42,232 nucleotides of DNA, taken from IMG/VR virus record IMGVR_UViG_3300024996_000130, positions 1-42,232 of that record, one strand, 5' to 3'. Both the position numbers and the translations under genes were made by a program. Below, piece by piece: positions 1 to 42,232 of this stretch (position 1 is its first letter; every line of letters starts with the position of its first letter). The DNA comes from a virus (lineage: Duplodnaviria > Caudoviricetes). The notes under the pieces were generated by a model. It did not search any database, had not been told where the DNA came from, and saw only the letters and a list, made by a program, of their open reading frames with translations.

Positions 1-1122
1 TCACGTCTCGCCGCGTTTCTTGCGCCGTAGCCGTGCGCGCTCGACCCGTTCCAGCTTCAACATGGTGGCCGTGACCAACTGCTTCTTCTCGTGTTCGCGG
101 CTGTAAAAGGCCGCCATCGATTCGGAGCGGTCACCGAGCAGGATTCCAACATCCTCTTTCGTTCCGCCCGCCTCGATCACCAGCTTGCCCACCGTGTGGC
201 GCAGGCCGTGAAAGGTGAGGTCTGGGCCCACCTTCTTCTCCCGCTCCAATCGACCAACCAGCTTGAAAAAACTGGCGCGGAAGCCGCTCTCCGTCCAGGA
301 CGTGCCATAGCTCGATACCACGAGTGTCGGCGGGTCAATCGGCAGCACCTTGCGCCGCTTCGCCCGGCGGTGGAGGGTGGCGCGGCGTTCCTCTGCCGCC
401 ATGGCAAGGATCTTGCGCAAGCGATAATGCGCCGGAATCCATAATGGTTCGGCGTTTTTCGATGCCACGGCATCAATCCGCTGGCCATCGAATGCGGATA
501 ACGGAATGCGGCAGGCATCGCCCTCCCGCAAGCCCGCGAACATGCCAAGCGCGATCATCGCGCGCAGCTCGATCGACGCTTCGGCCATCACCACTTCACG
601 CTCGTCGTCCGACCAGGGGCGGTTGGCGCGCTTCATGTTCTTCGGCCGGCTGATGGTTTTAACGCCAGCGGCCGGGTTCGCCCCTTCCAGGAAGCCACGC
701 GGGCGGCCCCATTCGAGCAGCAGGCGAATCACCTGCACCACGTAGTTGGCGAATCGGCGTTTGCGTTGTGCCAGCGCCTTGTCGCGCAAATCGTAGACGA
801 ACGCGGTGTCGATCTCGATGACACCAATATCCGCAATCGGCTTCAGCCAATCGAATACCTTGTTGTAATCCGCCTGGGTCCGGGGCGCGAGGTCGGTGAA
901 TTCCTGCTTTTTTTTGTAGGACTTTATCAGCGCATCCAGCGATCCATCGCGCGGCGCGCGCTCTTCGGCCTGCTTGTCCAGCTCCGCCACCTCGGCGGCA
1001 AAGGCATTGCTGCCAGGCTCAGCTTTCAGTTTCGCGCCAGTGGCGCGATGGTAATAGTAGATATAGGTTTTGCCGCCAGCACGGACGGTGACCCGCTTAA
1101 GCCCTTTGAGACGCATGAGCAT
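1..1122 (-). CDS. int: Tyrosine recombinase / phage integrase (start likely ATG 1122 or 1116, not 1215)
   Basis: N-terminal arm-binding-like YYYHR segment; GLREGD (Arg), FHGLRH (HxxR), LGD...AFY (Tyr). Confidence 0.93.
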   Translation of the reverse strand: MLMRLKGLKRVTVRAGGKTYIYYYHRATGAKLKAEPGSNAFAAEVAELDKQAEERAPRDGSLDALIKSYKKKQEFTDLAPRTQADYNKVFDWLKPIADIGVIEIDTAFVYDLRDKALAQRKRRFANYVVQVIRLLLEWGRPRGFLEGANPAAGVKTISRPKNMKRANRPWSDDEREVVMAEASIELRAMIALGMFAGLREGDACRIPLSAFDGQRIDAVASKNAEPLWIPAHYRLRKILAMAAEERRATLHRRAKRRKVLPIDPPTLVVSSYGTSWTESGFRASFFKLVGRLEREKKVGPDLTFHGLRHTVGKLVIEAGGTKEDVGILLGDRSESMAAFYSREHEKKQLVTATMLKLERVERARLRRKKRGET

Positions 1123-1354
1123 CGTCCAGCCGGTCCAGCCATTTTTTCCGCGAACGGGATTTCGGATCATCGCCGCCCAGCGTGTCAACCCAGGCATCCA
1201 GCCCCCGGCGGTCAAACAGCACGCGGGTGCGGATGCGAATCGGGGTAATCGGGCATTCCGCGCGGAATGTGGTGACGCTCATGCCGCAATAGGCCGCTGC
1301 TTCCTCGCTCGAAAGCAGGCGTGGTTCAATACGGATGTGAGCGCGCCGGGTCAT
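1097..1354 (-). CDS. xis: Excisionase-like HTH protein
   Basis: PRLLSSEEAAAYCGMSVTTF...VLFDRRGLDAWVD; overlaps integrase start; ATGA-coupled to upstream gene. Confidence 0.8.
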   Translation of the reverse strand: MTRRAHIRIEPRLLSSEEAAAYCGMSVTTFRAECPITPIRIRTRVLFDRRGLDAWVDTLGGDDPKSRSRKKWLDRLDDAHASQRA

Positions 1355-1674
1355 GGTCGTTCGCCTCCGCCCCATTTGGCGCGGAACGCGTTCATTTCGG
1401 CTTCCGTGCTGAAGCCAAACCAATTCCAGCCATTGATTGTCGCGCGACCGCGCTGCCACCGGCCCGGCCGGCCGTGGATCGGCCATGCTTCATTGCCAAA
1501 CTGTTCGTGACACCAATCCACGATCTTCCGGCAGTGATCGCTATTCGGTGAACCGATTTCTATGTCGATCATCCAGGGTGTGCCTGACCACACCTTTTGC
1601 ATGAGTTCATTACGCTCGCGATCGCCATAGTCGAAGGCGATGACGCGATGGTAGAGTGGTGTTCCAGTCATCAT
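1351..1674 (-). CDS. Hypothetical phage protein (Trp-rich, WCxExFG...FxxExxxxxF pattern)
   Basis: ATGA overlaps at both ends; protein-like composition. Confidence 0.7.
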   Translation of the reverse strand: MMTGTPLYHRVIAFDYGDRERNELMQKVWSGTPWMIDIEIGSPNSDHCRKIVDWCHEQFGNEAWPIHGRPGRWQRGRATINGWNWFGFSTEAEMNAFRAKWGGGERP

Positions 1675-2567
1675 CCGGCCACCCCTGCGTTCGGGTCCCA
1701 TGCCGGGTGCTGATTGCTGCGGCGCCAGAACATCGGTTCATCACCGCGCATCAGCATCAGATGCGCGATCACGTCGTCGGTCGGCGCCATTGCGCCTGCC
1801 CATGTGTCTTCATAATAGCCGATCGGGTGCATGCAGAGCGTGGTGCGGATGGAAAGTGAATTCGGCCTCTTTCGGCAAGGTCCGAGCACCACCGTTGGCC
1901 GCAGACGTCGGAAGATATAGTGCAGTCCCGTGCGGCGACTGGTCTCAAGAAATGCGCCGGTCAGCATGTACATCTTGAACTGCACATGTCGAAGCAGCGT
2001 GTCCAAAGTCTGGACAGCATTCGCTTCCTGCTCGATACCCCATGCGTATGAACAGTCCATCATAGAGATCAGCCGATCTATCGGGTTTGGCCGATAGAGA
2101 TAATGTCGGACCTTGCCATCGTGCCCGCGATACAGAACCACGGTGCAGCGCAGGACGATCGACTGAAATGTTCCCACGATCTCCATGTCCGCACTGTCCG
2201 GCAGATCGCGTGACATCTCCGGCTCGCCAATCTTCATCAGTCCTTCCGCGCGCGGAAACTTCGGTTCGATGACGAGGCGATGCCCGTCGATCGGCATCGG
2301 TATGCCTGCCCACGACCCGTCGACCATCGCGATGGCACGCAGCGCGTTGCGCAAGCCGGCATAGCCGTCGAGCGAATTGACGAGTGCGAAGGACGGGTCT
2401 TCAACCGCCCGCCGTGCGGCCCACAGCAATTCCTCGCGCCCCTGCGGCCGGGACGGATCTGGACGATGCTTTTCGACGTCCGCCGTTCTTGCGCGCTGGC
2501 TGAGACGCTGAAGTCTCTTCTGCTTCCGCGCCGCGCGCGCTTTCCGTTTTGCGATCCTGCTCGTCAT
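1671..2567 (-). CDS. Uncharacterised protein with C-terminal LCMHP...DDVIAHLMLM...DEPMFW domain; partner of the GG-ending protein
   Basis: Long ORF; GAGG SD 6 nt before ATG 2567; stop ATGA-coupled to next gene. Confidence 0.75.
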   Translation of the reverse strand: MTSRIAKRKARAARKQKRLQRLSQRARTADVEKHRPDPSRPQGREELLWAARRAVEDPSFALVNSLDGYAGLRNALRAIAMVDGSWAGIPMPIDGHRLVIEPKFPRAEGLMKIGEPEMSRDLPDSADMEIVGTFQSIVLRCTVVLYRGHDGKVRHYLYRPNPIDRLISMMDCSYAWGIEQEANAVQTLDTLLRHVQFKMYMLTGAFLETSRRTGLHYIFRRLRPTVVLGPCRKRPNSLSIRTTLCMHPIGYYEDTWAGAMAPTDDVIAHLMLMRGDEPMFWRRSNQHPAWDPNAGVAG

Positions 2568-2829
2568 GCTTCGCCTCGTCATGATCCGCCGCTTCGACGG
2601 GGTCGAAATCGGCAATGATGTACTCGTATTTGCTTTCGTCGAAATCTCGCGCCCGCTGGTAGATCGGGCGGCCTTCGGTATCCTTGTCGATCTCGATCAG
2701 AAGTGCGTAACCGCGGCGGATCATGTCCTTCACGATGCGCGCGGCGCGGATCATTCCGGCCGGATCGCTTGGATCAAACACCAGCTTATTATCGCCCGCG
2801 CCCACGTTGAGAATTCCCAGTTCACCCAT
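2401..2829 (-). CDS. Putative beta-grasp/ubiquitin-like protein ending in Gly-Gly
   Basis: Purine-rich leader; beta-beta-alpha-beta-like pattern read by eye; ends AVGRTAGG-stop; fold call is inference. Confidence 0.6.
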   Translation of the reverse strand: MGELGILNVGAGDNKLVFDPSDPAGMIRAARIVKDMIRRGYALLIEIDKDTEGRPIYQRARDFDESKYEYIIADFDPVEAADHDEAKHDEQDRKTESARGAEAEETSASQPARKNGGRRKASSRSVPAAGARGIAVGRTAGG

Positions 2830-2864
2830 TCTCTATCTCTTTCTGTGTCCGATTTCTTCAATTC

Positions 2865-3131
2865 TCATTCCTCCCTTGGCCGATAACCCGCGGCAGTCAG
2901 CGCGCGGATGACCAGGTTCCAGACATGCAGTTTCAGACGCGGATAGTTTTGAACTTTGCCAGTGCGTTGCACCCGGTTCTGGTTCAGCGCGTCCCGGTCG
3001 CGGCCGCGCAGGACGCGCACGTCATAATTACCGTTGTTGCGGGTGCCGCCGATGTTGCTGATATACATTCTGGCCAGCTCCGTGATCTGACCCGTGATAG
3101 CGCTGTGCAATTCGACACGGACCACGATCAT
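2865..3131 (-). CDS. Hypothetical phage protein
   Basis: MIVVRVEL...NYPR...VWNLVIRAL; ATGA-coupled to DUF5131 gene. Confidence 0.75.
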   Translation of the reverse strand: MIVVRVELHSAITGQITELARMYISNIGGTRNNGNYDVRVLRGRDRDALNQNRVQRTGKVQNYPRLKLHVWNLVIRALTAAGYRPREE

Positions 3132-4201
3132 TGCCCTGGCATCCCGTTGTGTTCGACGCCATCGAGCAGACGACCGGCGCGCTTCTTGCCGACTCGCCTC
3201 ACAGATGCGCCGTCCGCAAATTTATAAATCGGGCCGGGGCCGCCGACTTCCGACACGGATACCCATTCCCCGTTCTGTTTGTGGAAGAAGGGCACTTCCG
3301 CGCGGGCGCATTGATCGCGCAGGGAGCGTGCCCAATCGGGATGCATCGGCCGGGGGTTGGGGCCGCTCTCGCCGCCGACGATGACCCAGTCAATTTTGGG
3401 GCATTCTTCGGTCGCCGCGAGAACATCCTCGGGCGCGTCGTGATACTTCACGCCCCGCAGGCAATCCACGAAGTGCCAGCCGGTGCAGAGCGATGTCAGA
3501 TCAATCGAACCCAGCAACGGCTCGCAGGACAGGAAGCGAATGGCCGCCGGTGTGGCGAGCAGATGCGGGATGCGCTCGTTGGCGGCGGGCTGATCTTCGC
3601 AGCTCGTACCGAGCCAGACGTTACGCAATGGCCACCAGTCCGAACCATCTTGCGGCTGGACGAAGGGCAGGCCATGTTTTCCGCGGGTTTCTTTGACGGT
3701 GGGCAATTTGTAAAGCTCGCGCAGGAACATCATTTCCAGCACCACGCGATCAAAGGCGTTGTCGATGTAAGCGCGCAGCCGCTCCGAGCGCTTTGTCAGT
3801 ACCATGAAGGTATGTTGGGGGGAGTACGCCATCACCGCGAAAATGCGGTCGAGCATGCCGTCGGTAACAAAAGACGCGCCGATATCGGTCATCGAGCACA
3901 CGAATATGCGGCGCGGCTTCTTCCACCGCAGCGGCGCCAGCAGCATCTTTTCGTCCAGGAGGATTTCAATATCCGGTTCTGACTTTAGGCGATGACCGGG
4001 CTTAAAGTTCAGGCCGGTACCAAGGCGGCGATTCATGACTTCCGCATAACAATTGCGGCAACCCTCGCTGACATGTTCGCAATGCCAGCCGATTGGCGTT
4101 GGCTTTGGATACCGATTCCATGGATCGACAATCGGATTTGTTATCCGCGCCCGGATCGGATTCCACGTATAGTCGGTCCACTCGATTGCTGTCTTGGCCA
4201 T
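3128..4201 (-). CDS. DUF5131 / phage Gp37-Gp68 family radical-SAM-like protein
   Basis: TAIEWTDYTWNP, CEHVSEGCRNCYA, IFVCSMTD, LTKR, FLSCEPLL, WVIVGGESG, FFHKQNG. Confidence 0.92.
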   Translation of the reverse strand: MAKTAIEWTDYTWNPIRARITNPIVDPWNRYPKPTPIGWHCEHVSEGCRNCYAEVMNRRLGTGLNFKPGHRLKSEPDIEILLDEKMLLAPLRWKKPRRIFVCSMTDIGASFVTDGMLDRIFAVMAYSPQHTFMVLTKRSERLRAYIDNAFDRVVLEMMFLRELYKLPTVKETRGKHGLPFVQPQDGSDWWPLRNVWLGTSCEDQPAANERIPHLLATPAAIRFLSCEPLLGSIDLTSLCTGWHFVDCLRGVKYHDAPEDVLAATEECPKIDWVIVGGESGPNPRPMHPDWARSLRDQCARAEVPFFHKQNGEWVSVSEVGGPGPIYKFADGASVRRVGKKRAGRLLDGVEHNGMPGQ

Positions 4202-4205
4202 TGCG

Positions 4206-4301
4206 TTAGTCCCTCAGCGCGCGCATGGCGCAATAGATGAGAAGCCAGCCGGTGCCGAAACCAATTAGAAGTTCGGCCACCATATGCCAGACTGTCATCA
4301 T
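4206..4301 (-). CDS. 31-aa single-TM peptide (MMTVWHMVAELLIGFGTGWLLIYCAMRALRD), absent from ORF track
   Basis: Manual translation; ATGA overlap with upstream ORF; fills gap in operon. Confidence 0.55.
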   Translation of the reverse strand: MMTVWHMVAELLIGFGTGWLLIYCAMRALRD

Positions 4302-4456
4302 CGGCATTGCTCCGCGGCGATGGCCTGACAGAGATCGTCACCGATCATGATTTCGCCAAGCGTAAAGAGGAATGCGGCGGAGAACACGATCAGCAACGTG
4401 CAGAAGATGAGGCGCAGGCAGAATATCTGCCGCGCGCGTGTGCGAGCATTCGTCAT
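4298..4456 (-). CDS. 52-aa membrane peptide (MTNARTRARQIFCLRLIFCTLLIVFSAAFLFTLG...), absent from ORF track
   Basis: Manual translation; GGAG SD; ATGA overlaps at both ends. Confidence 0.6.
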   Translation of the reverse strand: MTNARTRARQIFCLRLIFCTLLIVFSAAFLFTLGEIMIGDDLCQAIAAEQCR

Positions 4457-4749
4457 GGCCGTTCTCCGTTAGCCTGATCGTCCGCGAACAGATCGTAGCT
4501 GGCCGCCTTGGCGTCCCGGCCGCCATGCAAGCCCTTCTTGATCGCCATCGCGCGGGCGATGCGCAGAATGATCGTGCCGCCCAGCGGCAGGACACCGCCG
4601 AGATGATTGGCATCGGGGCCGTAAATGGATGCGCGCGGAATGTTCACATCGCGCTCGCCATGGCCGGCGCGCACCGCGATCCAGACGGATTCCGCGCGAA
4701 TGGTTTTCAGACGGCATTCGACGCCGATATAGGCTTCGCCACCATTCAT
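4453..4749 (-). CDS. Hypothetical protein
   Basis: ATGA-coupled both sides; C-terminal SYDLF. Confidence 0.7.
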   Translation of the reverse strand: MNGGEAYIGVECRLKTIRAESVWIAVRAGHGERDVNIPRASIYGPDANHLGGVLPLGGTIILRIARAMAIKKGLHGGRDAKAASYDLFADDQANGERP

Positions 4750-5183
4750 TCGCGCACCGCGGCGGTCAGAATGGTGGCTTCAAGATCGCTGACGTCGAAC
4801 AGGCCCTGCCGGCCGCGGTAGGGAACGGGTTCGGCCAGGACGCGATAATCGCCGCGCCGAAAGCCGAAACGACCCGTATCGAAGTTGCCGCAAACCTTGT
4901 CCCAATAGGGCGTGCGGATCGTCTCGGTTGGATAGCAACCGGTTACGTGACATGCACCGATGATCGCGCCGCGTGGCAATGTGCGGGACCAGTCTGCCCC
5001 GAACATACGAACCACAATGGCGCATAGATCGGGCTCGAGATCGGTTTCGACGCGCTTGGCCGCGTGGACGGCCAGCCAGAAGCCATCGTTCGGTATCGCT
5101 AGCCGCCAGTGCCGGGTCTCGTGAATCTTTGCGGGTGACAGCCAGAGGCTGGCCCATGGTTGCCAGAGCGATAGCGCCTTCAT
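4746..5183 (-). CDS. ASCH domain protein
   Basis: [38 protein letters not shown] signature. Confidence 0.88.
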   Translation of the reverse strand: MKALSLWQPWASLWLSPAKIHETRHWRLAIPNDGFWLAVHAAKRVETDLEPDLCAIVVRMFGADWSRTLPRGAIIGACHVTGCYPTETIRTPYWDKVCGNFDTGRFGFRRGDYRVLAEPVPYRGRQGLFDVSDLEATILTAAVRE

Positions 5184-5386
5184 GCCGCGTCCCTTCCATC
5201 GAGTGGAAAGGGAAGGCCCATGCGCTCGCCCTCGGTCGCGAAAATCGCGTGGCCGCAGGTGTTGCAGATATAGCGTTCGGTGCCCGCCATATGGGTGCCG
5301 GCAATGCCGTGCGCGGCGTCATGCACATGGCTGTGCTCTGTCGGCCGTTCGCAATGCGGGCAATGCACGCTGGTGCCCGTGGTCAT
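5180..5386 (-). CDS. Small zinc-ribbon protein with His-rich loop
   Basis: CPHC...CNTC; ATGA-coupled; GGAGG SD. Confidence 0.7.
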
Positions 5387-5856
5387 GCCGCCGCCCTCCA
5401 TGTGCGCACGCGCTGGTGCTCGCGCGACAGATTGCGCAGAAAGCGTGTGATGGCGATCAGGGCCGGGCGGTATTGAAGGGCCATCTGCCGCTGGAGCCCG
5501 TCCGCGCTCTGGCATTGCAACAGAAAGATGTTGGCCCGCACCAATTGCAGCGTGGCCGCGAAGTCGGGATTGGCATCGACCAGCCATGCCACCGCTCTTT
5601 GCGCATGCATCACGGTGGTGTGGTGACGGCCACCGAAAAAGCGGCCGATGGCGGGAAACGACATGGCGGTCATTTCGCGCACCAGTGCCATGGCCATCTG
5701 GCGCGGGCGCGCCACGGCTCGGCATCGGTCTTGCCCGCGCAGCGCGGCATAGCTGAGCTTCGGGTGTGCAATCAGCACCGCGGCCATGATCTCTGCAATG
5801 GTGGGACGCCAGACTTCCGCCGCGTCTGTCTCTGGCGTGGGGAATGCGAGGGTCAT
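5383..5856 (-). CDS. Stand-alone DnaA C-terminal (domain IV) HTH protein
   Basis: [10 protein letters not shown]...[20 protein letters not shown] matches the DnaA domain IV signature. Confidence 0.88.
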
Positions 5857-6413
5857 TGCGCGCACCCCCGGCCGATTGTGGCGCCGCCGTCTTCAGGGTT
5901 CGTGAATTTGCGCCAATGCACCCAGCCGGCATCCGGGCAGTGGAAGCCCCATTCCCGCCAGACCGGTCCCGTGACGAACAGCGTCCAGCAATCATCGGGT
6001 TCGTCGATCTCGACACGGTGGGCCGCGCGGGGACCGCGCACCACGATGTCGCCCGCGTGACGCTCGACGCGATGGTTTATGCCGCCCGCGGCGATGGTGT
6101 GTTCAATGTAGAAACCGCTCAGCAGAAGAGAGCAGTTGAACCAGGGATGGTCGTGCAATGCGCGATCATCGTCGCTGCGTAGAAACTGATGCAGATAGAG
6201 GTTCGGCAGAATGGACTTCAGTGCGCGCTGCCACCATGTGGGTTGATCGCGCCACCAGCCGCTCCATGGCGTCAGATACCAGCGGCGGAGGTATGGTTGA
6301 TCCGCCCCGCCGATCACGACGTCGGGCGCGCGCTCCAGTGCAACGCGGCTATATAGAGCGATGCGAAGCGGCCAGATCAGCTTGCGGGCGTAAAGACTGT
6401 GCCACATTGTCAT
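5853..6413 (-). CDS. Cupin-like phage protein
   Basis: [47 protein letters not shown]. Confidence 0.8.
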
Positions 6414-7051
6414 GCCACGGCCCTCCATGTGCGGCTTTCGCGCAGGCCTGCGCGCGCGGCATAGAGCCACCAGCCGTCGAAGAATTTTTCGTAAGCCTTG
6501 TCCGCGGCGAGCGGTGCGATGCGGCGCACCAGCGGGCGAACCCCGCGCAATTGATATTCGCGGATTTCGCGGTCGACACCCGCGCCCAGCGAGATCAGTT
6601 CGGAAAGATGCAGCCGATCGACCGCCAGCATCAGCGGCGCTGCAATCGCTTCGGGCACCGGCCAATCGAGATCGAAGGCTTCATGCACCGCTTCCGCCGT
6701 GCGCACCCACATGGTTGCGAACGCGGTCATCGCCCCGTTGCCGGCGGCGTTGACGAATTGCGCATCGGGCCAGCCGCCGAAGGCGAGCGGGGCAAAATGC
6801 ATCAGTCCGTAACAGCCCCATAGTGGCTCTTCCCGGCCCAGCGCATCGGCCAGCATCACCGCGCGCTGCGCTACCGAATAGGAAAGTCCATGCCGCACCG
6901 CCATCGCCTTGCGGGTGGCCAGCGCCATCGCAATGTCACCCAGTGCAATGGTCGCCGGGTCCGGTGCGGTGCCGAGGTCAAAGCGCGCGCCGGATGGCAT
7001 CACCGCCGCGCGGGAATTGGTTTCGCAGGTGGCAAACGGCGCCCACATCAT
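6410..7051 (-). CDS. YfdR-like HD-fold protein with degenerate active site
   Basis: SGARFDL...DIAMALA...YSVAQR...LMHFA scaffold typical of phage HD nucleotidases; metal ligands substituted. Confidence 0.7.
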   Translation of the reverse strand: MMWAPFATCETNSRAAVMPSGARFDLGTAPDPATIALGDIAMALATRKAMAVRHGLSYSVAQRAVMLADALGREEPLWGCYGLMHFAPLAFGGWPDAQFVNAAGNGAMTAFATMWVRTAEAVHEAFDLDWPVPEAIAAPLMLAVDRLHLSELISLGAGVDREIREYQLRGVRPLVRRIAPLAADKAYEKFFDGWWLYAARAGLRESRTWRAVA

Positions 7052-7266
7052 ACCAGCCACCCGGACTGCGAAGCCCAGAGGACGAAGCCCGCTTCCGCCG
7101 CCGCCAGTGCCGTAATCCACCAGCCGATGGGGGAAAGCTGCAGGACCAGCCGCTGCATCATGCTGCCGCCGGTGGCCGCGCGTGCCGCGAACACCGCGCC
7201 GAACAGCACCATGGCGACAAAGCCGCTGAGCAAGAGGCCCGCCAGAAGCGCGAGGTTGGCGATCAT
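7048..7266 (-). CDS. Small two-TM membrane protein
   Basis: Two hydrophobic stretches; GAGGT SD; ATGA coupling. Confidence 0.7.
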   Translation of the reverse strand: MIANLALLAGLLLSGFVAMVLFGAVFAARAATGGSMMQRLVLQLSPIGWWITALAAAEAGFVLWASQSGWLV

Positions 7267-7520
7267 GCCGCCACCTCGCGGGAGTCGGTGTGGCGAGCCG
7301 TAAGAAAGTGACTGGTCGCGGCATCGCAGATTGATGCCGCCAGATTCAGCGCGTTCACCCAGCCGATGGGTTCAAGGCGAATGATCGCGCCGTTCGCGTC
7401 CACGAACGAAATCTGCAAGCCGTCTTCGCCCTGCGGTGCGGTGCCGCGCCAGATCACGCCCGGCTTCGAAGTGCGCTGGCCGGATGCTGGTCCGGCCGCC
7501 GCGGCGATGATGCCCGTCAT
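7263..7520 (-). CDS. Hypothetical protein
   Basis: GAGGT SD, ATGA coupling at both ends. Confidence 0.65.
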   Translation of the reverse strand: MTGIIAAAAGPASGQRTSKPGVIWRGTAPQGEDGLQISFVDANGAIIRLEPIGWVNALNLAASICDAATSHFLTARHTDSREVAA

Positions 7521-7533
7521 GCCGCCACCTCGC
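7263..7533. repeat. 17-bp direct repeat TCATGCCGCCACCTCGC at 7263-7279 and 7517-7533 (SD + stop/start junction)
   Basis: Exact match read from sequence. Confidence 0.85.
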
Positions 7534-7726
7534 ACGGCTGTTCGGCGGCGAGAGCGGATGCCGGCAGCCACAGGACGCCGCGGCCGCCCGTCAGCAGGAT
7601 TTCGTAAGCCTGCACCTCCGCGCGGTCATAACGGAATTCCCGCCGCCGCACGGTGCCGCTGCGGCCGTCTGAGAGGCGGACGGCATCGCCCAGTTTCAGT
7701 TGCTTATGTTCGAGTTTTGGCATCAT
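7517..7726 (-). CDS. First gene of early-left operon, small SH3/KOW-like protein
   Basis: GGGGAG SD; LKLGDAVRL.DGRSGTV pattern. Confidence 0.65.
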   Translation of the reverse strand: MMPKLEHKQLKLGDAVRLSDGRSGTVRRREFRYDRAEVQAYEILLTGGRGVLWLPASALAAEQPCEVAA

Positions 7727-7748
7727 CCGCTCCCCAAGGATCGCTGGA

Positions 7749-7800
7749 CGATAATCGCAATAAAACGCGACTGTCAACTTAAAGACGCAATATAACGCGT
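7749..7800 (-). promoter_or_regulatory. PL promoter with operators OL1 (7755-7770) and OL2 (7785-7800)
   Basis: TTGACA on minus strand at 7777-7772; operators TCGCA-ATAAAA-CGCGA and ACGCA-ATATAA-CGCGT. Confidence 0.82.
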
Positions 7801-7853
7801 TTCGTTATAGTGGCCTAGAATGGTTAAATCGCCCCCAGTTGGGGGCTACGAAC

Positions 7854-8366
7854 ATGATTGTAAATGGAATTCGGGTGCGAATCGTACTTTTGGGGGTTCT
7901 TTCGTTACTGGTTTGCCCATGGGTCACACACGCGTATGCGAGTGGCGGTATCGACGATCAATACATCGAGAATTATTCGCGTGAACTTGATGCCAAGGTC
8001 GCGGCTGCTAAGCAAAGCGAAATAGCGCGCGTCGAAAAGGCTATCGTTGACAATCGACATCCCGCATCGTTGGCAGCAGGGGAGCGGTCGATCAAGGAAT
8101 TGATGAAGGATCCTTCGTCGGTTCAATTCCGGCGTCTGAAGCAAAAGAAGATGGATCAGTCGCAGTTCGTTTGCGGAGAATTCAACGCAAAAAATAGCTA
8201 TGGGGGCTATGTGGGTTTCAAGCGCTTCATCGCGAACGCAGGCGGGGTCATCGCCTTTGACGGCGACGATACGGGGCCGTTTGCATGGGCATTAGCCGAA
8301 GCCGGCATGGGCAGCTATCTCGGATCGACGCCGAACCCAGCTATCACCCAATTTTGCGAGTCATAG
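7854..8366 (+). CDS. Exported/membrane-anchored moron protein in the immunity region
   Basis: Signal-like N-terminus ending AYA; VCGEFNAKNSYGGYVGFKRF motif; visibly lower GC. Confidence 0.78.
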   Translation: MIVNGIRVRIVLLGVLSLLVCPWVTHAYASGGIDDQYIENYSRELDAKVAAAKQSEIARVEKAIVDNRHPASLAAGERSIKELMKDPSSVQFRRLKQKKMDQSQFVCGEFNAKNSYGGYVGFKRFIANAGGVIAFDGDDTGPFAWALAEAGMGSYLGSTPNPAITQFCES

Positions 8367-8367
8367 A

Positions 8368-9012
8368 TCAAATCTTCCCAGCGCGCCAAACAACGCGACC
8401 AATTATGAAAATGGCCTCCGCGTCAACTGGATACGGCGGATAATGCTCTTTGTCATCACTCAGCACGCGATACTGCGTCGTCGGACTGGGCAATATTTGT
8501 AGACGTTTCACCATTGTGCTTCGGCCGGACCAAAAACAGAAAATTCCGTGATCATTTAACGGTATATTGTCCGTCGAATTCACCAGGGCCGTGTCGCCTT
8601 CTCGAAGTGTGGGACGCATAGAATCGTCCGGCACCGTGATGGCGAGCAGGTGCCCGACTACGTCGTCTGCCAAATCGGCCAGCAAGGCGCGGGGCAAATG
8701 AAGCGGCGGCCGGGCCATATCCGGACCGGCCTCAATTCCGTGATCTTCGACCGAAATAGCCAATTGTCTTATCGCGGTGGCGTCCCGGCTTATCTTGGTC
8801 TCGCGTGGGTATTCGCCTAGCAGTTCTGGTAGCGACACGTTTGCGGTTTCGGCCAGTTTCCGAACCGTGCTCAAGGTCATGCTGTTGCTGCGATTGGAGA
8901 GATAACCGCGGAGAGTGCTCTCGCGAATCCCCGCCGCTTTCGTCCATGGCGCGACTTTCAACCCTCGCTTTCGCATGAAAGCGCGGATGGCTTCTCGATC
9001 ATCAATCTTCAT
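8368..9012 (-). CDS. cI: CI-like repressor (XRE HTH + S24 peptidase)
   Basis: HTH WTKAAGIRESTLRGYL; Ala-Gly (IEAGP); DSMRP Ser and VKRL Lys; divergent from cro. Confidence 0.92.
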   Translation of the reverse strand: MKIDDREAIRAFMRKRGLKVAPWTKAAGIRESTLRGYLSNRSNSMTLSTVRKLAETANVSLPELLGEYPRETKISRDATAIRQLAISVEDHGIEAGPDMARPPLHLPRALLADLADDVVGHLLAITVPDDSMRPTLREGDTALVNSTDNIPLNDHGIFCFWSGRSTMVKRLQILPSPTTQYRVLSDDKEHYPPYPVDAEAIFIIGRVVWRAGKI

Positions 9013-9031
9013 CCGCGGAACGTCGCCGACG

Positions 9032-9110
9032 CCGCGATATAACGCGAACGCGGTATTTTGCGTTTCACGTGAAACATTCTTTGACAATCGCGTTTTAATG
9101 CGATTAATGT
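9032..9110 (+). promoter_or_regulatory. OR3 (9032-9047), OR2 (9048-9063), OR1 (9088-9103) and PR promoter (-35 TTGACA 9081-9086)
   Basis: Three copies of CGCR-N6(AT-rich)-YGCG shared with OL; PR matches PL at 24/26 nt. Confidence 0.82.
9061..9076. promoter_or_regulatory. parS-like site CGTTTCACGTGAAACA
   Basis: Perfect 14-bp palindrome GTTTCACGTGAAAC; 15/16 match to bacterial parS consensus TGTTTCACGTGAAACA. Confidence 0.78.
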
Positions 9111-9116
9111 CGAACC

Positions 9117-9458
9117 ATGGATGCGACCATGACGCCCGAAGAAACCGAGATTTCCGGTCTTTTTACCGATAGCGCTCTGCGTCGGGTGACCGATGCGGTC
9201 TCGCGCCATGGCAAATCGCGTGTGGCGGCAGTGGCGGGCATCGGGGAATCCAGCATTCGTCAGGCCGGGCGGCCTGGCTGGAACCCTACCAGCGGTGTCT
9301 TGCGCGCACTGGAAAACGCGGCGCTCGCGCTTTCGGAAAGGGCGAGCGGCACGGCGAGCGATGAGGGCGGCCAAGATCATGCCGCCCAACCTGCTCCCGC
9401 CCGCACCGCTCCGCATCCGGAATCGGCCCCGCAAATTCCGCACGGGAGCGAAGCATGA
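9117..9458 (+). CDS. cro: Cro-like HTH protein
   Basis: KSRVAAVAGIGESSIR...WNPT..VLRALE; first gene after PR. Confidence 0.78.
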   Translation: MDATMTPEETEISGLFTDSALRRVTDAVSRHGKSRVAAVAGIGESSIRQAGRPGWNPTSGVLRALENAALALSERASGTASDEGGQDHAAQPAPARTAPHPESAPQIPHGSEA

Positions 9459-9619
9459 ACGAGGTTATCCCGACAAAATGTCTTCCGACATCCGGCGGAT
9501 GGTTTCAGCGGGAGATAGCGCTGATTCTCCGTGATCTTCCGTTTCTCGAAGAGCGTCTGCAAACACGTCCTGAATCTGCGCCTCTGTCAAAATCCCACGC
9601 CGATGGAGTGTCCGAATGA
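9455..9619 (+). CDS. 54-aa ORF coupled to cro (absent from ORF track)
   Basis: GGGAG SD; ATGA overlaps at both ends; manual translation has no stop. Confidence 0.45.
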   Translation: MNEVIPTKCLPTSGGWFQREIALILRDLPFLEERLQTRPESAPLSKSHADGVSE

Positions 9620-9707
9620 GCGCGCGGGTCAGCAATGCGTCGGCCAATCCATATCGCAGGGCTTCGAATCCCAGGCGAGCGTTGTCTTCCGGTGTTATGG
9701 CGTCCAT
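9465..9707 (-). CDS. Antisense 80-aa helical protein
   Basis: GAAGGAG SD before ATG 9707; ALIRTLHRRGILTEAQIQDVFADA amphipathic pattern. Confidence 0.65.
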   Translation of the reverse strand: MDAITPEDNARLGFEALRYGLADALLTRALIRTLHRRGILTEAQIQDVFADALRETEDHGESALSPAETIRRMSEDILSG

Positions 9708-9801
9708 TGGCTGTGCTCCTTCGGTTGTCTTTGGCGATTCAACCGTAGCCCGGCCGGAGGGTGGCGTCACGCCATCCTCCGGCGTCGGGGGCGGATCATG
9801 A
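9616..9801 (+). CDS. 61-aa low-complexity ORF in coupled chain
   Basis: GGAG SD; ATGA overlaps at both ends. Confidence 0.4.
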   Translation: MSARVSNASANPYRRASNPRRALSSGVMASIGCAPSVVFGDSTVARPEGGVTPSSGVGGGS

Positions 9802-10355
9802 GCGTTGCGGTTTACACCTTCTTCTTCGCCGCAGCGGCAGTCGCATTTGCTGTCGGAATGTGGGCGGCGCGGTTGGCTGCGGTCCGCTATCGCGGGTGCG
9901 AATGGTCAGAATTTGACCGGCTCGCCACCTGCATGGCCGCGCAAAGGCGGGCTGAAATGATGTCTCGTCCGTCTCACATCCGGTTTGTGCCGGGAGATGG
10001 CTTCGATCTGCTTCGGGAGTCCGCGAAAAGCATTGGAAAGCTGAAAGCCGATGCGGCCCTAATCAAAGCCGCGAAGGATGTCTTCCTTCGCCTCCTGGAT
10101 GGCATCGGGGATCGGATTGTCCTGGGTGACATTGTTACCGCACCCGGCGCAGATGAAGTCGAATACGCGATTCACCTCCAGTTCAGCGCCGACGAAAAAC
10201 TTTTCCTGACCGCATTGCGGGCAGGGGACACCAAATCTCTTCACCATGTGATTGGCCTTTTGTCTGTTGGTCTCGCAGCCGCAGACGAACAGGGCGCGGT
10301 GTTATCCGTCAAGGGTTGCGCCGCGCCCGCCGGTCAACAGGCGGGGTGCGCATGA
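9798..10355 (+). CDS. Hypothetical protein with N-terminal TM helix
   Basis: GGGGG SD; ATGA overlaps at both ends. Confidence 0.5.
   Translation: MSVAVYTFFFAAAAVAFAVGMWAARLAAVRYRGCEWSEFDRLATCMAAQRRAEMMSRPSHIRFVPGDGFDLLRESAKSIGKLKADAALIKAAKDVFLRLLDGIGDRIVLGDIVTAPGADEVEYAIHLQFSADEKLFLTALRAGDTKSLHHVIGLLSVGLAAADEQGAVLSVKGCAAPAGQQAGCA
10059..10247 (-). CDS. Antisense 62-aa zinc-ribbon protein
   Basis: CPQC...CAGC followed by amphipathic helix. Confidence 0.55.
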   Translation of the reverse strand: MVKRFGVPCPQCGQEKFFVGAELEVNRVFDFICAGCGNNVTQDNPIPDAIQEAKEDILRGFD

Positions 10356-10831
10356 CGCGGTCGTTCTACAAGCGCCGCACGCGCGGCACGATCAAGGAAG
10401 CGGAAGCCGGTCTGGTGGCGGCCTGTGGCGGGCTGAAGCAAGCCGCGACCGCCTCGCGTCTGGCCAAGACGGTGTTGGCACAATGCACCGATGACGATCA
10501 TGCCACCCGTCACCTGCCGGTGGACGTGGTGGCGGATCTGGAACGGGCATCGGGTGATCCTGTCGTTACCCGTTATCTCGCCGCGCTCAGCGGTCATCTT
10601 CTGGTGCCCGTGCGCGGCGTATCGCGTGAACCCTATCCGTTGGTTCTCGCCAGCGTCACCAAGGAAACGGGTGAACTGCTGGGGGCGGCCGGTGCCGCGC
10701 TGCGCGAAGGACGGCTGAGCCCCGCCCAGGCGCACGTCGTCAAGCGCGAAGCGCTGGATGTGGCGGCGGCGCTGGCGGAAATGCTGGCGGATTGCGATGC
10801 GATCATCGCGGCCGGGGATGGTGAGCCATGA
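10352..10831 (+). CDS. CII-like phage regulatory protein
   Basis: LVAACGG...HLPVDVVADLE..SGDPVVTRYLA...GHLLVP, then helical hairpin; position downstream of cro. Confidence 0.72.
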   Translation: MTRSFYKRRTRGTIKEAEAGLVAACGGLKQAATASRLAKTVLAQCTDDDHATRHLPVDVVADLERASGDPVVTRYLAALSGHLLVPVRGVSREPYPLVLASVTKETGELLGAAGAALREGRLSPAQAHVVKREALDVAAALAEMLADCDAIIAAGDGEP

Positions 10832-11103
10832 CCGCCATCACCAATCCCGCCGACGCCAAAAAGGCTGGCGAAGAGGCTTTGAACAGGGCGGCGCTGATCC
10901 TGGCCAAACACGCGATCGCGGCGTGTGGTGCGGCGGCAAAGGAAGACAAGCTTTCGTTTAACGGACATCTGCGCTGTCAGGCGGAAGCTTTTCGCCGGGC
11001 GGCAGTGAAGCTGGATGAGGCGGCCCTGATCGCCGTTGTCACGCCGCCGAAGTCGGGCACCGTTAAGTCGGACTCCGCCCAATCTGATGAGGCGGCGCCA
11101 TGA
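10828..11103 (+). CDS. Hypothetical protein
   Basis: ATGA-coupled both sides. Confidence 0.65.
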   Translation: MTAITNPADAKKAGEEALNRAALILAKHAIAACGAAAKEDKLSFNGHLRCQAEAFRRAAVKLDEAALIAVVTPPKSGTVKSDSAQSDEAAP

Positions 11104-11453
11104 AGCGTGGCCGCATGTCCCCCCGCACGATGCTGATTGTCGAATTGCGCAGCGCGGCGCAGCAGATCGCCAGTCCGCAATTCCGGCAGGCCGCGGCGAT
11201 GAGTGCCGCGAAAATCCCCATCACGCGGGCCGAACGGTTCAACCGCGGCGCCTATGGCCGGCTTGCCCGCGCGGCGCGGGCCACACTGGTGGGGCTTCAT
11301 ACCCTTGATCCGGCGGAACATGCCGCAACCGCGCAATTGCTACGGGATTTTGCCGATGCGTTGGCCACACCGCGACATCAGGTGCGGATTTCGGAATCGG
11401 TTCTGGGTGGCCGCGAATTTCCGCGTGGCAGCAAACGGGTAGGGGCAGCATGA
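11100..11453 (+). CDS. Hypothetical protein
   Basis: GAGG SD; ATGA-coupled both sides. Confidence 0.65.
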   Translation: MKRGRMSPRTMLIVELRSAAQQIASPQFRQAAAMSAAKIPITRAERFNRGAYGRLARAARATLVGLHTLDPAEHAATAQLLRDFADALATPRHQVRISESVLGGREFPRGSKRVGAA

Positions 11454-12238
11454 CGAACGTGCCGGTATCGATCTGGACCGATCAAATGGTCGAGAAGGTC
11501 AGAACATTATGGATATCCGGTGTCAGCGCCGCGCGCATTGCGCAGACAGTGGGCCACGGTCTCACGCGCAACGCGGTCATCAGCAAAATGCACCGCATGC
11601 ACACGCTGGGTGCGATTCCCGAGCGGGACTACAAGCGTGCCGCGCGGTCCAGCATGCTCGCGCTCCGCGGTCGGGTCGTACAGTTTCATGAGACAGGCGG
11701 CTGGACGGACGCGCGGCTGGCGCGGCTGAAAAAACTTTGGATATCCGGTTGTGCCATCCCTGACATCGCGGTCGAGATTGGTGGCGGTTTGTCCGAAGTT
11801 GCCTGTTCAAAGAGAATAACCAGGCTGCGCGCTGCGGGTGAATTGACGTCGGAAGATATGCATGCGCGCGAACATGCGCGCGCGGCGCGCAGAGCGTTCG
11901 CCAGGGCACAGAAGCCAGTGGCGGACATGGCGCGTGCATCGACCGCAGCGAAGTCGGCAATGACCATTGCGGTTGCGCCAGTGCTTCGGGAACCCGAACC
12001 CGCGCGCATCAACGATCATTTTGTGCGCCCGGTGGATCTGGAACGCGGGCAATGCAAATGGCCGATCGGGGAGGTGGGCGATCCCGATTTCCACCATTGC
12101 GCCAACCCGATTCATAGGGACGGCAAGCCGTATTGTGAGTTTCACACGCACATGGCGTTCACCACCGGTGCCGGCAAAGAGCGTGTCGATGCCGTCAATG
12201 CCGCGGCCCTGCGCACCTTTGCGCGCGTGGGCATGTAA
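11450..12238 (+). CDS. gcrA: GcrA-family regulator with two tandem N-terminal HTH domains
   Basis: WTDQMVE..LW..G.SA..IA...TRNAVISK.HR; second WTDARLARLKKLW..G...IA; C-terminal CKWPIGE...FHHC...PYCEFH. Confidence 0.9.
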   Translation: MTNVPVSIWTDQMVEKVRTLWISGVSAARIAQTVGHGLTRNAVISKMHRMHTLGAIPERDYKRAARSSMLALRGRVVQFHETGGWTDARLARLKKLWISGCAIPDIAVEIGGGLSEVACSKRITRLRAAGELTSEDMHAREHARAARRAFARAQKPVADMARASTAAKSAMTIAVAPVLREPEPARINDHFVRPVDLERGQCKWPIGEVGDPDFHHCANPIHRDGKPYCEFHTHMAFTTGAGKERVDAVNAAALRTFARVGM

Positions 12239-13689
12239 TGGGCGATATCACCGTGCTCAACGCCGATTGCCGCGAAGCGATAAAAGACATCGCGGACAAC
12301 AGTGTCGACGCATGCGTGACCGATCCGCCTTACGCACTCGTCTCCATCGGCAAGCGTTTCGGAAAAGATGGTGCCGCACCGGCCAAGGATCGCGACGGGC
12401 TCTATAAGCGTGCCTCCGCGGGGTTCATGGGCCAGAAATGGGATACCGGCGAAACCGCCTTCGATCCGGCGTTCTGGCGCGAGGTTTATCGCGTGCTGAA
12501 ACCCGGTGCGCATGTGGTGGCGTTTTCCGGCACCCGCACCTATCACCGAATGGCGTGTGCGATCGAGGATGCGGGCTTTGAAATCCGCGATGCGCTGGTC
12601 GATCTGGTGCAAGGCGACACGGCGGTGGTGCAGTTCATGGCCACGCTGTGCGATGTGCAGGCGGAAGCCTGGGCGCGCTGTCTCGAAGAAAGCGGCTTCG
12701 GCGGCATGCTGGCGTGGATTTACGGCAGCGGTTTTCCGAAGTCGCACGACATCAGCAAGGCGCTCGACAAGATGGCAGGCGCAGAACGTCGTGTGGTTGC
12801 GGAAGGTGCGCCGGTCAAACGGATGATTCCGGGTGCCGATCAGCACAAGGGTGGCTGGGAAAAGAACGACGGTCGCGTCTTCGTGCCAACGGAAACCGCG
12901 CCAGCAACGGATGAAGCGGTTTATTGGGATGGGTGGGGCACGGCTCTCAAGCCTGCGCTGGAGCCGATTTGTTTCGCGCGCAAGCCGATCACGGAATCCT
13001 CGATAGCGCGCAATGTATTGAAACATGGCACGGGTGCGCTGAATATCGATGGGTGCCGGATCGAATCCGAATGCGAAACCGGCTGGAGCGGTGCCGCTGC
13101 CGGTGGGCATAGCTGGGATGACTCCAATAGCGGGCTTTGCAAAGATGGCGCCGCTCGCCCGGTTGACGGCCGCTGGCCTGCCAATGTTGTTCATGACGGC
13201 AGTGATGAAGTGTTGGCAGCGTTTCCGGCGGTCGGGAATTCTCATCCACCCGACAATGCGGGCGGTATGCGTTCGAACCATGTCTTCGGCGCCGACCGTA
13301 ATCCGCGCAGCTTTCATCCAGGCTTTGGTGATTCCGGCTCCGCCGCCCGTTTCTTCTATTCCGCCAAGGCCGATGCGGAAGATCGGCTGGGCTCGAAACA
13401 TCCCACGGTCAAACCCATCCAATTGATGCGCTGGCTGGTGCGGCTGATCACACCGCCGGGCGGTCTGGTGCTCGATCCCTTCGCGGGCAGCGGCACCACT
13501 GGCGTGGCCGCGCTGGCCGAAGGCATGCGCGCGGTTCTGATCGAGCGTGATCCCACCTTTGCCGAAGACATCCGCATTCGCGCGCGCCACGCAAGCGGGC
13601 AAGCCGGTCATTCGGCCCAGATCAAACAACGCAATCGCGAGGCGCGCGGTGACATGCCGCTGTTCGCAAATCAGGAGGCAGGAGGATGA
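12238..13689 (+). CDS. Beta-class N6-adenine/N4-cytosine DNA methyltransferase
   Basis: VTDPPY, YGSGFPK, HPTVKP, VLDPFAGSGTTG (catalytic motif before SAM motif). Confidence 0.93.
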   Translation: MGDITVLNADCREAIKDIADNSVDACVTDPPYALVSIGKRFGKDGAAPAKDRDGLYKRASAGFMGQKWDTGETAFDPAFWREVYRVLKPGAHVVAFSGTRTYHRMACAIEDAGFEIRDALVDLVQGDTAVVQFMATLCDVQAEAWARCLEESGFGGMLAWIYGSGFPKSHDISKALDKMAGAERRVVAEGAPVKRMIPGADQHKGGWEKNDGRVFVPTETAPATDEAVYWDGWGTALKPALEPICFARKPITESSIARNVLKHGTGALNIDGCRIESECETGWSGAAAGGHSWDDSNSGLCKDGAARPVDGRWPANVVHDGSDEVLAAFPAVGNSHPPDNAGGMRSNHVFGADRNPRSFHPGFGDSGSAARFFYSAKADAEDRLGSKHPTVKPIQLMRWLVRLITPPGGLVLDPFAGSGTTGVAALAEGMRAVLIERDPTFAEDIRIRARHASGQAGHSAQIKQRNREARGDMPLFANQEAGG

Positions 13690-14072
13690 GGACCATGGAA
13701 TCCACGATCGAACACCCGGAGGCGGAAATTCAGCCGCCGCATACGAACGTGCCGAAGAGCTTCAACACATTCCTGTTGGAGCAGGGGGGCGGCACTGTTC
13801 ACGCCGAACTGAGCGAGAAGCTTCGCGATCTGGTCGAAGCCATCGAAATGAACTTCAACCGCTTTCCCGGCAAGACGGTTGGCGAGCTTCATCTGAAGAT
13901 GAAGATCACGCTTGACCGCGGCGCATACAAGGTCACCACCGAATATTCGGCCAAGGCGCCGAAAGCGCCGACCAACGATCAGATCATGTATCTGGGCGGT
14001 GACGGCAATCTGCAAACCACCAATCCGCGGCAATTGACGATGTTCGGTGAGAAACCGCGCGTCGTCGTCTGA
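13686..14072 (+). CDS. YfdP-like prophage protein (typical DUF2303 neighbour)
   Basis: ELSEKLRDLV...GELHLKMKI...DGNLQTTNPRQLTMF. Confidence 0.72.
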   Translation: MRTMESTIEHPEAEIQPPHTNVPKSFNTFLLEQGGGTVHAELSEKLRDLVEAIEMNFNRFPGKTVGELHLKMKITLDRGAYKVTTEYSAKAPKAPTNDQIMYLGGDGNLQTTNPRQLTMFGEKPRVVV

Positions 14073-14170
14073 TCTTTTCGTCACCGCCTTCGCGCGCGGG
14101 GCGGATGGCGCAAATTGGGCGCGCACAATTGGCGCCGGGGCATGCGGCCCTGGGCCATCAGGAGAGCATT

Positions 14171-15121
14171 ATGGAAACAGACGCAAAATCCAACACGGTG
14201 GAGGCGGTGGCCGCCCTGGCGCGCAAGGCGCTGGGCACCGAAGTCAATACGATCAACCGGCAGCGTGACGGCGATGTGCCGTTCATCGTGATTGACAATG
14301 GCCGCAAGGTGCAGCCGGCCGCCGATCTGATCGAGGCTTACGAGCGCACACAAAGCGCGCCGTTCCGCCGCCGCGGCACGTACAGGGCGGCCGATGTCAA
14401 AAGCCTGCTGGCGTGGATGGGATCGGAATGTGCGGAGAACGCCCCGGTCTTCGCGGAAGGGGCGGAGAATCTGGCCGAACAATGGGCCAAACCCAAGCTG
14501 GCTTTGGTCGGCATCGGCAATTATTCGGCCGGTTCGGCGCCATCATGGCATGACTTCAATGCCCGCTATGAATTTCCAGTGACCATGGCCTGGCGCCGCT
14601 GGGTGGAGAAGAACCGCGAATTCATGGATCAGGCCGAATTCGCAGAGTTTGTCGAGGAACATCTTTACGAATTCAACGAACCGGTGCGTGGTGAAGTGCT
14701 GAGCGAAGCGGTGACCCAGATGATCGAGGCGCTGGGCGGCACCAAAACGGTGGCGAATCCCGGCAAAATCTACGATCTGGCGCGCGGCATTAAGATTACC
14801 GTTTCGGAAAAGGTCGAAGTGGCGCTCGATCGTTCCACCGGAGAGCAGACTCTGCGATTCAGCGAAGAGCATACGGGCGCTTCCGGCCGTCCGGTTTCGG
14901 TGCCGAAATTCTTCTACATCCGCATACCGATCTTCTTCGGAGAAGAACCGCAATTGATCGGCGCGTTGCTGCGCTATCGCAATGCGGGCGGCGGCAAGGT
15001 GGTTTGGTCTTATGATTTGGTGGCGCCCGATCTGGTGATGAAGGATGCGTTTGATCGCGCCTGCCAGATCGTCACCAAGACAGGACGCACGCTCTATCTG
15101 GGCACACCCGACACGCCGTAA
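14171..15121 (+). CDS. DUF2303 (YfdQ-like) protein
   Basis: GGAG SD; PFRRRGT, MDQAEFAEFVEEH, VPKFFYIRIPIF, LRYR. Confidence 0.85.
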   Translation: METDAKSNTVEAVAALARKALGTEVNTINRQRDGDVPFIVIDNGRKVQPAADLIEAYERTQSAPFRRRGTYRAADVKSLLAWMGSECAENAPVFAEGAENLAEQWAKPKLALVGIGNYSAGSAPSWHDFNARYEFPVTMAWRRWVEKNREFMDQAEFAEFVEEHLYEFNEPVRGEVLSEAVTQMIEALGGTKTVANPGKIYDLARGIKITVSEKVEVALDRSTGEQTLRFSEEHTGASGRPVSVPKFFYIRIPIFFGEEPQLIGALLRYRNAGGGKVVWSYDLVAPDLVMKDAFDRACQIVTKTGRTLYLGTPDTP

Positions 15122-15133
15122 TCGGCATCACCG

Positions 15134-15160
15134 CACGCGGGGTCCGGCCCGCGTGTCATT
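15134..15160 (+). terminator. Possible terminator or processing hairpin
   Basis: CACGCGGG-6nt-CCCGCGTG followed by a weak T-rich tail. Confidence 0.4.
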
Positions 15161-15179
15161 ATTCGTAAGGGCTTGGGGC

Positions 15180-16811
15180 GTGAGCCGTCGCAAAATTCTT
15201 GTTGCCGATCTTCTCTGCGGCGCTGGTGGCTCGTCCACGGGATGTGCGCGGGCACTGGATGAGCTTGGTCTGGAGATGGAACTTGTCTGTGTGAATCACT
15301 GGCCGGTGGCTATTGAGACCCACAGGATCAATCATCCCGAAGCACGTCATTATGTGCAGGATATCGCCACGGTACGGCCGCATCTGATCGTGCCGGAAGG
15401 CTATCTCGATCTTTTGATGGCATCGCCCACCTGCACGCATCATTCGGTTGCGCGGGGTGGAAAACCCACCAGCGACCAGCAGCGCAGCGATCCGTGGCAC
15501 ATCATAACCTGGCTCACCGAACTGCGGGTCAAACGGATCGTCATTGAGAATGTCTGGGAATTTATCGGTTGGGGTCCAGTCGATCGGAGAACGGGCAGAC
15601 CGATCAAATCGCGCAAGGGCGAGTATTTCCATGCGTGGATCGACACAATTCGTCGGATAGGCTTCGAGCCAGAGTGGCGGAAGCTGAACGCGGCCAATTA
15701 TGGCGATGCTACCACGCGCCAGCGTTTCATCCTGAAAGCACGGAATGACCGCAAAGTGGTGCGGTGGGCACCCATCACGCACGGGAAGGCGGAAGACGAT
15801 ATTCTGCTATTCCCCAGCTTGAAACCATGGCGGCCGGCGCGGGAGATCATTGACTGGTCGATCAAAGGCAAATCCATTTTTCATCGACCCAAGTCCCTCG
15901 CGCCGAAGACTCTGGCACGCATCTATGCTGGCGCGGTGAAGTTCAAATGGCCCGAGCCCTATCTTGTCATCCTGCGCAACCATATGGCCGCGCAAAGCCT
16001 TGATGAGCCGCTGCCGACCATCGCGGCGAACGGCACGCATATTGGAATTGCCGAGCCGATTGTACTTTCGCAGCACAATAGCGGCGCAGCCCGAACCGTG
16101 GGTGAGCCATTGCCTACGATCACAACCGGCGGGGCTGGCGCGGAAAAACATGAAGGGTGTGCCAGGCCGATGCTGGTCGAGCCGTTCGTGCTTTCCCGGC
16201 AGACCTGTGGTGCGCTGCGATCGGTAGACGAACCCATCCCGACGCAGACATCGGTCCACTCCCCAGTCCTGATATCGCCATACTATGGGTCTGGGTCTGG
16301 GGAGACATGTCAGAGCGCCGATAAGCCGCTGCCTACGGTCACCGCAAAGGCCCGTTTCGGCATTGTCATTCCCGTGACGCATGGCGGCGGCGAGACTCGC
16401 GCTACCGACGTCAATGATCCCCTGCCGACCGTGACCGGCGCCAATCGCGGTGAACTGGCCTTCGTCACCGCGCAATTCGGGGAGAGGGAAGGGCAGGCGC
16501 CGCGCACGCACAGCCTGGATCAACCGGCCTCCACCGGAATGACGCTGGGAAACGGCGCGCTGATCGAAGGCACAGAGGAATACGACATCCTGTTTCGGAT
16601 GCTGGAACCGCATGAGCTGGCCGGAGCGATGGGCTTTACCACCGAAGATCATGCCTACCAGTTTGCGGGCACAAAAACCCAGAAGATCAAGCAGATCGGC
16701 AATGCGGTTTCGGTCGCGATGATGAAGGCTGAGGTCAAAGCGATCATGGCCGACGCTGCTCCGAAGAAGAAACAATCACATGAATTCGAACTTGGCGAGG
16801 CCGCGGCATGA
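15180..16811 (+). CDS. C5-cytosine DNA methyltransferase (GTG start)
   Basis: DLLCGAGG, ASPTC, IENV, TTRQRF, KQIGNAV; repeated PLPT(I/V)T units. Confidence 0.93.
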   Translation: MSRRKILVADLLCGAGGSSTGCARALDELGLEMELVCVNHWPVAIETHRINHPEARHYVQDIATVRPHLIVPEGYLDLLMASPTCTHHSVARGGKPTSDQQRSDPWHIITWLTELRVKRIVIENVWEFIGWGPVDRRTGRPIKSRKGEYFHAWIDTIRRIGFEPEWRKLNAANYGDATTRQRFILKARNDRKVVRWAPITHGKAEDDILLFPSLKPWRPAREIIDWSIKGKSIFHRPKSLAPKTLARIYAGAVKFKWPEPYLVILRNHMAAQSLDEPLPTIAANGTHIGIAEPIVLSQHNSGAARTVGEPLPTITTGGAGAEKHEGCARPMLVEPFVLSRQTCGALRSVDEPIPTQTSVHSPVLISPYYGSGSGETCQSADKPLPTVTAKARFGIVIPVTHGGGETRATDVNDPLPTVTGANRGELAFVTAQFGEREGQAPRTHSLDQPASTGMTLGNGALIEGTEEYDILFRMLEPHELAGAMGFTTEDHAYQFAGTKTQKIKQIGNAVSVAMMKAEVKAIMADAAPKKKQSHEFELGEAAA

Positions 16812-17161
16812 GCCACATTCATCGGCGGATATTTGCGGCCATCGAAGATCGTCCGTCTGGAATGGCGACAGCCAGCCAAATTGCGGCCCGGTGCGATCTG
16901 CCACTTGTGCAGGTTCGCATGGAGGTAAATGCGCTCTGCGATGAGAAATCTCTCCTTGCCCGCGAGAGCGATGGTGGGGAATGCGTCTATTCCATAGCCG
17001 TCGCATCCGACGTGACCACAGTGCAACAGCGCGACGAATTATGCGAGGCGGAACGGATGTGGCGCGACCGATTGGGAAAACAGCGCTGGCGGGATGATCC
17101 GCGCGCTTTGCGGGAACGGAGTGCGCCAGTCGGCATACGTCCGCCATGGGGCGCACGATGA
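16808..17161 (+). CDS. Winged-helix-like hypothetical protein
   Basis: ATASQIAARCDLPLVQVRMEVNAL..KSLL; ATGA coupling. Confidence 0.6.
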   Translation: MSHIHRRIFAAIEDRPSGMATASQIAARCDLPLVQVRMEVNALCDEKSLLARESDGGECVYSIAVASDVTTVQQRDELCEAERMWRDRLGKQRWRDDPRALRERSAPVGIRPPWGAR

Positions 17162-17334
17162 CGGGCCGCAACATGAATGTGCTGAAGGATGTGGCGCTCA
17201 AATATGTGGGCGCGCTCGATCGCTACCGCCGCGCCATGCGCCAGGGCGACACGCGGCGGGCCGATGATGCGCTTGCCGAAATGCAGGAACTGGAACGGGA
17301 TGTGATCGTGATCCGGCAGCGGAGGCCAGCATGA
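17158..17334 (+). CDS. Small helical hypothetical protein
   Basis: ATGA coupling both sides. Confidence 0.6.
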   Translation: MTGRNMNVLKDVALKYVGALDRYRRAMRQGDTRRADDALAEMQELERDVIVIRQRRPA

Positions 17335-18206
17335 TCGCGCCGCCGCGCCCGGCGTTACGATGGTATGGAGGGAAGTGGAAATTGGCACCGTGTATCATCA
17401 ATCACCTTCCGCCGCACCGTGTTTATGTCGAACCGTATGGTGGCGCGATGAGTGTGCTTCTGCGCAAAGAACGGTCCTATGCCGAGGTCTACAATGATCT
17501 GGATGGAGACGTGGTGAACTTCTTTCGGGTGTTGCGCAATGAAGCCATGGCGCCCCGCCTTCTTGAACGGCTGCGTTTGACACCATTCGCAAGGGTGGAG
17601 TTCGAGGCGGCTTATGAGTTGACAGATGATCCGGTGGAACGTGCCAGCAGGCTCGCAATCCTTTCGTTCATGGGTTTCGGGTCAAACGCGCACTCGCGTA
17701 CGCCGACTGGGTTTCGCGCCAACAGCAACCGGTCGGGGACTACGCCGGCGCATGACTGGTGCAACTACCCTGATGCGTTGTCGATTTTGATTGATCGCTT
17801 GCGTGGTGTGATCATTGAGAGCCGCGATGCGCTTCAGGTGATGGCGCAGCACGACGGGCGGCACACGTTGCACTATGTCGACCCGCCTTATGTCCATGCT
17901 ACCCGAGGCCGGGGTCGGATGTCCGATGTTTTGTATCGTGGATATGCTGTCGAGCTAAGCGATGACGATCACGAAAGTCTTCTGAAGTTCCTTCGCACAT
18001 TAAAAGGCTGCGTCGTTTTGTCGGGATACCCGCATCCGATCTACGACAATCTGCTCTCGGACTGGTTGCGGTTCGAACGTGCTGCGCATGCCGATGGCGC
18101 GCGAGATCGGACCGAGGTCTTATGGCTCAATGATGCCGCGTTTTCCTCGCTTCACAATCGGCAGGACGATTTGCCGTTGACGGTTTCGGCGAGGGCAATG
18201 TCATGA
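17331..18206 (+). CDS. Dam/D12-class DNA adenine methyltransferase
   Basis: WYGGK, YVEPYGG, EVYND, YVDPPY, VLSGY, TEVLW. Confidence 0.93.
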   Translation: MIAPPRPALRWYGGKWKLAPCIINHLPPHRVYVEPYGGAMSVLLRKERSYAEVYNDLDGDVVNFFRVLRNEAMAPRLLERLRLTPFARVEFEAAYELTDDPVERASRLAILSFMGFGSNAHSRTPTGFRANSNRSGTTPAHDWCNYPDALSILIDRLRGVIIESRDALQVMAQHDGRHTLHYVDPPYVHATRGRGRMSDVLYRGYAVELSDDDHESLLKFLRTLKGCVVLSGYPHPIYDNLLSDWLRFERAAHADGARDRTEVLWLNDAAFSSLHNRQDDLPLTVSARAMS

Positions 18207-18559
18207 CTCACGCGAATGATATTGGGCGGCTGGGCTCTCTCATCCGGCTGCAGGTTCTTGAAACATACACCGTCAGTCCGCAATTCGGGCACGATTGTGC
18301 GCGGCGCTATCTCTTCGAGGTGGCGGAAGCCATCGCGATCAATGAGACGCGCGAACTGGCGGCGTCCAGCGTCTATGGCGTGGCGGATGCGATTGCAGCG
18401 CAGTGCCCATTGCCGCCTTCCGTATTTCAAGCGGCGGCGAAGGCGGCGCCCGACCAGGCTATGGTGCGCGGCGCCGTCAGGAAGATCGCCATCTGCGCCA
18501 CCGTGGTTTTCCTGATCGGCATGTCGTTCGGATTTGCTCTCGCGAGGTTTGTTTCATGA
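18203..18559 (+). CDS. Hypothetical protein with C-terminal TM helix
   Basis: Coupled ORF; hydrophobic C-terminus. Confidence 0.65.
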   Translation: MTHANDIGRLGSLIRLQVLETYTVSPQFGHDCARRYLFEVAEAIAINETRELAASSVYGVADAIAAQCPLPPSVFQAAAKAAPDQAMVRGAVRKIAICATVVFLIGMSFGFALARFVS

Positions 18560-19608
18560 GTGGTGCGGATATCTCATTGCCGCTGCCGAATGATGTCGAC
18601 GTGGCCGACATGCCGCACATCCCGCTCTATGACGCGAGGCTGATGAAGAGCAAGGCGTGGTTGCGGGCCAAGAACTGGCGTGGTGGAGGGCCGGGTCTCG
18701 GCTTCTGCCTGATCAATCTCTGGTCGGCGGCGTTCCGCGCCATACCGGCGGGTTCGCTGGAAGATGATGAGGATGTGCTGGCCGACGCCGCCAATTGCGA
18801 CATCGCGTACTGGCAGGAGATCAAGGCGCGGGCCCTCACGGGTTGGCGTTTGATTGCGGGGCGCTGGCATCACCCGGTGGTCAGCGATATCGCCTGGGAT
18901 CTGTGGCAGAAGCGGCTTCAGAAACGGCATGAGCTGGCTATCAATTCCTGCCGTATGGCGACCAAGCGCGCGCTCGACAACGGGCTGGAGCCGCCGGAGC
19001 CGGTGGGCCGGTTCGTTGACTGGCTGGCTGACAAGTTCCCCGCCTCGGCCACTTATATATATGCACGTGCGGCGCAAACCGATGCGCGCTCGGCCGAAAT
19101 TCGCGAACAGGATGAACCAAAGACGCCCGTGTGCGGCGCACGTGCGGATGATGTGCAGCGCACGTGCAGTGCACGTTCGTTGAACATGAGTCCTAAGGTA
19201 AGCAAAGGTAAGGTTATATCCCCCCCTGTAGCCCCCCCCTTGCCGCCGCCGTGCGAAGACGCCCCGCCGAACGGCTTGGAGGGCGCCGTATTGGCCGAAA
19301 TCACCCCGAAGCACTGGTTTGCAAGGGAGTTCACGCGGCTGGAAACCGAATTTGGTGACAGCATGACGAAACTCATGCTGGCCCACCTGCAAACCCCTGA
19401 GGCACCGGGGAAATTCCGTCTGGTTCAGGTTTTCAAGGGGGCGTGGTTCGACCCTCGCGGTCCCTGCATCGTGATGCCGACGAAGCGGCGTGCGGACGCG
19501 GCTTGGGCCGATCACGGCGAATGGATTTCCGCGCTGTGGCCGCAACTGCGGGTGCGGCATGCGACGGTTGATGAATTGCGGGCTTTCAAAGGGCGGAGCG
19601 TGGCATGA
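18556..19608 (+). CDS. DUF1376/YdaU-like replication initiator
   Basis: PLP.DVD..DMP.IPL, LWSAA...PAGSLEDD..LA, W...RWHHPVV; internal repeats; position. Confidence 0.75.
   Translation: MSGADISLPLPNDVDVADMPHIPLYDARLMKSKAWLRAKNWRGGGPGLGFCLINLWSAAFRAIPAGSLEDDEDVLADAANCDIAYWQEIKARALTGWRLIAGRWHHPVVSDIAWDLWQKRLQKRHELAINSCRMATKRALDNGLEPPEPVGRFVDWLADKFPASATYIYARAAQTDARSAEIREQDEPKTPVCGARADDVQRTCSARSLNMSPKVSKGKVISPPVAPPLPPPCEDAPPNGLEGAVLAEITPKHWFAREFTRLETEFGDSMTKLMLAHLQTPEAPGKFRLVQVFKGAWFDPRGPCIVMPTKRRADAAWADHGEWISALWPQLRVRHATVDELRAFKGRSVA
19051..19241. repeat. Candidate replication origin: GCACGTGC palindromes at 19063, 19138, 19160 (plus GCACGTTC at 19171), TA run and C tracts
   Basis: Read from sequence; lambdoid origins lie inside the initiator gene. 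Confidence 0.5.
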
Positions 19609-20354
19609 AGGCGGGAATAGCGCGGGCGGTGGTGCCGCCGTGGGATGGGCGCAAACATGCGATCAGCGTGGCGGCGTTGGTGGTCTGGGCTTACCGGGAC
19701 CAGATGGTTCACGCGGCCAGGCCCGAAGGCATGCCGGTGGAGATCGCGCGCGACTGGTCCCCGCGCATAGCGCAGAGCGCATTCGCTGCGGACTTCGTGG
19801 AATCCAGCATCAAGCTGGATTTCGCGGCGGCACCCGATGCCTATCGTGTCCATGACGCGGTGCTGCGTCTGCCCGTGATTGAGCGGCAGCGAAGCGAGGA
19901 TGAGATCGCCTGCCTGATGGCCCGGCGTCTCTGTGCCAGCGAGTTGGCGCGATTGGGTGCCGATGATGCGCGACGTGAGGGCAGGGGCAATGCAACCGAG
20001 CCCGATCCGATTGAGACCATTCATCTGGGCTCGCTGGTGTTCACATGGGCCATGCGTGGTTGCGCTCCCGATTGGGTGGCCGATCCGGTCTATGCCTATG
20101 AGCGCGGCCACGCGTTCTATCGCGGGCAGCGCCGGGAAGGTGTCGGGCATCAGGTCAAGCCGGTGGGCGATGATCCGTTGGCGATAGAGCATCAGCGTAG
20201 TCTCTACGCGCTCTGGGCGGGTGCCATGGCCACGGTTCGAACCGATCTTTTGACACGCTACCGACTCAGACAGTTCGCCCTCAGTGTCGAACTGCCGCCG
20301 CCAGCGCCTTGGAAAAGCCAGGGAACGGTTGACATGGGGAAAAAGCTTGACTAG
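19605..20354 (+). CDS. Hypothetical protein in the late-regulator (Q) position
   Basis: Last early gene before cos; LVVWAYRDQ, PDAYRVHDAV, PDW, Y..W...M, PW C-terminus. Confidence 0.7.
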   Translation: MKAGIARAVVPPWDGRKHAISVAALVVWAYRDQMVHAARPEGMPVEIARDWSPRIAQSAFAADFVESSIKLDFAAAPDAYRVHDAVLRLPVIERQRSEDEIACLMARRLCASELARLGADDARREGRGNATEPDPIETIHLGSLVFTWAMRGCAPDWVADPVYAYERGHAFYRGQRREGVGHQVKPVGDDPLAIEHQRSLYALWAGAMATVRTDLLTRYRLRQFALSVELPPPAPWKSQGTVDMGKKLD

Positions 20355-20413
20355 GTATACGCATCCTGTAATGCGCCCGCTCGGAAAACACTCCGACGCG
20401 GGCGCAACGTTTT
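20347..20413 (+). promoter_or_regulatory. Candidate late promoter followed by attenuator hairpin
   Basis: TTGACT 20347-20352, TAATGC 20369-20374; stem 20373-20405 then AACGTTTT. Confidence 0.45.
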
Positions 20414-20517
20414 CCACCCATGAGGTTCATCATGTGACCCGCCGCATCGGCGTCAGCGCCGTGCGCTTGCCGACGCTCGCGCTGGCGTCCGGATGGGCAG
20501 GGGTGGGGGGTGCCTTT

Positions 20518-20571
20518 GGGTCCTTCCGGGGGGGTAAAAAGCATACGGCGAAACCAGGTCCGGGGGTTCGC
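20518..20571 (+). other. Lambda-type cos site: cosQ GGGTCCT (20518-20524), predicted 12-nt cohesive end GCGAAACCAGGT (20548-20559)
   Basis: GGGTCCT-N19-TACG, same spacing as the lambda right end; just upstream of terminase small subunit. Confidence 0.72.
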
Positions 20572-20630
20572 GCAAAATTGTATTTTTCCTGCGTAGCACG
20601 GGTGCGCACGCATCGGCGGCGGACGCACGA

Positions 20631-21317
20631 ATGAGTGCACGTGACGGCATGGTTCCGGTTGCGAAGGCGGCAGAGATGCTGACTGCCATGGGCGATCGTA
20701 TCGATGCCTCGAATGTGTCGCGCTATCTCGCGCGGTTTCCCGAAATTCCGCAGCGGAAGGACGGGAAGTACCGGTTTGTCGATGTGGCGGCGCTGGCCCG
20801 CCACCGCAGCGAAAATATTCTAGTTCACGAAAAGCGTGCGGCGCGGGATATCGCGCCGCTCGAGACCGAACCCGAAGGCTCCGGACAACCTTCGCCGGTT
20901 CGTAAAGTGCCGCCGGCATCCTCACCGTTGCTGGACGCATCTGCCGCGCCGGATGCTCCAGACACCGATGCCGGCGGTACTTCTTCACCGATCGCGCTTG
21001 CGAATCTGGAACTGAAACAGCTTCAGATCCGCGAGGCGCGCCTCGATCTGGAGGAACGGGAAGGAAAACTCGTTCCCGATCATGAGGTCATGTCGCTGAT
21101 CACCACGGTGATGCAGACCTTTGTCGATGCGCTGCTGCGCGAAGAGACCGAGATCACGCAGGAAATGGGTCGTGATGTCGGCGCCGCGTTTCGCCGGGCC
21201 CGTAAATCCGCCCAGGCGCGGGCGGCAAAGAAACTGGCGGAGATCGCCGGGCAGCATTTGCCAGACCATCTGGCGCATTCGGCGCCGGTGGCATTGGAGA
21301 TGCCGTTGAGGATGTGA
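20631..21317 (+). CDS. Terminase small subunit (Nu1-like)
   Basis: N-terminal HTH; LDLEEREGKLVP coiled coil; precedes GpA. Confidence 0.8.
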   Translation: MSARDGMVPVAKAAEMLTAMGDRIDASNVSRYLARFPEIPQRKDGKYRFVDVAALARHRSENILVHEKRAARDIAPLETEPEGSGQPSPVRKVPPASSPLLDASAAPDAPDTDAGGTSSPIALANLELKQLQIREARLDLEEREGKLVPDHEVMSLITTVMQTFVDALLREETEITQEMGRDVGAAFRRARKSAQARAAKKLAEIAGQHLPDHLAHSAPVALEMPLRM

Positions 21318-23344
21318 TGGCTTACGCGTTTTCTGCTTCTGCCGCTGCCGTTCTGGTGGCTGTTGCGGAAGCGTTGACGCCTGCGCCGGAAATCCCGATC
21401 TCGCATTGGGTCGATCAGGGTCATGTGATCCTGACCGCAAAAACCAATACGCCGAAAGAAGGCCCCTTCGCCTTCGACGGTGTGGAGTATCTGCGCGAGC
21501 CGCTCGATCGCCTGCATCCAGACGATCCGTGTACACGGGTCACGATCAAGGGTAGCGCGCAGTCCGGCAAATCGTCGGTCGGCCAGCTTTGGGTGGCCTG
21601 GTCGGTCGACGTCAATCCGAAGAGCTTTGCGATCGGCCTGCCCAGTTCGGGCGAGGTGCTGAAGTACAACGAGCTTAAGCTTCAGCCGATCCTTGAAGAC
21701 AGTCCGCGGCTGAAGCCGAAGGTCCGGCCGGTTTCGACCAAGTCGGGTGAAGGGTCCACCGCGCGCAAGAAGCGCCTGTTCAACGGCGCCTCTCTGCTGA
21801 TTTTCAATCTGGGTTCGGCAAACGAACTCCAGATGATCTCGACCGGCAACCTCATCCTGGAAGAGGTTGCCCAGACCAAGGTCGAGGTGGGCACCCGTGG
21901 TGCGCCGGTCAAACAGGCGCGCGAACGGCAAAAAGCTTATTCGGTCATCGGCTCGAAAGAGTTGATGGTGTCGACGCCCGGCGAAGTTGGCACGTGCGAA
22001 GTCACCAAGGCTTTCGAGCTGGGTGATCAGCGGCGCTATTATGGCGAATGCCCGCATTGCAGCGGGTTTTTCGTGCTGTTGCCGGAAAACTTTGTTCTGG
22101 CGAAAGATGGTCAGCCGCACCACTTTGTCTGTCCTGGCTGTGGTTGTCTTCTGGAAGAACATCAGCGCGCATCGTTCCGGCGCAATGGCGATTGGTTGCC
22201 GTGTTTCAGTTCGGATGACACGGAAAATCCGGCGCCTCCTGACTATGTTGCGAAAGCCGACTTTCAGCGCTGGCGGAACCGCAATACCGAAGGTCGCGAG
22301 CCCAGTTATTACATCTGGCAAGTCTATTGCGGACTGATTTCATGGGATGCGGTCGCCGGCACGATCCGCGAAGCGAAAGCGCCCGATGAAATCAAAGCGC
22401 TGGAACAACAGGTTTATGGCCGCGCATACGATCCATCCATTGAAGCCATGGAATGGACCGAACTGCACAAGCTGCGCGAGCCGTATGACCATGGAACGGT
22501 TCCGGCGGCGGCCGGTGTTCTTACCGGCATGTGCGACGTGCAGGGCGATTATCTGCAATGGTCCGTGATCGGCTGGGGCCCTGGGGCGGAATGGTGGATT
22601 GTCGACCGCGGCATCATCCAGGGTGACACCTCGGCAAGCGATGTGTGGCATGCGCTGGATGGGGTGACGCGGAAGCAATATCCGCATGCGCTGGGCGGTG
22701 TGTTGCCGATCGCGGCGTTCGGAGTCGATACCGGTTATCGAACGCAGCGGGCTTATTCGTTTTGCCGCGGCCGGCCCAATTGTTACGCGCTCGATGGTCG
22801 GCCGGACTGGAAGACGCCGCACATTGGAAAGCCCAAGCCGGTGCGTGTTGTTGAGAACGGCCGTGTTCGCGGGCGGGTGCGGCTGTGGCCCACCGGCACC
22901 TGGCAGTTGAAATCGCTTCTCGCCTGGTCGCTGAAGCGATCGACGGAAGCGACCTATATGACCGCGCTGGAAGGCCGCGGTCATTGGTCGATGGCCGAGG
23001 ATGAGAATTGGTGCCAGCAGATTACAGCCGAGGTGCTTTGCGAGGAAAAGAACGCGAAGACGGCCCAGACCGATCGCTGGTTCAAGAAGGTGCGCGCGAA
23101 CGAAGAACTGGACATCTGGGTCGGTTCCCGCGCGCTGGCCTGGATGCTGGGCGTCGGCGCGCCGCGCGGTGACGGCTTGGCTGGCGACAAGTTCGATTGG
23201 GCCGGTGCTGCGGACGAGCGCAAGGGCACCGCGCAATCGGATCTGTTCGTCCGGCCTGCGCCGCCACCAGTGCCGAACGTGGCGCCCGCTGTGTCGGCGC
23301 ATCCGTCGCCGCAGAAGACAAAACGCAAGTGGTATCCGGATTAG
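21317..23344 (+). CDS. Terminase large subunit, GpA family
   Basis: KGSAQSGKS Walker A, LILEEV Walker B, VSTP, GDQRRY.GECPHC, CDVQ, GVDTG, NEELD. Confidence 0.95.
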   Translation: MAYAFSASAAAVLVAVAEALTPAPEIPISHWVDQGHVILTAKTNTPKEGPFAFDGVEYLREPLDRLHPDDPCTRVTIKGSAQSGKSSVGQLWVAWSVDVNPKSFAIGLPSSGEVLKYNELKLQPILEDSPRLKPKVRPVSTKSGEGSTARKKRLFNGASLLIFNLGSANELQMISTGNLILEEVAQTKVEVGTRGAPVKQARERQKAYSVIGSKELMVSTPGEVGTCEVTKAFELGDQRRYYGECPHCSGFFVLLPENFVLAKDGQPHHFVCPGCGCLLEEHQRASFRRNGDWLPCFSSDDTENPAPPDYVAKADFQRWRNRNTEGREPSYYIWQVYCGLISWDAVAGTIREAKAPDEIKALEQQVYGRAYDPSIEAMEWTELHKLREPYDHGTVPAAAGVLTGMCDVQGDYLQWSVIGWGPGAEWWIVDRGIIQGDTSASDVWHALDGVTRKQYPHALGGVLPIAAFGVDTGYRTQRAYSFCRGRPNCYALDGRPDWKTPHIGKPKPVRVVENGRVRGRVRLWPTGTWQLKSLLAWSLKRSTEATYMTALEGRGHWSMAEDENWCQQITAEVLCEEKNAKTAQTDRWFKKVRANEELDIWVGSRALAWMLGVGAPRGDGLAGDKFDWAGAADERKGTAQSDLFVRPAPPPVPNVAPAVSAHPSPQKTKRKWYPD

Positions 23345-23355
23345 GATCGGAAGAA

Positions 23356-23577
23356 ATGGCGCTTTCGGCATCTGACGCTGTGCGGCTGCAGGCCCTGCAG
23401 ACGGCATACGACAAGTTGATTGCCGGCGATAAGCGCACGCGCGTGACCTATGGATCGACAACCATCGAGTATGGCCAGGGTGACCTCACCCGGCTTGAAG
23501 GCCAGATCGCGCAGCTTCGTGAACAGGATCAATCCTGCCGTCCGAAGCGCGGCGCGCTGCGATTTCGGATTCTGTAA
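23356..23577 (+). CDS. gpW-like head-tail joining protein
   Basis: AYDKLIAG...VTYGSTTIEY...L..LE..I; between terminase and portal. Confidence 0.85.
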   Translation: MALSASDAVRLQALQTAYDKLIAGDKRTRVTYGSTTIEYGQGDLTRLEGQIAQLREQDQSCRPKRGALRFRIL

Positions 23578-25283
23578 TGGCGAAACCTTCTGTCAAAACC
23601 GGGCTTGTCCGGCCGAACGGCATGGCGATCACGCATGCCGAGGTCGCATACGTGCAAGCCCGCGCGAATTTCGGTTTCGCCCGCAGCAATGAGGCGGCGT
23701 CGGATAATGGCGCATTCCTGTCCGGCTGGCGGCCGTGGCTTGGCAGTGCCGACCGCGACTGGATTCCCGATCGTGACAAGGTGGTGGCGCGTGCGCGCGA
23801 TGCGTCCCGCAACGATGTGGTGGGCGCATCCGCCGGGAACCGCAAGGTCAACCGGTCCATCGGGTCGGGCTGGCGGCTGGCGAGCCGGGTCAATGCGCGC
23901 GCGCTCGGCATCAGTCCCGATGCGGCCGGCGAATTGCGCGCGGAGATCGATACGCAGTTCCGGATTTTCGCCTATGGCACCGGGTTTCATAGCGATGCCG
24001 AGCGCAAAAAGACCTTTGGTCAAATGCTTCGGCTTTCCGCATCCCATCTCTTTCACGATGGTGAGGCGCTGGGCGTTGTCGAATATGCCAGTGATGAGCC
24101 GACGCAGTTTCGCACGCGGCTTCGGATGGTCGATCCCGACCGCCTCTCCAATCCGATGGGGCAGATGGATACCGCCGATCTGCGCGGCGGCGTCAAACGG
24201 GATAAAGCCGGTCGTGTTCAAGGTTATTACATCCGCGAGGCCCATCCGAACGATCTGGGTGTAAACCCGTCGCTGGTCTGGAAATTCTGGCCGCGCTTTG
24301 CAACGCCGTTCGGCCGTCCGCAAGTGCTGCATGCCTTTGACGAGAAGCGGGCGGGGCAGTCCCGCGGTGTGTCGCAATTCGTGTCGGTGCTGAAGTCGCT
24401 GCGCGGCTTCAACCGGTTCACGGATGCCACGCTGGAAGCGACGACGATCAATGCGCTGTTTGTGGCGTTCGCGAAATCGTCCGCCGGCTTGGAAGCCGTC
24501 AGCGAAAATATCTCGCCGGAGGATCTGCAGGGTTTCGGCAAAGAACGGAAATCCTATTACGACGAACATCCGATCACGCTTGGCGGCGCGCAGATTCCGG
24601 TGCTGCCGCTGGGCGACGAGATCGCGATGCAGACCGCCGCCCGCGATACGAGCGGTTTCGATTCTTTTGTTCGCGCCATTCTTCGTCTGATCGCCGCCGC
24701 ACTCGGCATCACGTATGAAGAATTGTCGATGGATTTCAGCCAGACGAATTATTCGTCGGCGCGGGCGGCCCTTGCAATCGCATGGGATGAACTTCTGGTG
24801 TTCCGCTCGATCATCGCATCCCAGATCGCGAGCCCGTTCTTCGTGGCCTGGCTGGAAGAGGCCTTTGACATCGGAACGCTGACGATTCCGGCCGGTGCGC
24901 CGGATTTCTACGATGCGGTCGATGCCTATGCCGAATGCCTGTGGATCGGGCCGGGCAAGGGGTACATCGATGAAACCAAGGAAGTCGATGCCGCCGCCGC
25001 GCGGATCGAAGCCGGTATCTCCACCCTCGAAAAAGAGTGTGCGGAGGATGGCGAAGACTGGCGCGATGTGATGGCCCAGCAAGCCATCGAGCAGGCCGAG
25101 CGCGAGCGGTTGGGACTTCCTGCGCCCGGTCACAACAACGGCGGTCCGCCGCTTGATCCCGCGCAAGAGGATCTGGCTGCGCGTCAGCGTGATGAACGGC
25201 CGCAGGGTGGTGCGCTGGCCCGCCTGGCCGCCCGCGCCCGTTCAGCCGAACACAACATCTTTCTCGATCAACGTCCCAGCTAA
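23577..25283 (+). CDS. Lambda-family portal protein
   Basis: ARARDASRN, DGEAL, DPDRLSNP, GQSRGV, TYEELSMDFSQTNYSSARA. Confidence 0.95.
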   Translation: MAKPSVKTGLVRPNGMAITHAEVAYVQARANFGFARSNEAASDNGAFLSGWRPWLGSADRDWIPDRDKVVARARDASRNDVVGASAGNRKVNRSIGSGWRLASRVNARALGISPDAAGELRAEIDTQFRIFAYGTGFHSDAERKKTFGQMLRLSASHLFHDGEALGVVEYASDEPTQFRTRLRMVDPDRLSNPMGQMDTADLRGGVKRDKAGRVQGYYIREAHPNDLGVNPSLVWKFWPRFATPFGRPQVLHAFDEKRAGQSRGVSQFVSVLKSLRGFNRFTDATLEATTINALFVAFAKSSAGLEAVSENISPEDLQGFGKERKSYYDEHPITLGGAQIPVLPLGDEIAMQTAARDTSGFDSFVRAILRLIAAALGITYEELSMDFSQTNYSSARAALAIAWDELLVFRSIIASQIASPFFVAWLEEAFDIGTLTIPAGAPDFYDAVDAYAECLWIGPGKGYIDETKEVDAAAARIEAGISTLEKECAEDGEDWRDVMAQQAIEQAERERLGLPAPGHNNGGPPLDPAQEDLAARQRDERPQGGALARLAARARSAEHNIFLDQRPS

Positions 25284-25292
25284 AGGTCAATC

Positions 25293-26774
25293 ATGGACGG
25301 TAATGTCGCCAAACTGGCGGCCCGCTATGCGGGCCGCCCGGTTCTGATGGAGCGTGGCTCGCTCGATTATTGGGTCGGCCGGATTCGGGCGACCGATCCG
25401 CGCGCGTTTCAGAAACCGGGCCGTTTCGACGCGTTGTTGCGCAGGCTGGGCGCCAAGCGTGAGCAGCCGCTTGCCTTCGATGATGACGATTTTCCGCCGC
25501 CGCCTCCGTTGGAAGAGCGACTGGTCTATGCGCCGCGTTACATCGGCCAGCCGGATGACACCGGCTATGGCTGGAGCCTGAAGAACGGCGTGGCGTTGAT
25601 GTGTGCCGACACGCCGTTGCTGGCGCATGGCGATGATTTCTGCGGCATGGTGTTTCACGGCTACGACACGCTGCTCACCGGTATGCGTGAAGCGTCTGCC
25701 GACTCCCGTGTGAAGGCGATTTTTCTCAAGCTGGATTCGCCCGGCGGCGTTGCGGCTGGCGGTTTGATGACGCTGGCGCGGTGGATGCGGGACAATCGCG
25801 CAGCCGCCGGTGGAAAACCGATCTGGATTCACGCCGATATGGCGTGCTCCGCCGCCTATTGGGTGGCGGCGGGGGGTGATCGCATCGGTTGCACGCCGCT
25901 CGGCTATACCGGGTCCATCGGCTGCTACATCGTTCATGAAGATTTGACCGGCTTTTACGACAAAGCCGGCGTGAAGATCACCGAGATCAAGGCTTTCTCG
26001 CGCAAAACCGACGGCGCGGACTGGAAGCCGCTCTCGGACGAGGCCAAGGCCGATTATCAGGCTGAAATTACCCAGATCGTGTCCGAATTCGTGTCCGACG
26101 TGAACGCTGGCAGAGCTTCGCTGACGCCTGAGAAGATCGAAGCGATGGAATCGCGGTCCTTCATGGCCGAACACGCCGATCAATCGCGTTCCGCGCTCGC
26201 ACTCGGCCTGATTGATGAGGTGATTGGCGAAGAAGAGATGTTTGCCGCCCTCGTTTCCAAGATTTCCGCCCCTGAATCCACCACCGCAACCGGTTTGACC
26301 GCGCCAGGGGCCGCGGTCAGCCGCATAGAGGAGCAGCCCATGACCCAAAAGGTCGCAATGACGGCGGCCGAACGGGCCGCTCGCAAAGCTGAGTTGAACA
26401 AGGAACTTGCCCAGCTCAACGATGAAGCTGAAGCCGAGGAGGCGAAAGTCGACGCGGCGGAGGATGACGAAACCAAGGTCGATCCGAAAGCGCCTGATCA
26501 GGACAAGGAAGAGCCTGAGGCCGCGAAGATCGCCGCGAGTGAGGATGCGAAGAAATATCCGCACCTTGCGATGGCCGCGATCGCATCGAAGCAGACGCTG
26601 GCGCAGTTCCAGGCCACGGTTGCCGCTCAAGCTTCCGCGCCGAAGAAGGGTGCGCTTGCCGAGTACATGGCGAATTCGCCGCGGGTCGGTGTCGACGCAC
26701 CGCAGGCCGATGCTTCCAGCATGGGCAAGGCGCTGGTCGACGGCGCGAAGAAGTTGGCCGGAAAGAAGGCCTGA
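25293..26774 (+). CDS. S49 head maturation protease with C-terminal scaffold
   Basis: LDSPGG, ACSAAYWVA, TGSIG, GLIDEV. Confidence 0.92.
   Translation: MDGNVAKLAARYAGRPVLMERGSLDYWVGRIRATDPRAFQKPGRFDALLRRLGAKREQPLAFDDDDFPPPPPLEERLVYAPRYIGQPDDTGYGWSLKNGVALMCADTPLLAHGDDFCGMVFHGYDTLLTGMREASADSRVKAIFLKLDSPGGVAAGGLMTLARWMRDNRAAAGGKPIWIHADMACSAAYWVAAGGDRIGCTPLGYTGSIGCYIVHEDLTGFYDKAGVKITEIKAFSRKTDGADWKPLSDEAKADYQAEITQIVSEFVSDVNAGRASLTPEKIEAMESRSFMAEHADQSRSALALGLIDEVIGEEEMFAALVSKISAPESTTATGLTAPGAAVSRIEEQPMTQKVAMTAAERAARKAELNKELAQLNDEAEAEEAKVDAAEDDETKVDPKAPDQDKEEPEAAKIAASEDAKKYPHLAMAAIASKQTLAQFQATVAAQASAPKKGALAEYMANSPRVGVDAPQADASSMGKALVDGAKKLAGKKA
26340..26774 (+). CDS. Nested in-frame scaffolding protein (Nu3-like)
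   Basis: GAGGAG SD 6 nt before in-frame ATG; charged coiled coil. Confidence 0.7.
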   Translation: MTQKVAMTAAERAARKAELNKELAQLNDEAEAEEAKVDAAEDDETKVDPKAPDQDKEEPEAAKIAASEDAKKYPHLAMAAIASKQTLAQFQATVAAQASAPKKGALAEYMANSPRVGVDAPQADASSMGKALVDGAKKLAGKKA

Positions 26775-26837
26775 TCACCGGCGCGGCGAAGCCCGCGCAT
26801 CTCCTGAAACAGTCTCAATCGAAAAGGACGCACCACA

Positions 26838-27521
26838 ATGGACGTCATTAAAGCAGTCCGCCCGAAGACGCTGAGCGATCTTCTCGCCTATGAGGTGGAC
26901 CCGATTTACACCCGTGAAAACCTGACGCTGCTCGCGGGCAATGGCTCCGCGCGCGACGTTGACCAGTTTTCCGTTCTTGGCGCCATCGCCGGTGGCACCG
27001 CAACGGCCGCGGCAAAGTCCGGCGGCAATACCGGGCAAGGTGTGCTGACCGTCGATGCCACCACGCCGGTTCTTTCTGGTGCCCGCGACGGCGTTTACCG
27101 CGTCGTTTGCACCACCGTTGCGGCGGGCGGCGGCACATTCACCGTCTATGATCCCGATGGTGTTCTGCTGGGCGAAATCGCGGTCGGTCAGACCTTCGCC
27201 AATCAGATCAAGTTCGCGATTGCCGATGGCACGCCGGACTTTACCGCGGGCGATGCTTTCAACATCACGGTGCTGACCGCGCCAAAATATGTTGCCCTCG
27301 ATCCCACGGCCACCAATGGCGCCCAGAACGCGGCCGGCGTGGCGCTGTTTGCCGGGCATGCCGCCGATGGTGTCGACGGTGTGATAACCGGGCTGGTTCG
27401 CGGCCCTGCGCTGCTGCGCAGTTCGGGGATTGCCTGGCCGGCAGGTATTAGCGACGCCCAGAAGGCGATCGCACTGGCGCAGCTTGCTGCACTCGGCATC
27501 GTCGTCCGTCAGGACGGCTGA
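26838..27521 (+). CDS. Head decoration protein with inserted beta domain
   Basis: LSDLLAYE...YTRE, YVALDP...GAQNAAGV, LAALGIV. Confidence 0.88.
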   Translation: MDVIKAVRPKTLSDLLAYEVDPIYTRENLTLLAGNGSARDVDQFSVLGAIAGGTATAAAKSGGNTGQGVLTVDATTPVLSGARDGVYRVVCTTVAAGGGTFTVYDPDGVLLGEIAVGQTFANQIKFAIADGTPDFTAGDAFNITVLTAPKYVALDPTATNGAQNAAGVALFAGHAADGVDGVITGLVRGPALLRSSGIAWPAGISDAQKAIALAQLAALGIVVRQDG

Positions 27522-27567
27522 TCGCCCGCCGGCATTCCCGAAACCTCAATCCTGAAAGGATTCTCCG

Positions 27568-28659
27568 ATGACTGAGATTTTGAGCCTCGATACTGGCGCG
27601 ATCAATCTGCCGTTCACGGCGGTCGATATGACTCGCGCCATCAATGAACTGCCGACGCCGTTCGGCCAGATGACCAGCGAAGGCTATTTTCCGGCCGAGC
27701 CGCTGGCCTCCAGCAATGTCGAAATCACCATCGAGAACGATGTTCTCACCGCGCTGCCGCAGACCGGCGACGGGCCGCCCACCATGTCGAAGCAAGGCAC
27801 TGCAAAGTCCCTGATCTTCAAGGTGCCGACCATCAGTCACCTGGACAATTTCTGGGCCAAAGACATTCGCAACATGCTTGCGATCATCGGCCGATCGAAA
27901 AAGCCGGAAACGGCCGCCGATCTGATGAACAAGCGGCTGATGCGTTTCAAGAACAAGTTCAATCTGACGTGGGAATTGATGCGGATGTCCTGCGCCAAGG
28001 GCAAGATTGTCGATGGCGCCGGCAATGAGATTTACGATCTCTATGCCGCGTTCGAACTCACCAAGAAGGTCGTGTATTTCGACCTCGACAATGCGGCGTC
28101 CGACGTCAGCGAATCGTGCGATCTTCTGTGGGCGCTGATGACACAGGACCTGGCGGATGAGGTCATGTCCGGCATCACCGTCAAATGCTCCCGCAGCTTC
28201 TTCAGCAAGCTGATCAAGCATGGATCGGTGAAGCAGTATTGGCAGCAATCGGAAAACGCGTTGCAGATGATGAATCTCGCGCGCGGAACGGACGGTGGTT
28301 ATCGCCCGCGCGGCTTCACCATCGGCAATGTGCGGTTCGAGGAATATGCCGTGGCGGTGCCGATGTGGGGCGGAACGAATACGCTGATCATCGCGGCCAC
28401 CAAGGGCCATGCGTTCCCGACCGGGACGCTCGACACCCATGTCACCTATGTGGCGCCGCCGAACGATCTGCGGTCGCTCGACGGTGGTCTGGCCGATGTG
28501 ACCGATGCGATCCACATCACGACCGAGCCGATGAAGCACGGTAAGGGTCTCGAAATCCTTGGCGAGATGAACGCCCTGCCGCTATGGCGCCGTCCCAACC
28601 TGCTGGTTGAGTGCGATGCGGGCGCGGGCACCTCCACCGTGCCGCGCGGCGAAGCCTAA
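27568..28659 (+). CDS. Major capsid protein, lambda gpE family
   Basis: FTAVDMTRAIN.LP, TWELMR...KGKI.D, DLYAAF, MNALPLWRRP. Confidence 0.93.
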   Translation: MTEILSLDTGAINLPFTAVDMTRAINELPTPFGQMTSEGYFPAEPLASSNVEITIENDVLTALPQTGDGPPTMSKQGTAKSLIFKVPTISHLDNFWAKDIRNMLAIIGRSKKPETAADLMNKRLMRFKNKFNLTWELMRMSCAKGKIVDGAGNEIYDLYAAFELTKKVVYFDLDNAASDVSESCDLLWALMTQDLADEVMSGITVKCSRSFFSKLIKHGSVKQYWQQSENALQMMNLARGTDGGYRPRGFTIGNVRFEEYAVAVPMWGGTNTLIIAATKGHAFPTGTLDTHVTYVAPPNDLRSLDGGLADVTDAIHITTEPMKHGKGLEILGEMNALPLWRRPNLLVECDAGAGTSTVPRGEA

Positions 28660-28667
28660 TACCCGGC

Positions 28668-28727
28668 GGTGTGAACGCCCACCTTGAAAAGCAGGCGTGA
28701 CAGCCGGGAGAGACCGGCACCATTTTT
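28668..28727 (+). ncRNA. Putative structured RNA element or terminator after capsid gene
   Basis: Stems ACGCC/GGCGT and GCCGG-GAGAGA-CCGGC, then ACCA and T5. Confidence 0.4.
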
Positions 28728-28740
28728 CGGACGGTGAACC

Positions 28741-29061
28741 ATGTCAGTGATCAGCGCAGCGCTTGACGACGTGTTTGGCGAGCCCGATCTCGCTATCGCG
28801 GCACTGTGGCGTTCGCGCGGCGCCGGCGCCGGCCGGGCGGTGCAGATCATGCGGTCGGCGCCGGACGATGTTCTGCGGTTGGGCAGCACCAATGTCGTGG
28901 CGGGCACCAATGTCTTCTTTGTCCGCCGCTCGGAGATCGCAACGGTGGAGCGCGACGACACATTCGCCATCGGGGTGGAAGTGTTCCGCGTGATCGGAAC
29001 GCCGTCGTTCCCGGATGACCGGCAACTGATCTGGCGTTGTGAGGCGGTGAAGGAAGTCTGA
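28741..29061 (+). CDS. Head-tail joining protein (gpFII-like)
   Basis: Position; beta-rich; VRRSEI...DDTF..G. Confidence 0.78.
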   Translation: MSVISAALDDVFGEPDLAIAALWRSRGAGAGRAVQIMRSAPDDVLRLGSTNVVAGTNVFFVRRSEIATVERDDTFAIGVEVFRVIGTPSFPDDRQLIWRCEAVKEV

Positions 29062-29702
29062 TGCGCATCACGGTCGATTTGCCGAAGGTACGGGAGATTT
29101 CGCGCGAAATCGTGACCGACGTCGATCGCGCGGTGACTGCCACCATGGACGAAGTGGCCCAAGGTCTGAAGGGCGATCTCCGTGCGCAGGTGCGGGGAGC
29201 GGGATTGGGCGACAAGGTCGCGAATGCCTGGCGGTCGCGCCGATACCCGGAAGGCAAGGTCAGCGCCGATGCGGCGGCCTTCGTCTGGACCAATGCCGCC
29301 AACATCATCGACGGCTTTACCCGTGGTGCCACGATCCGGCCCGTCAATGGACGGCGTTATCTGGCGATCCCGACGGAGAATGTGCCGCGGCGGCCGGGCC
29401 GGCGCGGCATGAATCGCCAGATGACGCCGGATGAGGTGGAAACCACCTTCAATCAGGATCTGAAGTTCGAAAGGACGAAGAAGGGTTCCCTGATCGCATT
29501 CATCGATGCGGTGCAGGCCAAGAGTGGGCAAGGTTATCGCCGCGCGACAAAGAAGCGTCTGGCGCAGGGCCGGACGCAACAAAGCGTCGTGATGTTCTTC
29601 TTCGTGCCGGTCGCGCAGCTTCAGAAGCGATTGAACCCGGACGAGATTGTCGATGCCTGGGCCGCGCGCGTGCCCGGTCTGCTCGCCACACACTGGAGTT
29701 GA
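29061..29702 (+). CDS. Neck/minor tail protein (DUF6441-like)
   Basis: LRAQV..AGLG..VANAWR...YP; GATIRP..GRRYLAIPT. Confidence 0.75.
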   Translation: MRITVDLPKVREISREIVTDVDRAVTATMDEVAQGLKGDLRAQVRGAGLGDKVANAWRSRRYPEGKVSADAAAFVWTNAANIIDGFTRGATIRPVNGRRYLAIPTENVPRRPGRRGMNRQMTPDEVETTFNQDLKFERTKKGSLIAFIDAVQAKSGQGYRRATKKRLAQGRTQQSVVMFFFVPVAQLQKRLNPDEIVDAWAARVPGLLATHWS

Positions 29703-29703
29703 C

Positions 29704-30135
29704 ATGCGCACTGCCGAGCGCGTGCTCGCCGCGATCGACACCATGATCGCGGTAGCGCTGCCGTATGCCGATGTACAGCGCAATGCGGACAAGCCGGTCG
29801 AACTTTCGAGCGATGGACTTGTCATCATTCGCGACGGCGATCCGGGCGAGCCGGAGGTGTATCTCTCGCCGCTTACCTACAATTTTCAGCATCGGGTCGA
29901 GATCGAGGTCGCCGCGCGGGATTTCCGCGATACCTCCGGCCACGAACTTCTCAACCAGATGCTGGAAGCAATCGGCGCCGCCGTCGAAAGCAATCGCACG
30001 CTCGGCGGCGTTGCGCTGTGGCTGGAGCCGGAGGCGCCGGTGCTGGCCGCCGTCGAAAGCTTTGGTTCTGCGCCGATCCATTGGGCCGACCTCACACTGG
30101 TCGCCCACTACATCACTTCAAACCCGTTGACCTGA
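29704..30135 (+). CDS. Tail terminator-like protein
   Basis: IIRDGDPGEPEV.LSPL.Y.FQHR, RTLGG; precedes tail tube. Confidence 0.75.
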   Translation: MRTAERVLAAIDTMIAVALPYADVQRNADKPVELSSDGLVIIRDGDPGEPEVYLSPLTYNFQHRVEIEVAARDFRDTSGHELLNQMLEAIGAAVESNRTLGGVALWLEPEAPVLAAVESFGSAPIHWADLTLVAHYITSNPLT

Positions 30136-30150
30136 TCAGGAGGAATTCCG

Positions 30151-31437
30151 ATGGCACGTGCACGCGGCTCCAGTTCTTCGATGGCGCTCGCCTTCGAAAC
30201 GATTTATGGGCTCATTCCCGTTTCCGGCTTCAAGAAAGTGCCGTTTGTCTCGTCCGCATTGGGCGAGCAACAGGATCTGATCAAGCCCAATATTCTGGGC
30301 CTGGGGCGCGATCCGCAAACGCCATCCCGCGATGTCATCAACAATGATGGCGATCTGGTGGTGCCGATCGATCTGCGGAATTTCGGCATATTTCTCAAAC
30401 TTCTGCTGGGCGCACCCACGACAACGCAAGGTGTGGCAGCCACGGGTTCCATCGCCTTTTCGGCGCAGCCCGCCGCGACATCAAAAATCACGATCAACGG
30501 CACGGATTTCACCTTTGTCTCGGCCTCGCCAGGCGCCACCGATGTGTTGATCGGCGCCACCTTGAAGGCGACGGTGGCGAATGCCGTGCGCGCGCTCAAT
30601 GCCAGCGCGGATGTCGGCGTGGCAGCGGCGACCTATTCGACCGACGATGATGGCACGACCATCTATATCACCCACGATACCATCGGCACCGCCGGCAACA
30701 GCTTCACCCTGGTCGCGGGCGGAACGCCTTCGCCAAACGCCACAGTTTCGGATGCCACACTGGCGGGCGGTGCCACGACCGGCGCTTACAACCACGTCTT
30801 CGTATCGGGCGCCAGCACATTGCCGTCCGCTGCGATTGAGGTGGGCTTTCCGGAAGTACCGTCCTATGGCGTGAATTATGGCGCGGTGGCCGACAAACTC
30901 GCCATCCAGATGCAGCGCAGCGGCCTGCTTGACGCCACCGTTTCGATGATCTGTCAGGGCGAAAAGGTGTTTTCGTCGAGCCAGGCGGGCACGCCCAGCG
31001 AAGCCGCGCTGAAACCATTCACACAGTTTACCGGTGCTGTGCTGCGTGCCGGCGTACCGGTAGCGGACGTCGTGAACGCCAATTTCACCTATGCCAACAA
31101 TTTCGACAAGGTGGAGGTCATCCGCCGCGACGGCCGCATCGGCGGTGCCGATCCGGGCGAGATCGAGATTACGGGTCAGATGGTGGTGCGCTTCGGCGAT
31201 GACGATCTGACCAGCCTCGCGCGGGCCGGTGATCCGATCGATCTTCTCTATGGCTGGAAGATCGCTGACGGCGAGGAACTGCGCTTCGCCCTGCACGATG
31301 TCTACCTCTCCAACCCGAAGAGGCCGGCGGAAGGGGCGGGCGGTGTGCAGGCCACAATTGACTGGCGTGGGGCCAAGAACGCCACCATCGGCCGCGCCAT
31401 GACGGTTACGCTGATCAACGATGTGGCGAGCTATTGA
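30151..31437 (+). CDS. Tail tube (major tail) protein with inserted domain
   Basis: MARARG..S.MALAFET.YG, LG.GRDP, VVPIDLRNFG, NHVF.SG...LPS. Confidence 0.88.
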   Translation: MARARGSSSSMALAFETIYGLIPVSGFKKVPFVSSALGEQQDLIKPNILGLGRDPQTPSRDVINNDGDLVVPIDLRNFGIFLKLLLGAPTTTQGVAATGSIAFSAQPAATSKITINGTDFTFVSASPGATDVLIGATLKATVANAVRALNASADVGVAAATYSTDDDGTTIYITHDTIGTAGNSFTLVAGGTPSPNATVSDATLAGGATTGAYNHVFVSGASTLPSAAIEVGFPEVPSYGVNYGAVADKLAIQMQRSGLLDATVSMICQGEKVFSSSQAGTPSEAALKPFTQFTGAVLRAGVPVADVVNANFTYANNFDKVEVIRRDGRIGGADPGEIEITGQMVVRFGDDDLTSLARAGDPIDLLYGWKIADGEELRFALHDVYLSNPKRPAEGAGGVQATIDWRGAKNATIGRAMTVTLINDVASY

Positions 31438-31439
31438 TC

Positions 31440-31898
31440 ATGTATACGGTGAATACGAACCGCGAATCCGTGTGGCATGATTTTCGGCCAGGTGTGCGCA
31501 TCAAGTTTCGTCTCGCGGTGCCGGCGTTAATTCTGGCGGCCCGGAATGAGGCGGCGGAGGCGGTCAATGCTAGCAAGGATAAAAAGAGTAGTCTCGTCAT
31601 CGCGAGTGGAGATGCGCTGACACGCGCGTTGGCCCGGCTGGGGATCGAAGACTGGGAAGGCGTTGGCGACGAGAATGGCAAGCCGCTGCCGGTGACGCCG
31701 AACAATGTCGATTTCTTCATGGACGGCTGGCTGGCCTGGAATTTCGTGGAACGCGTTTATGTCATTCCCGCGCTGCTGCGAGATGACGAAAAAAACGCAT
31801 TCTCGCCCTCGCGGAATGGCACTTCGGGGGCGATAACCACGGAAAAGACTACTGCCAGAACTGCAAAACGAAATGTGCGGCGTGCCCGTACACGCTGA
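31440..31898 (+). CDS. Tail assembly chaperone G
   Basis: IEDWEGVGDENGKPLPVT; between tube and tape measure; slippery site. Confidence 0.85.
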   Translation: MYTVNTNRESVWHDFRPGVRIKFRLAVPALILAARNEAAEAVNASKDKKSSLVIASGDALTRALARLGIEDWEGVGDENGKPLPVTPNNVDFFMDGWLAWNFVERVYVIPALLRDDEKNAFSPSRNGTSGAITTEKTTARTAKRNVRRARTR

Positions 31899-32116
31899 AC
31901 GCGCCGCAAACGCTTGACGGCGCCATGGCGTGGGAAGCGCTGAAACTGGCCTGCGGTCAGCTTCGCGTTTCCGCAATGGGTGGCGTCTACGGGCTTGATT
32001 ACAGCGCGATGCTCCAGATGGCCGAGGCCATGGGCGCGCTCAACGACATCTTCACAACGACGTTGCCGGGGATCGAGGCGATCCTTGTGCGCGCGCAATC
32101 CGGCGAGGGAGAATAA
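31790..32116 (+). CDS. Tail chaperone T segment, reached by -1 frameshift at A AAA AAC (31790-31796)
   Basis: -1 frame is open to 32116: KRILALAEWHFGG...CQNC...CAACPY...AWEALK. Confidence 0.8.
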   Translation, partial: KKRILALAEWHFGGDNHGKDYCQNCKTKCAACPYTLNAPQTLDGAMAWEALKLACGQLRVSAMGGVYGLDYSAMLQMAEAMGALNDIFTTTLPGIEAILVRAQSGEGE

Positions 32117-35100
32117 TGCCGACGAAAAATGTCGCCTATCGCATTGCCACGTCCGGAAAGCAGGATGTCGTCCGCGATTTCAACGAGATCGGGCAGGCGG
32201 CCGACAACACCGGCAAACAGATGACGCAATCGTTTCAGCGCGCCGGGACGGCGAGCGAGGCGATGGAGCAGCGTTATCTCCGGCTGGCCGCCGCGGCCAA
32301 GCAATCGGTGATGCAATCGGTTAACCAGGCGAACTTCAACCACATTCTGGGCGTTGACCCGAACACCGCGAAATCGGCCAAGGATTCGGCGCGGATTCTG
32401 GACGATATGATCGGGCGCACCACGGCGCTGCGCGCCGCGATCAATCCCCTTGGTGCGGCCCAGGAGAAAATGAACAGTGAGATTGCCAACGCCAACGATC
32501 TCTTCGCCCGTGGCGCGATCACAGTGGAAGAACAGGCCGCCGCGCATGCGCTGGCCAAAACCCGCTTCGATGCCACGGCCAAATCTCTTGGCGCGGTGGC
32601 GGGCGAAGCCGGGCTTTCCTCCTTCCAGCTCGCCAATCTGGGTTTTCAGTTCAACGACGTGGTGACCGGGCTCGCGATGGGCCAGCGGCCGTTGCAGGTG
32701 CTGGCCCAGCAAGGCGGCCAAGTCTACCAGGTCTTCGCCGGCTCCAATGTCAGCGTCACCACCGCGTTAAAACAGGTGACCGATAAATCCAAGGCCATGG
32801 TCAGCGGCCTGATGAATATGGTCACGCCGGCCCGGCTTGTGGGTGGCGCATTCGGACTGGTCGCGGTGACGGGCGTCGCCGCATTTGCCCAGACGATTTC
32901 CCGCGAGAAAGAGCTTGAGGCCGCGACACGCGGTCTTGGGCGGGTGGCGGGGGTGACGGCGGTCCAGTTGCTGGACATGGCACGCGCGGGCGCCCAGTTT
33001 GGCGACACCAGCGTGTCGGCGGCGATCGCGACCGAGAAAGCGTTGCTTTCCACCGGTAAGGTCTACAAGGAAAATTTCGCGGGTCTGATCGGCATCGCCA
33101 AGAACTTTGCCGCGCAAACCGGGCTGTCCGCCGATGACGCCAACAAGGCGCTGGCCAAGATGGCGGCCGACCCGGTCAAAGGTATCAATGCGCTGGGCGA
33201 TGCGATCGGCGGGGTGACGGCCGCGGAAGTGGAGCGGGTACAAAGTCTGGTGGCGCAGGGGCGCGAGCAGGATGCGGTCAATGTGCTAATCGCCACCGCC
33301 AAGCGCAACCTGGTCGACTATCGCAACGAATTGAGCCTGACCGGCCGGGTGATGAATTCGTTTGGCCAGATCGGCAGCACTGTCTGGGACGACATCAAAG
33401 AGGGCATTGAAGGCAGTTTCACCGCGCTGAAGAAGTTCGAGAACGAACATCCCGCGGTTGCGAATGCGATCACGTCCGCGATGACAGCGGCGCTGCCGCC
33501 GGAATTCCGGCTGATCCTTGAGCATCTGCTCAATCCGCCGACAGCGGCGCCAACATCCACCAATGTCCGCGGGGTCGACCAGACACGGGATGCAGTCATT
33601 GCCGCATCACGTAATGTCGGCACCGATGCGATCAGTTCGCTTCTGGACGCCTCGGCGGCGCGCAAAAAGGCGCTTGACAATGCGACCGGCGCAACGCCCT
33701 CACAACTGGCGACGATGACGCTCGATTATCAGCGCATGAAAAGTGCGCTGGATTCGCTGAGCGACTCGCAAGGGACCTTGATCGTCAATGGCAAGCATTA
33801 TCTGAGCCAGCAGCAGATCCAGCAGCGGCAAGACGAACTCAATATCCGCGCGATCAACGCGCGCACACCCGCAGAGAAGGCGCAAATTGCCAGCGAACAG
33901 GCGAAACTGTCGCTGACCGGACAGATGATGACGGCCGAGGAACGCAACACGGCCGCCACCTTGGCGGGATCTGCTGCGTATATCCAGTCCGCCAAGGTCA
34001 TCATCGACCAGAATCGGGTGCTCGATATCCAGGCCACTGGTGCGCTGAAAGTGGCGGCTGCGTGGCAGCAAGGTGCCGCTGCCGCCGCACTGGCCGAGGC
34101 CAAGCGTCAGGCCCTCACCGAACAGGTGCAAACCGGAATCGATGCCGATCAGCGCGCCGCGCAGATCGTGCGCCAGCAAGTGGCAAGCCAAATCACAAAT
34201 TCAGCGCAGACGATTGCGCAGATGATGGACGAGACAGCAATTCGCAAACGCATGAACGATGCGATCGGCACTGGTATTCTCACCCTTCAGCAAGCAGATG
34301 AACAGATGCAGACGGAATTGGGTCTGCGTCCACTATTGATCGCGCAAGCTCTGGCCGAAGGCGATGCCAAGAAAAAGCTGGCGGATGAGATCAAGAGTCT
34401 GACGCAAGCCTACGCCAGCGACAATCAAGAACGTGCGCGGTCGGCGGCGTTGGCTGAATTTGTGGATCAAGGTGATCAGATCACGCTGCTGCGCCGCGAA
34501 ATTCAGCTTCAAGGTCTTAGTGCTGATGCGCGGGATATTGAACTCGCGAAGTTGAACGAGGTTCTTCGGCTGAAACGAATGGGCGTCGATCTGACGGAGA
34601 TGGATTCGCAAGCATGGGTCGAGAACGCTGAGAACATCGAACGGATGCATCAGGCACTTTCATTGGCTAACGCGGAGCAGCAAGAGATTTCCGGTACGGT
34701 CGATGATCTCGGCAATTCCCTGCAGGATTTCTTCAACAATGGCGAAGTCGGCTGGAAGTCGCTGGGTGATCTCGGGCTCTCGGTCATCAAAGACTTGGAG
34801 TCCGAACTGATCAAACTTTCGCTCATCAATCCGTTCAAGAGCTGGTTGACGGGTGAAAAGCTGCCCGGTCTCGGCGGCGTTCTTGGTCAATTGCTTGGCA
34901 GTATTGGTGGAAGTGGTGGCATCGAGGAAATCACGATGACGCCTGATGTATTCGGACGATTCCATACCGGTGGAACCGCCGGTTATGCATCATCGTTCCA
35001 GGCTGTCAAGGCGGATTTGTTTCGCAATGCTCGGCGCTATCACAGCGGCGGCCTGGCCGGCGATGAGGTGCCGGCCATCCTGCAACGTGGCGAACGTGTC

Positions 35101-35316
35101 CTGAGCCTGCAAGAGACCAAGAATTACCGCAACAATCGGAGTGGTGATGCCTCCGGCGCTGTCACCGTCAATTATGCGCCGGTTTACAACATTCAAGGTT
35201 CCGACCGCGCGCAAGTGCAGGCGATGATCGATGAGCGCGATCGGCGGAACAAATCCGAACTCTATGGCACGGTGACAAGTATCTTCATCGATGCCCGCCG
35301 CCGCCGGATGTTGTGA
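32116..35316 (+). CDS. Tape measure protein (lambda family)
   Basis: 1066 aa Ala-rich helical; NLGFQFNDV..LA.GQ.PLQVLAQQGGQ; C-terminal FHTGG/YHSGG, EVPAILQRGE. Confidence 0.93.
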   Translation: MPTKNVAYRIATSGKQDVVRDFNEIGQAADNTGKQMTQSFQRAGTASEAMEQRYLRLAAAAKQSVMQSVNQANFNHILGVDPNTAKSAKDSARILDDMIGRTTALRAAINPLGAAQEKMNSEIANANDLFARGAITVEEQAAAHALAKTRFDATAKSLGAVAGEAGLSSFQLANLGFQFNDVVTGLAMGQRPLQVLAQQGGQVYQVFAGSNVSVTTALKQVTDKSKAMVSGLMNMVTPARLVGGAFGLVAVTGVAAFAQTISREKELEAATRGLGRVAGVTAVQLLDMARAGAQFGDTSVSAAIATEKALLSTGKVYKENFAGLIGIAKNFAAQTGLSADDANKALAKMAADPVKGINALGDAIGGVTAAEVERVQSLVAQGREQDAVNVLIATAKRNLVDYRNELSLTGRVMNSFGQIGSTVWDDIKEGIEGSFTALKKFENEHPAVANAITSAMTAALPPEFRLILEHLLNPPTAAPTSTNVRGVDQTRDAVIAASRNVGTDAISSLLDASAARKKALDNATGATPSQLATMTLDYQRMKSALDSLSDSQGTLIVNGKHYLSQQQIQQRQDELNIRAINARTPAEKAQIASEQAKLSLTGQMMTAEERNTAATLAGSAAYIQSAKVIIDQNRVLDIQATGALKVAAAWQQGAAAAALAEAKRQALTEQVQTGIDADQRAAQIVRQQVASQITNSAQTIAQMMDETAIRKRMNDAIGTGILTLQQADEQMQTELGLRPLLIAQALAEGDAKKKLADEIKSLTQAYASDNQERARSAALAEFVDQGDQITLLRREIQLQGLSADARDIELAKLNEVLRLKRMGVDLTEMDSQAWVENAENIERMHQALSLANAEQQEISGTVDDLGNSLQDFFNNGEVGWKSLGDLGLSVIKDLESELIKLSLINPFKSWLTGEKLPGLGGVLGQLLGSIGGSGGIEEITMTPDVFGRFHTGGTAGYASSFQAVKADLFRNARRYHSGGLAGDEVPAILQRGERVLSLQETKNYRNNRSGDASGAVTVNYAPVYNIQGSDRAQVQAMIDERDRRNKSELYGTVTSIFIDARRRRML

Positions 35317-35328
35317 CGGTTATCGAAT

Positions 35329-35991
35329 ATGGCACTGGTTTATCCGCTCGATTTCCCCACTTGGTTGCCGGGAATGTCGGTCAGCACATTCACGCTCGCC
35401 TATCAGCAGGAAATCGCGCCCACCGGCGGTGGCGATATCGTCCGCGATCTGGGCATGACGTTGTGGAATGCCGATTTCGAAACGCCGCGGCTCGACCCCG
35501 ACGATATGGCGGCCTTCAGCGCCTGGTTGACGGCGCTGGAAAACGGCGGTCAGACCTTCTGGGGACGGGATTTCACCGCGGAATTCCCGCGCAATTATCC
35601 CAACGGCAGCGCCGGCATGACGAAGGCGGGTGGCGGCACATTCACCGGCGCGGGCCTGCTATCGGCCGTCGCCAGCGACAACAAGACGGTGACGATCAGC
35701 GGCCTGCCGGCGAACTTCGTGTTCAAGCCGGGCGATCATATCGCGTTCGATTATTCCGGCGGGGTGCGGGCCTATCACCGCTGCATCGTGGACGCCAGCG
35801 GCAATGGCTCGGGTGTGGCCGTGATCGAAGTGCGGCCGCATATCCGGCCGGGTTTTGCCACCGGTGTGGCCGTCACGCTCGACAAACCGAAAGCCAAAAT
35901 GCGGCTGATACCGGATTCCGCACAACCTTCGCCGCTGGGGCGCGGCAAAGGCACCTGGTCCTTCAAGGCAACACAGACGCTGCAACCATGA
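35329..35991 (+). CDS. Distal-tail-like protein
   Basis: Position after tape measure; W.A.F, FKPGD, EVRP.IR. Confidence 0.72.
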   Translation: MALVYPLDFPTWLPGMSVSTFTLAYQQEIAPTGGGDIVRDLGMTLWNADFETPRLDPDDMAAFSAWLTALENGGQTFWGRDFTAEFPRNYPNGSAGMTKAGGGTFTGAGLLSAVASDNKTVTISGLPANFVFKPGDHIAFDYSGGVRAYHRCIVDASGNGSGVAVIEVRPHIRPGFATGVAVTLDKPKAKMRLIPDSAQPSPLGRGKGTWSFKATQTLQP

Positions 35992-36614
35992 AAACACTCT
36001 CCACCGCATTCAAGGATGCGCTGTCCTCCGGCCGCCATGTTTTTCGCATGTTCGCAAAGTTCAATCTGGCGAGCGGGGATTATGGCTTCTGGGACGACGT
36101 CGGCAACGTCACGGTCGATGGCGTGGAATATGTGGGATCGGGCACGCTGGGGGAAGTCTCGCCCATCTCCGGGGTGGGCGATATGTCGATCCCTGGCGTC
36201 CAGGCCAAGCTTTCCGGGATCGATGGGGAGGTGCTGAATACGTTCTTCAACGAAACCTGGCATCAGCGCGCAGCGGCTCTCAGTATCGGCGTGTTCGATG
36301 CTGACACGCGCAATCTGATCGGCACCGACAAGGTGTTCGACGGCTATATGGATACCGCGTCGCTGGATGGCGGTGCGGGTAAAGAGGCCACGCTGACGGT
36401 CACACTGGAGGATGTGGCGCGGCGGATGACCCGCAGCTTCGCCAATGTCCGCAGCGATGCCGATCAGCGTGAGCGCGATCCCACCGATACGCTGTTCAAG
36501 CGCGTGGCCTATGCCGCCCAGAAGACGGTCTATTGGGGCCAGCCCACGCCTGCCAGTGGTCAGGTCCGCGGCGGCGGTACGACCAAGCAGAATACGCTCG
36601 TCAATCTGAGGTAG
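35988..36614 (+). CDS. Minor tail/hub protein
   Basis: ATGA-coupled; YVGSG.LG, LSGID, VFDGYMD, DQRERDPTD. Confidence 0.75.
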   Translation: MKTLSTAFKDALSSGRHVFRMFAKFNLASGDYGFWDDVGNVTVDGVEYVGSGTLGEVSPISGVGDMSIPGVQAKLSGIDGEVLNTFFNETWHQRAAALSIGVFDADTRNLIGTDKVFDGYMDTASLDGGAGKEATLTVTLEDVARRMTRSFANVRSDADQRERDPTDTLFKRVAYAAQKTVYWGQPTPASGQVRGGGTTKQNTLVNLR

Positions 36615-36619
36615 CGCGC

Positions 36620-37036
36620 ATGCGATATCCGGATTGGGAGCAGCGTCTCCGGGCGCTGCTGGACCATTGGCGCGATCAGAACAATGACTGGGGCGAGGGC
36701 GATTGCTTCTGCCGCATGGCGGATGCCGCAATGGCGGTCGCGCCCATTCCCGATCCCATGGCGGATCATCGCCGGAAATACGACACGGCGCGCGGTGCGA
36801 TCCGCTATCTGAAATCGCTGGGCCATGCCAATGCGGGCGATGCCGTGGCGGCCTATCTGCCGGAGGTGCATCCCGCTTTCGCCCATCGCGGCGATATAGG
36901 CTTTGCGTCCGATGTGAGCCCGCTGTGCCTCTGCCTCGTCATGGGGCCGACGCTGGTTGTGATCAATGAAGATGGCGTGGGCTGGGATGCGGCGCCGCGC
37001 TCGCGCTTGAAACGCGCATTCAAGGTGGGCTGGTAG
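36620..37036 (+). CDS. NlpC/P60-like tail protein (DUF6950-like)
   Basis: DWEQRL, WGEGDC, AHRGDI; gpK-equivalent position. Confidence 0.75.
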   Translation: MRYPDWEQRLRALLDHWRDQNNDWGEGDCFCRMADAAMAVAPIPDPMADHRRKYDTARGAIRYLKSLGHANAGDAVAAYLPEVHPAFAHRGDIGFASDVSPLCLCLVMGPTLVVINEDGVGWDAAPRSRLKRAFKVGW

Positions 37037-37037
37037 C

Positions 37038-40000
37038 GTGGGCAAGATCGGAAAGGTCATCGCCGGCGTTGCCCTGATCGGCCTTTCGTTTGTCGGTCTG
37101 CCGTTTGGGCTGGCCGCCCTGAGCGGCACGTTTTTGGGGATGGGCGCATCCCTTGTGCTCGGCGGTATCGCGGAGATGCTCACGCCGGGCCCCAAGCCCG
37201 GCTCTGTCGGTGGCACATCTGAACAGATCAGCCTGGACCCTACGCATCCGCGCGAGGTCGCCGTTGGCCAGCCGCCGACGCCGGGCTCTCTGCTCGACAA
37301 ATTCAGCCACGATCATCTGCCTTGGGGTGGTGGCAACGAGGGCAAAAATCGGGTCAAGGAAGTTCTCATCTGTCTGGCCGACCATGAATGCGACGGTCTG
37401 ATTGAGATCTGGGATGGTGCCCGCAAGCTGACGCTGGGCACCGAAGATGCGGCGTTGGGCTGGCCCATCGCGGAGTACAACAGCGAAGGGAAAGATCACC
37501 TCTACATCAAGTTCCACAAGGGAACGTGGGATCAGGTTGCCGACCAGCATCTGATCGATGTTTCGGGTGGGGAATACACCGCGAGTGACCGTGGCGTTGG
37601 CGTTTGTTACGCGCGTGTGACGATGGTTGCATCCATCGATCAGGATGACAAAGCCTGGGCGGCGGGTGAACCGCAACTGAAGTTCGTGCTTCGGGGCGCG
37701 AAACTCTACGATCCGCGCAAGGACAGCAGCGTCGGTGGCTCAGGCTCGCATCGCTGGGGCGATCTTTCCACGTATGAATGGACCGACAACGCCGCAGTCA
37801 TCGAATACAATTTGATCCGTGGCATCGATCGCGGCGATGGCGAACTGCTCTATGGTGTTGAAGCCTCCCATGATCAGGTGCGCTTTGACGATGCGGCCGC
37901 TGCCATCAACGCCTGCGATGAGGATGTAGCGCTCAAAGGCGGTGGCACCGAGAAGCGCTATAAGGCGAGCGGGATTATCCAGGTCAGCGCGGAAGTGCGC
38001 ACAGCCCTGGACGCCATCCGGCAATCGATGGCAGGTGCCGTCTACACCCTGGCGGGGTCATGGCGAATCTTCGCCGGCGTTGCCCAGGCACCAGCGATCA
38101 GTTTCACCGATGCTGACGTCATGTTGGCGGAAGATTACAGCGCCAAGCCGAAACTGCCATCGACCGATCTGATCAACACCGTCTATGCCAGTTATATTGA
38201 TCCGGCATCCGGCTATACGCAGCAATCCATTCCGGTGCGGCGCAGCACCGATGATGTCACGACCGATGGCGGGATCGGCCGAAAACTCGAACTGCAACTG
38301 GATTTTGTTTATAGCGCAACACAGGCGCAACGCGTTGCGGAGATTGAACGCCGCAAGGGTCGCCGGCAGATCCGGCACACACGCACGCTACCGCCTTATG
38401 CCTACGAGATGGAGGCGGGCGATTGGGGCGCGTGGACGAGTGCGCGCTACGGCTATGCCGCCAAGGCGTTCGAAATCGCCAACGTCACGATCAACGGCAA
38501 GCTGGATATCGGTCTGCAGCTTAAAGAGACCGATGCGACGATCTACGACTGGAACGCTGCAACCGATCAGGCGGACAAGATACCCGTCAACCTGCCCAGT
38601 GCCGATCCGCCCGCGGCGCTGAAGCCCACCGGGTTCAACGTCAACCCGATTAATCAGACCGGTTCCGGCGGCACCAGTGTGCCGATCCTGCCGGTGACAT
38701 GGGATCCGCCGAATACCGCCGATGTGACCGGCGTGACGATCGAGTGGCGCAAGGTCGGCTCGATCGACGTGCATTCGGTTTCAGCGGCAGATGCCAATGA
38801 AGGGGTGGCATCGATCCGGGCGTTGATCATGCCGGATGTGGCTTATGAAGCTCGCATGAAGTTCAACGCGGTGCCGACACGGGCGACGGATTGGACCGAT
38901 TGGGAGCCGTTTTCCTTCACCTCCGGCCCGGTATTTCAGGCGGGCGCCGATCCCGCCACCACGGCATTGCTGCAGGCATTGTCGGATTCGGTGACGGTGC
39001 GCAGCGCGGTGCAAGCGCTGGCGAATTTCACCTGGCGCGAGACGCTGGACAAGCTGGCTGGCGCCGCCTTGCAGACCATAGCCGATCTGCAAGTGACACA
39101 GGCGATTGTGCGGGATGCCACCATCGAACGCCTGCCGGACGGCAGCGTGCATGTGCACAGCATCGACGCGATCAAGGCCACGCTGGGCGATTGGAACGCC
39201 AGTGTTTCCACCATTGCCGACGCGCTGGTGGATGTGCAGGGCCGCACAAGTGCCTATTGGCAGATGTCGGTGGACGCGGGCGGGACCGCCTTCATGCGCG
39301 CGCAGGCTGACAATGCCGGCTCGACCATCATGATCGCAGCCGATACCATCGGGCTTTACAATAGCGCAGATAATTCGGTGGTACCCGCGCTGGCGGTCGT
39401 TGATGGCGATGTCTATGTCGCCAACAACCTGTTTGTCGGCACAGATCTGATGCTGGGCCGGTATCCTGGTATTGTCCGGTACGATAATGGCAGCGTGGCG
39501 TTCGCGCTGGGTGGTCCGTTCGGCGCCAGCAACGATCTGATGTTCTACATCGGCCCGTCGATGGCGCTCGGCGCCATGAGCCGCGATAACGCCTCCATGT
39601 GGGTGGACGTGGCCGGAAACGGTCGGGTCAGTGGCACATGGACCTCCGGCGGCGGCGAGCACAGCGCGAAGTCGAATTCGACGGTTGATAGCCCGGTCGT
39701 TGAAACCGAGGTCTGGACGCCAGCCAACGCGAACATCACGGTCACCTATAGTTATCAGCGTTTTGGTTCGCAGATCACCTATGCGTCCAGCGGGACAGAG
39801 GTCAACAACAGTGGCGCGCTGACCGGTGGCGGGCTTGAACTTTATCGCTCGATCAATGGCGGCGCCTATTCACTGGTCGATTCCGGCGCAATCCCGGGTG
39901 GCTGGTCGTTGATGACATATTTTGACTTTGAAGACCCGAACGCACCATCGGGCCAGAAATGGGTGACGCGGAAAGCCGAATCCTGTTCGTTGTCACGCAC

Positions 40001-40127
40001 CTATGTGGACACGGTCGGCGGCACGCAATCGCGCCAGTTCAAAGCTGTCGTCAGCGGCGGGCTGAACAAGACTTATCACTATCCGCTGAGCGACTTCGCG
40101 CAAACCAAAGTCTCCGCGCAGCAATAA
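37038..40127 (+). CDS. Tail tip / central fibre protein (gpJ-like)
   Basis: RGAKLYDPR, WTDNAA, CDE.V, QAQRVA, FN3-like segment, DUF1983-like region. Confidence 0.87.
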   Translation: MGKIGKVIAGVALIGLSFVGLPFGLAALSGTFLGMGASLVLGGIAEMLTPGPKPGSVGGTSEQISLDPTHPREVAVGQPPTPGSLLDKFSHDHLPWGGGNEGKNRVKEVLICLADHECDGLIEIWDGARKLTLGTEDAALGWPIAEYNSEGKDHLYIKFHKGTWDQVADQHLIDVSGGEYTASDRGVGVCYARVTMVASIDQDDKAWAAGEPQLKFVLRGAKLYDPRKDSSVGGSGSHRWGDLSTYEWTDNAAVIEYNLIRGIDRGDGELLYGVEASHDQVRFDDAAAAINACDEDVALKGGGTEKRYKASGIIQVSAEVRTALDAIRQSMAGAVYTLAGSWRIFAGVAQAPAISFTDADVMLAEDYSAKPKLPSTDLINTVYASYIDPASGYTQQSIPVRRSTDDVTTDGGIGRKLELQLDFVYSATQAQRVAEIERRKGRRQIRHTRTLPPYAYEMEAGDWGAWTSARYGYAAKAFEIANVTINGKLDIGLQLKETDATIYDWNAATDQADKIPVNLPSADPPAALKPTGFNVNPINQTGSGGTSVPILPVTWDPPNTADVTGVTIEWRKVGSIDVHSVSAADANEGVASIRALIMPDVAYEARMKFNAVPTRATDWTDWEPFSFTSGPVFQAGADPATTALLQALSDSVTVRSAVQALANFTWRETLDKLAGAALQTIADLQVTQAIVRDATIERLPDGSVHVHSIDAIKATLGDWNASVSTIADALVDVQGRTSAYWQMSVDAGGTAFMRAQADNAGSTIMIAADTIGLYNSADNSVVPALAVVDGDVYVANNLFVGTDLMLGRYPGIVRYDNGSVAFALGGPFGASNDLMFYIGPSMALGAMSRDNASMWVDVAGNGRVSGTWTSGGGEHSAKSNSTVDSPVVETEVWTPANANITVTYSYQRFGSQITYASSGTEVNNSGALTGGGLELYRSINGGAYSLVDSGAIPGGWSLMTYFDFEDPNAPSGQKWVTRKAESCSLSRTYVDTVGGTQSRQFKAVVSGGLNKTYHYPLSDFAQTKVSAQQ

Positions 40128-40151
40128 CCACGCACTGAAGGGACGTTTCGC

Positions 40152-40934
40152 ATGGCATGGCCATCGGCCGGATCGCTATCGCTCACCAATGGCAGCGCCA
40201 ATGTCACGGGTACGGGGACATTGTTTCTGTCTGCTTATGTTGGCGATGGCTTGCAGATTAATGGCGTCGGTCTCTTCGAGATCGCGGCGATCACCGACAA
40301 TACGCATTTGACGCTGGCCACCAACTATTCGGGTACAACCGGCGCGAAGGCGAATGGCGCCTGGAGCATCGTGCCATGCTCGCCGTTGCGCGGTTCGGTG
40401 CAAAATCTGGCGGCGAGCGTGTCTGACCTGATCGCCAACTGGTCCGGTGCGTTTCAGATGTCGTCACCCAGTGGGCCTGTTTCGGTTTTGAACGGGCAAC
40501 TCAAATTCCCGGCGACACAAAATCCGTCCACCGACGCAAATACCCTGGATGACTATCGCGAGGGTATCTGGACGCCATCGCTCTCCATCGGTGGTTCGAC
40601 GGCTGGAATCGTGCTCGAATCCAGTTCGCGCGGCGCTTATACGATGATCGGCAATCGTGTGCTGTTCAACGTGTTTATATTGCTGACCAGTAAAGGCGGC
40701 GCGAGCGGTGATGTCAGCGTGTCTGGGCCGCCGTTCACCGCATTCGATCATTTTCCGGTCGCAAGCCGGTTTGCCGGGATATCAGGGACCATTCAATCAC
40801 CTGGCGCCTTTGTACTTGGCGGCACGCAATCGATTACGCTTTACAGCATGAGCAGCGGAAACCCCGCAAATATTCAGGGTGCCGATCTGACAGACACCAC
40901 GCAACTTATCCTCAATGGCAGCTATAGGGTCTAA
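40152..40934 (+). CDS. Tail fibre / receptor-binding protein
   Basis: GSLSLTNGSANVTGTGT N-terminus; NTLDDYREG.WTP, YT.IGNRV, NGSYRV. Confidence 0.78.
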   Translation: MAWPSAGSLSLTNGSANVTGTGTLFLSAYVGDGLQINGVGLFEIAAITDNTHLTLATNYSGTTGAKANGAWSIVPCSPLRGSVQNLAASVSDLIANWSGAFQMSSPSGPVSVLNGQLKFPATQNPSTDANTLDDYREGIWTPSLSIGGSTAGIVLESSSRGAYTMIGNRVLFNVFILLTSKGGASGDVSVSGPPFTAFDHFPVASRFAGISGTIQSPGAFVLGGTQSITLYSMSSGNPANIQGADLTDTTQLILNGSYRV

Positions 40935-40937
40935 TTC

Positions 40938-41306
40938 ATGATCACCAATGCAGATATCTCTGCGAGCTATGAGCCCTTGCGCGCGCTTTCCATCATCCAT
41001 ATGCCGGCCGTTGCCGCCTATCGCGTGGCGCTGGCTTTTGATGAGGTGCAGCGGCAGTTCCGCATCTATGCGGGGGTCGCTCAGAAGATCGCGGAAGACT
41101 ATGGCGAGCGGGACGACAATGGCCGCCTGGTCAAGAGCGACAATGGCGGGACCCCGATCAACGCCGAGGATGGCAAGAAGGCCCTGGCCGATCTCAATGC
41201 CGAAGAAGTCACGCTCAATATCAAGACGATCTCGCTTGCCGAACTGGGCAATCTGGAACTGACACCTGCGTTGCTCGCGCCGTTGCGCTGGCTGATCACC
41301 GAATAA
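40938..41306 (+). CDS. Hypothetical tail-region protein (possible fibre chaperone)
   Basis: Helical; YGERDDNG; LAPL.WLI C-terminus. Confidence 0.65.
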   Translation: MITNADISASYEPLRALSIIHMPAVAAYRVALAFDEVQRQFRIYAGVAQKIAEDYGERDDNGRLVKSDNGGTPINAEDGKKALADLNAEEVTLNIKTISLAELGNLELTPALLAPLRWLITE

Positions 41307-41330
41307 CCGAACCCTTCATCCCTTCCACCC

Positions 41331-41355
41331 GCCCGCGAAGCCCGCGGGCTTTTTT
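41331..41355 (+). terminator. Rho-independent terminator
   Basis: GCCCGCG-AAGCC-CGCGGGC followed by T6. Confidence 0.85.
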
Positions 41356-41375
41356 GTGACCGAAAGGAAAATCCT

Positions 41376-41870
41376 ATGAAATCGATCTTCTCACGCTTTG
41401 CCGCAATTCTGGCGTTCGCCGCTTCTGCCGCGTTGTTTGTCGCCCCTCCCGCTGCGCTGGCGATGAACTATGCCCAGTCTGCGGCTGGCACGGCGATTTC
41501 TGCCGCCGGTGCGCTCGCCAACGGTGGCACGCTCAAAATCTATTGCGGCACCAAGCCGACCGATGCCGATACCGCGATTTCCGGCCAGACCCTCGCGGCC
41601 ACCTTCACCTTCAACTCGCCCGCATTCGGTTCGGCTTCGCTGGTTTCGAGCAAGATGCAGATTGCCGGATCGATGGTGGCCACCACGGTGACATCCGTCG
41701 CAACCTGCACCGCGACCTTTGCCCGTATGTTCAAAAGCGATGGCACCACAGTGGTGGCCGATTTCACTGTTGGCACCAGTGGGGCGGACGTGAATTTCAA
41801 CTCCACGTCTTTCACCACCGGCGGCAACGTCACGCTGTCCAGCTTCGTGCTCAATCAGCCGCTTCAGTAA
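41376..41870 (+). CDS. Beta-rich virion-type protein with signal-peptide-like N-terminus
   Basis: AAAGGA SD; n/h/c regions ending ALA; GGTLKIY.G..P...D, TATFAR, VGTSGAD. Confidence 0.75.
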   Translation: MKSIFSRFAAILAFAASAALFVAPPAALAMNYAQSAAGTAISAAGALANGGTLKIYCGTKPTDADTAISGQTLAATFTFNSPAFGSASLVSSKMQIAGSMVATTVTSVATCTATFARMFKSDGTTVVADFTVGTSGADVNFNSTSFTTGGNVTLSSFVLNQPLQ

Positions 41871-41935
41871 GGCGTCTCATTCATCAGCGTAGAGCCATGG
41901 TGGTGAAGCGATGACACCTGACATATGTGGCGGAT

Positions 41936-42232
41936 ATGGCTGAACTTCTGATCCGGACATTCAACGGTGAGAATGCCAAACGCTACATGGACGGCGACGT
42001 AGTGGCCGTGTGCCCGGATGGTCATGTTTTCGGACGAATGGAAAGCCTTGAAGTGTGGCTGGCAGAAGGCCGTGACGCTGCGGCGTGGCCTGGTGGCTTC
42101 GCAATCGTCCGGCTTCCGGGCATGTCCGTGGAAGACGCGCGGCAATATCTTGAGGAAGTGCCTGTTCTAGGGCTTCCAGAGAACGGTATGGCGACACGGC
42201 GAGCCTATACCATGGATTATGCCGCCCTGGAG
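41936..42232 (+). CDS. Hypothetical protein, truncated by window end
   Basis: Open frame MAELLIRT...GDVVAVCPDGHVFG...E runs to the last base. Confidence 0.65.
   Translation, partial: MAELLIRTFNGENAKRYMDGDVVAVCPDGHVFGRMESLEVWLAEGRDAAAWPGGFAIVRLPGMSVEDARQYLEEVPVLGLPENGMATRRAYTMDYAALE

What the first reader, a model, noticed from the sequence alone, without database searches (positions are those of the whole stretch)
9061..9076. A chromosomal-type parS site inside the cI/cro lysis-lysogeny switch
Seen: CGTTTCACGTGAAACA overlaps OR2 by 3 bp and ends 4 bp before the PR -35 box; it does not resemble the phage operator consensus, I found no other copy, and no parA/parB gene is in the window. Known: TGTTTCACGTGAAACA is the parS consensus bound by host ParB, a CTP-dependent clamp that spreads and can silence nearby promoters. 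Inference: the phage may use host ParB as a co-regulator, tying induction to cell cycle or CTP status, or to segregate the excised circle.
Basis: partly seen in the sequence, partly recalled or inferred. Interest (0 to 1): 0.88.

Follow-up and report, generated by a model that had tools for sequence, protein, structure and literature searches.

The report
Repressor-gated host centromere in prophage switch
A prophage of an alphaproteobacterium carries a near-perfect copy of the bacterial chromosome-segregation site parS overlapping a predicted repressor operator in its lysis-lysogeny switch, so the repressor likely hides the site during dormancy and host ParB would load once the repressor is gone, a layout seen again in relatives and in one unrelated phage.

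Summary
CGTTTCACGTGAAACA (9061-9076) is the only parS match in the prophage (15/16; chance about 1e-4 per window). It overlaps predicted operator OR2 by 3 bp and ends 4 bp before the PR -35 box. The five operators share an unrelated consensus, and no ParA or ParB was found. Three of 9 readable family members carry a parS-like site here: this one, a 14/16 copy in L519, and one seen only as the in-frame peptide VSRET in P0006. Six lack it. An unrelated lambdoid phage (L192) has parS overlapping its OL2 operator by the same 3 bp, outside the cI-cro gap. In the likely host order, 98 of 121 genomes carry the identical core, mostly twice. The shared feature is overlap with an operator, so the best reading is a repressor-gated ParB loading site: masked in the lysogen, open after induction or infection. 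No binding was tested. Host parS use by phage is known (phi29); I found no paper on operator gating. Earlier scan notes reported the same interlock on other DNA (e1-5824700, e1-5824680).

The parts
9061..9076 (.). Host-type parS (15/16 to consensus, perfect 14-bp core)
   Evidence: identical 16-mer upstream of a parA-like gene in L462/L464 and in G005
9048..9063 (.). Predicted operator OR2, overlapping parS by 3 bp
   Evidence: one of five copies of W-CGCR-N6-YGCG-W; same position in L519; binding inferred
9032..9047 (.). Predicted operator OR3, over the inferred PRM -35 region
   Evidence: same distance from the cI start, within 1 bp, in L519 and L520
9088..9103 (.). Predicted operator OR1, between the PR -35 and -10 boxes
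   Evidence: same layout at PL and in L519 and L520
9081..9110 (+). Predicted PR promoter (TTGACA 9081-9086; -10 near 9104-9110)
   Evidence: read from sequence; TTTGACAAT conserved in L519 and L520; the generic sigma-70 scan did not call it
9012..9047 (-). Inferred leaderless PRM (possible -10 at 9024-9019, weak -35)
   Evidence: inference by analogy with lambda; untested
7755..7800 (-). Predicted OL1 and OL2 (30 bp apart) with PL -35 at 7777-7772; no parS here
   Evidence: spacing 29 bp in both relatives
8368..9012 (-). cI repressor (HTH_26 plus Peptidase_S24)
   Evidence: Pfam and PHROG hits
9117..9458 (+). cro-like gene
   Evidence: position; no Pfam or PHROG hit; XRE/CII-like atlas neighbours at 0.92; 63% identical to the gene at the same place in L600
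1..1215 (-). Tyrosine integrase; the element is an integrated provirus
   Evidence: the longer contig continues about 118 kb past this end

Best explanation
The palindrome matches the bacterial parS consensus at 15 of 16 bases and overlaps the predicted operator OR2 by 3 bp, so host ParB likely binds it, repressor on OR2 would exclude ParB in the lysogen, and ParB would load only when repressor is absent, after induction or early in infection. Shown: the site, its geometry, no par genes in the record, the same core in host-order genomes, and recurrence in relatives and in one unrelated phage. Inferred: (1) CI dimers on OR2 and OR1 mask and fence the site; the centres of OR2 and parS are only 13 bp apart and their outer half-sites share bases. 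This would spare the lysogen an extra centromere. (2) Without CI, ParB-CTP clamps load and slide, giving phage DNA a handle on the host ParA and polar machinery. (3) Replicating phage copies would compete with the host's roughly two parS sites, which could stall segregation and division during the lytic cycle. ParB at this spot may also hinder CI rebinding at OR2 or dampen PR, as a side effect.
For: Site and geometry. Relative L519 (CI 38% identical) has a 14/16 copy with one perfect half-site, overlapping its OR2 by 2 bp; apart from the one perfect chromosomal site it is the best match in that 3-Mb genome; chance of such a core in 22 nt is 2-3e-5. P0006 (CI 39% identical) has a mis-called N-terminal extension reading VSRET, the in-frame translation of the core, in the window's exact register, while 7 of 8 neighbouring non-operator codons differ (VSRE background 1.2e-5 per position). 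Unrelated L192: parS 1881-1896 overlaps a CAAG-N3-CTTG operator at 1871-1883 by 3 bp; that motif has 5 copies against 0.12 expected, 4 of them at PL and PR. Host side: 98 of 121 genomes carry the exact core, mostly 2 copies, reversed control 1 of 121. Cost of an unmasked site: in Caulobacter single strong plasmid-borne parS sites cut viability 100-1000-fold and a mid-arm insertion disturbs segregation (PMC5815017, passages). A bound repressor blocks ParB sliding in vitro (PMC7053999, passages).
Against: No binding or phenotype data. Six of 9 readable family members lack the site (L520 as DNA; P0013, P0014, P0026, P0029, P0156 from protein extensions read by eye). L519's copy has two changes in one half and may bind weakly. 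P0006's DNA was not obtained; only 4 of 1152 codon choices for VSRET give the exact core. OR2 is the least symmetric right-hand operator (10 of 16 positions) and lies 40 bp from OR1, against 30 bp at OL, so how fully CI occupies it is unknown. No parS near cI in 80 distant cI loci or in 72 further, partly redundant ones. Only 2 of 308 parS-selected viral loci had a clear repressor gene nearby. The true host genome and the distance from oriC are unknown. What ParB loading does for the phage is conjecture.
Confidence: 0.5

Rival explanations
1. Host ParB is mainly a co-regulator of the switch: it represses PR or displaces CI from OR2, so that the lysis-lysogeny choice follows ParB or CTP status.
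For: The site lies 4 bp upstream of the PR -35 (3 bp in L519, 9 bp upstream of PL in L192). ParB represses promoters next to parS3 and parS4 in P. aeruginosa (PMC5521831, abstract). The ParB-family clamp KorB becomes a repressor when stalled by KorA (PMC11790492, abstract). In the parS-bearing phages OR2 sits 10 bp further from OR1 than the operator-like site in L520, with parS filling the gap. The window's CI lacks the family's conserved cleavage-loop motif, so another induction input is conceivable.
Against: L192's site is at OL, where it cannot touch PRM. Six of 9 relatives run the same switch without it. P0006 and L519 keep the cleavage loop. CTP lowers ParB occupancy of parS itself (PMC7053999, passages), which makes it a poor static repressor without a lock.
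Confidence: 0.25
2. The site is for another host factor whose motif parS happens to fit, chiefly a Clr-type CRP protein (HGTYHC-N4-GRWACA).
For: The window's site fits that consensus fully, and L519's fits the older TGTT-N8-AACA form (motifs from PMC10187061, passages).
Against: Any parS fits this loose motif; a Clr box would give the exact parS core only about 1 time in 6000 (my arithmetic from the consensus). None of the CRP-family domains read from G267 and G001 (8 of 12 matches translated, including all 7 over the cut-off) has Clr's RPKVNR helix (the genomes may be incomplete). The site centre, about -48 from the likely PR start, is not a usual CRP activator position (recalled).
Confidence: 0.07
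3. The palindrome is the operator of a phage protein (Cro, an antirepressor or another HTH protein) and resembles parS by convergence.
Against: Single copy; 0-2 of 16 bases shared with the CI operators. It does not track the Cro recognition helix: Cro back-read by eye from P0006's extension resembles L520's, which lacks the site, not the window's. No ParB_N match in the record, and the only parB_part match in G267 is the chromosomal one.
Confidence: 0.06
4. Chance match or decaying relic with no present role.
For: A scan of some 250,000 windows would meet tens of exact cores by chance; the site is patchy in the family and degenerate in L519.
Against: It recurs at the same place in CI lineages only 38-39% identical, and with the same operator overlap in an unrelated phage.
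Confidence: 0.12

Closest known systems
Host parS sites of Bacillus phage phi29, used with Spo0J (PMC2731898, abstract and passages)
   Same: A phage genome carries host-type parS and uses host ParB; reported for segregation of phage DNA into the prespore.
   Different: phi29 is non-integrating and has five sites, and in the passages read repression comes from Spo0A boxes. Here one site overlaps a CI operator in an integrated lambdoid prophage.
Chromosomal ParABS of Alphaproteobacteria (Caulobacter; PMC5815017, PMC7383237, PMC7053999, passages)
   Same: Same site sequence; parS-type ParB residues in the related prophage's host.
   Different: Single site, no parAB, on a mobile element, interlocked with an operator.
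SGI1 parS mimics that hijack IncC parABS (PMC10954446, abstract)
   Same: An integrative element carries a parS copy without par genes; its replication raises the site's copy number, stabilises the element and harms the owner of the system.
   Different: The target there is a helper plasmid's system, with a helper protein Sci; the abstract mentions no repressor gating.
KorB-KorA of plasmid RK2 (PMC11790492, abstract)
   Same: A ParB-family clamp and a DNA-bound repressor act beside a promoter.
   Different: Both proteins are plasmid-encoded and cooperate by contact; here the clamp is the host's and the overlap predicts exclusion.
Lambda-type CI/Cro switch (recalled)
   Same: Divergent cI and cro-like genes, three right and two left operators, S24 repressor, CII-like gene downstream.
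   Different: OR2 to OR1 spacing is 40 bp with a host-protein site between them.

Membership tests
Chromosomal-type parS | 16-bp palindrome matching TGTTTCACGTGAAACA | tested here: met
   15/16, perfect core
Chromosomal-type parS | Host group uses this sequence and has a parS-specific ParB | tested here: met
   98 of 121 genomes; R173/T179/G201 equivalents in G267 and G001 ParB, read by eye (rule from PMC7383237). The exact host was not identified.
Chromosomal-type parS | Bound by ParB, loads CTP-dependent clamps | not testable with these tools
   needs EMSA, BLI or ChIP
Chromosomal-type parS | Clustered near oriC or parAB | tested here: not met
   single copy and no parAB in the record; distance to oriC unknown
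phi29-type use of host ParB by a phage | Host parS on phage DNA without phage par genes | tested here: met
   right end of the prophage may be missing
phi29-type use of host ParB by a phage | Site improves segregation or retention of phage DNA | not testable with these tools
   needs imaging or stability assays
Phage-encoded ParABS or ParB-own-site systems | Own parA or parB gene | tested here: not met
   0 matches at E<=0.1
CI operator of this phage | Matches W-CGCR-N6-YGCG-W | tested here: not met
   0-2 of 16 bases shared
Clr (CRP-family) box | Fits HGTYHC-N4-GRWACA | tested here: met
   motif; any parS fits it
Clr (CRP-family) box | Host encodes a Clr-type RPKVNR helix | tested here: inconclusive
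   not seen in two related host genomes; true host not available
Lambdoid CI/Cro switch | HTH-S24 repressor divergent from a small HTH gene with shared operators | tested here: met
   the Cro assignment rests on position and weak atlas hits

The most novel reading that the evidence does not exclude
Temperate phages of several bacterial groups have independently built a conditional centromere: a host parS interlocked with a repressor operator, hidden in the lysogen and exposed on induction, when host ParB both carries the phage DNA and is drained from the host's own two-site centromere to halt division, and perhaps also locks the switch by keeping CI off O2.
Probability: 0.35. Interest if true: 0.85.

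Novelty: new variant of a known kind. Interest (0 to 1): 0.62.

Why it matters
Extra parS copies harm alphaproteobacterial cells, so a prophage that keeps one needs a way to hide it. Overlap with a repressor operator would do that with no extra gene and would couple the phage's developmental switch to the host's segregation machinery. It is a simple, testable design: a 110-bp fragment, CI and ParB in Caulobacter are enough. It would also be a natural switchable parS, of use for studying ParB loading and roadblocks.

Tried and rejected
Close relatives are scarce. Single-protein and alignment scans of viral contigs returned only distant repressors, none with parS near cI. A class-wide sample of 401 genomes gave no new close member, and its 20 new loci had no site within 3 mismatches. 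A PR-layout pattern in viral contigs gave 25 loci, one with a repressor gene (L576) and none with parS upstream of the match. A parS-plus-minus35 pattern in metagenomes found only this phage's own contig and two chromosomal parA loci, not P0006's DNA. A half-site-plus-minus35 pattern over 301 genomes was at control level and uninformative. Pfam on 150 of 186 distinct ORFs flanking divergent parS sites showed no XRE or S24 repressor. Eight further host-order parS regions and the dispersed sites of G004 showed no similarity to this phage's proteins or repressors. P0013's IFRET looked like a half-parS but by register is its OR2. No CtrA, alpha-LexA or DnaA box (recalled motifs) in the window. The CI tree does not unite the parS carriers, with weak support. 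Host DNA beyond the integrase could not be read, so the position relative to oriC stays open. No RNA holder listed. L192's region had no match among annotated phages. No structure or complex prediction was run, as none would test DNA binding.

Full report
Setting. The window is the whole record G000, a provirus. It has an integrase at the left end, an HTH-S24 repressor at 8368-9012 (-), a cro-like gene at 9117-9458 (+), a CII-like gene, a GcrA homologue, a DnaA C-terminal HTH gene, three methyltransferases and lambdoid head and tail genes. The same DNA lies at one end of a 160-kb contig that runs about 118 kb past the integrase. The host is alphaproteobacterial by inference: one integrase relative (62%) is named Rhizomicrobium sp., and the closest repressors turned up in the order of G001, whose record title says Alphaproteobacteria. 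The order's name was not shown.

Observation. The site is real and unique. The exact 14-bp core is expected 0.7-2.4e-4 times per window. Across a very large scan that alone would not be decisive, so placement and recurrence carry the argument. The phage's own operators are a different 16-mer, two copies at PL and three in the cI-cro gap, and PL and PR share one layout, TTGACA then 2 bp then operator. parS overlaps OR2 by 3 bp and stops 4 bp short of the PR -35. No ParB_N or ParA-type domain was found in the record; CheckV rates it 55% complete, so the right end may be missing.

Relatives. Of 301 genomes in the order, 2 held a close repressor. Both keep the same 42-nt stretch between OR3 and OR1. 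L519 has a 14/16 parS copy with one perfect half, shifted by 1 nt and overlapping its OR2 by 2 bp. L520 has no parS; an operator-like palindrome sits there instead, about 30 bp from OR1 as at OL. Several database repressors were called with upstream extensions that translate the control region. I set their register by eye, from the -35 box (Leu-Ser) and operator codons; P0277, which is L519's protein, confirms the method. P0006 reads VSRET in the window's exact register, while 7 of 8 neighbouring non-operator codons differ. P0013, P0014, P0026, P0029 and P0156 show no such word. So 3 of 9 readable members carry the site, one known only from protein. The repressor tree does not group the three carriers and support is weak, so gain, loss or module exchange cannot be told apart. 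Distant repressor loci had none (80 of 80; 72 of 72, partly the same contigs).

An independent case. I screened 308 parS-selected viral loci (not dereplicated, many with short flanks) with a repressor profile; 2 had a clear repressor gene nearby. L192 is a lambdoid immunity region with an unrelated CI. Its operator motif has 5 copies against 0.12 expected, and parS overlaps the OL2 copy by 3 bp, 9 bp upstream of the PL -35. L160 has a perfect parS just after its cro-like gene, 1 bp from another palindrome; whether that palindrome is an operator is unknown. Neither record has ParB_N or a second site, though both are fragments. I looked at L192's geometry after reading earlier scan notes on a parS-operator interlock in a Bradyrhizobium-like phage; those notes gave me the gating idea and are not evidence.

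Host side. The exact core is present in 98 of 121 sampled genomes of the order, mostly as two copies about 1-2 kb apart, with the reversed control in 1. In G267, host of L519, parB lies 1.5 kb from the one perfect site and carries the parS-type residues (rule from PMC7383237, passages). In Caulobacter one strong plasmid-borne parS lowers viability 100-1000-fold and a mid-arm pair disturbs segregation (PMC5815017, parts 2-3 of 7 and passages; the site sequences are in figures I could not see, and I read no supplements). ParB needs CTP to leave parS and is blocked by a bound repressor (PMC7053999, passages).

Mechanism. What the three DNA-level cases share is overlap with the second operator of an early lytic promoter, at OR or at OL. 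With centres 11.5-14 bp apart, a CI dimer and a ParB dimer would compete (inference). The lysogen would then be spared an ectopic centromere, and the site would open on induction or before repressor builds up. ParB loading could position or partition phage DNA, as reported for phi29 (PMC2731898, abstract and passages), and many phage copies could out-compete the host's two sites, as SGI1 does to IncC plasmids (PMC10954446, abstract). The GcrA and DnaA-like genes suggest interest in the host cell cycle, but L520's phage has them without parS, so they add little. A Clr box fits the letters (PMC10187061, passages) yet predicts the exact core poorly, and no Clr-type helix was seen in two related hosts.

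Novelty. Phage use of host parS is known, and about 8400 stored viral stretches hold the core by the tool's estimate, host fragments included. In the listings of six searches (titles and abstract starts only, open-licence library) I saw no paper on a parS gated by a phage repressor operator. The scan itself noted the layout before on other DNA. I file it as a new variant of a known kind: the site is probably a true host-ParB target (about 0.75-0.8), gating is the likeliest logic (0.5), and nothing has been tested at the bench.

Noticed in passing
window 8368-9012 (-), residues about 81-95: The CI keeps the S24 catalytic Ser and Lys but lacks the A-x-x-G-x-G loop kept in the 13 other aligned family members; it may not self-cleave, so induction may need another route.
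   Followed up: partly
L192:1846-1896: Unrelated lambdoid phage: parS overlaps the predicted OL2 operator by 3 bp, upstream of PL.
   Followed up: yes
L160:2483-2523: Temperate phage with serine integrase, cI and cro-like genes; perfect parS just after cro, next to two overlapping palindromes.
   Followed up: partly
window 5383-5865 (-) and 11450-12238 (+): Stand-alone DnaA C-terminal HTH gene and GcrA homologue; the DnaA-like gene is in both related prophages, GcrA in one. Possible cell-cycle effectors.
   Followed up: partly
window 12238-18206 (+): Three DNA methyltransferase genes of different classes in the early right operon.
   Followed up: no
window 7839-8366 (+): A secreted-looking unknown gene sits between OL and cI; a homologue lies at the same place in L600, and an unrelated membrane-type gene in L192. 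Possible superinfection exclusion.
   Followed up: no
G004 (L549-L552), G026 (L650, L651), G202: Some genomes have many exact parS cores: 4 dispersed ones in G004, 7 on separate contigs in G026, 14 in G202. Those checked show no link to this phage.
   Followed up: partly
L600:1-55: The related prophage's contig starts with what looks like a tRNA 3' end, probably its attachment site (read by eye).
   Followed up: no
INPHARED phages: Many isolated phages of Clostridium, Microbacterium, Listeria, Bacillus, Gordonia and Lactobacillus, and one of Ruegeria, match the parS-containing query, often at several places.
   Followed up: no
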